A DNA stretch of 62,207 nucleotides, the filler included, from Globobulimina sp. (taxonomy: Eukaryota), in NCBI GenBank assembly GCA_003354225.1. It is 29 parts of 29 records of this genome, joined end to end, with 100 filler letters (N's around TTAATTAATTAA, not from the genome) between each part and the next. Parts side by side here need not be neighbours in the genome. Positions count along the whole stretch, not along the records: positions 30,090 to 32,138 come from PIVH01009438.1; 28 more parts are not named here. The stretch is one strand, 5' to 3'. The notes beneath the pieces are model-generated. The model saw only the letters and a program-made list of their open reading frames with translations. It made no database searches and was not told the origin of the DNA. The position numbers and the translations under genes are program-made. Of this stretch, positions 1-62,207 are shown in pieces. Positions within the stretch are counted from its first letter, which is position 1. Each line of letters starts with the position of its first letter.

Positions 1-1019
1 CAGATTTCAAAAACTAGCACCATACGAAGCCACAGATTGGCAGGTCTTGCCAGAAAATAACTATTCAAAATTCCAGGATGGCACTGAGAAAATCCCATTT
101 GTCAAACCATTAAGCGAACCATATCCAGACGGACCATTTACGGAAACACGGCCAGAACCGCTATTGGTTTGGAATGATTTCCAGGAACGCTACGAATTGA
201 GAGACAAACGCATCATCTCTGAAAAAACCAAGAAAACCCTGTTGTCGATGCATCGGAGAGAACCAATGAAATGGAATAAGTTGTCTCTATCCAAATATTT
301 AGGAATGAGTCCGGAAACCATTGACTTTATCTTCTGGGAAAATGAAATGAGATTAAAATATAAAATCCCGTACGATTTGGATAGCATTAAGTTATTGGAG
401 GCTTACTGCGGCACCGCAGACATTGTCGAATCAAAAGTTTATTCGATGATGGCCTATTCCGAGGTTACTGGCGATCCCTTTTTCACTGCCGGCAAAATGA
501 CAAAAGCGAGTCCTTTGGTGGTGCACGAAGATGAAGTGGACGAACAGCTGTATTCTTGGCAGAAAAAGCAGCGTTTTCGGCCAAATTTGAGGTGTGAAAA
601 TTCTGCCAAATTCTGCATTGCGTATTGCTTAAATAGGTATGAAATAATTTTGCAGCAAAGATCAGTATGAGATGATAGCTGAAGATGGCAGTGGTTCTGG
701 CAAATATATTTTGTCGGAGAATGAGATGATAAATGATGGGAAGAGGTCTTTTTTGATCGTGGATGTGGACGATGACACTGTGGGGAAAATATGGGGGTTA
801 CCGATGAATGTCAAAGTGAGGGAGAATAATGGCAAGATGAGGTGGGCCACATTGGAGGAGCTAAACTATTGCCGCGAGAAGGAATATCCTAAGAATGGAG
901 GCACTGCGTATAACAGACTGAGAGGGAAAAATAGGAAAATGTTTAAAAAGTTTAAAAGAGACTTTCCGAGAAGACCTTATATTGATCGCCAGTATTTTGA
1001 AGGACATTGGAATACATAA
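1..1019 (+). CDS. Mitoribosomal small-subunit protein mS45/Bot1/GCD1-like, 5' partial; intron 592-655
   Basis: ISEKTKKTLLSMHRREPMKWNKLSLSKYLGMS..IDFIFW and C-terminal VKVRENNGKMRWATLEE resemble mS45/GCD1 motifs. Splicing GT592..AG655 fuses the 207-aa and 115-aa ORFs in frame (..PNLS-KDQYEMIAE). The 3' end may be chimeric. Confidence 0.6.
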
Positions 1020-1344
1020 CTGTTGCATGGTATATTTTTGATCTCCCATCCCTTTTTACCTGAATAATTTTTTGGTTTGCAACATTATGAGCATTAGTTA
1101 TGACTCTGTTGCCATCGATAATAAATCCTGAACCGTTAATTGTGCTTGGAGGCAGCATCATCCATGGCTTTGCATAGGAAGGTTCGCTGTTAACAGTGTA
1201 TATCTGTACCATTGCATTTGCTATCCCATCTTCCTGTTTTTCTGCAAGGGCAGGACCGGATATTATTAACTGAAAGATAAATATAAGAAATATTAACGCG
1301 GTTATTTGAATGGTACTTCTGAATTGTCTTGTGGAACTATTCAT
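1012..1344 (-). CDS. Bacterial trypsin-like (HtrA/DegP2-type) serine protease, N-terminal part only
   Basis: Signal peptide (..GPALA), then PW...GSGFIIDGNRVITNAHNV..IQVKR....YHATV. Homology stops before the catalytic Asp/Ser, where the sequence runs into the eukaryotic gene. Confidence 0.8.
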
Positions 1345-1566
1345 CAATTATATCTACTTCATTGAATGGATGCCGTCTTGCCAAACAACACAACGGTATT
1401 AAAACCAGTATTTTTACGAGTTGTTACATCACATTAATTAACTTATCGTTTTATTTAGGAAAAACCTTAATGTTTTAGGGGTCATGAATGTACCTCGCAC
1501 AGTTGGCAATAATGAATTTCCATGTTATATATAGCATATGGCTCTATCTTCAAGGTTTGTTAGATC

Positions 1567-2050
1567 ATGACCCGTATCAAAAGGATTGATTTTCTGAGAC
1601 AAGTTACATTAATAGCGATGATATTGCTTTGTGTGACAGTACTTTATGGCTGTGATACAGAGTCCAGCCGTTTAGATGGCATTACTATTGAAAAACCCGG
1701 AAAGGCTGAATTTGTATCGAGTCAAACCTGCATCGAGTGCCATGAGGAACAATATAAGCAATGGACCGGCTCTCATCATGACCTGGCCATGGATCTGGCT
1801 ACAGAACAGACTGTAATCGGTGATTTCAATGATTCAACATATACTGCTCATGGTGTTACATCCACTTTTTACAAAAAAGACGGGAAATTCTTTACACGAA
1901 CGGACAGTCCCGACGGAACACTTCAGGATTACGAAATAAAGTACGTCTTCGGGGTCGATCCTCTTCAGCAGTATATGATCGAATTCCCTGACGGCCGTAT
2001 CCAGCTGCCGGATATCGGCTGGGATGACCATCCAAAGGAAGAAGGCGGCC
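1567..2050 (+). CDS. Bacterial multiheme c-type cytochrome lipoprotein (c554-like/TPR family), 3' truncated
   Basis: Lipobox LYGC, heme motif CIECH, WTGSHHDLAM, GDF, and FGVDPLQQYMIEFPDGRIQ. No introns; higher GC. Confidence 0.85.
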
Positions 2051-2150
2051 NNNNNNNNNNNNNNNNNNNNNNNNNNNNNNNNNNNNNNNNNNNNTTAATT
2101 AATTAANNNNNNNNNNNNNNNNNNNNNNNNNNNNNNNNNNNNNNNNNNNN
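2051..2150. other. Artificial contig linker N44-TTAATTAATTAA-N44 (stops in all six frames). It recurs 28 times, roughly every 2150 bp.
   Basis: Identical 100-nt spacer between size-sorted contigs (1-2050, 2151-4200, 4301-6350 ... 60161-62207). Confidence 0.99.
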
Positions 2151-3820
2151 GAAGCCGCCTCATCGTATTATTTGCAATCGGAGCTAGAGTCTGCGTACAA
2201 TTCTCACAGAAGGTGCCACCGCAAATATTTAAGGTCTCATTCAATGTGGCATTGTTACCATCTAAACAGCTCAGAACAATGCCGCGCGCATTCAATATAA
2301 ACAATGGCGGGGAATACATGGTGATTGGAAACGTATTGTCCCAAGCTTGCCCTGCTGAAAAGTCCGGAATTATGGCATCAATTCGTGCAGAAATATCACC
2401 GACTGCACAACCCATGAAAAAATCATCAGGTCCGCAATAATAATTTACGGTCACATTCGTGTCGTTGGGGCAACGAACCATATCTTTGTGCAGTGGACAA
2501 AAATATGTTGCCATACTTTTATCAAATTCGTGTACACGCAAATAACTCTATTGATATCGCATTTTATTATAAACGTTTTCATTTAAAATGTTTTAAATAC
2601 GATATCCCGACACAAATTTGATAAAAGTTGTTTTTATGTTATGGTACCTTGACAGTATAATGAGCCTGAATTGTCAATGCAAGTATGTGTTGGATCGTAA
2701 ATACCACCAAACTCATCGACATCGCAATTATGAAATGCTGCGCCTTCTTCATAATATGGATATTCTTCATATAGCTGCAAATACCATTCATTACAAACGC
2801 CCGCAGCACTGAGAGGAATATGGAATGATACACCTTGATTATCAAAGGAAATGGTAAAATTCTCAAACTCTTCTCCTAATTAATGATTGTAACAACGTTA
2901 TATATGACCAGATAGAAACATATATATTACGTACCCGCTTCAGATAAATCAATTTCGACAGTTTCCGGATCGGTTAAATCAAGATCCGGAAGGTAGGCAT
3001 TGTTCCCTTGAAGTATGGGAGCACAAAAAAGTGGCTCACCTTCCTCATCGCCACAATGTATAACAATGGAATACAGCGCAGGGTCGCTGTTTAGTGGGGC
3101 CTGTAATAATTCGTCTTGAATCTCCCAATACGATGCATACGCACCAAAGACATTAATGCCAACGGTTTCATTTGTGGCATTATCCCAGTCGAGCACGTCG
3201 AGATAGCCATACTTGCCGGAGAGGTCACCCACTTCGCACGAATATGCCACCAAATCAAAGTTATCTATGTCGCAGCTATATTGACCTAAATAATATTCAG
3301 ATTCTTCATAGATTGATGATGATGGAATGCAACCGCCATACGACGCGCAGGCGATATTTCCTGAGGATGGACCACAAGCCATCCATGGGTCAAAATGTCT
3401 GCCGGTAAAATTTGAATGGCATTCTATGCCCATTCTGTCCGGGCCCTGCCCATATGTCCATTTGTCGTGAATATGCATCGATAAGCCTTCTTCGCTACAA
3501 TTTCCATTTTCAAACAATGACCAATCGACTGCGCTGAAGTCTAAATCATACCACATTGCATTTTGGAAAAGATCAACATAGCCAGTTAACCGATTGTAGA
3601 CAGTATTTGGTTTCGACAGGCCATTTCCTAAATGATTTCTGAGTATATAATAGCATATATGTATGTATGTATTTGTTTTTTTTTGTTTTGTATATTAAAT
3701 ATTGTGTTACAACATTACAATTTACCGAAACAGAGCTTCTGCTAATGTTGAACCATGAGTTTGATTCACAATTAAAGTGATTATCAATATGGAATATTGA
3801 CAGATACTTTTTCTGTGCAT
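2151..3820 (-). CDS. Secreted protein with two Cu/Zn-SOD-fold (Cu-only SOD5-like) domains; exons 3820-3726, 3638-2935, 2875-2648, 2483-2151; 3' partial
   Basis: Signal peptide MHRKSICQYSILIITLIVNQTHG. Domain 1: MHIH..TGRHFDP..CEVGDLSGKYG..SIVIH. Domain 2: LQLY..FGGIYDP..CAVGDISAR..GIVLS. Three GT-AG introns keep the frame. Confidence 0.75.
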
Positions 3821-5169
3821 GACTCAGTAAGATGTTTTTCAGAACAAAATGTCAAGAAAAAGTATACAAACAAAATACGTACAATGATGACAATTTTCGT
3901 CCAAATTGCTAAACACAATTCGTCAATGAATAAAACACATGTAATTCCGATAAATTATTAATAATCACTCGAAATTAAATTGCTTTTTACCGAATTCCGA
4001 TAAATTTTTAACGAATTCGAATATGAATATTCAAAATTGCTTTCACCGGAATCCATGGCCATTTCATCAGAATATTCTGAATCATCTTCCCTGTAAGAAT
4101 CTGTTATGGCTATTTCTGGTTTAGATATTGTATGTTTCTCCGCAGAACTTTGATCATCTGTACTATGATAATCATCATTGTCTTCATTATCTGAATTAGA
4201 NNNNNNNNNNNNNNNNNNNNNNNNNNNNNNNNNNNNNNNNNNNNTTAATTAATTAANNNNNNNNNNNNNNNNNNNNNNNNNNNNNNNNNNNNNNNNNNNN
4301 GGACATCGATGAAATTCTTATTTTGTGCTCAGTGCAATCCTAAGAATAACATAATGTGGATTTGTAAAAAACTATTAATATAACACCGTATATAGAATAG
4401 AATTTTGTGACTGATATAGAGAAAAAGACCACTGAGGTCGGATATGAATATTTGCTGTTAACGTCTCGGTCTAAACAATGACCTTTGAGAACACTAAAGT
4501 TTGAGGTTTTGTAAATTAATTAATAAAAACATGAAGTTCACACTAAAAAATAAGTAACACTCAAAAATAGAAACAAGAAATAATTAAATAAATAAAAAGT
4601 TAGAACCCCAGGCAGATAACAAAAATAAAATGGGGATATTTCGCATATTTTATCAAAATAAAACAACCCATAAACAAATATGCAAATTTGGGCAAAATTT
4701 AAAGATATAATAATATAAATATTATTATTCTTTGTCAAAAATGTTTGATTTTATAAAAAGAAAATGGAACAATACATTAAAAAATTTCAGTATTTTTCAA
4801 TAAATTTGTATATACAATGGAAACAATGATATCATAAAGAAATTAACTACAAACAAATAAGCAGTCGCAATATTAAAACAGTAGGAATATACACAAAACA
4901 TTGCATTTGCCTATTTTCACTCTCTTGTACATAAATGTGATTGTAAGGTGTAAAAAATAAAAGAAAAATGTATACAGAAAGTCAGATCCATAAACATTTC
5001 AACATGATAAGCAATCAAAAAATATATTTAATAAAACAATAAGAATTTTGTTATAAGATTTTAAAGGGACAATAAAACAAAAGGTACGGCATAGAAAAAA
5101 AGTGAATATAACCAAACTAAAATAACTTGATTTAAACTAATGATTAATACCAATTTAATACATTTTCAT

Positions 5170-6350
5170 CTAATCGATATCCATACGATTCGATGTATTT
5201 GATTTCTTTTTATTTAATAACTTGGTTTGCTGGGTTTTGTTATACGAATTTGTATATTTAATTTGATCAATTCTGTTAAAATGTAATTTGTGTAATACAT
5301 CAATGTTAAAAATGAATTTCTTTGCTTGTAATCTCCAATTAATATTCCACATTTTTTTAATATATTTTCCTTTCTCGCGATCGATTCTAATCATTTTATC
5401 AAATTTATTAAATTTAGTGTTATAATTGCGGCGATTCAATCCTTTGTTGTTGAAGTCTTTTTTATCGTTTCCCGAATGATAATGTGTAAGTAAATCGCCT
5501 TGATATTTAATCTCTGATTTATTTAATCTTTGGTCAGCTGCTTGGAATGTAAATGTATTATTATTTTTTAGTCCGTCTAATATCATAAATCTGCAATTCT
5601 TTAATCTATTTTCTTTGTTGTAACAATCCGAATTAATCCGATTAAAATGTCTTACCATAGGATAGTTGAAGGCGTCTTTGTTGTTAATAATGGCATTTTT
5701 GTGTTGATTAATACGTGTTTTAGCCATATTTTGTGTCGATCCAACCGACTCAATACCGCAATATATACAACACATAATATATATAATCCATTTTGAATTG
5801 CAATTAAAATGCTGTTTAATCGTAATTTTTCTATTTAGTTTGGATGCAATATAGAAATCACCCGATAATAATAATTGTGTCCCGTTTCTATTCTTTGTTG
5901 TACAAATACTGCAACCTTTGTTGCACGGAAAACATCCATTTGGTAATTTGTTAGATTTGGGTGAAATTCTACTTACTTCACAGTTTTTTGTTTTATTTTT
6001 TAATGTACAAAATGATCGGATATCGTTTTTTCTATTTACTATCAATCCAAATCTAATGATTAAATTAATTGTTTCCAATTTTATAAATGTGTTATTTATC
6101 AAATTAATATTATTCGTCGTGAACCAATTCAATGTAATTAACCCCGAATACATCATAAAATAATTACGTTTTTTGATATACATAATATTATCAAATAAGT
6201 CCGAGTATATTTTCAGATTGTTATTATTTCTTAATATTAATCTTGAATTTGCCAAATTGTTGTCATTATTGATTGGATCACTCAAATTATTTGCTTGTTG
6301 TATGATATTCAATGCATTTTCAATTTGTTTTATGTTTAATGATCGTTCGG
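5170..6350 (-). mobile_element. Penelope-like retroelement, C-terminal GIY-YIG endonuclease region (5' truncated)
   Basis: CFPCNKGCSIC linker, FNCNSKWIIYIMCCIYCGIESVGST..KTRINQHKNAI..PMVRHFN..RLNKSE..GLN: the PLE Uri-domain pattern. Confidence 0.85.
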
Positions 6351-6766
6351 NNNNNNNNNNNNNNNNNNNNNNNNNNNNNNNNNNNNNNNNNNNNTTAATT
6401 AATTAANNNNNNNNNNNNNNNNNNNNNNNNNNNNNNNNNNNNNNNNNNNNGCAAATGTTTTTGGATCGGAAAGAATTGTATTTTACCTCTCCATTTAAAC
6501 AGCAATTTGAAGCAAATGCGAGACACAATGTTGCCAATGAAATAAAAATGCTACAAATAGCCGCCAATTCCAATCAATGACATTGACATAGATAGGATCG
6601 AACTGGCAACATATTGTATTTTTTGTTGTGTTGTGGTTTGTAATATTTTGTGGTTGGATACTAATGTCTTGCACAAGAAACAGAATTAATGTACGCACTT
6701 TAAACATGTGAGTCCGCAGTCTCCGCACCGAATTCGACTGCTTTAGTATCTTTACTCACGTTGAGA

Positions 6767-8032
6767 ATGGCTTTTATTTTGACTGGTTTGCATGTATCAT
6801 TATTGCTAATCACTGCCAGTGCATCTAATATATCGTCAATATCTGATGATGTGTTCCTGAATAATATTCTTGATTACATGTCGGTGAACGACATCATCGG
6901 AAATAGATTAATTTGCAGAAGATTTAAATCATACATTGATGAATATACTCAATTTGAGAATGTGACATGTTTACATCACCTATGCGCACAAGGTTGTGTA
7001 ACAGGAATGAAATGCATTTGTTCCACCATTAAATCACTGCAACAATCGCGATTACTCATATATACTGTTCCTAAATTTGTATGCTATTTATTTACAACAA
7101 ATCAATTAGTAAAAATATTGAATACCAACACTACAAACAATGGCACCCATCATGGAATTCAAAGTCATCCATTATTTGATCAGAAGTTATACGGTAAAAA
7201 AATGGGATATTTTTTAATTCGGGCAATGTTTGATTTTGTTTGTTCTGAACCCATTGCAATGTACGCCATATTGATCAATTTGTATAAAACGGAACGAACA
7301 AATCATTATTCTGAATATAGCAAAATATTTAACAAAATACGAAAACATATGATTCAACAGCTACGAGATAGATTTTGTATTTCTGGCCATGACTGGACGA
7401 ATATTGATTATTTTTGGGGAGGTGTCTTGCATTTCGATTTGGATCATTATTGCTTTTGGAGAGTCATTGATGATTTTATTGAGTCAGAGTTAATTTTAAT
7501 AAATGTGGCACTTAAAACTGCGATAATCCGTGAATTATTATTTCGAGCATGGAAACAAAATATTAACACAACACAGCAATATGAGAGGTTAATTAAGTCA
7601 GTCACCAGTTGGATGCTGATAAGTGGTGTTGAGCATGGCGATTATGTCTCGAATGTGATTGGTTCACGCTTTTTTCGATGGAATTTAACCAATCAGAAAC
7701 GCGTAATAATTGCAAATATTTTTAGAAATTATAGTGTAAATTCAAGATGGAGTGTCAACCAAACATCGGATACTGATACACGTGCAAGTATGTGCTTGCT
7801 GAGTGAATATGCAATTTGGTCGCAAAATGAGTTATTGCTCGATATATTGACACATAATTTGGGTTTTAATCCGTGTCGAATAAAATGGATGCAAAGACAA
7901 ATCAAAATGTTAAATCAAACGGAATGTTCATCGGCTTCATACAGACTTTATCAAAAGATTTGGAGACACAGATATCGGTTTTCCGCTCCTCCGATTGTTA
8001 CGCAAAACATCCAAATATGCCCAATCATGTAA
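6767..8032 (+). CDS. Hypothetical protein with an N-terminal hydrophobic leader followed by an F-box-like motif
   Basis: Long intact ORF; ISDDVFLNNILDYMSVNDIIGNRLICRRFK matches F-box spacing. Confidence 0.55.
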   Translation: MAFILTGLHVSLLLITASASNISSISDDVFLNNILDYMSVNDIIGNRLICRRFKSYIDEYTQFENVTCLHHLCAQGCVTGMKCICSTIKSLQQSRLLIYTVPKFVCYLFTTNQLVKILNTNTTNNGTHHGIQSHPLFDQKLYGKKMGYFLIRAMFDFVCSEPIAMYAILINLYKTERTNHYSEYSKIFNKIRKHMIQQLRDRFCISGHDWTNIDYFWGGVLHFDLDHYCFWRVIDDFIESELILINVALKTAIIRELLFRAWKQNINTTQQYERLIKSVTSWMLISGVEHGDYVSNVIGSRFFRWNLTNQKRVIIANIFRNYSVNSRWSVNQTSDTDTRASMCLLSEYAIWSQNELLLDILTHNLGFNPCRIKWMQRQIKMLNQTECSSASYRLYQKIWRHRYRFSAPPIVTQNIQICPIM

Positions 8033-9490
8033 GATTAAAAATATTGCTTTAATAAATCACCTCACTGCTCAGTCAGACAAAAGTTTTTGTGAATTGCACT
8101 CAAAAAAAAAAGTAGGTTCATATTGAAGCACATTATGGCAGTATTCATAAATAAATGCTTACGAAAATGCCTTAAACTGAGCCAACATAACTACCCATTC
8201 CAGCCACATTGATGTATTGGCACATTTTTCTGTTGTTTCCTTTGCAAACCGCCGTATGGCCTTTGCATTGGTATCGTATTAAGGTATATTTGTACAAAAT
8301 TGCATGCGCAAAATGGCAAAGACAAAACACATTGCACGTAATGTAAGGTACCCATTTGCCATCACAATGATGCTTTATTCCTATTTTATGCACAATATAC
8401 TCTTATTTTATCGACAGAGACTGTATATTGGCCTCATCCATTGACAATGTGAGCGAATTGACACATAGAATGGGCGAAATAGAGTCATTTTTATACAGAN
8501 NNNNNNNNNNNNNNNNNNNNNNNNNNNNNNNNNNNNNNNNNNNTTAATTAATTAANNNNNNNNNNNNNNNNNNNNNNNNNNNNNNNNNNNNNNNNNNNNG
8601 GAAAATACTGAATATAAAAAAATATAATTAAATACTGAATATATAAAATTAAATATGATGAATGTTTAACAGAAATTAAATTATTCCAAATATTAGGAGA
8701 TCAATCAAATTTTGTCAGTTTAAAATCAATAAAATTTAATTATGATCGAATATATATAGATGAAGATGGCTATGAACATAATTATAAGTCATATAGATCG
8801 TCGTATGGTGGTCGTGGCAGTAAGCTGAATCATATTAAAATGTTGGATGGAGTGTTTAAAATGATAAAAGCAAGAAATCAGAAGGATTTATCGTTAGATA
8901 TTTGTATTAATTTTGCAAATGAAAAACCAGCCGATTTACGTTATGTGTCTTATGGGAGAAACACATCAATGAAAGATAATACAACTGAAATTTGGAAATA
9001 TGTAATAAATTTTATTGGCGTTGTAACAGAGTTGCAAATGGAGTCAGATATTAAATGTGAAATTAGTATGGAGTCAGCTCATTTGTTGTCAAACGTACCA
9101 CTTAAAATTTTTAAATTTTGTCAAATCGACAAATAATGAAAAGGCAAAGGCATTTCAATATTCTACGAGTGGTAATTCAATTGAATTAATATGGCAAACA
9201 AAAAAATAAATAATTTAACACTTTTTAGGAGATTTTTTTCATTTCTTAGATGCTTCATTTTTATTTTTTTTTATTGGATTATATAACTAATTTGCTTTTT
9301 TTACATTTTTATTTTTTCATCGTTTTACATTGCATTTTTATCTTTTATTCCTTTCTATATTTTCCCCTTTCTATATTTTCCAATCACTTTTCTCCTTTTT
9401 TCTCTCTTTGTTTTTTGTTTCATCAAAAAACGTTTTACATTTAAATTTCAAACAACTAACACCAAAAAAAAGAATATTATCATAATTGCA

Positions 9491-10648
9491 ATGCAGACCA
9501 GACCATTTCCAATGACAATGGCAGCTTTGTCAGATTGCCACTCAATTTCATCATTATTGCAGGTAAATAGAAAAGGATGGAATACAGAACTTGTATTGAA
9601 TTCGAACAAAATTGAAGAATTTTCATGTAAAAGTTGTAACCAAATCTGTCGTGATGCCGTGGAATTATCGTGTCAACATAATGACGACGAGATTGATTTG
9701 TATTGCAACGACTGTTTGCTGCAAATATTGAAAGAAAATGACGAAAAATGTCCTATAAACCCAATGCATAAAATAACATCAGTTCAACCAATACGAAGTA
9801 TAAGAAAACTTATTTTAAAATTGAAAGTTGTTTGTCCTTTTTCCAATCATTTTAGACTCAAAAATATGAAAAATGATGAAACGAATGAAATTTATGATAA
9901 TTTGGATGAAAAGGAAGGAATGAATTTAATGAATAATCGTAACGACTGTGATTGGATCGGATCATTAAATTATTTGATCACAAATCACATCAAACATTGT
10001 AAATTATCATCAAATGATATTATGCTGAAAACCATTGAAGTCATGAAAGAGAAATTGGATAAAAACGATGAAGAAATCAAAACAATCAATGATAAATTAT
10101 TTAAAAAAAATGTTGAAATTTTTAATCTCAAAGAAACAAATCAAAGAACGCGAATCGAAATTGATGAAATTAAGAAAATATTAAAACAAATAACAAATAA
10201 TATGCCTAATATGAAGAATGAAGAAGAGAAATTGATGGAAATTAAATCAATCAAAATGAGAGATGAAATGGATTATTTTGCGTTGATCGGATCTGAAGTG
10301 ACAAAAACAAAGCAAAATTTGAGTGTGGCGGCTCGGGATGGTGACAGTTATAATAATTGCACGTGTTTTGGAAATGTGAAAATCGCATCGATGAGTGACA
10401 AGATTTATAAATGGTACATTCGAATCGACGCAGGAATTGGAAATAAAAGTATGGTGATTGGAATTGTCCAAAGTGATTACAATAACGTAAAGAAAGAGTT
10501 TTTCCGTGATAAAATCTCGATAAATTATGGCTATTCCGGCAAAAATGGAGAAATTTGCTCAAGCAACAAATGGAAAGCCTACGGAGAAGAATTTGAAATC
10601 GATGATGTGATTTGTATGGAATTGAATCTGCGAAAGGGACATTTTATC
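9491..10648 (+). CDS. RING/TRAF-type zinc finger, coiled-coil and SPRY/B30.2 protein (TRIM-like), 3' truncated
   Basis: FSCKSCNQIC..LSC.H...YCNDC..KCP, LKVVCP, CDWIGSL..H..HC, then heptads, then YKWYIRI..MVIGIV..YGYSG..GE..YGEEF..DDVICMELNL. Confidence 0.85.
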
Positions 10649-11690
10649 NNNNNNNNNNNNNNNNNNNNNNNNNNNNNNNNNNNNNNNNNNNNTTAATTAA
10701 TTAANNNNNNNNNNNNNNNNNNNNNNNNNNNNNNNNNNNNNNNNNNNNAATATATTAAAATGTTAAAAGCATTCAACAATAATTATTAATGTACTGTACA
10801 GTGTATATATTATAATGTAGACTCTAATTCACTTTATTAAATATATGAAATTTAAATAGGCAATAAAGTTTCTGAATAATATGTACACGAAAAACATTAA
10901 CTGTATATATAATATTATATAAATCGCATTATTTAATTGTCATATTTACTCATTAAGTATATTTGCAATTATATTTAATCAAATTTTTTATATTATTTCA
11001 ATTTGTTCGTTACGAAAAAAATGGGAAGAAAATGATTTGTTAGGAATTGTTGTATATGGATCGCGTTTATGTGGAATGTGTGGTATTATCAGCTGTTTAT
11101 ATTTATCTATGAAATTTAGCAAGAAAATCTATTATCAAATTTGTGCCTTTTGTTGTATTAAATTTGCGGAAAATGGTATAAAAAATAGTATGAGATCATG
11201 ATGTATATAAGTTAAACTGTGCAGTGTCTTGTAAATTTTTGTTTGAATGAATTGAAAATAATTAAATTTATTTATAATAAATAGTGTCTTTACAGTGCAA
11301 AATGTGACTCGCTTTGGTTAAAACTTGCAAAACATAAAACATTAGAAAATAAAACAGACACAATCTGGTTCTGATAAAAGCTTGGAGACAACAGAAAAAT
11401 CGGAGCCATGAATAGATTGTAACATATAACTAAAAAATTGTTAATGTACATTCTTGCTATATATATATATTTATTACCTAACAACGCCATAAAAGTAACT
11501 TTATTTGCTGTTTTTTGCTATAGCCAGAACTGTTTTATTTAATAAAATAGAAACAAAAAAACAGAATTTTGAGACTCAAAAAGCAAAAAATAAAATAGAA
11601 AACTGTGATAATTGGGATTTGAACCCAAATCTTATTGAATAAAATGCTCTCATCGAGCTATTATCACTATATTCTATGGATTGCGATAAA

Positions 11691-11796
11691 TGGCTCGCTA
11701 CGCTCGCCAATATGCTATGATTACAATGCGGCGGCTTCGCCGCCATAAATACCATAATGAATACGATTCGGCGGCTTCGCCGCCATAAATAGCATA
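11691..11796. repeat. Three GC-rich mini-hairpins, including a 23-bp direct repeat (CGGCGGCTTCGCCGCCATAAATA at 11729 and 11769)
   Basis: Read directly from the sequence; GC islands in otherwise very AT-rich non-coding DNA. Confidence 0.85.
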
Positions 11797-12162
11797 ACAA
11801 ATAATTGCCAACAATGCGTTCAAATCATCCAATAAATTCGATATGCTTCTTTTATTTCATTTTTAGTCCACGATATCATTTTTTCTATTCGTTGTCTTTT
11901 GCTTTCAGTTTTAATTTGTATATTATCTGAAAGTTTATATATATGTTGAACATACTATTTGTTATTAATCGTAAATTGCAGTTTCAATATGCCCAAATTG
12001 CAGATCTGCGCTGTTACGCAAAGGGTTTCACAGAAAAAGCATCACTAAATATTTGCATGTCAATTTTTAATCTTTTGTGCTAGAGTGGTAATCACATTAT
12101 TATACTAAACATGAATATCAAATAGAAAAATAGGGTTTCATTCAAGAGAGACATACCAAAAC

Positions 12163-12797
12163 ATGAATGAATTACAATTGAACACAATTGAAAAGGCTCT
12201 ATTTAATGTAATTACTTCCAAATTAGAAGGTGATGCAGGTGCAATTGCTCCGGGCACTCAAATTATGACAATCGTACCAGAAATTGTATCCATATCAGAT
12301 AATAAAAATGGTTCCGTAAATTTGAAATGGAAATTAGCACAAAAACGTTTAGATAATAACAGTAAAAATAAATTAAAACTTGAATGGTCTGAAGATGAAA
12401 AAGCGTTGGAATTTGATTATGCGAATGATCAAATTATTGATACCAATCGAATTGATTTACAAACCGTTTATGAAAGCAAAAACATTGTAATTCAAAATCT
12501 TAACGCATATATATTTAGATTAATATGGAGACAGTTCAGTCCTGCAAAGGCAATGAAAATGGAGACTGATTTATGGGATTCGAACCACAAAGGACAACTT
12601 ATTCAAGTCAATGGCAATGTTATTCGCCATATTGCTACCAAAACATGGAATAGCATCTATGGTAAAATTGCCTGTAAAGCTCCATATACATATCATTGGA
12701 GATTTAAAATCAATTCATTTGCTATACATTTTATGTTTGGTGTTGCGAGGGCAAGCAATGAATATGGTTGTATCGGTACGTATTTGGGTACAAAAGA
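12163..12797 (+). CDS. FN3-like plus SPRY-like domain protein, partial
   Basis: SVNLKWKL..LKLEWS..YIFRL, then WNSIYG..YHWRFKI..FMFGV. Confidence 0.6.
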
Positions 12798-12897
12798 NNN
12801 NNNNNNNNNNNNNNNNNNNNNNNNNNNNNNNNNNNNNNNNNTTAATTAATTAANNNNNNNNNNNNNNNNNNNNNNNNNNNNNNNNNNNNNNNNNNNN

Positions 12898-13367
12898 CAG
12901 CACATTGTATTTGTTTAATATTTCCATATTTCCATTGAATTCGACATATTTTATATTGATTTCCTTCACTGCCAATTCCAAGTTGGAATGTATCATTTCG
13001 TCCAAATGCATAAATATTATTCTCATTTGTTACTATGAAGGCATGATATGAATAATAAAAAGGATTACAGAATATTTTCGATATTTTTAACTGATTCAAT
13101 CCATTCATAACTGATAATTTCTCCATTTTCTTTCCTTTACTTTTCTGCTGTAAACAACTGCCATATTTATTATGTCCAGCTGCATAAACCGTATCTTTAT
13201 CATCTCTGTAAATTGTAAATCCATCACCATTAAATATTTGAGTTACATTGATCTGATTGCTCCAATTTAATGCACTTAATTCTTGTATTTGGCGTGAATT
13301 ACCAACACCGAATTCACCATCGCCATTACTACCAACAGCATATACAATATTAGCTTTGGAAGCCATT
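12898..13367 (-). CDS. RCC1-repeat protein, 3' truncated
   Basis: VYAVGSNGDGEFGVG, VYAAGHNKYGS, IYAFGRNDTFQLGIG repeats. Confidence 0.85.
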
Positions 13368-13722
13368 GCGTTTGATGGACGATTGGAAGAGAAAAAGACA
13401 GACAAACAACGAGGATGCTTTTGAAAAAAACAGATTTTAAGCTTACTTCACTGTACAATAAATCAAATGAAACGAATGAATGATGCAATAACGATGAATA
13501 CACATTGTATGTTTATTTTATTAATATCAATTCACACGAAAATTCAATAAAAATATAGCAAAGCAAACAAAAAAATAACGATCAAACAACATTTTTATTA
13601 AAAAAAACAAAACACAAAAATATAAGATTCACAATCAATCATAAAAAAAATACATTGAAAATAACTAATTATTGTAACATATTAAAACAAGATAAAAGAG
13701 AGAAAAAAAAAAGTATAATAAT

Positions 13723-14946
13723 TCAAAGTTGCATGTTATAATTTTTTAATTGCTGAGCAGACGCAACATTTTGCTGTGAGTAAAATCCGTGTTTTGCTAA
13801 GATATCAAACATAGACACAACATCTGGATTGACATCGATAACAGCATCTAATTCTAAAATGCCATCTACATTTGTCATTGATTTGGTTGCCTTCAAATGT
13901 AAGCTATTTCTGGCCAAATCCATTTCTTTTCCATCAGATTGAGATCTTACCCGATTTCCAATTTTAGTTTGTGGAACGGTTTTGGGTGAAAATGAGATCA
14001 TTTTTTTGAATTTTTCCATTTTTTCCCTTGATCTCGGAGTAGTTATTTTTTTTACAAAATTACCAAACTTGGAGGCTTTAGTCGGAGATGCTTTTTTTGC
14101 ATCATGTTCCTGCAAATCCTCACCGTGCACATTATGCTCATTAACATCAACCGTTTGGTGACTAAAATATTTTGGTAACTGACTTTTTTTTACAAATTTA
14201 TTTTTAATTTCTAACATTTCCGCTTCATTGAATTCATCACGTTCTTCGATTATCTCATTTTTAGTTTTTTTATCATTTTCAGTCACAATTTCGATACCAG
14301 CCATGTCAGTGTCTTGCTCTTCATATAATGTATGTGGTCCCGGTGGTATATGCGATGGAAATGCAGCGTGTTTCTCCCATAAATGACTAAATAAGGCAGG
14401 CATTGGCGTGGTGGGTGGTACGTATATTGTGGTGTTTGACACATTAGAGACACTTTTGGTGCTTTGCGGGGTGGCAATACCTAATAATTTCATGGCTTTT
14501 GACTTTGAAATATTTTTTCTCGCTGTGCAACAAAAAAATGAGTTGAATCATTTTCAAAGTTTTAGCTCAAAATGTTTTGTTTAAGTAAAGTAAGACAATG
14601 GCGTACACACTGAACTATCGGGCACACTCTTACTGTCAGTTACTTTTCTTATGTTTATGGGCGATAATGGACATTCTTCACTATGTAGGTTGACAGGAAT
14701 ACTTTCTCCATTTGTTATCAGTATTTCGTCCTTATTTTCATCACTTTCTTTCCAATCAACTGGTTGTTTTTGCTGCTCTTTTTGCGATTGCACTGTTTGT
14801 GATCGGTTCTTATCTGTCGCATTTTGTGTTTGTTGGAGTGTGATCGCAGACCGTGGACTTTGCATAATATGTTTTTGTGTCTTATTATTTGAATTATTGA
14901 GTGGAGACAGTGGCGCGTTGCTGGTGGAGGCTCTCTTGCATATATT
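13723..14946 (-). CDS. Hypothetical, largely disordered protein, 5' partial; intron about 14606-14524
   Basis: Two ORFs join in frame through GTACGC..GCACAG. Confidence 0.55.
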
Positions 14947-15046
14947 NNNNNNNNNNNNNNNNNNNNNNNNNNNNNNNNNNNNNNNNNNNNTTAATTAATT
15001 AANNNNNNNNNNNNNNNNNNNNNNNNNNNNNNNNNNNNNNNNNNNN

Positions 15047-15885
15047 CACTATATATGATTATGTGATAAATGATGAAGAGACCAACCAAGGATCAGACAT
15101 TGGACAGTTGAACAGTGATTACGTTCCGTTTGTTTATTAGGCCGGTATACCAAGTTTTGAGACAGGATTTTGGGGCTACACTCCTACGTACCAGTTAAAT
15201 TTCGTTATATAGATCTGATATATAGTATCGATCGATTTTAATTTTGGATAACAGCTCGTTTTACGATACGAACGGCTGGATTGACATAATCGATCCAGAA
15301 TGGCAATATGCAGAAGCATTAGCACAATATGCTGGCCTCATCACGTTGAGATTAACACAAAATCATATTATTCCCTACAATGTACACGATTTATACAATA
15401 GGCTGGATAACTGGAGAAATGTTGCTCTTACAAACTTAGCAAACACTTTGAATTGTGATATAATCACAAATCCACTGCATTTACAATTGTTAAATAAGTC
15501 ATTGGATAGGTTTGAGACATCTATTGGTGTATTTTATTCAGATTTGAATGACTTTACAACACAATATCATGATAAGCTATATTCGACAAAAAAAGATAGC
15601 ACAAGAAATGAATTCAATTCAGAAATGTTGGAATCAATTCAAAAATTCAATGGAATATTAACTGGACTCAGGAATTGTTTTACATTGACAGTTCCTGGAG
15701 GATTGCCGATGGATTACTGGTTTAAAAATATGTTATGGAAGCCAGGTCCAACAGGCTCTCGCTTTCCATTCATCGGTGATAACATGAGACTGGGATGTTT
15801 AGAGCATAAAATGACAAATGCATTCAACGTAACTGCATCAATGTTTTACAAAGCAAGCGAATTGTTAGAAAGTTATCATGATTAA
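15047..15885 (+). CDS. M28 glutamate carboxypeptidase II/transferrin-receptor-like peptidase, C-terminal part; intron 15194-15254; in-frame TAG at 15138-15140
   Basis: SDYVPFVY*AGIPS, spliced YHSFYD..W...DP.W.Y..ALAQ..GL..LRL....IIPYN, and GLP...WFKN (TfR dimerisation domain). Confidence 0.8.
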
Positions 15886-16092
15886 ATTGAACGATGAGCT
15901 TTAATAAAAGTACATTTACAATTGATTTTTTGCAAACCCGATGCAAACTTTATATTGATAAATATGTATACAAAGGGAGGGGAGTTATCTAACCAGTGGG
16001 GGTCATATCCACTCAACAAACTCTAACTCATTCGGCCGCCTGTTGCTCATCGTGTAATCGTATAAGAGCTACAAATAACAAATCCCGATCAT

Positions 16093-17095
16093 ATGTCGTA
16101 TTTGTATCCTAAAAGAAGTGGAAATCGAGTTGATACGTTCATTGATCAACAAGAGTTCTTTAAACATTTTGAAAAAAGATGTGAAAACGCAGAAATTAAT
16201 ATTTTATGTGGTGTATCTTTTGTTGATTGGCATTTCCCACTTCCAAATGGGAAAAAATGGTGGGTGTTTTTAATCGACTTAAAAAAAAGCAAACCACAAT
16301 TAATAATTCGAGTGTTATTTTGGAGAAACACAGCAAAATATTGGTCATCGAGTCAATTAATTACTGGGAATGAAGAAGATGTAAATTTTATCAAAAAAAA
16401 TGACATTAATAAATATTTACAATTTAAATGGGACGAATCGCCAAATATTCCGCATTGTCATCATGGTAAATATTATATTATTGATAATAAATATTCATTA
16501 ATTGGTGGTATGACATTAAATGGACACAAATGGTTTGATTATATCCATGATACATTTATGGAAATCAATGGTCCATCAACCATTGATGTGAGAAATAATT
16601 TTAAATTACGATGGAATAATAATAATATATTTACAAGCTGTAAAGCTGTACAATTGCAGCTATTTAAAACCACACAGATGGAGCCAATGGAAGAGATGAA
16701 GGAAATGAAAGAAATGGAAGAGATGAAAGAATGCAAAGATGATCTTGTTGATTGCAAAGTAGTTTGGTCATGTTCACCAAAATTATATCCCCAATGCGAT
16801 GATGGCTCAGAAACAGTTTATAACGAATATCTGACACAATTTAAAAATGCAAAATCTTGGATTTATATTGAATCGCAACATATGGGCGAATATAAGTTAT
16901 TGAAATTAATGAAAGAGAAATTGGAATCCGATGATAATTTTTATATTCTGTACCTTGTTCCTATTTGGATGAAGAATGCGATTCGCAAAGAAAAGGAAAA
17001 ATCAATAAATTATTCGAGAAATGCACATTTATTTGAAGCCAAACCAAGATATTTTGATACATTTGAAATGTTATCTCGGTTGAATAAATATAAAA
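16093..17095 (+). CDS. Phospholipase D superfamily protein, 3' truncated
   Basis: HxKxxxxD motif HHGKYYIID..SLIGG, HD..MEINGP..DV..NF..RW, and NAKSWIYIESQ. Confidence 0.85.
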
Positions 17096-17244
17096 NNNNN
17101 NNNNNNNNNNNNNNNNNNNNNNNNNNNNNNNNNNNNNNNTTAATTAATTAANNNNNNNNNNNNNNNNNNNNNNNNNNNNNNNNNNNNNNNNNNNNCATTG
17201 CCGTAATCGATTCGCTACTTGCAAAATGTGATCCAATTCCTAAC

Positions 17245-18387
17245 ATGGACGATGTTGTTCGCATAAATTCAGCCCAATCCGTAGTTACCGATGTTGTTGT
17301 TGATGAGAAATCAAATATAATAATGCCTGCAAAAGTGTTCAGTTTGGATGAGATTTTATCAATATTTTCAGCATCACTTGTATATATTGAATTAATCAAT
17401 GAACTTAAGCAAGGATTTATTGATTATTCAAGTAAAGTGGTGTATGCCGCACCAGTTATTCATATTGGTTCAACGGATAACAATTCGCCAATACCACAGC
17501 TGAGTGGTGGAGGTGATGTCTGTTTAAAATCTGGTTATATTGTCAATGATAAATATTATGTGATTAAAATAGCAGGCGGAGGTTTTAAAAATGAAGAAAC
17601 AAAACAAGAGTATCCAAATTCCGGTGCAATGTTAGTATTTTCACAACTGAGTGGAGCATTAAATGGTATATTATTGGACAACGGAGTATTAACTGAATTA
17701 CGTACAGCCGCTGCGAGTGCATTAGCATCCAAATATTTTGCACCTAAAAAAATTACAAATATTGGTATTGTTGGAACTGGCGTTCAAGCGAGATATCAAT
17801 TGGATATGTTACAACATGTTATTCCATTTACAAATAATAATAACATCAATGTGTATGTTTATGGTCGTTGTCCGCAAAAATGCGTAAAATATCAACAAGA
17901 TATGTTTGAAAAAGGTATAAAATGTAAAATTGCGGCGGATATGTTTGATATTACAGCAAATTGTAATTTACTGATAATGTGTACATCCGCGCGAAGTCCG
18001 GTGTTAATGGAGAAACATTTAAATAGAAATTATAAAACTTATGGATTACATATAAATTGTATTGGTGCGGATAGCCATGGAAAGCAAGAATTGGATGAAA
18101 TAATTGTATCGAAATATACAGATTTGGTGTTGGTTGATAGCAAAGCACAGTGTTTCGATTTTGGTGAAGTTCAACATGTTGTTAAAAATAAAACAATTGC
18201 AATGGATATGAATAAAATTATGGAATTTGGTGTTGTGTTAAATGAGAATATTTTGGCAAAGTTGCAAAGACAAAATGAAAATGATAAAAGAGTGACTTTG
18301 TTTGATAGCACAGGCGTTGCTGTCCAGGATGTTGTGATTGCAAAGATGGTGTATCAAGCATTGACATCTAACAATAATAAACTATAA
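17245..18387 (+). CDS. Ornithine cyclodeaminase/mu-crystallin family protein
   Basis: YYVIKIA, LLDNGVLTELRTAAASALA, IGIVGTGVQARYQ, HINCIGADSHGKQELD, TLFDSTGVAVQD. Confidence 0.93.
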   Translation: MDDVVRINSAQSVVTDVVVDEKSNIIMPAKVFSLDEILSIFSASLVYIELINELKQGFIDYSSKVVYAAPVIHIGSTDNNSPIPQLSGGGDVCLKSGYIVNDKYYVIKIAGGGFKNEETKQEYPNSGAMLVFSQLSGALNGILLDNGVLTELRTAAASALASKYFAPKKITNIGIVGTGVQARYQLDMLQHVIPFTNNNNINVYVYGRCPQKCVKYQQDMFEKGIKCKIAADMFDITANCNLLIMCTSARSPVLMEKHLNRNYKTYGLHINCIGADSHGKQELDEIIVSKYTDLVLVDSKAQCFDFGEVQHVVKNKTIAMDMNKIMEFGVVLNENILAKLQRQNENDKRVTLFDSTGVAVQDVVIAKMVYQALTSNNNKL

Positions 18388-18524
18388 ATTTTATAAAATA
18401 TCTCCATCTATTTTATTATCCAAATGTAATGACATGGATATTTATACTGTGCATTTAGTAAACGGATTTACTCAAAAACTTTACCGCACGCAAGTCTCAG
18501 GGAATTGAATCGTTGTATCTCAAC

Positions 18525-19244
18525 ATGAGCGCATCAACCTTTATCTTAAACGAAATAGCAGACGATAAAAAAAGTCGGTCAAACTCAAACAGCAGCATAG
18601 AATGCAACGTCTCTCCAATGGTAATAATGTCAGTTTTGAACCATTTCCAACGCCGACCATCCAACAAACGTCTAAATAAAAACCAACAACGACCAAATCT
18701 TTACCCACCCTTTGTTTTGGGATTATTGTTTGGTCACAAAGATCCGGAAAATAATTCATTAATAATCAACGATGCATTTGGCTTAGAAATACAGATAAAT
18801 CCTCAAAACCAGGTATGCGATTTTGCGAACACACCCAATTTAAACAAACCCAAATAAAATTTATCAGCAAATCGCTTTAGAATTGTCAGTGGCAAAAGAA
18901 GCACTGAAATTGCATGCCATGGCGCATGCAAATGACAGATTGGTGGGATGGTATCGCACCGGATTACAAATTGAGGCCTCCAGCATCTTCATTCATGATC
19001 AGATTATCATCCGCGAGCTATCCGGTTTAAGCAACAAACAGTCTCGAAACGCAGGCCCCGCATTGGCTGATTCAGAATATGTTCATTTATTAATTGACAC
19101 AGCATTGAAAAATGATCAATTATCCATCAGAGCATACACAACCATCTCTATTACGGATCCATTCCAAGCGGAGGAATATGCCAATTATTTAAAAGAGAAA
19201 AAACGGAGAGCGAATGCATTACGAAACGCAAATAAATCGCCAAA
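18525..19244 (+). CDS. EIF3F: eIF3 subunit F (MPN domain); intron 18813-18867; 3' truncated
   Basis: VSPMVIMSVLNHFQRR..VLGLLFG..INDAF, LVGWY.TG..I..SS..IHD, VHLLIDT.L....LSIRAY. Confidence 0.8.
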
Positions 19245-19345
19245 NNNNNNNNNNNNNNNNNNNNNNNNNNNNNNNNNNNNNNNNNNNNTTAATTAATTAA
19301 NNNNNNNNNNNNNNNNNNNNNNNNNNNNNNNNNNNNNNNNNNNNA

Positions 19346-20287
19346 AATCAATACAATATTAGAGATAACGAGTTAACATTATATGGGGAATATAAATGTG
19401 AATTCACCAATAATTTATCAGTTTTAAATTCCACTGCCTACGATCAACAAAATAAAATATTATTTGCATCCAACTTAAAAAAATTGTTACAAATTGATTT
19501 AGGCTCAAAAACAATTGAATGCGTATTAAATCATCATCGTATTGGTCGTGGCACAGAAATAATGTATATTCATGATCGGATTCATTTATTTGTAGCAAGG
19601 AATGAACATTTTGTATTTAATCCGAAGACATTAATGTTAAACCACATTGGTACGATACCAAATTGTAATATTTATGAATGTATTGGGAATATGATATATT
19701 TACCATCCTGCAATAAAATAATATTATTCACGTGGTTCAGTATTTGGACTTTTTCATTTGTCACAGACAAATGGTCAAAATCAGCATTTGCAAAAACTAC
19801 AGCAATCTTAGAATTGATGTTATTGACCAATGCACATATTTCAGTGACTGCGGATGAGCTGCATTTGATTATTACCGGCGGTATGTACAAAGGGAGCAAG
19901 TTAAAATATAGCAAATCAATATTTATTTATGATATCGCACAGCAAACATTTAGAAAATCAATTGTTGAATGTCCATATTCTGGGCAATATCAAACAATAT
20001 TGGTGAAAGAGGAAAAAAGGTATTTGTTTGTATTTTGGTTTTAAAAAAACAATGATTCGATCTGTTTTACTGTACTATTTAGCGATACATTATTGGTGTT
20101 TGGATATGTTGGTTGGTGTTTTGCTAAACCTGATTTTCAAGATATGAGAAAAGCGCCATATTATTTAATCAAAATGATTCAGAAATACGTGAATAATGAT
20201 TGGATACATTTGTTGTCATTTGGGGAACATTGGAAATGCTGTGTTCAGTCCATTCTTGCCTATCGAATAATTGTCGATATTGCATAA
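19346..20287 (+). CDS. Kelch-like beta-propeller protein, 5' partial; intron about 20020-20082
   Basis: DRIHLF, LIITGG..IFIYDI..FRKS..ECP, and C-terminal LLVFGYV..PYYLIKMI..Y...IHL. Confidence 0.65.
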
Positions 20288-20731
20288 AAAATAAAACCTC
20301 CTTCAAATCAAAAACTTTATCTAAAGACATTCAGATATCAATATTTTCCGAACATGGCGACTCGTGCACCTATGGCTCCTATGGCATCAACACAAGTTAC
20401 ACGACAAAGTGTCGTTGAAAAACACAATCACAAACTAGTTAGAACCATTATATTACCTTTATATCATTATATAGAGTTTGTGCATTTAAGTGAATTGAAA
20501 GTAAAATCACTAATCGAATTAGTTTTTTGTAGTTTTTTTCGTCTACGGGCTTGAATGTCAGCATGACCCTTCTTACTCTACTTATTTTATTCTTGTTTGA
20601 CCAACTAAAAGAAGCTAAGAAACAAGCAATTAGATTTGCAGCTTATTCAGCATTACCATTGTGTAGCATAGAAAGATTAATTAAGCTACCTGGGACATTT
20701 CGGAATATATTAAGGATTGACCCACATGTAT

Positions 20732-21322
20732 TTATAACATATATTGCGGAGCCATTATTTGAAAATATAATCTTGCCAAGAGGTTATTTTTTGTAGTGTC
20801 GGCAATGTCATTTTGAACTGCGGCAATGTCATTATTTGAATTTGAATTTAATAAATTATACTCTGATGGCAATGTTATTGGTTTTAATGATGGCAATGTT
20901 ATTATAGACGGTAAAGTTGCATGCATTGGATATGTGGGATGAGGATATCGATGGATTGAATTGTATCGATGTAATGCATGTACTTCAGAAACAGGCAATG
21001 AATTTGTGTTTGTATTTGTATTTGCATTTGGATTTGTATGCATATTATATTGTGCTATTGGAGGAGGCATATTTATCGTTCCACCATGTCTTAAATACGG
21101 ATTTCTCATTCTCATTGGGTCTGGGAATTGATTTCCCCATTTTTCTTCACCGCACATTAAACATTTGCCATATTGTATATCATTGACAAATGTACATATA
21201 TTACACGACCATGCAGCTGCTTTCCTTTGCTTATTATTATTATAATTATTAGTATGCCATACGCGTTTATTATAAGCGTTTGGCTTATCCCGTGGGCCTT
21301 GCAAGTTTGGTGGAGTCGCCAT
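20732..21322 (-). CDS. RanBP2-type zinc finger protein
   Basis: WSCNICTFVN.....KCLMC; the 3' end is uncertain. Confidence 0.65.
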   Translation of the reverse strand: MATPPNLQGPRDKPNAYNKRVWHTNNYNNNKQRKAAAWSCNICTFVNDIQYGKCLMCGEEKWGNQFPDPMRMRNPYLRHGGTINMPPPIAQYNMHTNPNANTNTNTNSLPVSEVHALHRYNSIHRYPHPTYPMHATLPSIITLPSLKPITLPSEYNLLNSNSNNDIAAVQNDIADTTKNNLLARLYFQIMAPQYML

Positions 21323-21493
21323 TGTTAAGTTGACGAGTGAAAACTAATCGAATTAGTGATTTTACTTTCAATTCACTTAAATGCACAAACTCTNNNNNNN
21401 NNNNNNNNNNNNNNNNNNNNNNNNNNNNNNNNNNNNNTTAATTAATTAANNNNNNNNNNNNNNNNNNNNNNNNNNNNNNNNNNNNNNNNNNNN

Positions 21494-23085
21494 AAAAAAC
21501 ACACCTGCTTTGGCAATACTAATTGTTTGCTGTTCCATAACTTCATGAATTGCAGTACGATCCGATTCTTCCATTTTATCAAATTCATCAATGCAACAGA
21601 TACCTTTATCCGCCAATACCAAGGCACCACCTTCTAATCCCATATCCTGTGTGACAGGATCTCGCATCACCGACGCAGTTAAACCAACACCGCTGCTGCC
21701 TTTACCAGTGGTATACACACAACGTGGTGCCACATAACTTATATGTTTTAATAACTGCGATTTTGCGACACCGGGATCGCCCATTAACAATATATTTATA
21801 TCACCGCGTATTTTCATACCACCACTGGCCGCTAATACTTTAGTTACGCCACCAACCAATACCAATAATAGTGCTTTTTTAACGTCTTCCAAACCATATA
21901 TCTCCGGTGCGATACTCCGCGATAACTTATCATAAATATTGTCCTCATTCTCATTAATTTCACGTACCTGTCTCAATAATTCCTTACTCTGATCCTCAAT
22001 GTTATAACCCTTCTTTTCTTGATGTATATTTTGTGTATGCAAATATGTATTCGTTGTTAAACCTGCGCGCATTGCTTGAAAGCCAGAAACGTTTGGGATC
22101 GGCAACCAAATGCCATCCACAGTGATCTTATCACCGCATTGACATAATCGCGTACATTCACCCAAAGCATATATATTCACACTGCGAGGGACGTTGCCCT
22201 CTGGTACTTCTGACGGTAATTCTTGTAATCGAATCTCTTGAAAACGAACAAATTTACTGCCGCGCGTCTGTGCTAATACTGGTCGTTTGTTGCGGTTTTG
22301 TTGGCATTGTTGCGACGGACACTCGAGTACTTGGCGATATTCTTTTTTGTTTATAATTTGATAAATCTCATTGCCACAAACATCGCAAATGTAAGTGGCG
22401 ACTCTCATCATTGGACGTACTTCGGTGATCCGTGTGACAATGCCACGAACACGAATTAAGGCACCGATATTGGCTGCGGATACCTTACGTATTGCTAATA
22501 TATCGCTGGCAGTACGACAGATAAAACTAACTTCATATCTTCGCAATAATTCTTTGGGAATCGCACTTTTTTCGTCTTTTAATGCTGTTGTATCTGTTAA
22601 ATCATTTTGCATTCGTACTCTTTGTACAAAAACAAAAACAAAATCAAGATTTATATATCACACATCATAAATAAATGTTGTTTGTATATAATTATACCTC
22701 CAATCAGCAAGAACATCGATAGAATCTTCCTGGACGGCAGCGTCGAGATCGCGTAATGGCATAACATTGTCGATTGCATTGGAGAAGATAGCAATATATC
22801 GTAAGGTATTTGCTTCAATGTCATGTATTACTTGTTGTCCTTTGTCGTATTTTTTAAAATCATCCAAATTAATTGCAATTCGAACACGTTGGCGATTGGC
22901 GACTTCTTTTAACATATTCCAATATTTTTTCACGTTTCTTTTCATCTTGAAATTTTGCAAAAAAGATTCAATGATTTCTGTTGTGCATTATCGGAAATAT
23001 ACTGTTGAGTTTAAGCACGGAAAAATAAATACAAATCATATTGTTAACCTTGTTGTTCTTGGAAGTTTGGGCGCTTTGTTGCCAT
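21494..23085 (-). CDS. MCM7: DNA replication licensing factor MCM7; exons 23085-23049, 22977-22698, 22619-~21505; 3' truncated
   Basis: Zn finger CDVCG..CPSQQC, GDPGVAKSQLL, YTTGKGSSGVGLTA (MCM7-type), CCIDEFDKM, IHEVMEQQTISIAKAG. Introns are frame-consistent. Confidence 0.95.
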
Positions 23086-24177
23086 ATTTGCTCAATGACA
23101 CTAAATTCGAAAATGGTCAATGAATACAAATGATGCTTTATTGACGGCGCAATGGTTTGTGTGTGGTTCAGTGTGGAGTTCAAACTGTTGGAAAATTGTT
23201 ATCATACGAAAGTATGAATCTTGTGTGTCACGTGTCCTATTAAAGCATATGATGAAATACCATAGGACCCAGTCAACCTTTGATTATGTTGTTAACTTAA
23301 CTAACCATCAAAGTACAAACACTTTACAATGTCCGCGTTGCTGAACCGGCGAACCTAAATTAAATACGTACAAGTTGGTACAACTAAAACAAGAAAAAAG
23401 GAGCATGACATTTTTATACAGGTTTAATTGGAACAATTGGGATTCCAGTTTTCACGCAAATGATTGTAATCATACTAGATTGGTACTATTTGGAATGCAT
23501 AATATAAAATGTGGTATTTGGTAATTGTTTTAATAGAAAATANNNNNNNNNNNNNNNNNNNNNNNNNNNNNNNNNNNNNNNNNNNNTTAATTAATTAANN
23601 NNNNNNNNNNNNNNNNNNNNNNNNNNNNNNNNNNNNNNNNNNTTTTTTTCCAGATACCAAGTTTTAAAAAAAATGAAGTGTTAAGTACGTTGACCAGCGC
23701 CAAAACTTCACAACTGTGAAGCGAAAGAAAATGACTAATTTAATTCCCCAAAGCTTTTTTTGTATTAATTGTATAGGTTTAATTCTTCAAAATACAAGAA
23801 ATCATCACACACGAAGGTAGTTTTGAAACTAGACTGTATAATAAATTATAAAATATGTTTGTTAAATTACCTCAACTGAGCACAAACAAAAAAATAACAA
23901 TTTGTTCAATGAAATATAAATGAAAGCTTAATAATGAAAAAATAAATAAGAAAGCGAAAGTTCTATAGATTGTAAAAAGAAAAAAATAATAATTATTATT
24001 AAAAATAACCCAAACATAAATAAAAAGATACAAAAAATAAAAAAAAAAAAGGTAAATAGGAGAGTAAAATCACAAAAAATGAGGAAAACAGAAAGACATA
24101 GACAAAAATTATAAATTATATAATTTACAAAAAAATATTTAATACAATTAACTTCAATTCGAGACTCAAAATGCAAC

Positions 24178-25691
24178 TCAAGCACTAAATGCTTCTTCTT
24201 CATCGCCACTCGTTCTGTATTCGTCATCATCAATATCCTCATCTTCATCTTCATAGTCACTCACATCCGCTTCAGTCAATGCCTTCCTCTCTGACCTATG
24301 GCCGCCGATATACCCCAACAACACTTCCTTCTTATTTGTTTTTAATATATACCATAAGCAAAATATCACATTGAATAACACCACACATAACACGGCAAAA
24401 TAGGTCCACGACGAATAATAATTACGAACACCTTTACCCTCTCCTTCCCCATCATTACTTAATGTAGACACATCATCATTATTTATATTGATACCCGCAC
24501 TCCGCGCACTAAATTGTACATCTTTGGGAGCTCTGGGCACTGCCAAATAATAATTCCCATCATCATCTCCATCATCATCCCCACCATCATCCGCTAAACA
24601 AACGGGACACGACAACATCACACTGGTCATCGTACTCATCACATCCGTACTATTCGCCACAGTCACCATACCACCGCCAACCGTGGTACTCGCGCCGTCA
24701 TCCAAATCACCAGCGGTTGGATCCGCAGTGGGCCTCGGTGTCGGCTGAGGCGATGGAAATGGTGTAGGCTCTCCCGATGGTTCGCCCGTAGGCCATTTAC
24801 TTGGGCCCGGTGTGGGTTGTGGTGTTGGAACAGCAGTCGTAGGCCGTTCACTTGGCACTGTCGTAGGCCATTTGCTTGGCGCTCTGCTCGGTGCATCAGT
24901 CTCCACCGCCGCCTTTGTGGTGGTATGGGTCCACCACGTTCTCGTAGGCGCGTCCGATGGCGATAACGTAGGTGGTACAGTGGGATGGTGTGTGGGTTCA
25001 TAGGTAGGCGGCACATAGACAGTCGGTGGTCGCGTCATAGTCGGAGCTAAGGTCGCCGGTACCTCACATATCTGTGCCAAACATTTGCTGTACGCATTGT
25101 TATATTCATCTTCATTCATCTCACCAGAGTCATAGACCGCGGCATCCGCCACGCAAATAGTATTACTGAAACAGGACAGATATTCTTCCTTTTCATCGCT
25201 GACGATCACGTTGCTCGCTCTGCCATTGGGCGCAGGCACATTAATCACAACACCGCCGATACCGTCCGCGTCCATGATAGGTTTGATGCGGTCACAAATG
25301 GCGCTGTCATTGTGCGTATTGACGCAGTTATTGATGGTGATTATCTTTTGAATCGCGCCCGGATTGCCATGCGTATTGAACTCACTTAATGCCTCTTCCA
25401 ATCCCGCCAATAAATCACTCTCTCCGTCGCCACCCGACCCGCAATGGCCATGATTGCGAATAAAGTCATAAAAAGCACGCGTCCGGGCTTGCAATGGGTT
25501 ATCTAAACTGATCCGTACCTCTGCACCGTCGGCTCCATACTCTATATAAGTCACCTTGGGGTTGTCCTGTATATTATCCTCCTTTAATAAACTGTACAGC
25601 TCTGCAATTTCATCCCTCTGCAAATCACACTCATCGTCAGTTAGTCCGCACGAGTTATCCACCACAATGGCAAACTCGTAAAAATCCTGCA
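24178..25691 (-). CDS. Type I membrane protein: VWA-like domain, Pro/Thr mucin stalk, TM segment and acidic tail; 5' partial
   Basis: FAIVVDNSCGL, L.AGLEEALSEF..QKIITINN, PTxxPT repeats, TM WTYFAVLCVVLFNVIFCLWYIL. Confidence 0.75.
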
Positions 25692-25791
25692 NNNNNNNNN
25701 NNNNNNNNNNNNNNNNNNNNNNNNNNNNNNNNNNNTTAATTAATTAANNNNNNNNNNNNNNNNNNNNNNNNNNNNNNNNNNNNNNNNNNNN

Positions 25792-27721
25792 TATTACAAA
25801 GTAATTGTAAAAAAGCAGTGTCACAAATATTGTGCGGGTCAATATATTCTTTGTTTTTATTATATATATCATCGATTTCTATCTCAATGCTGAATAAACA
25901 GATAAATTTATCCATAATATTTGCAAAAATATCATCTGTAATACCAATACAATCCATGTTATTATTATCATTATCATGCCTAAGATTTAATTTTAATGGA
26001 GAACATTTCCTAACATTCATTTGTACATTAAAACCATAAAACAAATATTCAAATTCGAATGGTCTCTCAGATACAAAACTTATATCCATCATATATGTTG
26101 ATATATTTTCATTATATCCGGACAATTTCATTATAATTCCATCATTCACATTTGCATTATTACTGTCGCCATCACTTGAATATGAATAGGCAGTGCATAT
26201 TGATTTGAATGGAGTGCATGACACTGGAAACTTAAAATTAATAATATTTTCTTGCTTGTTAGTATTACCAAATATATTTGTGGTTAACGCATGATACAAA
26301 TGCATGTTTCCACCCATTAAGCAACCAAATGACTGTATTGTTGATAACAATATTTTACTCAAATTATAATATTCCCGATGTCTTTTCGTAATAAAAAACG
26401 GTCGTTCATTTGCATAATTTGCGCGAAATGATTTTGAAAAATGATATCGAACATTATCATAATTACTCATTATACACAATACAATCAACGAATCAATGCT
26501 TAAATACTGTCCTTTGGCAATGCAATAGGAACCAAAGACAGGTTTATCCCCAGTGGACAACACATATTTACATGGGCTGCCACGAAGAGATAAAATAGTT
26601 TTATAATATTTGCATTTTGTGAATAACTTACATTGTTTATAAGTATCGTTAAATTCATGGATCTCCAGTCTATACAGCTCATTATGCAATAATTCATCTT
26701 TTAAGTTATTATAAACTGAATAAAAATATTGCGTACCATCAATAGGCCACAAATCGGATCCAATCACATTTTGCTTACAATCATATGGTCTTATTTCAGT
26801 GATAAATTTTGAGTGAGAAATATCATATTTTTTAATGTCATTTGTATCCATATTTATTAAATACGAATGAAATATGTAACAATGAATACAATCTAAATAT
26901 ATCATTAATATCAATCTTGTATCTTGCTTGTTTTTCGTATAATTAATATCTTCCAAATTATATACTTGCAACTTATTATATACATTCTCATTGCACTGCG
27001 ATTTATTTCTATTATTTCGGCTCTGTGCCATGCAAAATGCCCACGTATTATTACCTTGTTCATTATGTCGCGTACATACAATATTTGTATTGCTGAATTG
27101 TTGATAAATATTATGTAAAATATCTGCATCAAACACATAATTAAAATGAAATTGTTTTAAATGCAGAAAATCATTAATGAGTTCAATAAATGAATAATTT
27201 ATTCCATTGCATATAAAATCGATTATATTCACATGATTGCTGTTACTATTTGTTGATAAATCGCTTTCCTCTCCGTCACAATCATAGTTATATTGGTCAT
27301 ACCATGTGAGAACAAATCGTAATCTGTCAACAGACAGACACACATTATTTGGATTTTTTATACATTGAATGTGATTATCACTCTCCATCTTTTTTTGCAA
27401 TCCATGTGATTGCCATTGGGCTGCAATTTCTGATGTTGGTATGCTATGATTACGTGATGGCTGCGTAGAAATATGACTCTCTGTTGGCGAGAATCCAAAT
27501 TGAAAATTAAAATTTCGGCCTGAACCAACTAGCTCTCTAACTTGTTCCTCGTTGTCTGGTGCATATTCATCAATCGTTTTCGGCGCCGACATGTTTAATT
27601 TTATTATTGGTATTTTCTTTGCAATTGTTTTTGTTTCAGTTTGTGTTAATAACACTGTTTTTATTGTTGGTGATGGTGGTTCTGACCCATTGTGTTTGCA
27701 ACAACAACAGGCCGATCCCAT
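25792..27721 (-). CDS. Putatively acylated protein with a degenerate ADP-ribosyltransferase-like domain, 3' truncated
   Basis: MGSACCCC N-terminus; LYHAL..FPVSCT..GIIMKL..DISFVSERPFEFEYLF. Confidence 0.55.
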
Positions 27722-28110
27722 TGTGATACTGGTTTACTCGCTAGACTTAGAAAAAAAAACAGTTGAACCTCAAGCATAATTAATTCATGAAACTAAAAAA
27801 CTAGAAAATGCATGCGTCATTTTATCATGATAATTGTTCANNNNNNNNNNNNNNNNNNNNNNNNNNNNNNNNNNNNNNNNNNNNTTAATTAATTAANNNN
27901 NNNNNNNNNNNNNNNNNNNNNNNNNNNNNNNNNNNNNNNNTAACACCTATAACTTTTCAAGTTAAATACATGGCTCTTCCGCTTTAGTCTGGCAACTTTA
28001 AATCGGTTTCCCATTAATGAATTTAACCCAATTGAGTATTAAATTCATATGAAACCGATTCAAAGCAATCTAAATATCGGCTCTCCCAAAAGAGCATAAG
28101 TCATCGCAAC

Positions 28111-29590
28111 ATGGCCAGCGATCTTAAAGATTATGTCTACGAATGCTGTAATCGCGACGTCGACGTCACCGGGACATCAATATTATGCGAGGTGGGGAAT
28201 TTGGAAGAAAATGGGTGTAATACATGGATCCATGATCGCTGTTTGGGTGCGGACGACAGAGCGAGGTATTTAGCAGAAGGCGCGAAACAATTTCAATGGT
28301 TTTGCGAGCAACATGGGATTGGGATGAATTTAGACGCGGATTCGGCTCATTTGGATCGAAACGAAGATGATTTTGCAGACTGCGACGAGGAGGATGATGA
28401 TATTTTGCCTGGTTTGTTTTTTTCATTTTATCTTATTTTGTAATGTGTTTTATATGATATTTAACACAGAAACCCGGCGAACACGACGCCAAACGACGAG
28501 AAATACACGAAAACGTGTATTTAGTCATAGTGTGCCTCCACGCCGCGAAGAAGAAGATGCCTCACCGCCACCCAAACGATTTAAAGAAAGGGAGAAAGGG
28601 AGCAGCACAGATATTGAATTTCTATCAGAAATAAAGAAATATGAGACATTAATGAACAAATATCAGCGATTTAAAAAGCAAAAAGATGCAAAATTTGAGA
28701 TGTCGATATCGGAGGAGGCCGAGGAGCCATATGACTCCACGTACAATATGACGCAAACCGCGCCATCGCCGCCACCACAAAAAGCCGTTGAACCGTATCA
28801 AACGCGGTCGCTTTCGAAGAAAAAGGCATTGGGGGCATCGCAAGCCGCAAACCAAGCGGTCGTACGCTATAAAAAGAAGAAAATAGAATTTTTCATTTCG
28901 AGCGAGGAATATGAGTCCCCGCCACGCAAAAAGTCCGATGATGCCCCACCACGCCAACCGCCATCAAAACAATGTCTATCCGCCGATCATATGAATTTCA
29001 GTGATGATGATGACGTATTAAATGATCCCACCGTGCCATGGCCGGCCACCCTACGATCAAAACGCCGTCGTAAGCATAAAAAATTCGATGGCTATACAAA
29101 TTTAAGTAATTTTATGCATGACACAACGGATAATAACAATAACAGCAATAATGGGCCTTTATTTCATGGCGACCGGCATGACGGAAGAATGCGGGAAATG
29201 GAGCTCGACCCAACCTGCGGTATCAAAGAGGATTTTGCGGTCTTTGGGTATCGGCAAACGGCCACCAAAAGTCAGCTCGCTATGATCCCGGCGTCCGAAG
29301 AAATTAAAATGGACCAAAATGCAGCGGGATTTAACATATTATTGGCGTACACAAAAAAATATCCCTCCGATAGATTTTTGACGCGCATTATTTATTCGAG
29401 GGAGAAAATGACGAAGCCCGCGAGAGGCGTCGTTACCGCATATTTATTATCAAAGCAGATCAAATTATCAGTTCTCAAAAAGCAGACATTTAAAGGATGG
29501 AAAAGCATCGCCGACGTCGAGAAAATATGCAATTTGGCAGTCATCGCCAAACAAGGTTTGAAACTGAAAATGGATATTGATACACTATAA
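28111..29590 (+). CDS. PHD-finger protein; intron about 28412-28469
   Basis: ECCN..ILCEV..GCNTWIHDRCL..WFCEQH. The splice G|GTTTGT..CACAG|AA joins the 110-aa and 407-aa ORFs. Confidence 0.65.
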
Positions 29591-29775
29591 AATCAGTTTC
29601 AAACTAAATATTTGCGCCTTACGCAAAGGCGCGCGCTCCGCGCGCAACGCGGCGGAGCCGCGTTCCTTTGGGTCAGTTTAAAAGATTTTGTTTAAACTGA
29701 TTTTATGGTTTCAGTTTCAAACTATGTCTTTCTCCCAGTTTGAAATTCTAATCTTTCCTCAGTTTCAAACTGATT
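29587..29775. repeat. Y-shaped GC hairpin inside an inverted repeat, with about 6 copies of CAGTTT(C)AAACT
   Basis: CAAAGG-C-GCGCGC(TCC)GCGCGC-AACGCGGC(GGA)GCCGCGTT-CCTTTG at 29624-29670, flanked by ATAAAATCAGTTTCAAAC / GTTTAAACTGATTTTAT. Confidence 0.85.
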
Positions 29776-30089
29776 TATTTTTCATACAAATATATGAATC
29801 CATCCCAAATGCATCCATTTCGCATCGCGTTGGCCATCTGGCGATCCTATATACATCATCATGAACATATAGGTTATGTATGTAATTATTTGCTTTTTTT
29901 TGTTGTTTTCAATTTTTATTTTTATTTTTATGGATTTATTATGGATTTACGGCTTTTCTCTCTTTTTTCTTTTTATGATGTTATTTATGNNNNNNNNNNN
30001 NNNNNNNNNNNNNNNNNNNNNNNNNNNNNNNNNTTAATTAATTAANNNNNNNNNNNNNNNNNNNNNNNNNNNNNNNNNNNNNNNNNNNN

Positions 30090-31857
30090 ACAAAGTGGAG
30101 AGGTACACTTTATGGGCGCCATAGCAGACCACGACGGTATATTTTATGGTATCAAATTACATAAACCAAACGGCGAAAACAATGGGACGGTGAATGGTAT
30201 TAAATACTTTGAATTTGACCAAAACTGTGGTATATTCGTGCAAGAAGCTAAAATCAAACAAAGTGCAGCAACAAATTCCAATTCTGAGTTGCCAAGAATC
30301 AGCATCGAAGACAGAGTCTTTGTGAAATCAAAATATCAGCATGGCACTTTATTATTTGTTGGCAGTGTCGACTTTGAACAAGAATGTGTATACGGTGTGG
30401 AATTGGAAGAGCCTTTGGGTGACAACGACGGCTCAGTCGGCGGCAGGCAATATTTCCATGGCATGGCGCATTACGGCGTGTTCTGCAAAGCTGCGGATAT
30501 TGCGATGGAGCAAAATGAGCCAAATGTGCTATTTCTGGAAAATGACATAAGTGTTATGAACCTACACAAAAAAAATGACAACGCCAACAACGGCACACCG
30601 GTTCCTCACAACGTCAACAATGGCAATGTGACTCACAGCACAAACTCAACATATTCAGACACAAACAGCCCATTACGGCATGTTGCCTTTAATGAGGATG
30701 GCAAAGAAGATAAATCCTCGTATGACAAAATGGAGAACTTTGCCGATGTCGACAGTGAGTATCCGCAGATTGGCAAAACCATTGTCATTGACGGGGGGAC
30801 CTACAGTACGCGGATCGGTATTTGTGGCGAAAAGGAGCCAACTTTGGTCATGGACACTGTCGACGATTGGACAGTGATCAAATCGCAGAAGCAACAGCCA
30901 CTGATTTATGGCACTATTAACAAATGGAAGTACATTGAACAATTATGGCTGTCCTGCATTGAGGAGAAATTGCAGTTTGATTCGACTGAACATCCGCTAA
31001 TATTGACAGAAACGCACGATATTTCCAAAGGTGATCGCGAGAAATTGACGCAAATGCTTTTTGAGCAGATACAGTGTCCCGCTTTTTATGTGTCGCCGTC
31101 TTCATTGTTCTCATTGTATTCGACAGGTAATATATGTGTATATATGCTGTAATTTTATGAAGTGAATGCACCAAAAACGTTAACAGGAAGGACCTCTGGC
31201 TGTGTGTTGGATTTTGCTTATGACTGTACTCGGATTGTGCCGATTTATGAGGGCTATGTACTGCAGCTCAATGCAGCTACGATCCAAATTGGTGGACAGC
31301 ACATATCATCGCAGTTGGCGTTGAATTTGGAGAAAAATAGCAAAGTTTCGCAGATCAAATCATTTGATATGAATGTATTGGAGGATATAAAAAGGAAACA
31401 TTGTGTTTGCGTGGCTTTAGATGATGGCGGAAAAGTGAATAATATCAAGTATAAATTGCCGGATGGTCAGGAAATAACTATTACGTCAAAGGAAGCGATA
31501 CAACCAACGGAGATTTTGTTCAGAAAAACGGATTTGATAAATACTGTATATTCTAATATTATGAAATGTGATAAACAATCTTATTCGGATATGTTTAACA
31601 ATGTGATTGTTTGTGGTGGGACATCGCTATTAAAAGGGATTAATAATAAAATAAAAATTGAATTGAATGAAGTGATAAAAGAAAATAAAGAGACAGCCAC
31701 ACAAATATTGCATGTTGCCAATCCAACACATCCACAATTGTCTGCGTGGGTTGGTGCTTCCATATTTTCTTCATTGGGTTCATTTGATAGGGCGTTGGTT
31801 ACAATACAAGAATATCAAGAATGTGGCGCACGAATTGTAAATCATAAATGTTTTTAA
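30090..31857 (+). CDS. Two CAP-Gly domains fused to an actin-related (Arp) domain; intron 31127-31186; 5' partial
   Basis: YGIKL..GENNGTVNGIKYF and YGVELEEPLGDNDGSVGGRQYF; then IVIDGGTYSTRIG, EHPLILTE, DREKLTQMLFE, VPIYEGY, YKLPDGQEITI, SAWVGASI, EYQECGARIVNHKCF. Confidence 0.92.
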
Positions 31858-31934
31858 TTGTTTTTTAGCATTATATCACCTTTTCTTGCTGTTGTTAATC
31901 TGATTACTGTGTTGAGTGTTTCTTTTGCCTAACA

Positions 31935-32138
31935 ATGAATGGAGATGATTCAAACCTGACTATGGGCAGCAGATTTTATCATAACTTATTCGATGTATTA
32001 GATGCAAATGATACAAACACACTTGACGCAAAACAAGCATTTGGTTTATTTAAAACCAGTGATTTAGATGATGCCATGTTGCAAAGTATTTGGAAACATA
32101 ACTGACAAGAACGCTGATGTTTTCAAAACTCAAACCCT
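31935..32138 (+). pseudogene. EH/EF-hand domain fragment with a +1 frameshift near 32094
   Basis: FYHNLFDVLD..LDAKQAFGLFKTSDLDDAMLQSIW continues as NITDKNAD only after a frameshift. Confidence 0.55.
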
Positions 32139-32238
32139 NNNNNNNNNNNNNNNNNNNNNNNNNNNNNNNNNNNNNNNNNNNNTTAATTAATTAANNNNNN
32201 NNNNNNNNNNNNNNNNNNNNNNNNNNNNNNNNNNNNNN

Positions 32239-34287
32239 GCAGTAGCACACCCTATATGGAAAGAATGCCTTGTGAATTTGTGACTGTGATATAGGTAATG
32301 TGCTTAGGGTTGGGTGGGTGGGACATAGGAATAAAACTAAGGGGATTATAAGAGAGCCAACAGGACGGTGAGAGGTCTAACGGTTGTGAATGATATGCCG
32401 TCCTTGACCCAAGGACGGCCAGACTTAAACCCCGCCCCTGGCGGCTGATGATTGGCTGCGCTCAGCCCATATCGGCCGCATTCTATGTTCGCTACGCTAC
32501 CATAGAAAACCGATATGTGTTCGCTTGCAATCTGAATTTCAAAGTTAGAGGGCACATAATACGATAGATTGTTGTTGGGAGGCTGGCCAGATGTGGTCAG
32601 ATGAGTTACAATTGTCCACCTCAGACACAACATTGATCATAGGGTCAGACATGGTATTATGTTTCAGAGAACTGTCACTCATCTGGGGATTAAATCTGGC
32701 TTTGGGTATCAAGTTTTTGGGGAATAAAAGGGAGGGTGCCGGCTTGGGTCTGCTCAACAGATAGGTGATGTAAGAAGGACGCTCCACCAGATGTACTGGC
32801 ATCAGAGAAAACAAATGGTGGTAGGTATACTGTAGGTTGCGAAAAGGTTTAAAACGATCAAGGTTTTTGAGCCAACACAATAAGGTATGTGTCACATTTC
32901 AGAAGGTATAGGAAACTTTTTGTCATAAGATAAGCCAAGGTCAAGTTTTTGTTGCGACAGTACATAAAAATGTTTGGACAATAAAAGGGACACTTTACCA
33001 TAAACTACGATAGAAAGGCAGTTAATAAAACCCGCCCAACGTACAAGTTGGCGACATGTAGTTTTTTGAGGAGTTCCGCTCAGCTTTAAGAGCAGAACGA
33101 AGTCGGGTAACCTTTTCAGGTGGGATACGGATGCAAAATTTGTGAAGGTCGACTAAAAAACCGCACCATGTTTGATTTTGACTGGGGTAGATCTCAAGTC
33201 ACCACAGACTTTGTCAGAATCGGTTGCGCACTGCGCGCGGGTAGGACTGATAACTATACCATCATCCAGGTATAAAAATGTGATATACAGGCACTGCGCC
33301 AACTGGACAATAAGGGCTTAGGGGTTTTGGTAAAACAACCAGGGAGTAAGAGAAAAGGCCAAAAAGGGGCAGACTGTAAGTAAATTGAGCATAAGACCTG
33401 CCCTTCAAAAGTAAATGAAAAAGGGCCAGAAACTGATAAAAATCCATTTTGAATTTTTTGAGTGTGAACTGTGAATAAAGCGGTTTAAGCTTTGTGGTAA
33501 GGTCGGGGATAAGGCGTTTTTGCCATTGTGTTGGACAGCCACGTGTAAAGGATTGACATAAGTAAGGGGAGTAGCTACAATTTTAGCTCAAGCATTTTTC
33601 GTAAAAGGTCAGTAATAGAATCGAACACAAAGTTGGAATGTTTTTGAGTAGAAAGATTATTACTGTGCAAACAACCCGAGGGAGTGGATTTAAGGGAATT
33701 TTATAACCCTAAGCCATAACAGAAAGACATGAGCATATAAACTGCGTCACACAGGCAGGCACCTAGCCGGTGACCCCTTTTTAGAATATATAGGAAATTT
33801 GTCCCATAGTGGGCACTACACTTTACGGGAGTATCAGAGTTAAATAAGGCACTATTATGAGTAGCTTTCAAAGCCAAAACCTGACTTATACCACAGCACA
33901 TGAAGCTGACTTACTTGAGATAACCTCATTAGGTAGTTTTGAAGTGGTAGCTGTTGTTGCGACTGCTTCCTTTGTACAATGGACAGTCGCCTTTCTTGTG
34001 ACCTTTTTGAGAACACACCCAACATCGAGTTTCGTTGTTGAAGGTTGATCCGTCAAGAGACGGGATGGTTGATGAGGAAGGTCCATATGGATTGTAGCGC
34101 TTGCTGGACGATGTTTGTTTGCCCCTTTGTCGTTCTTCGAGTCGTTTTCGTGCTTGACGCAATTTTTTGTCATCTTCTGGGTCATCAGCCAATGGATCGG
34201 CGCGGTATTCTTCAACCAGTGCCCAGCCAAACGGATTGTTTTTGTCATCGGCGACCAGAATGTTTTTGAGTTCTTCAGCGGTTGTCG
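32239..34287 (-). mobile_element. Degenerate DIRS-group (tyrosine-recombinase class) retrotransposon: gag plus frameshifted RT-RNaseH
   Basis: gag GWALVEEYRADPLADDPEDDKKLRQA and CWVCSQKGHKKGDC knuckle. RT fragments across frames: GYKIP, NNLS..FV, YVNPLHV..KRLIPDL, FTKT.KPL..WR, YLDDG (33272-33258), WCGFLVD..IPPEK. RNaseH FSDASTSGG at about 32800. Confidence 0.85.
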
Positions 34288-34630
34288 NNNNNNNNNNNNN
34301 NNNNNNNNNNNNNNNNNNNNNNNNNNNNNNNTTAATTAATTAANNNNNNNNNNNNNNNNNNNNNNNNNNNNNNNNNNNNNNNNNNNNACAAACCAAACTA
34401 CATGATCTGAGATGAAAATTTATTTCATACTCAAATAATGCATACATACAACGTACAGAATAATAATAAATGTATAAAATTAATATCCATTAAATGGTGG
34501 TGGTGGGGGTGGTACATTCTTATCATTGTTTCTTTGGTAAACATTTGACACAGGTACGACATTCGGCAATGGTTTCATTCGTCCAGTCGATCGATCTTTT
34601 AATTTTTTTTTCGAAAATTTTCAGATGTTG

Positions 34631-34820
34631 ATGGATTATTCACATTTTCATGAATTATTATCATTTCATGGATTATTCTCATTTTACTGGATTATTGTCA
34701 TTTTCATGGATTATTCTCATTTTCATGGATTATTTGTCATTTTCATGGATTATTGCCCTTTGCATGGATTATTCTCATTTTTCATGGATTATTGTCATTT
34801 TCATGGAATATTCTCATTTT
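34631..34820. repeat. Minisatellite, about 10 copies of a 18-20-bp unit ATGGATTATTCTCATTTTC
   Basis: Read directly from the sequence. Confidence 0.9.
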
Positions 34821-36536
34821 GACCAAAAAGAAAAAATTTCCTCTTGGGTTTTTGGGGCCTGTCCCCTCCTAGGTCAGATATTATGAATGAGAGTGCATTG
34901 AAAGTCTCCAATTTAAAAGAAACCATAAACAAATTCTGTAAAAAAATAGAGACAAAAAGAACGAGAAACAAAAGCAAAAAGAGATTGAGATCGATAAAGA
35001 GTGGCAAAGAGAAAAAGAAAAAGAGATTCAACGCGAAAAACAAAAGCAAAAACAAAAAGTTGAGCGCGAAAAAGAGAAACAGAGAAAAAAAGGAAACAAT
35101 TCAAACGTGGAAAATGTATCAAAAATAAGTGAGATACTTTCCCTGTAGATTGGTTCAGAGGGTTCAGTTTTGAGATTTTCAGATTTTTAAAAGTACTCTC
35201 AACAGTAACCGTCTAAAATAAAATCCACCCTTATGCATACTCATACAAACCCATACAAACGCCAAATTATACGCGTTTAAAATAAAAAAAATCCAAACCA
35301 TTATACAAAATCTCAAAACCAATCCTTCCAAACCAATCTACAGGGAAAGTATTGGATGAAAAAGCAAACAATTTAAACCACATTGAATCGGTAAATAAAA
35401 AAAATCTGCCAGAAATTAAAAAAATAAAAATTGAGTATGAGAGTAAAATAAGCAAATGTCATTTAAAAATGGATCAATTAAAAGAAGGAATGAGCAAAGG
35501 AATGAGAAAAGGAATTGAGAAAGGAATTGAGTGGCAATCCACAGCCACAATCACAACACAAAAATGTTTTTTTAATGGGATATTTAATGGGAATTTTTGT
35601 GGAATTTTATAGGTGAATTTATTATGAATATGGTGGCTTTTATGGAGGATTTTATGTGGATCGATTTTAGGTGCATTTTATGGTGGATTTTAGGTGGATT
35701 TATTTTAATTAATTATTTTAAATTTGTTCGTCTTGAAATGTTGAGGAACAAGTGTATACCTGCTCCTCTATGCGGTTCTGCAGTTCGAAAACCGCTCCGC
35801 AAAACCACTTGTAATCTGAGTGACTTCCCCACAATGCTGGTTCCACAAAACAGAGCCAAAATTCCACAATGCAGATCCGCAAAAAACACGCCAAGGTTGT
35901 GTTTCATCGGGAACCATTAACATTTCATTATTAACCTATTTTCCTTCCAAAAAATGTCCATTTACAAAAATATATATATATATCGATTCCATTTGTATAT
36001 CAGATCGCGACGGTTCCAGTAAAGCTTCATTATGATTCTAAAAAACATAAACTTTCAAAAAAACAAATTATCGGAAGATAGATTTATGTGGCAATCGTCA
36101 ATTCACGTTTTCATTGTGATTATAAATTGATATTTTGTCAAATTTATTTGAGTTTAAAATCTTAAACATGAATTCTGATATATCATGATCTTTTTTTTTC
36201 CTTTTATTTTTTATTTTTCATATACTATGATACTAGTGTTTAATTAATTTGTTTGTGTGTAATAACTGTGTGTATTCCTAATTTACAATTACAATATCTC
36301 TCGTCATTGAGTTAGTTATAGCGTCAGAAGAAAAACTAAGTCCGTCTGCATTAACCCAACCAAGTCTGAATCTGCACGATGCATTACGAGAGAATTTAAG
36401 TGAAATAATGGGGAATGAAGATTATGGAGATGTTATNNNNNNNNNNNNNNNNNNNNNNNNNNNNNNNNNNNNNNNNNNNNTTAATTAATTAANNNNNNNN
36501 NNNNNNNNNNNNNNNNNNNNNNNNNNNNNNNNNNNN

Positions 36537-38584
36537 GCAAAAACAAAAACTGTGCAATTTGCAAGCGACACAAACAAAAAAGCAGCACCTATCCGTGCAT
36601 CAAATGTGAACACAACTCCTGCACAGAATACATCCATCCAATGTGCACCACCACCACTCACAAGTACAAAGCCAATCTACTAATCACCAAAAACGACATC
36701 ACCAACATCGCCAACAACAACGACATGGTACAATCTGCCATCAACACCTTAGGCCCGTATTTGTGGTATTTTCTGTGCCATAGACACAATCACAGCCACC
36801 TCAACGACATAAATGGCATCAAACGCATAGAAATCCTCAAACTGTTACAAGGCGACTGGCCGTATTGGAAAATACACCCAAACCCGATATTTAACGGCAA
36901 GCCCAAAATGGACATCATCTGCAACGACAGCTTGTTATTACAAGCCTTGCCCACTCAGAAAATGATACATCGCTATGAAAACATCATCTATTCCATGCAT
37001 AATATGCCCGCATCGTTGTGCAGCAACATCGGACCGATTGGATTGCTGCAGAAACGAATTAAGCTGAAATATGATAGGAACAGCAAATACTCCTTGAATT
37101 TAAACAAAACCTCGCAATCCTTGCACTGGGACCATCTGCAAAATGTGGTGAATTATGACATTGTGTCCAGCGAAGGCGAGGAGAGTAAGGAGGAACGCAT
37201 GGAAGTGGAGAGCAAGGATAACGACATAAATAGTATGCCGTTGTACGAGCGATTGAAGTCTGTGGATATTTGTTTGTCGCGCAACGAAGTCATCAATTTG
37301 TTATGGAACAGTAAGGAGAAGTTTTTTAACGACATTAGCTGTGAGGATTACGCACGAATATCACCGTACGATTATCGCCAGGATCCCTGTTTTAGTCTGC
37401 CTTTGATTGGGAAGCCATTCTTTGATAAATGGAACAAAACGATTAAGAATATCAGCAATATACATCATTATAATTTGGATGAGCTGAACGATGAGGCGGT
37501 GCTATTGAATCAGAGCATGAGTTTGCCGGAGCCGGTGAATTACAGAAATAATCTGCTGATTCGACATAGATTGGGCGCGGATAGCGGCGGTGAGCAGATT
37601 GTGGTGGATTTTAGTGGAGAGAATGTGGGAGGAGGTGTGTATGTTTTTGTTTTATGAGTTTGTGGAAAGTGCAGCCATTTTGCATTCAATTTTGACTGTG
37701 AAGTGGTTTTTGAGTGTGTCACTTTGCAACATGAGCATTTTTGTTTTTCTTTGTAGAACGTGGTGGCCGTGCATGGAATGGCCGATATTCGTCTTATTTG
37801 ACGAAACAAGACGAGATGGGGTGGCGATGGGTGTTGAATCGATGGAAAATGCCCAAACATTTAGCCTCGATTTCATGTGTATGTCTGCAATGTAAACAAA
37901 GTGTAGATGTGTATAATAAGAAATATATTGAAGCAGTGAATGAATACAAACAAATCGAAAAAATGATACCAAAATGGAGGGAGACTGAGCACAGCGATGA
38001 TAATGATGTGAGTAAACAGACGCAGTATATCGACGAATTAGAGAAAAAGTATCAAGACACAAAGGAAAAGCAGACGTCTACGAATCGAATGGATGTCGAC
38101 AGTGAGGCGAAAGTGGCCGTGGTTGGAGAGAATGAGCCTAAAGTTACGCCATTGCATTTGCTGTTTTTTGAGCTTTACTAAAAAAACTTTTGTGTTAAAA
38201 TGATGTGTTGTACAGATCTTGCAATTTGAAGGGAAATCGTTAAATAAAATACCAGTGATAATCAAGAGTAAATATGGTAAAGTTTTAGCACATTTCGTAG
38301 GGAAAGAAGAGGTATTTGATGGGCATAATGATGGATTATATTCAGATGCATTGGGTGTAGATTTAGGTATAAATCCGCGACCGATTTATAATAAAATGAA
38401 TGCGGTTTTAGAAGCAAAAAATTTGCCGAAAGCAAAGAGTAAAAAAAGTGCATCGCATATTTTAAATATGCCAAGCATGACTTGTGCGGATGAGACCTCT
38501 CAGAATGCGTTAAATGCATTGTATGGACATTCTGAGCCGCCATTAAAACGAAGGAAATTAAATAATAAACATAAAGAAGAAAAT
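36537..38584 (+). CDS. Multi-exon hypothetical protein, partial
   Basis: Consecutive ORFs (338, 146 and 137 aa) separated by short T-rich GT-AG segments; no family recognised. Confidence 0.55.
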
Positions 38585-38885
38585 NNNNNNNNNNNNNNNN
38601 NNNNNNNNNNNNNNNNNNNNNNNNNNNNTTAATTAATTAANNNNNNNNNNNNNNNNNNNNNNNNNNNNNNNNNNNNNNNNNNNNCGGATCGGATACGTTA
38701 CCCGGTTGGAAGCTAACCATCAAGGACGCCGACACATAGTAATTATGGCCAGAATCTTACCTTCCTGGAACTTGCAAAACGGGGGCTGAACCAAACATCA
38801 CAGGCCCAAGATTGTCTCTGTCAAGCGTTGTCTGTGGCAATTGATTTCGAAAGCTACTTAGCGGTTTACCATATTCTGCCCGGCA

Positions 38886-39770
38886 TCACCTTCCTCTTTG
38901 CCGATCAAAATGAACTCTTAATTTTGTCCATGCACCATTTGCACCATTCACGTCGACTCGATTGACCATCCTATCTCCACTTTTCCCGTCTCCTTCAACA
39001 AATCTAATATACTTTGGACAACATCCTCGACTTTGTAATCTGCAAAATATTGCACCATCATCAGATGTTTCTAAATCCTTCACAACCCATTGAGATGATA
39101 CATCAGACAAACTCTGTCCATTGAAATCACCTACCGGATCTGTGCGAGAGTTCAAAACAACTCTCATCAAACCAGTACCGCGTCCTTGAAATGCTTCTGA
39201 TTTGATTATCACTGCTTGATTATTACCTGCAAATGTGTAAGGTGGTCCCACAGACACCGTGCATGGTTGCTGTGGCACAGGTGCAGGCAACAGTCTTGCT
39301 TCAGTTGCTGGATCTTCTGACGTCGACTCTTTTGGTATGCAGCCAACATACTCACATGCAACTCTACCACCTGTACCAGATAAAACACCTGCAGCATATC
39401 CAACAGGCATCCCGGCACATACACCCCCGATCACGCAAAGAAGACCGGCACCTGCCCCATTAAGTTCACCTCCACTGCACGTGCATTTGCCGAGTGTTCG
39501 CTTAGCTTCGCCAAATGCCCCTAATTTATGTACACATCCGCAAACAAATCCGACTGGACAGCACAATCCTGCGGTGATTCCACAGCAGGTTCCACCAATT
39601 TGACACAGTGCACACGCGGCTTCACCTGTTGTGACAGATTGAGTTACCAATGCAGTTTGCGCATGTGCTAATAGCCTTCTTGGCGATCGTTTGGTTTTTG
39701 ATTCACCATTTGCTACGTTTAATTGGGACCAGATCGATAACGTTATCACGAGATTGAGAATACTTTTCAT
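38886..39770 (-). CDS. Secreted Cys/Gly-rich protein with a possible beta-trefoil-like C-terminal domain
   Basis: Signal MKSILNLVITLSIWSQLNVANG; Cys/Gly-rich core; SQWVV..CRLQS..KYIR..VDVNG.NGAWT. Confidence 0.5.
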   Translation of the reverse strand: MKSILNLVITLSIWSQLNVANGESKTKRSPRRLLAHAQTALVTQSVTTGEAACALCQIGGTCCGITAGLCCPVGFVCGCVHKLGAFGEAKRTLGKCTCSGGELNGAGAGLLCVIGGVCAGMPVGYAAGVLSGTGGRVACEYVGCIPKESTSEDPATEARLLPAPVPQQPCTVSVGPPYTFAGNNQAVIIKSEAFQGRGTGLMRVVLNSRTDPVGDFNGQSLSDVSSQWVVKDLETSDDGAIFCRLQSRGCCPKYIRFVEGDGKSGDRMVNRVDVNGANGAWTKLRVHFDRQRGR

Positions 39771-40903
39771 TTTTTTATTTGCTGATGAAGCTTCAATTGT
39801 ATTTAAAATAGAAAAGCTGTATAAAACGTCATCCATTATGAGCGATTATGCGAACTCAACATCAATAATTGCAGCTGCATGAGCAGTAGTAGTGTGATTG
39901 AATAATTTGAACTAAAAAAACCTCTTCGAAATACACCAGCCATGTCTGCCTTATCTTGTTCAATCAAATTCCGACATTTATTAAACATCGCTGAATGTCA
40001 TCAATTGCTGCATGTCAAAGTTAACAACAAGATATGGCAAAAGTTTCATTGGATTATTGTTATTCAATTCGTGGTCTCCGAATGTTAAACATTGACAAAA
40101 TCGACATGTTGTCTGATAATTTTGTCGGTGAAATCGCCTCTTATTTACATCAAAGAGACTATGGTAAAAACTAGATTTATTTTGAATTGCGATATCAATT
40201 ATTCCGCACAATGTAAGTCATAGATGGTGGTGAGGAACACCACGAACTGAAAGAAAAAAATGAAAAAATTGGAAAAAAAGAAGGAAAGGATTGGTGGTTA
40301 TAAGCCACCACAGATTGAATAGAAAAATTGGAAAAAGAAAAAAGAAAAAAAAGGAATTTGGAAAGAAAGGATTTGGGGTCTTGGATGACCACGGATTGGA
40401 TGAAAAAATAAGCTCGGAAATTATCTTTTTAATTGTCAATTTTTTAGTGATTATACTGAAGAGAATGAACGATTTTTTATTGGTGGATTACAACAATTTA
40501 ATTTCCTCTCCATTCATCATATCAAAGCCAAACAAGAATATTCTGCATTCATTAAACCCATTAGTTTATTGGCTATGATGTTTACTGGATTTCCCTTTGA
40601 AATATCTTGTGTGAAGAAGATCGATATGCACTGTTTATCATTATTATTATTAAATAATTTATCATTTAATATATTTGAGGATGAATCAATACAAAAAGCA
40701 TCAGATATTCCTCTTTATATTTGTAATTTTTTNNNNNNNNNNNNNNNNNNNNNNNNNNNNNNNNNNNNNNNNNNNNTTAATTAATTAANNNNNNNNNNNN
40801 NNNNNNNNNNNNNNNNNNNNNNNNNNNNNNNNCTCAAACATGAGGGATATTTTGGCTCCATCGGCGTGATGCTGCTGCCTGACAATGAATTGCAAGACGA
40901 CTA

Positions 40904-41452
40904 GAATTTAAATTAATTTCCATATCGACGGTCATATTAATTACAATGCTGATATCAGCGGTTGATGCTCTCCCTGCCACTCAACGATGGAAAGTAATAA
41001 TTTCAGCACTGAATGGCGTTTTGTGTTGGTGTCTGTCCATAGCATATCAATTTTTTAGCTCCGAAGAAGATGATTATAAAATATATATATCAATGACTAA
41101 TGCCACATTGTCATTACATTCGATGTTGTCGAGCACTTCGAGAATTTTGGCAATTTTCTTTACAAAACAAGCAATTTTAGCAATCATTCGAAGTGAAAGA
41201 GCTGTGATAATGAAATATGCGCCGTTTATAAAATGGAGTGATAATGAAATAAATTTGATTGGTGGCGATAAGGACATTGCAATGAAGGAAATATCAAGCG
41301 ACATTATTATTGTTTGTGAGAATGAGCAAGCAAATGAGCTCGAGATTAAACAGATTGAAGTTAAAACATTTAGGCGTAGTCAAGATAATGACAGCACTTC
41401 TTTAGATTCTGTTGAAGTCGAAGATCAAGAAAGTAGTCACTCAACAGAGTAA
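40904..41452 (+). CDS. Membrane protein C-terminal fragment
   Basis: Two hydrophobic segments followed by an acidic tail. Confidence 0.45.
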   Translation, partial: EFKLISISTVILITMLISAVDALPATQRWKVIISALNGVLCWCLSIAYQFFSSEEDDYKIYISMTNATLSLHSMLSSTSRILAIFFTKQAILAIIRSERAVIMKYAPFIKWSDNEINLIGGDKDIAMKEISSDIIIVCENEQANELEIKQIEVKTFRRSQDNDSTSLDSVEVEDQESSHSTE

Positions 41453-41831
41453 AGGTAAAACATTAAGGCGTGGTCAAAATGACAGTAGTTTTTCAAGTTC
41501 AATGTATCGTTTGGAATGTATCGTTGACCTCATTTTCATTGTGGTGATCGGACTTCAACTTTTGTGGTTATATGTAACCAGTGGTTATGTATCAAAACTC
41601 CTCGTTTAAACGTTAAGGCTCAACCGCACTCAAAATAATGTGAGCTCATCTGAACTCATGTGAAATCTGACTAGTTCAGAGCCTCATGTATCTGAATGAG
41701 ACATTTCAAACTACATTCAAATAACAGCAAATCAATTACAAATATAAAAAAAACATAAAAAACAACCAAAACAACAACAAAAATAACACACGCAAAATAA
41801 TAAAAACTAAACAACAAAAAATAATTGAACA

Positions 41832-42620
41832 TTAAGATACTGTCATCTGTATACCTTCGATCTGAATCCCGTCATCTGAACAATGTCCAACATTCTCCTC
41901 AATTAACGATAGTTTTTCTGAACGCATATCGGGTACTGGACCAATGATATTTGCATACATAATATTTCCGTCAGCCGTTCTAAATTGGATTATCTTCTTA
42001 TTATCAAACTGCATCGGAGTCTGATCACTTTCATTTCTTATATTTGAAGAATTTTCAATATATTTTACATATTCGCTGGTTATTTCAATATTAATCGTAA
42101 TAGTCTTTGAACCAAGACTCACATGAAAATGTATTAAATTACGATATTTGTAATTTAATTTATAGAATTCTGCATTTAACGTATTCTGTACTTTGTGAAC
42201 ATAATTTCGTGATATTTCCTCTCCACTGTATGTTGCCCAAAAAAGCAAAATAGCACCAAATATAATCAACATTGGACCGCATATTGCCGATGTCATCCAT
42301 GCTGCTTTGTTATTTGCTTCTAATCCTTTTGAAATTCCAGTGCCTGTCCAGATAATACCTCCACATAATATAAAAAATGCGGTGGGTACTAAATAATTTC
42401 TGGTATTCAATGCAGCCCTCATTTGTTCTGTATCGTCAAATGTTTCACAATTCTGTAATGTATTATAAAATTCTTCCCACATGCGGAGTTCAATTCTGTT
42501 TTCAAATTTTTGTGGTTTGGCCTTTGCAGTGCGACTAAGGTCTTTAAATTGTAATGATTCCCTATCAATATCAAACACAATCCTTTCTTTGTTTGGGTCG
42601 CTACTTTTGTTATTTCCCAT
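41832..42620 (-). CDS. Hypothetical 2-TM protein (MGNNKSS.. start)
   Basis: Intact ORF with two TM helices. Confidence 0.6.
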   Translation of the reverse strand: MGNNKSSDPNKERIVFDIDRESLQFKDLSRTAKAKPQKFENRIELRMWEEFYNTLQNCETFDDTEQMRAALNTRNYLVPTAFFILCGGIIWTGTGISKGLEANNKAAWMTSAICGPMLIIFGAILLFWATYSGEEISRNYVHKVQNTLNAEFYKLNYKYRNLIHFHVSLGSKTITINIEITSEYVKYIENSSNIRNESDQTPMQFDNKKIIQFRTADGNIMYANIIGPVPDMRSEKLSLIEENVGHCSDDGIQIEGIQMTVS

Positions 42621-42980
42621 GTTAAAAATAGTGCAGTTGATTATCAAAAAAAAAGTGTAGTTGAATAGTATAAAGAACCATAAGACCACTCAGAATTTCT
42701 TAGCAAGAATTAATATCAAACATATCAGTTTGTGTTTTATCACATCTTTTATAATTTAATATTTTCCATAATTGTGCTATAGTAACTTCTTTTTTTATCA
42801 TCATATTCACAATTTCTTTCAATTTATTTTCAACCCGTTTGTCGTTAAACGTATAATATATAACATCTCTATTTGATAAANNNNNNNNNNNNNNNNNNNN
42901 NNNNNNNNNNNNNNNNNNNNNNNNTTAATTAATTAANNNNNNNNNNNNNNNNNNNNNNNNNNNNNNNNNNNNNNNNNNNN

Positions 42981-44103
42981 TTACAATTTGCTTTCACTAA
43001 GAACGATTACAACAAATATTGCTCGTGTTTGGATAACATAATCAAACGCAATATATCACATTCCAAACAAACTAATGACATAAACACAGCAAATAATACC
43101 GATACAAATGCCAATGCGAATTTGAATAATTCGTCAAATTTAACAGTGAGACCAACGCCAACCATGCAATCTGTAGCCTCAATGGAAGCAAATATTGACA
43201 TATCATTAGGTTTGCAAATATATATTTTTATATGTTTATTTTTGCATAAACACGTACCGGATCTGTTTATTTTTTTTATATGTTATACTTATACATCTGT
43301 TTACTTTGTATGCTGCACGTACAGATAAGATAGATTTCAATGGGAATATTATCGGGAAAAGAGGTGCTAATATACCCAGAAAAAAAAACAAAGCTGAGAT
43401 AAGATGGAGTTTAGACATTGGTGCTCTGAGTAAAGAAATCAGCTGTAATCCAAAGGAGAAACCATTATTTAAGAAATCACACATTCAAACTCCAACGTTA
43501 ACAAGAATGAGTTTCTATGATGAAGCATTTATGGATGACATAATTCTGGATATCGATGTATCATTACCTGTGGATACCGTTGTTTTTGAGTTTGGCGATG
43601 TTTTATGTACACAAATAGGTGCATTGAAGGGTAAAATGAGTACATTTCTTGCGAGAAAGAGTAGCTCTGCGAAACAAATGTATTTTGGTGGCACGGAGCG
43701 GTTACAGCTGTTACAAGAATGGTTCTATTCCATTGATAAACATAATATGCTTTGTTTTATTGTGTCCAATGAACAAAGTAAAATGATCGTTAATTTGCTG
43801 AATGAGGTTAAATTATTAAGGTATTTTATAAGAATTCACCCAAGTGATACTCGCAAATTATTATCACATATATTTGGATTTGATCATAAAATATTCCATG
43901 AAACAGCTGGTAAAAGACATTTAATGTTATTGAGGATATTACAATCATTGAAACGTGAACATGCTCAAATGTTATATGTTAGCAATGATCGGAAAATCAT
44001 TAAACATATAAATTCAATACAATTATGCAAAACGTATTTAGTGGAAACCAAAGGTTTATTAAAATCGGATTTGGATCAAATAAAGCAAATCATTGATCAA
44101 TGA
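42981..44103 (+). CDS. HAD-like fold protein with degenerate catalytic motifs; intron 43210-43324
   Basis: TVVFEFGDVL (motif I lacks DxD), FIVS, MLYVSND. Confidence 0.5.
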
Positions 44104-44282
44104 CATAGTTTTTTTATTGTTGAATATCATTTCTTTCATATATTTTATATTTATTGTGTACTTTTTATGGTAATTTTATTTTTTATTGAGTAATTGAGTT
44201 ATAATATTATGGTAATTTTATTTTTTCTTCGCTTTCAATTAATTTTTAACTGGGACACTTTAAAAATCCTCTAATTTTAAGC

Positions 44283-45028
44283 ATGTCTGGCAACAAAGAC
44301 TCCCTCGAAGACGAACTGTCAATCATGCAAATGAACATCATGCGTGATTTGGACACATATGGTAATCTTGACCCGTCCAGCAATGCAACTGCACCAATTG
44401 TACGATCCCAAAAGTATCCATATTTGCAAAGTTCACAAACCGAAGCCGATATGGAAATTCACATTAACATTCCACCGACATTGTCACCAACCATCATCTC
44501 ACAATCACAGTTATTACCAAACGACAGTTTCAATCAGCCATTCCCACCCTTACCATCTGCTAAAAAAGCAAAATCCATTAATATTCCAAGCAAAAAACCA
44601 GCCGTCAACGGATGGTGCAAAGCAAATCATTTAAGCGAAAATTATAATCATTTGCCATATATTCAGCCGCCGAGTGTTTTTGTTGACGACACCTCTTCAG
44701 ATAATTCATCCAATGCATATGACAAATATCCCTCCATTCCTTCCTCCGTTCGAACCACACATAAAAAAGCAAGAAAAAAACATAAACATCGCGATCGCTC
44801 CGGTCGGTCTTCGCCCAAATCCGCCATAGTTATTCCACCGAGCATATCCATAGATATTATGGCAAAAACAGTCGTTTCTATAAATTATAAATCCAATGGT
44901 CGACCCTCAACATACTCCGCGTACAGCGATGTATCCTCAAATATGACCCCACGAACTCCCAATAAACAACGACACCGATCCGAAATACCGGATTTTTCTG
45001 TAACTTCGCCGTCGCATAAATCGCGATC
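44283..45028 (+). CDS. Disordered Ser/Pro-rich hypothetical protein, 3' truncated
   Basis: Open frame from ATG to the contig end. Confidence 0.5.
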
Positions 45029-45128
45029 NNNNNNNNNNNNNNNNNNNNNNNNNNNNNNNNNNNNNNNNNNNNTTAATTAATTAANNNNNNNNNNNNNNNN
45101 NNNNNNNNNNNNNNNNNNNNNNNNNNNN

Positions 45129-47085
45129 ATCTTATTATTGATAGTATGAATGTATCATCTTTTTGCTGCCGAGGAGATGGATCATGTTCAGGTGGATATG
45201 TCCGTGGTAATGGAAGTATTGACTATTATGGCAATGGCAATGTAATTTGTAGCGGATTTGATTCCTGCTCATCTATCGGGAATATTAATAATTATGATGG
45301 CAATGTATTTTGTGAGGGATACGGGGCCTGCTATCGATCTCAAATTACCACCGAATCAACGGTATATTGTTCTGGTGCTCATTCGTGTTACGAAACAATG
45401 ATAACTGCAACAAATGTAATATGCTCTGGAACTTACAGTTGTTCTACGGCAAATATTATGAGTCCTGGAAATGGAAATAATGTCATTTTTCAATTCATTG
45501 GGACTTCATCACGCAATCACGCCAATGTACATTGCCAAGAGAGTGATGTTTGTTATATTTTTATGATTCCAGATCCAGATCATGATGGTATGCACTTTTA
45601 TAAACTTTAGTCACACGTACAATAGCATTTTACTATAAATTATCACAGGTATCACACTTGAATGTGATGGAAGGTGTGTTATTCAATGTTATATAAGCTT
45701 AGGATGTGATATAATTGCATGTAATGGACAATGTTTGTACGCACCTGACCCGGTGAGCAGTTTAAAGTGTCCTTCTGTTGAGTTGAACGTATCCATTTAT
45801 TCTGCAGATATCACAGAGCGATCTGTTTTAGAGACATTGGAACAGACTGTCTCATCATTTATTGCTGTATTAAGTGAGGATGCTTCCTATGGCACGCAAT
45901 CTCATGTAAGTGAACAAGGTGAAACAATAAGAATAATACAAGCCATTTTCGATATATTTTATTATTCATATAACAGTACAAACGATGAATTGGATGAACA
46001 GGATTTACAGAATGAATTGGAAAAAGATTTACACTCTGTTTTCCAATCGAATGTTGTGTTACAAACGTTTTCCGTGTCAGACAATGCTGATTGCAATAAT
46101 ATTATGCATCAATCGTGGAAATGGGAGGACGCTACAATAACAACCAAATTCACATTGAGTACCACGGGCGTTGTGGTTATTATTTTATTGGGCATATTTT
46201 TTGCCACTTACTTTTATCAAAAATGCAATGGAAAGAATGATTTTAAGTGGATACCATTTGGCGAATGTCTATGGGAGATATTTCATTTTGTGTCGGATAT
46301 TATGTTTATTATTACAGTGGCAAACTATGCCGCAATCGATCCAACTTATACTATATTTGGAGGTGAACATAATTCATCAGATGTTGTGTTTGGTCTATTT
46401 ATGACAACCATTGCATTGCTTGTTGTGCCTGGGATTATATCCATCATATTGTTGGCAATCAAAATGGATGATTTTGATCCCAATCGAACTGCATTATTGT
46501 ATGTATTATCTATTATTTCAGGAAATTCCTTTACTGCGGTTCGATTTGCCTCGTCTGGATTACTTGCTATTGGAGTGAAAGAAGATAAATCTGTTAATAT
46601 TATATTTCAATTACAGCGATTATGGTGCATTGTTTTATTGCAAGTTTGTTTTTCAATCTGTTTCCCCGATCTGTTTTGTTTTAACTCTGTTATTTGTTCC
46701 ACAGAATATTCCACAAATTGTGATTGAATTTATTTTTTTGGAAATGAAAGAGAATGGCGGCATCAATGATTTCCAGTCATTCATAGCTTTGGGTGTGTCA
46801 TGGACATTTATATTGGAAGTTATCGGTGATATTTGGTCGTGTATATCAGAGCGAAAACAAGTTGCCGCAGAAACAGAATCTAACACAACTGAAATGTTTA
46901 AAGCAACAAAAACAACAAAAGTATCTGCTGAACATTCAAATGAACATTCAAATGAAGCAGAAGCATTTGGAGAAAATGTAAAACCAATTACTAATGAAAC
47001 TTTATTGTGTGGGACATGTGGCCAATATATTGATATCGCCAACTATGGATATCATGTTAAAGATTGTTTAAAATCCGACCCTTAA
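45129..47085 (+). CDS. Cys-rich (CxGxxSC repeat) ectodomain multi-TM surface protein; introns about 45588-45648 and 46643-46704
   Basis: CRGDGSC, CSGFDSC, CEGYGAC, CSGAHSC, CSGTYSC repeats; several TM helices; spliced VLLQNIPQIVIE. Confidence 0.7.
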
Positions 47086-47276
47086 TAATTTTGTGATCAA
47101 CAATAGGCATTTTAATGTTTAATAATTTGTTACTTTTTTTTTGTTTCTTTTTCTTTTTTTTTGTCCGATTTCTTTTNNNNNNNNNNNNNNNNNNNNNNNN
47201 NNNNNNNNNNNNNNNNNNNNTTAATTAATTAANNNNNNNNNNNNNNNNNNNNNNNNNNNNNNNNNNNNNNNNNNNN

Positions 47277-47973
47277 AACACAAAACAAAAAATACTAAGA
47301 CCCGCATTAATGCGAATAAACACAATAAAATAATAAACAGTATAAATGCAATAACAATCCCATGTATCCTATATTTACAAAATAAACTGTTGCCTGTTGT
47401 AATGTATTCCTTTTGCGGAATATTAAATTGTTTCGGATGTTTGGGATCATAAATAATTTTAATTGTATCTCCTTCAGTTAATGTCGCAAATAATTTGTGT
47501 GTAATTCGATGTGTATTTGTTAGCAATGCTTGGAATGTAATGTTTTTTTCATAGAATGATAAAATTACATTTTTTATTACTTGTGGGGTTTCATTGTATA
47601 TGTTTTTAATATATCCAAATACTAATAATTTCGCTTTGTGTGGATCCTCGGCATAACTGAACTGGTAACAAACAGAGAATATTCTGATTCTATCAGTTTT
47701 TGTTAATGATTGTACGACACCATTTGCCACTTTGCCTCGCTTTTCCAATGCAAATTGTTCCAAAATCCTATAGTATATCGAAATAAATGCCATCCAAAAC
47801 AGGACAACTGATATTATATTGAAGACGTTGAAACATTGTATATCAACTGACAGACATTGACTCATTAGGGCTTTCCGATATGTACTGCAAATGTCAAAAA
47901 CTTTTTGAACAGCCTGAAATTTGCAGTACATATCGGAAAGCCCTATTAATTCTAGACAAAAAACTAAGCACAA
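47277..47973 (-). CDS. Hypothetical membrane protein (DUF3592-like layout), 3' truncated
   Basis: TM, GKVANGVV..YQF..GDTIKIIYDPKHP, TM. Confidence 0.5.
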
Positions 47974-48036
47974 TGGGATTGCGAGACAGGTGGGGAACGC
48001 TGGCTTTTTATTATATAGCGAAATAAAACAATGTTT

Positions 48037-49324
48037 TTAGTTTATAGCGCTCCATAGATATGATATTATTTTTGCCATTAACAGAGCAACAACAAAGTCT
48101 CGAATACTATATCTGTCCAATGATAAACCAATCAATTTATAAGCACACGGTTTCTCATCCATTGTTAGTTTTAATTGTGATAATATTTCCAAACACGCTT
48201 TTTGTTTTGAATACACACTTATATATTTACGTAAATCTGCAGTATTTAATTTAATTACATCTGTATTTGCATGCACACTGTTTTTAGTTATTTCATTTAA
48301 TAATCTCTCATCATGCAAATATGCCCTGTCTTTTAATAACATTCCAATCTGTTCAGATATTTTATCTTTTAACGCCTTAAACAATTCCGTCATTTTAAAA
48401 GCAGGCCACAGCATAAACAGCGCAGCAACAAATGCCTGAATTGCAAATATCATAACTTGCAAATAAAAATAAAGCGATATGTTAGTATTAACATTAACGG
48501 CTCGCCAATCTGTAAAAAAACACCAAGTAATAAGGAACCAATAAATAAAAATCATTGTAACCACCCAAAACATTACAAAATAATGCAGTTGATTGCAAAT
48601 AGTGGATATTTTGTGGTACATTTCCAAATATTTGCTGTGAATGTCCAATGATATCATATCATCCAACAACGGTGAGAACTTTGATGAATTCGAGAAAGAG
48701 GTAATTACATTTATGCATTGCGTAAATGATAAAATGTGTAAATAACATTCCGTAAAATGTAAGCGTGCCACACATAACATCAATAAATCCGGTAATAAAC
48801 TAAACAAATAATTGAGTGAGTACCATATAATTTGTTCTCTTTCGTTTGTCACATTGATTGAATAAAATACAATGTTGCTCCATGTAGCACATGCACTGAA
48901 CAGTGAATATAATATGAAAATAGTCAACGAACCGATTCTTAACTGTTTACGGATATTCCTTTTTGTTTTCGCAGATTGGCGTAATAAATGTGAGCAGTTT
49001 GAGGGATTATTGTCTTTTGCTACAATGGATAATCGATAATGCCATATTTTAAAATCAAAATGTTTTGCAAAAAAATAAAGTCTTGCAAAACCACAGCAAA
49101 ATGGAAAGAAATACATTATAAATATGAATATTATCGTTTTATGATTTGCTTCAATGCCGCCGCCGGATTTAATTGTTTTGTAAATGAGAAATATTGGAAG
49201 AGACAATATAATAATAATTGACATACCAACCATTAATATATTAACACATTTATTTCTTTCTGTTGTATAATATGTTGGGAGTATTTTTAGCCATAAATCT
49301 AACATTGGAAATAAAGATATTTCA
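48037..49324 (-). CDS. 7-TM protein resembling gustatory receptor-like (GRL/DUF3537, 7TMIC) channels
   Basis: About 7 hydrophobic helices, a long loop before the last helix, and C-terminal PCAYKLIGLSLDR..IRDFVVALLMAKIISYLW. Confidence 0.55.
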
Positions 49325-49424
49325 NNNNNNNNNNNNNNNNNNNNNNNNNNNNNNNNNNNNNNNNNNNNTTAATTAATTAANNNNNNNNNNNNNNNNNNNN
49401 NNNNNNNNNNNNNNNNNNNNNNNN

Positions 49425-50593
49425 TCTTCAATATATCCATCCAATCCGCTATCAAAATCTGGTGTTTGACTATGTATCTCTTGCAATTGATCATTGTCCT
49501 CTCCATCAATGATAAATTCATCTCTTCCAATATTCCCATCTATGTTATCAGTATCATCCACATCAATTGTAACAACTTTTGGTATTGCTGCCATTTCAAT
49601 GCTATTAATGTGTTCCATCATATGTTTATTATAACACATCTCTCCATGGCCATTCATCCTGTCATTCATTGCCGTTGTATTTCTTGTATTTACAGGGAAT
49701 TGAAATATTCTCGGTTCTGATAACTCAGGTTTACTACTTACAATTGTATTTGATGGGGAATTTACTGTTACATCCACCTTAAGATTATCTGCCACCTCTT
49801 TAATTATTTTGTTCCTTTTTCTTTCAATCATCACACTCAAAATACCCAAAAGTAAGCATGACACCATGCCAATTAATATGGCAGCAATCACGTATACATA
49901 AATACCTGTTGTATGACTTGTATCTGGTCACAAAATGATTGAAAAGCTCTGACACTGAAAAAATATATTTAGGAATGCAAAGGTATTTATACTTGGTGTG
50001 TTTATAGATGATGTTGGTGATATTGTCGGTAATGGATTGCATGTTATCGAAATATCAGTGACTGCAATAGCTTCATCAGCGGAATTTACAGAAATCTCAA
50101 ATCTAATATGGAATAGTTGGTAATACACATATGTAACGTTGTGGCCATCAAATGGCCCTTTTGCCTGCCATCCATCAGAACATATCGCATCCAAACTTGT
50201 GTCTACATATTCCGCACCATTTACAGCACTCAATGTGCCAATAAGAACATCATTGGTATAGAATCTCAAGCGATCGGTTGATTGCGTGTTACAGAATGCC
50301 ACATCAAATGTCACATCCACTGATGATGGCACATTGCAATAAAAGTCTTGTTGCAAGCCAAACATTTCAATGTCAGCATCATTGTCTCCTATATATGGAC
50401 CGTGGAAATTCCGATTTTTTGATGAATCCCATGTTATGATATCAGCGCTGGTCGTAGCAGAGTCATCAGTATATACCCATCCTCTGGGTGGAGCAGTATA
50501 ATAATCATCGTTCCATACATCATTGATTGTGACTGGATAAGTTTGCGAGCAAACATGGATTGCCAGACATGCGACTGTGAATGTTGTTGACAT
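49425..50593 (-). CDS. Type I membrane protein (signal peptide, ectodomain, TM); intron about 49993-49925
   Basis: MSTTFTVACLAIHVCSQ leader; TM IYVYVIAAILIGMVSCLLLGILSVMI. Confidence 0.6.
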
Positions 50594-50661
50594 GGTTGTC
50601 AAGAGGTTCATCTTATAACCATAAAACCTTTTTTATCCTCCCATTTCCTCATCCTTTCAAC

Positions 50662-51369
50662 ATGTCTCAATCGCCAATACAAATTGATGATATTTTATGT
50701 TCTATATTTCAATTCTCAAATCCTTTGGAATTATCATCATCAATATCATTGGTGTGTGGATATTGGAACAAATTAGTATTTAATAATAGATTATTGTGGT
50801 TATTTTATTGTGATTTATTATGGAAAGGTAAATTTTTTATCACCAGAAAAGCAATAAATATTAAACAAAGTGAGCCTACGCAGGCATTTAAAATGTCATA
50901 TCTTGACAGACAACGGAATGTTATCACTGTCAAAGAATTAACTTCCATGAAATGGCATTTTAATTTTAAATTAAAAGTGCATCAAAATACAAATGAAATC
51001 AAACAATTTGTAACATTTCATATTGATGGTACATTAACACATGAAAATATTGATTTTGTTGGGAAAGCATTTAAATGGAAATTTGTTGCGGAAATTATCG
51101 ATACTCGCTGTGGTTTACAAAGGAGTTCGAGATTTAATGGTTTATTTGATTTTGACGTAAATAAAAAAAATTCAACAAATAGTAATCCACAAACGTGCTA
51201 TGGATATAATTGGAATTCATATAATAAGGATGTAATTACCCAATCGCGCTGGATTAAGATCAATAATTTTCAGCCTTTGTGTGCTTTTCGTGATGATAAA
51301 AAATGGGGATGGATATTACAAAACGAACATGTCATATTTACTTCCTATGATAATATTAATAAACATTAA
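50662..51369 (+). CDS. F-box protein
   Basis: IDDILCSIFQFSNPLELSSSISLVCGYWNKLV..LLW. Confidence 0.75.
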   Translation: MSQSPIQIDDILCSIFQFSNPLELSSSISLVCGYWNKLVFNNRLLWLFYCDLLWKGKFFITRKAINIKQSEPTQAFKMSYLDRQRNVITVKELTSMKWHFNFKLKVHQNTNEIKQFVTFHIDGTLTHENIDFVGKAFKWKFVAEIIDTRCGLQRSSRFNGLFDFDVNKKNSTNSNPQTCYGYNWNSYNKDVITQSRWIKINNFQPLCAFRDDKKWGWILQNEHVIFTSYDNINKH

Positions 51370-51660
51370 TTGACGTCTACTTAACTTATGATCTTATACA
51401 TTTATATACGTATACTTTTATTTATATATTAATATTTTTTGCTGTTGGCTCTGTTTTTTATTTTGGTATTTANNNNNNNNNNNNNNNNNNNNNNNNNNNN
51501 NNNNNNNNNNNNNNNNTTAATTAATTAANNNNNNNNNNNNNNNNNNNNNNNNNNNNNNNNNNNNNNNNNNNNTGATAGCTTAAGGAAAGCATCTTATTAA
51601 AGAAGATTTGGGTACAAATCCCAATCATCAACCAACACAAAAACGTTTTTTATATTTTTA

Positions 51661-51873
51661 TTTCATCAATGATTCATCAATGAATCCTTGGATGTCATCA
51701 ATCAAATATAAATCATAGCTAAAAATGCGATCAATATGCAGCGAGTCACTATTGACAGACCTCGGGCTAACGCCCTCGGCCTGTCAATAGTGACTCGCTG
51801 CATATTGATGAATTTTTTGTATGATAGATGACATTCATCAATTTGTTTTATCAATGGATGATCATTGATGAAT
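51661..51873. mobile_element. MITE-like palindromic element: perfect 29-bp arms (51730-51758 / 51781-51809) around a GC hairpin, with imperfect outer arms
   Basis: ATCAATATGCAGCGAGTCACTATTGACAG and its exact reverse complement; outer TTCATCAATGAT / ATCATTGATGAA. Confidence 0.7.
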
Positions 51874-51929
51874 TTTTTACCTTGGGATGTTATATAATTG
51901 ACATACTAATAACTAAAAAATCAATCCTA

Positions 51930-53619
51930 TTGATGATGAGATAAAAAAAGGAACAGTATTAATAGAGAAAACATTTGCTGATATCATCCAAGTAATTCAT
52001 GAAAGAAAACAAATGTTGACCAAGGAATTAAATAAAATAGGAAATGGTAAAAAAAATGAATTGGGAAAAGAGAAACAAGTTTTAATTGAATATTTTCAAA
52101 ATGCACAAAAAGTACGTACTGCAATTATTTATTATTATACCTTTTGTTTATTTGATAATTAATTATATATATTATCCACAAAGCGATCATCTGAATGTCA
52201 TGTATTGCTGCGGAAATCGCTAAAACTCAATGAAGTCGACAACAGAAAAAAGAAAATATTAAATATGCAAAAACAAATTGATAGCATCCAAGTGATTGAA
52301 CAAAATAATTCGATGATACTTAATTATAAAATATATATTAATATGAATACAAATAAATTAATTCAAACATTAAATGAATTTGGATCTGTTTTATCATCAG
52401 CACCTATTCCAACCATTGTATCATTGACAGACAGTATGGTTTCTTCAGTTCGAATTCAATGGAAATTAAACCCAAAACCACCAAACGTTGACGATACAAA
52501 ACTCAAAATTGAATGGACTGAATTTGAATCAAAAAATGAAGAAAAAGAGAGCGATGACATGTTCAATTGGAGATATAATAAAACAGTGGATGTTCCAAAT
52601 ACAGGTAATGGCGATGCAGTAAATGTGGATGTAGATAAAGCTAATATTAATTATATTTTTAAAGTATTGTATTTTGACTCAAACATATGGTCAAAATCAT
52701 CAAATATTAAATCAATATTTGCCAGCTCACCATATATATTTACCAATTGTAGTTCATATGGAATGTCCGGACCAACATTAAAAGATTGTATTATTGCTTA
52801 TAACCAAGTATGGGCAAATAATAAATCATATTTTAATGTCATTACTGATAAAGGGATCCAGCAATGGACAGTTCCTGGAGCTGGTGTTTATGAAATTGAT
52901 GTATACGGTGCTTCGGGAGGAAAGAATCGTAATGGCTAGAATGGTGATAATGGCGGTAATGGAGCTAACATGAAGGGGGAATTTAATTTATCAGCACAGA
53001 CTGTGTTGAATTTAATTATTGGTCAAATGGGTTCTAAATCAGAAAAGGGAAATGCAACGAACGGTGGAGGGGGTGGCGGCGGAGGTTCATTTGTTTAGAT
53101 AGCAAACACAAAGCAATTATTGATTGCAGCAGGTGGTGGAGGAGGAAGTTGCTTGACTAATGAAGGTGGTGATAATTACATTGGATGTCATGCAGTTATT
53201 TCAAACAATGGTACAGATGCAAGAGATAATGGCAATAATAAAGGTGTTGATGGTGGTAATGGGAAGGGAAAAGGAAACGGTGTTGGTGGGAGAGGATGGC
53301 ATTCAATCATTGATGGTTTAGATGCATCAGGCTGTAAAGGAAAGGATGCTTCATATAGTGGAGATGGCGGATTTGGTGGTGGTGGTGGTTCTGGATATGG
53401 AATTGCAGGTTCTCATGAAGGTGGAGGAGGTGGTGGTTATTCTGGAGGAGGCGTTGCAACAAAAGGGTATTATTATGCTGGAGGAGGTGGAGGATCATAT
53501 AATATTGGTTTGGACCAACGTAATGGCAATGGAAGGGACACAAATAGAGCTCAAATGCACGGTCAAATAAAGATAAGTTTCATCCGCTCACCCTTCAATC
53601 GGTACAATAAACATAATTA
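51930..53619 (+). CDS. Coiled-coil, FN3-like and ALK/LTK-type glycine-rich domain protein; intron about 52112-52183; in-frame TAGs at 52937 and 53096
   Basis: FTNCS..G.SGPT..C..Y..GIQQWTVP..G.YEI..YGASGG, GGNGANMKGEFNL..LNLIIGQMG, LIAAGGGGG, GGFGGGG, GGGGYSGG, GGGGGSYN, all in one frame across both TAGs. Confidence 0.8.
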
Positions 53620-53786
53620 NNNNNNNNNNNNNNNNNNNNNNNNNNNNNNNNNNNNNNNNNNNNTTAATTAATTAANNNNNNNNNNNNNNNNNNNNNNNNN
53701 NNNNNNNNNNNNNNNNNNNAACTAACAAACTAATCCCTTAATTCAGTCATCCTTTGAATCACTTGCAAACAAAAAGTAGATTTCTA

Positions 53787-54972
53787 ATGGAGCAACAACA
53801 AATTTCAGACAAAAAAATCGAGATAGTATTGCCAGGATCACGCGCAAACAAACAAATCCCACAACGAAAAGTCGATTATGGCGTAAAATTAAAAAAGCTA
53901 TTGGACGAATACGATACGTGTTTAATTGTAACAATCACCAACGTCGGCTCGCGGCAAATAGCAGAAATGAGAAAAGATTTCCGTGGCCGAGCCCGGTTTT
54001 TATTTGGTAAAAATTCCTTAATTCGCAAAATAATCCGCGACTACGTCAAAGAGACTGGAAACAGCAAATTAATGCCTTTGATGGAGGCGGTCAAAGGAAA
54101 CTGCGGCTTCGTCTTCACCAAGGAATCGTGCGCCGATTTAACCGACGAGATACTTGCTCGCAAAAAGCAGTGTGTGGCCAAAGCCGGCACCATCGCGCCC
54201 GTCGACGTATTTGTGCCGCCCGGCCCGACTGGAATGGAACCGACGCAAACGGGCATGTTCCAGGCGATGAATATTCCCACCAGAATCAACAAGGGACAAA
54301 TCGACATCGAAGAGGAAGTGCACATCGTGCATAAAGGCGAAAAAGTGGGCGCCTCTGAGGCCTCTCTATTGGTTAAATTAGGCATCAAACCGTTTCATTA
54401 TGGCATTAAAGTTTAGTGTCTATCCTTTCACTGAACGCGCAGTTAACGTTTACCGAAGTCACTGCAGTGTTTTTTGCTGAGTCAACATGGCAACTCACTA
54501 AACCCCTACACCTACACAGGTACAAAGCATCTATGAGCGCGGGACAGTGATAGATGCGGAAGTGTTGAAGATTACGCTTGAACAAATTGCAGCGTCATTT
54601 TATAATGGATTGAGGCACGTAGCGGCCTTCTGTTTTACACTGAATTATCCCACCATTGTCAATGTACCGCATTCGCTGTTGAGAGCGTATAAGGATGCAT
54701 TGGCGTTGGGTCTGGAATTGAATGAGTATTCATGGGAGGGATTGGATACAATTCAAATGATATTGGAGAATCCCGAGGCATTTGCTGCTGCCCAGGCGGC
54801 GGCTGCGGGTGCCACTGGAGGAGGAGGAGGAGGAGGTGGTGGTGCTGCGGCGGCGGTGGCGGCTCCACCCAAAGAAGATACACCAGAGCCGGAATCATCG
54901 GTTGCTCCGCTAAATCCATTTGGTGGTGATACTTCAAGTGATGAGTCGTCGTCTGAAGAGGAATCTGATTAA
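53787..54972 (+). CDS. RPLP0: 60S acidic ribosomal protein P0 (uL10); intron 54411-54519
   Basis: NVGSRQIAEMRKDFRG..FGKNSLIRK, KGNCGFVFT, AKAGTIAP, GPTGMEP.QT..FQAMNIPTRINKGQIDI, YPTIVNVPHS, Ala/Gly hinge. Confidence 0.97.
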
Positions 54973-55382
54973 ACTTTATTTGTATTTTGTGGGGTTTTTT
55001 TTTTGTGATTTGAACATAGGATCTCGTGCAATAATGAACTGCATGCGTTCGTTCTTGCATTCTGTTTCTTGTTTGGTTTACTAGTTGCAAATTCATTGTA
55101 GTTTGACATGATATTTTACGCTTTGAGGATACTTTAGAATAGGACGTGTTTAGAATATTGCCTTTAGGAAAATTGATTTCTTAGTGTTTTGAAGAAACTC
55201 ATCATGTTTTAAATTCGCGATGTATAGAATTACGCAAGTTGGCCTGAACTGATTTTTATTTTGCTTGGACAGGTCCTATTCTAAAGTAATCACAAACCAG
55301 TTTGCGATATGAATATCCAGATTTACTGGATCACTTCAAAAACTACAGTACAACTTTGAGAACTACGACTGGCGCATTGATA

Positions 55383-55766
55383 CTATGTCGCAATAAGTAC
55401 AGTTATTATGCATAATAAGTAGGTCATTGAGATAATTGCAGCATAGAAGATAGAAATGGCAACATATTTGCTAATAGAATAACTATGCATTGATGGTTCA
55501 ACTAAAATATGATAAATCATTGCTACCATCGCACTTACACATAATTCCGGTATGATGAGATATGACGCAAATCCACCAACAACTAAATGTATTTTAGGAT
55601 TTTCATTATTTGCTCTCCACAATGCTATTATTTTCATTTCATAAATTTCAGGTAAATCAGTTGCTATTTCCGTTGATATTAATAATCCAAATCCAAATAA
55701 CCACGATGTAATGATTGAAATTGTTTTATTACTTTGCTTGTTAAATGTATTCAGCCATAAACTGGA
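55383..55766 (-). CDS. Multi-TM protein C-terminal fragment
   Basis: Three hydrophobic helices in an open frame from the contig end. Confidence 0.4.
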   Translation of the reverse strand, partial: SSLWLNTFNKQSNKTISIITSWLFGFGLLISTEIATDLPEIYEMKIIALWRANNENPKIHLVVGGFASYLIIPELCVSAMVAMIYHILVEPSMHSYSISKYVAISIFYAAIISMTYLLCIITVLIAT

Positions 55767-55866
55767 NNNNNNNNNNNNNNNNNNNNNNNNNNNNNNNNNN
55801 NNNNNNNNNNTTAATTAATTAANNNNNNNNNNNNNNNNNNNNNNNNNNNNNNNNNNNNNNNNNNNN

Positions 55867-57094
55867 TATTTAACGAAACTGAGAGTATATTTCCAGAAAC
55901 GTATTTATTTAAACATAAATCCGACTGAATATTGACTAAAAGATGCGGTTGAATCACAAAGCGGATAATTTTTAAGCTGCAAACACTGCGTGGAATGTCA
56001 CAGATTTGTAAGGCGATATCAATTAAATTAATATGACATAAACCATAGACATTATATCCAAAACCAAAAGTATGCCGATGTTGATACACATGATTTGCAA
56101 AATGCTGTTTGGGGAAAAACGCCAACAATGAATTATTACTGGTTGGATTCAACTCGATCTTCGCAAATAATTTGTTAAATAATTCAAAGTCGCCGTTAAT
56201 TGTAATAAGCCCTAAATAACTGCTTAGAAAATCAAATTTCGTCAAATGGATGTTTTGCAGTAAAGGTATGGAACAATACTCAGGTTCGATATAATCGCAA
56301 CTTAATTGTTTATGGAATTGTTGTAAGTCTTTATTTAAATTATTAATATCATACAGGTCCAACCAGTACAACGCTAAAGGTTTTAAGCCGCGTAGCCAAC
56401 AAAATAACATATTATGTAAAGTGATATTATATTTCCTATGTCGCTCAAACATGAAAATGCTTAGTAACCGCTCATATAATTGGTATTCCTGCGTATTGTT
56501 TGTGATTAAATTAAAGCGTGTTTTATGTGGATATCCAGAATCATTTTGAAGCAAATCATCATTGGGATAAAAGGGATAGATTCTTAAGGATTTGATTTTA
56601 TTTTTTAATTTAAATTCAGTGTTTCTATATTCGCAAATAAAAAATAACAGCCAATGCTCGAAGTTCCCAATGGATTTACCAAACATTTCACGCATATACA
56701 ATGGGAATAGATTGCAATCCGAGCGGTTGGAGGATAAGCTGGAAGGCAAGATTTTGATTTTAAAATATTCATTCCAGGATTTACAGATTTGCCGAGAGGA
56801 TAATATCTCTTCTAATTCTAGGAAACTATGGATATGTTCCAATATGGAACGAGTTTCCATTATATACAGCGAGGATTTATGTTGATGAGCTCGAGTATGA
56901 TGGTTGGTGTTGTGATAATTACTGCTGTTGAAATTGTCCGATGTTGTCTCAATGTCAAGAGACTTGTAATAGGTGGATGTGGATGACGAGGATTTGCCCA
57001 CATTGGTGTTGCTATTGAAGGAGTAAATACTTTGCGGTTCTGAGGTTAAGTCAATGCGCCGTCGTTTGGATGAGGGTGGTTGGCAGATTGACAT
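55867..57094 (-). CDS. F-box protein, 3' truncated
   Basis: NLS PSSKRRR; ILEHIHSFLELEEILSSRQICKSWN. Confidence 0.7.
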
Positions 57095-57393
57095 TTTTTA
57101 CAATTGAGGTTGCTATTCGCGTGATTTCTTTTTTGTTGACACGGGTTTGTTGTATGGGCCGATAAGCTGTTTCTGGTGTTGATTTTTAAGGAGACATTGT
57201 TCTTGACTACGTACAAACTTTTTGTAACTGAAAAAATGTCAACACACATTATCATATCCACGTTGCTCTGTACATAATGTGTTAACAATTAGATCGATTT
57301 AACACAAACAACTGAAGAAACTTTCGTTTCTATACAACACATTCATAATACTGCGATGTTATTAATTAGACCACATTAAATAAGGGAGCAACA

Positions 57394-57913
57394 TTACAAA
57401 TTTAAATTCAAATAAATAAACAATTTTTGTATATTACAGCAATCATTGAATTTATCCAATACGATAATATTACCAGTTATCATATTGAATATTTCACATT
57501 GATTTACATTTTTATAGGTAAATAAATATCTTTTATCGTTGTTTGTTTGGTCGCTAAAATTATATAAATCATTTATCAATACACAATTAACCATAATTGA
57601 TTTTGCAAATAATATATGATTTTTGGCATTTAATAACACCACATCAAGCTCAAAAATGCCATTCTCTTTTCCTTTAAATGTTTGACTTTTCCATGGATAT
57701 ATTGGAAATCTATCTATTTTATCAGAATCAATATGTGTATCCCCTAATAATTGAAATTGCGTGAATTGGTTACATTTGTTAATCGGAATTATTTCATAAA
57801 ATTTTGTATGATAAAATATTTTCTTTAAATTTCGAAACATAATTTCACATTTCCATCCATAAAAATTATTTTTATTATTATTATCTTTTCCAATATAGCT
57901 TATCTTATCAAAT
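57394..57913 (-). CDS. Hypothetical protein C-terminal fragment
   Basis: Open frame to TAA; no family recognised. Confidence 0.35.
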
Positions 57914-58013
57914 NNNNNNNNNNNNNNNNNNNNNNNNNNNNNNNNNNNNNNNNNNNNTTAATTAATTAANNNNNNNNNNNNNNNNNNNNNNNNNNNNNNN
58001 NNNNNNNNNNNNN

Positions 58014-60060
58014 TTTTCTGAACGGATCTCATGGATACGTTCAAACTGTGATTCCCCTACAACGGAATATCACACTTGATTTAGCAATAACTGTTACCTC
58101 AAACCCTTTCTCCGAGACCAAAGAGATCGTAAAATCGCCTATCGCGTCAGGAGGCGTCCTGTACTTCACGCAAACAGTGATTCCCCTACAACGGAATATC
58201 ACACCTGATTTAGCACAATTTGCTATCTCAGAACCTTTCTCTGATAACTATGCAAAACTTTGCAAGAAAATAACATATTAACAAAACACAACAAAATTAA
58301 AACAGTACCAAACTACCATATAACACAACTAAGACTAAATAACCAAACACATAAAGCTAAGAGAGCAATAATACTAGGATGTAAAAACGAAGCTGACCTC
58401 CGCACATGTGAGGAAATAATGAGTACATATAAATGGTACAAAAGACACCTAAACACAAAATGGTTAATTGAAGTAGTTTTCCAAGATGCAAAACAATGTA
58501 TAAACTATAGAGGTAAGTGGATTAGAAACAATAGTAATAAAAAATATAAAATCTATGCATACACAACAGCAAAACAAAAAATTAAAAACATTACAGCAAC
58601 CAACTTCACAATCCAGCAAATTAAAAAAAAAATAAGTAAAACATTGCTAAAAACAGAACTAAGTACCAAATTTAAAGAACAGATAAATAAAACTATATAC
58701 GAACTCACACCAGTAGAGATACGGGACTTAGACAAAACATTACCTTTTGAAGGGAAAAAAGAAATAATAGATTGCCTACAAATATATAATATAATAGATG
58801 CAAAGAAAAGCATAAAAACAATCCAAGAAGATAACCGAACAGCAAAAAATAACACTAAATTTACAATATGGTCTAGAAATATTGGAGGAGCACTAAAAAA
58901 AAAATTAGAACCAGATAGCTCTTTTATACTAGACATCCTACTGAAAAACCCAACAATAATAGCCATACAAGAACACCAAAAAAATAAGCTAAACACAAAA
59001 ACATTTAAAAAAATCATGAAAATAGAAAATTACACGCTCCTTGCACACTCCAAAGCTGAGTACATACAAAACAAACGAGAAGGTAGAGCATCAGGAGGCC
59101 TAGCAACATGGATCAAAACATCAGTGCTACACAATTACAACACATCAGTAAATAAAAATACAGAATATATACAAAGCATAATACTGAGCCCTAAACAACA
59201 TAACACAACAACAGATAAACCTATACATATCCTAAATGGATACTGTAGGCCGACATACTCAAAAAATATAGGAAACAACCTAGCAAAAAACTACCTAATA
59301 CAAATGTTAACACTTTACCATAAATGGGCGAAACATTATACTATAATAGCAGGAGACTTTAATAGCAGAACTACATTAACAGGAGACCACGTCAACTCCA
59401 ATAGAGGAACCATGTTTCATAATGCATTAAAAAAAAATAAACTACAATCACTAAATAAAACCATGACGTATGGACAATCAACAAATAGATCACACACTAG
59501 TATATGTGAAGGTACTAGCATAGTGGACTTAGTAATAATACCAGATAAAGACTCAAACAACTGGGAAAGCCTAGAAATAACAGACCCACACAGATATAAC
59601 TACAACAAGCCCAAAAAAAGTTGCCACTTCTCACTATATGCGAAATCAAACATACCATTGCTAGAAACAACAACAAAAATTGACTATCTATACAAACTAA
59701 ACTTTAATGAAGCAGACTCTCACTGCTTACAAAAACTCCTACAAACACAAGGTAACGAAGCATTCAACCAGATAATACAAGCAACGCGACAGGAAATAAC
59801 AAGCGAGACAACAATAGAGGAAAAAAAGGAAATCATCAACCTAGCGCAGCTAGCAATTTTCGCTACATTACATATAATAGCAGCTCGTAGTTTTGGATTT
59901 AGGAAAATATTCTTAGGTAACTTAAACAAAGCCAAACCATGGGAATATGATGAAATATGCTATAACTTAACCCAAAAAATCAAAAAGACAAAAAACAACC
60001 CAGAAAATAACGAAGAAATTAGTAACATGCTAACAGAACTAACGGAAAGAATAACACAAA
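58014..60060 (+). mobile_element. Non-LTR (LINE-like) retrotransposon: APE endonuclease ORF, truncated before RT; 45-bp direct repeats at 58042 and 58171
   Basis: IWSRNIGG, IIAIQEH, GRASGGLA, LNGYCRP, IIAGDFNS, SIVDLVI, SCH; strongly A-rich sense strand. Confidence 0.85.
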
Positions 60061-60611
60061 NNNNNNNNNNNNNNNNNNNNNNNNNNNNNNNNNNNNNNNN
60101 NNNNTTAATTAATTAANNNNNNNNNNNNNNNNNNNNNNNNNNNNNNNNNNNNNNNNNNNNGTTTATGTGTTGCAATTCCAGCAAGTATTCACAAGCAACT
60201 TATGATTAATGTTGTAAGTTTCGGTGTTACCAGATCCAGCATACGCAGTTTAATAGCACGTGATGAGAAACGCCACTTAACAACATGGATGCGATTACAT
60301 TCCCTCAAATGGAATAGGAGCATAATACGTTTTAAAATATGTCGTTTGTTTCAGCAGATAGATAATACGTCGTTTGTTGATACGATTAGCTATAGTCACC
60401 TCAGAGATGTACATCAAAACGAGCCTACACAAGTTAATTAGTGTTCGAATTTTATTTGGGTATATATACTGATTATAGTTTGTTGCATCAGGGACGTAAG
60501 TATCGAAAGTATTAAACAATCAAAACATTTTATTATTAAATAATTTGATTTACGAAAAAATATCATTAAAACTAGTACTTTTGTTTAGTGATTGTTTGTT
60601 GAATTATTAAA

Positions 60612-61519
60612 TTAGATAACTCCATACTTCTCCCAAAATTGTGGTGGAATTGCTGTTCCATTTTCTTTATAAACTCCCATAACATCCAATTTTATTTGAA
60701 TGGTGAGACCTGTTGCGGTTTCTTGTTGCGGTACAAATTCAATACAAAGCGTGTCCACTCGCGATGTGTTTAAATTAATTGAAAATGTTTTTGTCGCTTC
60801 CTCGCCTTTCACCATGTAATTATCACCGTATTTATACACAGAACTTAATTTAACAGCAATGCTAAATACCTGAGGCGGTAATTGTAATAATCGTAGTCCA
60901 CATTTTTTATTTCTTACCATTAATATCCAATTTTCCTCTGATGTACGTACATTGAAATAAGTCTTTCGATGTTGTCTTGGTTGGGAACAATTTGCCATAA
61001 TTTGTTTGAACAATTTGTTATTTATATTCCAAACAAAGATAACATTTGGCTTTAAATACTTGATCGATTCATATAAATTCTCAATTTGAAATACTTCAAT
61101 TTGTGCTAGAAATGTCAATTCAATTGTTTTGCACCTTTACATTCAGACAATAACATAAAAGGGTCGCTACCACATAATACATAGTCTGACTCTGATACAA
61201 TGGAATTGGTATAAAAAGCGTCCGTTTCTGTGCATTCTAATGTTACGCGACCACTAAATTCACAATTTTCCGGGACAGAAATCGTTTTTATAAAAAATGC
61301 AATTGTTTTCCTACCTATTTTTACACGCAACGAACATTGGAAAATAATGCCATGGATTGTAAATTCCGGGGCAATCCATTCATGTATATTATACACCTTA
61401 CCCCAATAAAAATCTGACGCTGAAGACCGGATGCTCTTCTGTCTGTGTGAGATTTGATTTTCCAAATTTCTCAAAAAACAAACCAAAAACTCAAAACATT
61501 CTTCCTCAACTTTTCTCAT
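60612..61519 (-). pseudogene. Tandem MATH-like domain gene broken by a 5-bp duplication (CAATT CAATT, 61116-61125)
   Basis: Removing one copy fuses the 134-aa and 168-aa ORFs (..KQLTFLAQIEVFQI..FVWNI). Confidence 0.6.
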
Positions 61520-61631
61520 CCCCTCACTAATACCTACCTGTTAAACAGTTCTGTCTTTAAAATATCCAAATATTCCTACATTGACACATTGGCACACTAA
61601 TATCGCGAGAAACAAACAGAGCGCTAATCGA

Positions 61632-61765
61632 ATACATACAGCATTATATTTTAAACCAATTCGTTCAAACGTTTCAGTCCGATACACAGTGTGATATATT
61701 ATACAGATTTGATACATACAGCATCCCTTTTAAACTAATTCGTTCAAATGTTTCTGTCCGATACA
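61632..61765. repeat. Imperfect ~55-bp direct repeat (61632-61686, 61712-61765) upstream of the Nod/Nor-like gene
   Basis: ATACATACAGCAT..TTTAAAC(C/T)AATTCGTTCAAA(C/T)GTTTC(A/T)GTCCGATACA occurs twice. Confidence 0.85.
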
Positions 61766-61869
61766 AACTAATAAATCTGTGCCAATGTAGCAAGTAAATG
61801 CATTCCAAAACTCCCTAAATATAACCTATACATTATAATATAATTATACATATTTTAGATAAGCCAAGT

Positions 61870-62207
61870 ATGGCAACAGAAGTATCAGACAACGATGAAT
61901 GGATTTTACGTCCAGCCAAAACGAATTGGATCGCAACATTATCGAATAAAAATTACTGGGCATTTTACTTCCTCGTAATCGTAGCAATCTGTGTAGGCGG
62001 TATTGGTTATTTCGGTGAAGTGGCTCATTACGAAGTGCCACCATTGTGTGATTTCGTTGGTCCTGACGGCAGTGTGGTCATTTCAGCCAAGAGTATCAAT
62101 CACGGCGAGGAAGTGTTCCATTTACGTGGATTAATGGCTTACGGCTCCTTTTTAGGTGACGGCTCAGAGCGTGGTCCAGATTATACCGCCGAGGCATTAC
62201 ACGAATG
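61870..62207 (+). CDS. nod: Nitric-oxide dismutase-like / quinol-dependent NO reductase (Nod/qNor family), N-terminal 112 aa, truncated by the window end
   Basis: Manual translation: MATEVSDNDEWILRPAKTNWIATLSNKNYWAFYFLVIVAICVGGIGYFGEVAHYEVPPLCDFVGPDGSVVISAKSINHGEEVFHLRGLMAYGSFLGDGSERGPDYTAEALHE. Confidence 0.88.
   Translation, partial: MATEVSDNDEWILRPAKTNWIATLSNKNYWAFYFLVIVAICVGGIGYFGEVAHYEVPPLCDFVGPDGSVVISAKSINHGEEVFHLRGLMAYGSFLGDGSERGPDYTAEALHE

Follow-up and report, generated by a model that had tools for sequence, protein, structure and literature searches.

Tandem CAP-Gly domains and a divergent actin fold joined in a single polypeptide of Globobulimina sp.

The window (the whole stretch of DNA that was analysed, 62,207 nt with filler) comes from Globobulimina sp., assembly GCA_003354225.1, and consists of 29 unrelated contigs of 2047-2050 nt each, joined via artificial N44-TTAATTAATTAA-N44 linkers. 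A single gene on the plus strand occupies the 2049-nt contig PIVH01009438.1 (positions 30090-32138), which has such a linker on both sides; because the flanking contigs are unrelated and artificially joined, the gene is without genomic context beyond 30090-32138. Its product begins with two CAP-Gly domains, which a linker of about 93 residues connects to an actin-fold domain that is compact yet complete. CAP-Gly 1 (30091-30261, motif GENNG...YFEF), recognised by Pfam and by solved chains, is truncated on its 5' side by the start of the contig at 30090, and comparison with relatives suggests that about 18 codons are missing. CAP-Gly 2 (30307-30495, motif GDNDG...YFHG) covers residues 73-135 of the product and positions 2-63/65 of the Pfam profile. 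The polar and acidic linker follows at 30496-30774, with no Pfam family between residues 136 and 228. In the actin-like domain, the N-terminal part (30775-31126) provides subdomain 1 and a subdomain 2 of reduced size. The C-terminal part (31187-31854) provides subdomains 3 and 4 as well as the last helix of subdomain 1, and ends in HKCF ahead of a TAA stop codon at 31855-31857. The two parts are separated by an in-frame 60-nt GT..AG intron (31127-31186) with a TAA inside it, and the last codon of exon 1 is a split Gly codon. The full product is a modular protein of about 586 residues.

A single frame is open from 30091 to 31126 and runs through both CAP-Gly domains and the linker into the actin domain, with no stop and no intron. 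The initial annotation, made from the DNA alone, had described this uninterrupted frame from CAP-Gly to the start of actin correctly, and the intron inside the actin domain has to be added to it. Its two CAP-Gly motifs are found in the translated product (GENNGTVNGIKYF and GDNDGSVGGRQYF), and the exon-1 product (345 aa, 30091-31125) matches Pfam CAP_GLY (PF01302) in two stretches with an E-value of 2.6e-34 and 117.4 bits, the gathering cut-off being 26.5 bits. The actin domain that it had called divergent and essentially complete, ending in HKCF, is likewise recovered by Pfam: the exon-1 product matches positions 5-138 of the Actin profile (E 7.3e-19, 68 bits) and the exon-2 product (222 aa, 31189-31854) matches positions 141-410 of 410 (E 3.7e-40, 138 bits). 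A tblastn search of the whole 62-kb stretch with the spliced protein gave one match, the gene itself.

Transcript data came from four public sequencing runs of four studies. The spliced form, with a 60-nt GT..AG skip (cut +4), is present in all four; the runs are read as cDNA because the intron is missing from them. Transcript contigs reach 46-87 nt past the 5' end of the genomic contig. Record 5 of run X2 (1244 nt) is unbroken over 30090-31122 and 31183-31325, from CAP-Gly 1 to the actin domain, and differs from the gene in 8 of 1176 aligned letters. The initial annotation had looked to transcripts across the CAP-Gly/actin junction, whose absence was to speak against the fusion, and record 5 is such a transcript. 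An artefact, either an assembly chimera or the merging of two adjacent genes, one for a CAP-Gly protein and the other for a standalone actin-like protein, might be suspected from the short contig in a highly fragmented assembly, from relatives recorded as CAP-Gly-only (P0004, 191 aa) or actin-only (P0006, 374 aa; P0005, 394 aa; P0159, 388 aa), and from the junction being covered, in three of the four runs, by contigs that abut or overlap there and not by one bridging contig. The unbroken frame and record 5 make this exceedingly unlikely, as does the independent occurrence of the same junction in the relatives P0011 and P0003, at 48-63% identity and with conserved sequence in the junction area (...D-x-x-Y/F-P-Q-I-G-K-T...). 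The gene is genuine, transcribed and spliced, and belongs to a foraminifer-type protist.

The transcripts also reveal sequence variation. At 30215, within CAP-Gly 1, all four runs show T>G, so that the window reads YFEF and the runs read YFEC. In the related strains represented by runs X6 and X7 the linker tolerates in-frame 6-nt indels, with 6 nt absent at 30617 and 6 nt added behind 30707. Thirty-three of the 99 differences between the window and these strains comprise 14 synonymous and 19 non-synonymous changes, located mostly in the CAP-Gly region and the linker, a subset too incomplete for a dN/dS estimate.

The complete architecture is found in P0011 (619 aa, encoded on a 4018-nt contig), with two CAP_GLY stretches (E 5.9e-38) and Actin positions 5-410 in one stretch (E 9.5e-64, 215.9 bits). 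The truncated P0003 has the CAP-Gly pair and the linker and stops ~30 residues into the actin domain. The single-chain fusion first proposed from the DNA thus corresponds to a transcribed and spliced gene and recurs in one full-length and one truncated relative. It had also been taken to be lineage-specific, in agreement with which all named relatives of the fusion protein are foraminiferal (Nonionella stella, Bolivina argentea). Three close relatives, P0005, P0159 and P0006, are recorded without CAP-Gly domains; therefore, the actin-like domain can do without the tether. The same N-terminal start and CAP-Gly pair are present in the paralogues P0016, P0020, P0027, P0029 and P0050 (Bolivina argentea and Nonionella stella; EukProt), which share 36-60% identity with the window protein over query residues 2-140. 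After the pair they carry WW+MyTH4, MyTH4 or a protein kinase, or have no recognisable C-terminal module, and the EF-hand-bearing protein P0053 also begins with this pair. Since one and the same pair precedes WW/MyTH4, kinase and EF-hand modules, it would appear to be a lineage-specific portable cassette, of which only the subfamily of the window protein carries an actin fold.

We searched more widely for this architecture. A metagenome scan with the family profile gave 229 pattern-matching stretches, 166 of which encode a relative; the 80 retained include no family member and are ordinary actin-type genes, 25-35% identical, picked up via the [IV]VPIYEGY pattern. In the ESM Atlas, which holds large clusters only, the clusters nearest to P0011 are actin/Arp at 0.86-0.87 (lead threshold 0.9), and none combines CAP_GLY with Actin. 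The literature searched contains no description of a CAP-Gly and actin-fold single chain, in line with the initial annotation, whose author knew of no characterised one; domain-architecture tables (InterPro/Pfam) lie outside that search, and an unannotated database entry with the same architecture may exist. The same literature search found no paper for 'CAP-Gly' together with 'Reticulomyxa'. CAP-Gly is not mentioned in the Filoreta preprint or in a paper on the Rhizaria cytoskeleton (PMC5455982), and the word 'fusion' is absent from a dynactin survey (PMC3583065).

The CAP-Gly region matches 33 solved CAP-Gly chains. Residues 2-56 (CAP-Gly 1) align to the CAP-Gly chains of dynactin-1 and F53F4.3, and CAP-Gly 2 matches TBCB (1whg, E 1.8e-12), CLIP4, KIF13B and CLIP-170; p150 CAP-Gly chains match both domains with E-values of 1.6e-7 to 6e-6. 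Of these, TBCB, CLIP-170 and p150 are binders of tubulin and EB tails. A structure model of the relative P0011, not of the window protein itself, displays the expected CAP-Gly β strands over residues ~40-195 with a pLDDT of about 90-97. Its CAP-Gly domains and actin fold have a pLDDT of about 90, residues 199-277 fall below 50, and the pTM is 0.58. From this equivalent stretch of P0011, the linker is predicted to be disordered. The CAP-Gly pair is a rigid N-terminal unit ahead of this ~90-residue segment. Complex prediction for an intramolecular contact between the CAP-Gly pair (34-200) and the actin part (270-619) of P0011 scored 0.00 in both runs, which gives no verdict either way.

CAP-Gly domains bind EEY/F tails, whose carboxy-terminus is in contact with the canonical GKNDG loop. 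The lysine of this loop is replaced in both domains of the window protein (GENNG and GDNDG), with the glycines and Asn/Asp kept. In CAP-Gly 1 the glutamate is found in the window copy, and relatives as well as the cassette paralogues read GKNNG. In CAP-Gly 2 (G-D/E-x-D-G) the lysine position is occupied by D or E in family members and in two of the three paralogues compared, and the second motif begins with G-D/E in P0016, P0020 and P0029. Because the lysine is replaced in both domains, binding to microtubule tails is presumptive and could be weak or redirected. CLIP-170, CLIP-115, CLIPR-59 and TBCB share bona fide CAP-Gly folds with the window protein, whose tandem arrangement resembles that of the CLIPs. 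It differs from them in lacking the GKNDG lysine and in its C-terminal partner, which is an actin fold instead of a coiled coil with zinc knuckles or a ubiquitin-like domain.

By sequence, the actin part falls into a small orphan family, all of whose named members come from foraminifera. The window protein is 57-67% identical to family members and 31.5-33.7% identical to three actin-type sequences. In a phylogenetic tree the 11 family rows form one clade (11/11, support 100/100), which a long branch separates from 16 actin-type rows. In the family profile search, the rows below the family members have inflated scores of 275-392 bits and stem from proteins with long or tandem actin domains; no ordinary single-domain actin exceeds 229 bits. 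The model of P0006 (pLDDT 88, pTM 0.84) has the four-subdomain actin fold and aligns to actin (4pl7_A, 8thx_A type) with a Z-score of 38.5 and an rmsd of 2.5 over 318 residues, at 33% identity. Further structural matches range from Arp3 (Z 37.1) down to Hsp70 and FtsA (Z 22). Identities in these structural alignments are 33% for actin, 21% for Arp3, 22-25% for Arp4, 19-20% for Arp8, 23% for Arp6-type and 21% for Arp5-type chains, the Arp classes of the chains being in part presumed. All of the best 60 matches listed in a sequence search of the PDB are actins. P0231, labelled Arp1, proved to be an actin, sharing 84.6% identity with one.

The four-subdomain fold, the IYEGY W-loop, LPDGQ, GGT, the residues of the barbed-end groove and the terminal HKCF are common to the window protein and conventional actin (PF00022). 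Beyond the CAP-Gly pair and linker added at its N-terminus, the window protein differs from conventional actin in a set of deletions and substitutions, given here in actin numbering anchored on DNGSG as residues 11-15. The D-loop (DNase-I loop), whose deletion had been noticed in the DNA, falls in a 24-column gap relative to actins, and each of its 15 positions is absent from all five family members examined. The hydrophobic plug has lost 7-9 positions in the same five (7 in the window protein), and subdomain 4 lacks 7 residues relative to actin. Subdomain 2 has 20 of its 37 positions deleted and is 17.6% identical to actin, against 36.5% for subdomain 1. Around the nucleotide site, Q137 is replaced by S and H161 by R in 5/5 members, and the phosphate-2 loop reads D-[FL]-A-Y-D-C in 5/5 (L in one) where actin has DSGDG; the P1 loop reads D-G-G-T-Y. 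The W-loop IYEGYVLQ (5/5), G168/Y169, F375 and Y143 (4/5) are kept. The groove residues may have been retained for the stability of the fold and not as a ligand site, and the family-conserved phosphate-2 change could point to a novel ligand or cofactor, not simple loss of ATPase activity.

The D-loop and hydrophobic plug make contacts in F-actin, and Q137 and H161 position the hydrolytic water. As the D-loop and plug are lost and Q137, H161 and the phosphate-2 loop are changed family-wide, the actin-like domain is probably not filament-forming. With 31-34% identity to actin, no D-loop or plug, Q137 replaced by S and H161 by R, it is no actin subunit and is best described as an orphan actin-related protein. 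The 'microtubule-actin linker' of the initial annotation presumes actin behaviour and does not stand as worded, and the part in reticulopodial motility that it had thought possible is hypothetical. A self-assembling actin-like polymer decorated with CAP-Gly domains, whose own filaments or oligomers would bundle or coat microtubules, might nevertheless be envisaged. Its fold is complete with four subdomains, its nucleotide-site residues are conserved within the family and not decayed, and divergent actin folds polymerise via other contacts, with MreB, ParM and BeeR among the structural matches. Set against the loss of the D-loop and plug, the two replacements in all five members examined and the shrunken subdomain 2, we regard such self-assembly as unlikely.

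Both CAP-Gly domains and actin-related proteins are familiar, and where they meet it is normally as separate subunits, as in dynactin. The dynactin survey describes a CAP-Gly subunit (p150Glued) combined in one complex with Arp1 and Arp10(11) subunits (PMC3583065). The window protein might thus be a single-chain analogue, with its actin-like part of Arp1/Arp11 type and its CAP-Gly pair in the role of p150Glued, serving dynein activation or cargo linkage. The dynactin chain 5adx_J aligns to the P0006 model with a Z-score of 33.1 and an rmsd of 3.0 over 328 residues, and loss of the pointed-face loops would in principle suit a subunit at a filament end. In both systems a CAP-Gly microtubule-binding module and an actin-related fold are brought together; however, dynactin does so with separate polypeptides via coiled coils and shoulder subunits, and the window protein with one chain and a disordered linker. 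Moreover, the window protein has two CAP-Gly domains followed by no coiled coil or other part of p150, its closest solved sequence is conventional actin (33%, against 24% for 5adx_J), the best PDB matches listed are actins, and no particular resemblance to the dynactin Arps was found. The likeness to dynactin (p150 and Arp1) drawn in the initial annotation therefore finds no specific support, and we consider a dynactin analogue quite improbable.

The top structural match of the P0006 model comes from the 96-nm repeat of Leishmania doublet microtubules, where it is an actin-like chain (9y6s_6u, Z 38.9, 28% identity), and a T. brucei counterpart is also matched (9e5c_6j, Z 35.9, 25% identity). 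These kinetoplastid axonemal chains and tArp are divergent actin folds, as is the window protein, and theirs sit on microtubule-based structures. The available part of the tArp report places tArp in cilia, in dynein and doublet fractions, and records it in 47 of the 72 species examined of SAR, the supergroup that includes Rhizaria; it mentions no CAP-Gly fusion for tArp (PMC13589156). The window protein could accordingly be an axonemal or ciliary Arp of flagellated gametes, tArp-like or associated with inner-arm dynein and anchored to doublets by its CAP-Gly domains. The Z-scores of the axonemal chains are tied with that of conventional actin (38.5) and are therefore not diagnostic. A ciliary role has, in our estimate, a low probability.

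Since the polymerisation loops are lost while the W-loop, barbed groove and HKCF are kept, the reading that we favour, with a probability of roughly 40%, is that a microtubule-targeting CAP-Gly cassette tethers a non-polymerising actin-fold adaptor. The CAP-Gly pair would bring the downstream module to acidic-aromatic C-terminal tails of α-tubulin or EB, that is, to microtubules. There, the conserved barbed face of the actin-like domain would accept a ligand, which could be the D-loop of a terminal actin or Arp subunit, in a pointed-end docking or capping arrangement, or a groove-binding partner. Pointed-end docking may be considered from the pattern of conserved surfaces only. Once docked, the actin-like domain would not be extendable further, and the standalone family members would do the same job untethered. 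A broader proposal, which we put forward as a doubtful one, is that this foraminifera-private Arp family works on microtubules and not in actin filaments, with one branch tethered to a tandem CAP-Gly reader of microtubule or EB tails. If true, the protein would be a single-chain coupler that connects actin/Arp filament ends, or a dynein-type partner using an actin-fold subunit, to reticulopodial microtubules, which are unusually dynamic. The fusion would then act as a 'Rosetta stone', from which the standalone family members would be microtubule-associated as well.

Foraminifera are famous for their fast microtubule-based pseudopodial networks. An expressed and conserved single-chain fusion from this lineage offers a testable handle on the coupling of microtubules and actin folds, and defines an orphan Arp family without polymerisation loops and with an altered nucleotide site. 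In foraminifera the tandem CAP-Gly cassette would serve as a portable targeting module on several effectors (MyTH4, kinase, EF-hand and actin fold). Even if its function is mundane, the gene is a clean case of lineage-specific cytoskeletal domain shuffling.

Two short candidate motifs were considered. The first was the terminal HKCF as a target of the CAP-Gly domains of the same protein; basic residues precede its Phe, unlike in EEY/F. The second was R-H-V-A-F (30676-30690), an RVxF-like string of the linker that might dock PP1; it is absent from P0011, its F is changed to L in the X6/X7 variant, and the proposal was rejected as unsupported. As a separate observation, K/R-x-V-x-F strings like this one also occur in P0006 and P0003.

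The fusion gene occupies the plus strand of the contig at 30090-32138, where a frame is open from 30091 at the contig start to 31152 and resumes in the same frame at 31153 to end at a TAA stop codon (31855-31857). A 60-nt GT..AG intron (31127-31186, plus strand) holds an in-frame TAA at 31150-31152, and its removal links ...SLYSTG with RTSGCVLD..., the counterpart of actin's SLYASGRTTGIVLD. In the exon-1 product Pfam matches two CAP_GLY domains (E 2.6e-34) and positions 5-138 of Actin (E 7.3e-19); the exon-2 product matches positions 141-410 of the 410 in the Actin profile (E 3.7e-40). Since these matches, both CAP-Gly motifs quoted in the initial annotation and the HKCF end are all present in the translation, its observation of a CAP-Gly pair and an actin domain in one frame is confirmed; it is amended by the 60-nt intron, which it did not describe, and by a 5′ truncation. 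The contig, whose start truncates the gene, encodes 568 aa, and the N-terminus of relatives, M-x(4-6)-C-I-x-D-R-V-T-L-x-N-G, lies about 18 residues upstream of the first residue of the window protein. Transcript contigs reach 46-87 nt 5′ of the contig start, which leaves room for the ~18 missing codons and thus implies a protein length of about 586 aa.

Transcript contigs from four public runs of four studies (X1, X2, X6 and X7) were aligned to the contig at 30090-32138. All four contain the spliced form, which omits the 60 nt (GT..AG, cut +4); because the intron is missing, the run contigs appear to derive from spliced RNA, an intron-less DNA copy being less likely. Transcripts that span the CAP-Gly/actin junction, which the initial annotation had proposed as a check against a chimera, were found: X2 record 5 (1244 nt, depth 12) spans 30090-31122 and 31183-31325 as a single unbroken piece with 8 differing letters, and holds both CAP-Gly domains, the linker and the actin domain's first half. 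Abutting or overlapping contigs tile the fusion region in the other three runs (X6 record 12 extends from 30468 to 31840). Sequences from X6 and X7 show 90-99% similarity to the window, from which two in-frame 6-nt indels, both within the linker, set them apart. The same architecture is shown independently by two related proteins. P0011 (619 aa, on a 4018-nt contig) contains two CAP_GLY domains and Actin 5-410 according to Pfam, its actin part being 61% identical to that of the window, and P0003 (306 aa) runs through the CAP-Gly pair and the linker into the first ~30 actin-domain residues, where its record ends. A chimera is ruled out by the bridging X2 record together with P0011 and P0003; the fusion is solidly real, and an artefact is highly improbable. 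High-depth contigs (142 in X1, 35.7 in X2) match 31450-31482 alone, 33 nt in the LPDGQ region, beyond which they diverge; they probably represent transcripts of conventional actin with a common conserved patch.

The 62,207-base window is composed of 29 contigs of 2047-2050 nt, ordered by length and separated by artificial N44-TTAATTAATTAA-N44 linkers that act as six-frame stops. As separate contigs were joined, the sequence next to the fusion contig in the window is unrelated to it, there is no genomic context for the fusion gene outside 30090-32138, and genes on two sides of a linker are adjacent in the window, not neighbours in the genome. A second plus-strand ORF (31935-32105) begins 78 nt downstream of the fusion-gene stop and has a weak, sub-threshold match to the EH domain PF12763 (E 8.2e-4, 19.7 bits, cut-off 22). 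A single transcript contig, X1 record 4, extends over 31741-32100, from the last part of the fusion gene into the first part of this ORF. Past 32100, contigs from X1, X2 and X7 leave the window and share one common alternative sequence; the window bases that follow do not start with GT, and the divergence may reflect an odd intron boundary or a misassembly at the contig end.

Both CAP-Gly domains match solved CAP-Gly structures (33 distinct chains), TBCB being the best (E 1.8e-12), followed by CLIP4, KIF13B, CLIP-170/Restin and p150Glued. The canonical CAP-Gly loop is GKNDG. The window protein has E in place of this lysine in domain 1, where relatives have GKNNG. In domain 2, D or E takes its place in family members and in two of three paralogues compared, proteins that carry the same N-terminal pair with other C-terminal modules. 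At 30215 the window has T (TTT, Phe, YFEF) vs G in all four runs (TGT, Cys, YFEC), which restores the canonical YFxC; the T is either a contig assembly or sequencing error or a strain polymorphism. An exhaustive HMMER search revealed that the pair, from about residue 18 of the hit, leads many other proteins. Among ten proteins scanned with Pfam, those that carry this N-terminal pair end in WW+MyTH4, MyTH4, a protein kinase or EF-hands, or have no recognisable C-terminal module; cassette fusions include P0016, P0020, P0027, P0029, P0050 and P0053, and six pair-carriers come from Bolivina argentea or Nonionella stella. With the same pair placed before varied modules, it can be regarded as a portable cassette in foraminifera, and the sequences suggest that the actin fusion is one outcome of tandem CAP-Gly shuffling there. 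The cassette proteins suggest a modular and possibly microtubule-targeted set in foraminifera. One protein, P0012 (856 aa), has seven CAP-Gly stretches.

A profile search of 5.8 billion proteins for relatives of the actin-like domain returned few close ones (P0011, P0006, P0005, P0159, P0009, P0021, P0163, P0167 and P0168); P0023 and P0003 were added from other searches. Below them, long or tandem actin-domain proteins give inflated rows of 275-392 bits, and no ordinary actin with a single domain exceeds 229 bits. The two relatives with a taxon name, P0006 (actin-like, Nonionella stella) and P0004 (CAP-Gly pair only, Bolivina argentea), are from foraminifera, and three relatives are marine metatranscriptome records. 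In a maximum-likelihood tree of 27 rows, built without reference Arp classes, all 11 family rows form one clade (support 100/100) on a long branch away from 16 actin-type rows. The window protein shares 57-67% identity with family members and 31.5-33.7% with three actin-type sequences. One subclade unites both fused rows, the window protein and P0011, with P0006, recorded without CAP-Gly; its fork (81/75) is drawn open. A second contains P0005, P0159, P0021 and P0163, all recorded without CAP-Gly domains, and the M-A-T-E-T start common to P0005 and P0159 argues that these two are genuinely standalone. P0006 (374 aa) and P0004 (191 aa) are transcriptome ORFs and possibly incomplete. Elsewhere in the tree, the halves of P0094 (679 aa), two divergent actin domains head-to-tail in a single chain, group with each other (100/100) on a long branch next to the actins. 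P0231, entered as 'actin related protein 1 [Entophlyctis helioformis]', has the actin D-loop and shares 84.6% identity with an actin-type sequence, so that its name looks wrong.

We compared an AlphaFold2 model of P0006 (pLDDT 88, pTM 0.84, residues 1-27 disordered) with 48,161 PDB representatives, independently of Foldseek. Conventional actin is matched with Z 38.5 and 33% identity. Actin-like chains of axonemal 96-nm repeats reach Z 38.9 at 28% identity (Leishmania) and Z 35.9 at 25% (T. brucei); a tArp-like axonemal subunit is nonetheless a distinctly unlikely reading. Identity is 21% to Arp3, 22-25% to Arp4, 19-20% to Arp8 and 21-23% to Arp5-, Arp6- and Arp7/9-type chains, class labels that are in part presumed. 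The dynactin chain 5adx_J is 24% identical, and a dynactin-like single chain seems quite unlikely. As actin comes out as the closest solved sequence, ahead of every Arp class compared, the domain is called a putative orphan actin-related family, provisionally so with respect to Arp1/11 and tArp.

The deletion of the DNase-I loop suggested in the initial annotation was borne out by a 24-column gap vs actin, with all 15 D-loop positions gone in five of five members (residue numbers presume DNGSG = 11-15). The family also lacks 7-9 residues of the hydrophobic plug and 7 residues of subdomain 4, and a short stretch is inserted near residue 322. Of the 37 positions of subdomain 2, 17 remain, with 17.6% identity, vs 36.5% identity for subdomain 1. 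The nucleotide site shows D-G/S-G-T-Y...R at P1, S for Q137, R for H161 and D-F/L-A-Y-D-C for the DSGDG of the P2 loop; these changes are the same in 5/5 members and thus amount to a conserved new state, not decay. Retained are GGT (301-303), K213, D154, the W-loop IYEGYVLQ, Y143 (4/5), G168/Y169, the hydrophobic positions 345/346/349 and F375.

CAP-Gly domains bind the acidic-aromatic C-terminal tails of alpha-tubulin, EB proteins and CLIPs, and the cassette thus most likely directs its attached cargo to microtubules. The cargo would be an actin fold that keeps its barbed face and lacks the pointed-face F-actin contact elements and actin-type hydrolysis residues. Its barbed-end groove may take a ligand: a terminal subunit, actin or Arp, could present its D-loop (docking or capping at the pointed end), or a different groove binder could occupy the site. 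The domain would not be extendable by further subunits; a non-canonical self-assembling polymer is an unlikely alternative to this arrangement. We tentatively favour, at a probability of roughly 0.4, an actin-fold adaptor tethered to microtubules with a ligand in its barbed-end groove, a function that we infer wholly. The fusion is suggestive for microtubule/actin-fold coupling in reticulopodia.

The literature searched on both Pfam families, on CAP-Gly with actin-related proteins and on the foraminiferal cytoskeleton yielded no description of a CAP-Gly and actin fusion, and no paper joining CAP-Gly with Reticulomyxa. The word 'fusion' is absent from a dynactin evolution survey (PMC3583065). 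A Rhizaria cytoskeleton study describes actin1/actin2 paralogues and has 0 occurrences of CAP-Gly (PMC5455982), and a 2026 paper defines tArp, a ciliary Arp across SAR (PMC13589156). No characterisation of the fusion was found; an overlooked database entry with the same architecture may exist, InterPro architecture tables lying outside the search. The two-CAP-Gly plus actin architecture and the orphan Arp family appear to be new, their component kinds already known.

In the full-length model of P0011, the CAP-Gly pair and the short stretch between its domains have pLDDT ~90-97, the actin fold ~90 and residues 199-277 below 50 (pTM 0.58); the protein is predicted to be two folded modules with a flexible tether between them. 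Residues 1-33, also below 50, precede an M-A-T-V-C-I-Y-D-R-V start like the N-termini of relatives, and the start codon as called probably lies upstream of the true one. RVxF is a docking motif type, and R-H-V-A-F in the window linker (30676-30690) resembles it. P0006 and P0003 have comparable K/R-x-V-x-F strings in their linker or N-extension, with none in P0011, and in X6/X7 the F of R-H-V-A-F is replaced by L.

Follow-up and report, generated by a model that had tools for sequence, protein, structure and literature searches.

Genes of the Nor/Nod-like class have been reported from Globobulimina spp. (Woehle et al. 2018, PMC6783311), from Nonionella stella and Bolivina argentea (Gomaa et al. 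2021, PMC8153729) and from ten Peruvian rotaliids (Woehle et al. 2022, PMC9231491). The original prediction for the locus studied here had described the class as already known in denitrifying benthic foraminifera, and it was indeed in print in 2018, 2021 and 2022. In the available text of these reports, the foraminiferal Nor is of the NorZ type, eukaryotic and nuclear, and is monophyletic beside bacterial Nod; it is described without the quinol site, with Nod substitutions, as highly expressed and as present in several copies. The window analysed here is the whole stretch of 62,207 nt from Globobulimina sp. (GCA_003354225.1), in which 29 parts are joined end to end with filler. It ends in what is very probably the 5' end of a nuclear, transcribed, eukaryote-clade Nod-like gene of the NorZ/qNor branch, of the kind reported from denitrifying rotaliid foraminifera. 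The window agrees with the published type and clade as far as 112 residues allow, and the window together with its relatives is consistent with the described residues, expression and copy number. Compared by published description, the foraminiferal Nor shows no essential difference from the window gene, which is of a kind already published, as far as the available text goes, with regard to host group, Nod-like residues, high expression and a nuclear location beside a eukaryotic gene.

Outside the eukaryotes, the putative Nod of 'Candidatus Methylomirabilis oxyfera' (DAMO_2434/2437; PMC3413370) has its architecture, as described in the available text, in common with the family of the fragment. 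A putative Nod is defined there by the replacement of an FeB His by Asn, the replacement of a nearby Glu by Gln and the loss of the quinol site (Ettwig et al. 2012, PMC3413370). The Methylomirabilota sequences L052 and L083 bear the same N-terminal G-D-G-x-E-R-G-P-D marks as the fragment, and the Methylomirabilis Nod and the clade-mates of the fragment share the His to Asn change, the Glu to Gln change and the quinol-site loss. The differences are of degree and of host: the Methylomirabilota Nod is 44% identical to the fragment over 99 columns, lies deep inside the bacterial sister clade, and is an intron-free gene of a bacterial host. The marine Alpha-type Nod of Alphaproteobacteria from oxygen-deficient zones (bioRxiv 10.1101/2023.11.21.568154) is among the most similar prokaryotic sequences. 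Its members L004 and L005 (ETNP/Black Sea MAGs) and the Magnetovibrio sequence L001 are 54-57% identical to the fragment, but are bacterial genes in bacterial arrays and form a separate clade.

Canonical qNORs with solved structures (3ayf; Neisseria meningitidis 6fwf; Alcaligenes xylosoxidans 6t6v) have the same helix and heme-less cytochrome-c-like domain as the fragment, and share with it the Ca2+-site Gly and the PD(Y/W)TA(E/D) motif. They carry His and Tyr, whereas the fragment has Asp97 and Glu100, and their HH FeB pair, Glu and quinol triad are absent from the relatives of the fragment.

The frame under study begins with an ATG at 61870 on the plus strand and runs to 62205, 112 codons that are stop-free up to the window end at 62207. 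These codons (1-112; 61870..62205) represent the coding start of the Nod-like NorZ gene, which is intron-free here and open at the window end. The frame is missing from the ordinary ORF list because it has no stop. It was present exactly as the original prediction of a hidden ATG frame had described it, and its translation, ...EVPPLCDFVGPDGSVVISAKSINHGEEVFHLRGLMAYGSFLGDGSERGPDYTAEALHE, agreed with the peptide quoted there. From Met1-Ala2 onward, the peptide is colinear with relatives that have the same start (P0001 and P0002).

The peptide opens with a hydrophilic tail of about 29 residues, followed by one strongly hydrophobic stretch at residues ~30-50 (Kyte-Doolittle mean 2.1 over 19 residues). 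This single stretch, at 61957..62019 on the plus strand, matches the one transmembrane helix that had been predicted, and residues 27-57 align to residues 5-35 of the Neisseria qNOR 6fwf. An extra N-terminal helix is a mark of qNor-type enzymes. Behind the helix, a Pfam search detected the NorB cytochrome-c-like domain PF22085 with a score of 50.5 bits (cut-off 29; E 4e-13), well above chance, and placed residues 62-111 (62053..62202, plus strand) on positions 4-53 of its 181. This represents the start of a heme-less cytochrome-c-like domain, and no CxxCH motif was found in the 112 residues of the fragment.

Homology searches pointed in the same direction. Quinol-dependent NO reductases made up 11 of the 12 PDB sequences listed (E 1.6e-8 to 1.3e-5), with alignments beginning at the first membrane helix; the fragment aligned to residues 5-89 of 6fwf. 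In a large protein collection, 21 of 157 candidates were retained at E<=1e-3 (best 2.1e-47), all 21 with PF22085, and the best were 66-79% identical to the fragment. Sixteen of the 21 were full-length (728-844 aa), each with the heme-copper core PF00115. A search of NCBIfam with the fragment returned no family. Heme-copper NO enzymes thus came out best in Pfam, the PDB and the protein collection alike, and the outcome that had been named as refuting, best hits outside this group, was absent. Judged by its peptide, the fragment belongs to the NorZ/qNor family, with the predicted extra N-terminal helix and heme-less cytochrome-c-like domain.

The most informative part of the fragment is the loop G96-D97-G98-S99-E100 (62155..62169, plus strand), which aligns with Gly74-His75-Gly76-Ala77-Tyr78 of the Alcaligenes qNOR. 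According to the available text of two reports (PMC6713497, PMC10256718), the Gly76 carbonyl and the Tyr78 hydroxyl of the A. xylosoxidans qNOR ligate a Ca2+ that bridges the two hemes. In that numbering, Gly98 of the fragment is the retained glycine, His75 is replaced by Asp97 and Tyr78 by Glu100. The fragment therefore reads GDGSERGPD, in contrast to the G-H-G-x-Y of canonical qNOR. The original prediction had relied on two family motifs, and both were borne out: the solved Alcaligenes qNOR and the sampled proteobacterial qNORs show GSIWGHGAYQAPDWTADWLH, and two Methylomirabilota paralogues show GLMTYGSFWGDG(G/A)ERGPD(Y/F)TAEALH. The fragment follows the second of these, with Asp and Glu at the His and Tyr positions as in Nod-like rows.

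We tallied these positions across the alignment. At the His75/His90 position of qNOR, Asp was present in 113/113 readable Nod-like rows and in the fragment, one more row being gapped. At the Ca-ligand Tyr position, the 113 Nod-like rows showed E in 96, D in 10, L in 4, M in 2 and K in 1; the fragment has E. The canonical Methylomirabilota paralogue L084, which ends at its locus edge before the Asp746 site, has His and Tyr at the loop. In an evenly drawn sample of 151 proteobacterial genomes, nine proteins had the domain above the cut-off and eight were readable; the ninth, L167, was unmatched by the motif expressions and stands outside the tally. Six of the eight combined GHG..Y with HH and Glu, two combined GDG..E with HN and Gln, and none was mixed. 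The Methylomirabilota paralogues showed the same co-segregation.

The marker G-D-G-x-(E/D)-R-G-P-D is one that we defined in this analysis and is not a published definition of Nod. By this marker, the predicted peptide of the fragment bears the N-terminal signature of the Nod-like branch. The carboxylates of Asp97 and Glu100 may still bind Ca2+. The Ca2+-site marker may be a minor novel detail.

The three features that define Nod all lie downstream of the window end, and can be read in the relatives only. The closest full-length relative, P0005, is 76% identical to the fragment over 92 columns. Aligned with 3ayf (the G. stearothermophilus qNOR), P0005 shows Ile in place of His328, Ser in place of Glu332 and Gly in place of Asp746; the His559-His560 pair reads His-Asn, Glu581 is Gln, and His508, Glu512 and Glu516 are retained. 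Among the relatives, the FeB-histidine site was Asn in 107/107 readable rows and the Glu to Gln change was present in 107/108, in co-segregation tallies that are partly circular, the prokaryote loci having been fished with ...HNFYW and the metagenome loci with ERG[PV]D... motifs. From these relatives we infer that the unseen remainder of the gene would encode a 12-helix core in which one FeB His is Asn, the Glu is Gln and the three polar quinol residues are lost.

For the phylogeny, prokaryote-genome loci were found with an alignment of the full-length protein relatives as query, and we took the best 80 of 582 confirmed prokaryote-genome loci and 80 of 153 metagenome loci. A Methylomirabilota genome contained two Nod-type paralogues and a canonical third. 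The FastTree analysis comprised 104 rows: the fragment, 21 database proteins, 80 prokaryote loci and two Methylomirabilota paralogues. In it, the fragment fell within starred sets of 5, 11 and 12 rows. A quick IQ-TREE analysis (LG+C20 PMSF) was run on 61 rows, 56 of 115 chosen by clade and 5 of 9 sample proteins, with five canonical qNORs among the 61 as outgroup. Here the fragment was placed in sets of 5 (SH-aLRT 100), 13 (100) and 14 (96) rows. Its clade had as sister (82) a group of 36 bacterial Nod-like rows, Methylomirabilota among them, and the eukaryote and bacterial Nod-like clades stood together (99) as sister to an HN-type clade of six proteins.

None of the best 80 prokaryote-genome loci fell within the clade of the fragment. 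The best prokaryote-genome rows reached 57% identity to the fragment, compared with 66-79% within the clade; the Methylomirabilota Nod paralogues reached 44% (99 columns) and the qNor paralogue 36%. The sequences thus place the fragment, with strong support in two trees, in an apparently monophyletic eukaryote clade beside bacterial Nod, a clade whose members are database proteins and metagenome contigs with eukaryote-like flanks and whose 'foraminiferal' label comes from the literature. The phylogenetic check suggested at the outset therefore returned a eukaryote clade sister to bacterial Nod-like enzymes with both FastTree and IQ-TREE. This placement agrees with the monophyletic foraminiferal clade beside Nod described in the available text of earlier studies (PMC6783311, PMC8153729).

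In the six proteins of the deep HN/Gln-type clade (P0014-P0016 and P0018-P0020), which lie outside the eukaryote and bacterial Nod-like clades, the Asp746 site is occupied by Val or Ile, and the position of the Ca-ligand Tyr by Leu or Met.

Several of the clade-mates come from metagenomes. The preprint on the marine Alpha-type Nod, in its available text, placed two ODZ sequences in 'the eukaryotic Globobulimina clade', in agreement with our trees. Our metagenome clade-mates L086-L090 have uninterrupted coding matches of 2.2-2.4 kb with GC3 of 0.61-0.76; their flanks carry CT-rich microsatellites and 8-22-nt minisatellites, and L090 ends in telomere-like repeats of the GGGTT(T/C)A type. On the contig of L086, which is 10 kb long, large ORFs were sparse and had no meaningful Pfam match, and a bacterial-like gene array was not seen. 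The contigs of L086-L090 look eukaryotic, which suggests that other, more GC-rich eukaryotes carry the clade of the fragment.

What the enzyme would do has to be considered from its relatives and from the literature. The coding start would encode a tail of about 29 residues, helix 1 and, of the heme-less cytochrome-c-like domain, the first third with its Ca2+ loop. Going by the relatives, the full protein would bind heme b, heme b3 and, at a His/His/Asn site, a non-heme metal, and would be without the canonical quinol site. The literature suggests that such an enzyme would consume NO from the host NirK and act as the NO-turnover step of host denitrification. Its electrons would not be drawn from quinol at the canonical site. 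With modest confidence, we favour N2O formation with another, non-quinol electron donor over dismutation to N2 and O2. A 2024 paper on N. stella, in its available text, draws the enzyme as a terminal acceptor fed through cytochrome c.

That the product is a true NO dismutase, catalysing 2 NO -> N2 + O2, is the alternative that fares best, and one that we regard as a real if lesser possibility. The N-terminal marks of the fragment accompany the Nod catalytic signature, and its closest relatives lack the quinol site and carry the His to Asn and Glu to Gln changes on which Ettwig et al. based Nod (PMC3413370, available text). Gomaa et al. favour this reading: their report, as far as its available text shows, notes that the foraminiferal Nor misses the quinol site and shares the Nod substitutions, and calls the enzyme 'likely Nod' (PMC8153729). 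The foraminiferal genomes studied are also described as lacking NosZ in the available text of PMC6783311. The same text speaks against dismutation, however, in that measurements showed both Globobulimina species to produce N2O and the function was judged 'not Nod-like'. In addition, the eukaryote clade branches as sister of, and not within, the clade containing Methylomirabilota, and the low-spin heme ligands are kept, which would fit continued electron transfer. According to the available text of the 2024 preprint, no biochemical characterization of any Nod has been published, which also weighs against this reading, and among the matches listed none was announced in titles from 2023 on. More tentative still, and in our view rather doubtful, is the idea that the eukaryote-clade enzyme is a genuine NO dismutase in which the remodelling of the Ca2+ site, His to Asp and Tyr to Glu, is part of the change from reductase to dismutase.

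N2O formation by a non-quinol-dependent enzyme, the function that we favour, also has to be set against that of a canonical quinol-dependent qNor serving NO detoxification. The fragment does share its domain and fold family with canonical qNors, and the resemblance to the G. stearothermophilus qNOR extends to GLM.YG..LG.GS..GPDYTAEAL. Against this, every canonical qNOR that was solved or sampled carries His and Tyr at the positions of Asp and Glu in the fragment, and the clade-mates of the fragment are without the quinol triad; we therefore consider a canonical qNor very unlikely.

The window also provides a view of the region upstream of the coding start. Ten runs of four studies contain part of the stretch and four were examined, X1 being DNA-like and the kind of X5, X8 and X9 being guessed. 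A putative non-coding first exon, or 5' leader, lies at 61473..61547 on the plus strand, with an exact donor after 61547 and a 5' end that is resolved to the depth bin; loose contig ends place its start near 61499-61510. In the bin 61473-61539, word depth was 11906 in X5 and 1042 in X9 (RNA-like, from two studies other than that of X1); the preceding bin had 48 and 0, and over 61607-61807 both runs had 0. X1 showed a depth of 4.2 (DNA) at the leader, which is therefore single-copy. No ATG occurs in 61499-61547, and the spliced leader contains none before that at 61870.

Between the leader and the coding start lies a putative 5'-UTR intron of 311 nt (61548..61858, plus strand; 31% GC). One X5 contig (depth 4363.6) joins 61547 to 61859, skipping 311 nt with GT..AG ends, at a joint whose shorter side has 20 letters at 90% likeness, below the tool's comfort limit of 30. 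Exon 2 would then start with the last 11 nt of the 5' UTR, 61859..61869 on the plus strand, behind the splice joint. The search for introns that had been proposed as a check thus yielded a GT..AG joint, 61547/61859, in an RNA-like contig, and a 5'-UTR intron in the Nod-like gene is likely. This intron may be a small new detail, as the available literature reports introns for NirK and not for Nor. In this layout, a short leader exon without coding sequence would be followed by the 311-nt GT..AG intron and then by a coding start free of introns. The putative intron contains a 38-nt direct repeat (61649-61686 and 61728-61765).

Contigs of the DNA-like run X1 match the window exactly over 60538-61386, 61424-61624 and from 61869 on, with the exception of 18 extra letters behind 61035. 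Word depth in X1 was 4-7 on the flank and 13-17 on the gene contigs. The bins 61674-61807 were without depth in all four runs, and the X1 contigs end at 61624 and restart at 61869. Just upstream of the leader exon, X1 depth rose to 613-4656 over 61339-61472, from 4-7 in the adjoining sequence, and many divergent loose ends occurred behind 61438; this high-copy stretch is probably a dispersed repeat.

The coding part itself was covered in X5 and X9 by contigs with a summed word depth of 10^4-10^5, a poor measure of expression; on 60538-61309, X5 reached only 2-4. Several high-depth variant letters were present in the coding part, and these point to more than one copy, allele or species. It could be argued that the frame is a dead N-terminal remnant, either a pseudogene or a truncated copy, given that only its first 112 codons are visible and that some copies among the several sequence variants in the runs could be decayed. 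However, the 336 nt contain no stop or frameshift, and the fragment preserves 13/13 of the columns that are invariant across 22 relatives. Contigs that run past the window end were found in all four runs (5, 5, 2 and 9), and RNA-like contigs cover the frame at very high word depth. A remnant thus appears highly improbable, and a working, transcribed gene remains our reading.

The surroundings of the gene are eukaryotic in character. GC content in 2-kb steps is 25-41%, and Pfam matches to the ORFs of the window include an MCM helicase, F-box and SPRY proteins, a CAP-Gly/actin protein, an ornithine cyclodeaminase and a LINE-type endonuclease. The MCM helicase piece (21446-22612, minus strand) comprises the P-loop and OB domains (E 9e-70), and the ornithine cyclodeaminase/mu-crystallin ORF lies at 17245-18387 on the plus strand (E 3e-40); both are commonplace genes, eukaryotic or metabolic in kind. 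A single ORF at 30112-31152 (plus strand) carries two CAP-Gly stretches (E 8e-32) and, behind them, the beginning of an actin domain (E 6e-20), and may be a CAP-Gly/actin fusion; it perhaps goes on in 31162-31857. The LINE-like ORF (58260-60116, plus strand) matches an endonuclease/reverse-transcriptase-type endonuclease (PF14529, 1.5e-8); this element lies 1.7 kb upstream of the Nod-like gene and has a strong A-over-T skew. The AT-rich, eukaryotic setting that had been proposed is therefore visible both in the base composition and in the ORFs of the window.

Two further observations concern the window as a whole. A tRNA at 11604-11667 (minus strand) was indicated by Rfam (43.5 bits, E 5.9e-6), and ARAGORN found none in the window. 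There are 58 runs of exactly 44 N, paired 12 nt apart, and the pairs recur every ~2149 nt (for example 2051-2094 with 2107-2150, and 60061-60104 with 60117-60160). They interrupt ORFs such as the MCM and LINE frames, and look like regular masking and not assembly gaps.

The composition of the fragment is that of its surroundings, with a GC of 0.45 and a GC3 of 0.41, where ten other ORFs of the window have GC3 of 0.25-0.47. Eleven relatives on metagenome contigs have GC3 of 0.54-0.76, well above the 0.41 of the fragment. This is evidence that the composition of the gene is adapted to its host. The host-like GC3, the GT..AG joint in the 5' leader and a clade without a prokaryote-genome sequence together uphold the claim of a host-nuclear gene, and we conclude that the gene is very probably encoded in host nuclear DNA. 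Least probable of all is that the frame is a bacterial contaminant or an assembly chimera joined within 61520-61870: no DNA contig covers 61674-61807 in the four runs and the family is overwhelmingly prokaryotic, but GC3 (0.41) is in the host range and well below that of the relatives, the GT..AG joint spans exactly this interval, the leader exon is single-copy in DNA, X1 has comparable DNA depth to either side, and sequences from prokaryote genomes are absent from the clade (best 57% identity).

Head-to-head with the leader exon, on the minus strand, lie two orphan ORFs of 134 and 168 aa (61115/61118-61519 and 60612-61118). They switch frame at 61115-61118, and the X5 contigs are 5 nt short exactly there; 18 extra nt behind 61035 are present in contigs of X1, X5 and X8. 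The original prediction had called this neighbour MATH-like, a description for which no firm support was found. The orphan ORFs matched no Pfam family even at E<=10 and had no paralogue within the window; ORF 61118-61519 had no homologue in the word index, and one orphan ORF had 0 matches among 1.84 billion representatives. A single-sequence AlphaFold model had a pLDDT of 42.7, too poor for a structure search. For one ORF, an atlas language-model search gave weak TRAF/MATH-like leads below threshold (0.83 and 0.75); for the other it gave none. The eukaryotic setting of the gene stands independently of this neighbour.

Foraminifera account for a sizeable share of the fixed nitrogen removed from sediments poor in oxygen. 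It is a testable question whether the product of their NO enzyme is the greenhouse gas N2O or N2 plus O2, and one that the window leaves unmoved because the catalytic part of the gene lies beyond the window end. The modest detail that the window adds is a genomic view of the 5' end of the gene, with its leader exon, 311-nt intron and head-to-head orphan ORF. Even a short 5' fragment can be assigned to the Nod-like or the canonical qNor group by the contrast between G-D-G-x-E and G-H-G-x-Y at the Ca2+ site. If the enzyme were a dismutase, it would supply oxygen from within and open a path to N2 that needs no N2O reductase: a protist would make O2 and N2 from NO in its own cell, an 'oxygenic denitrification' in a eukaryote.
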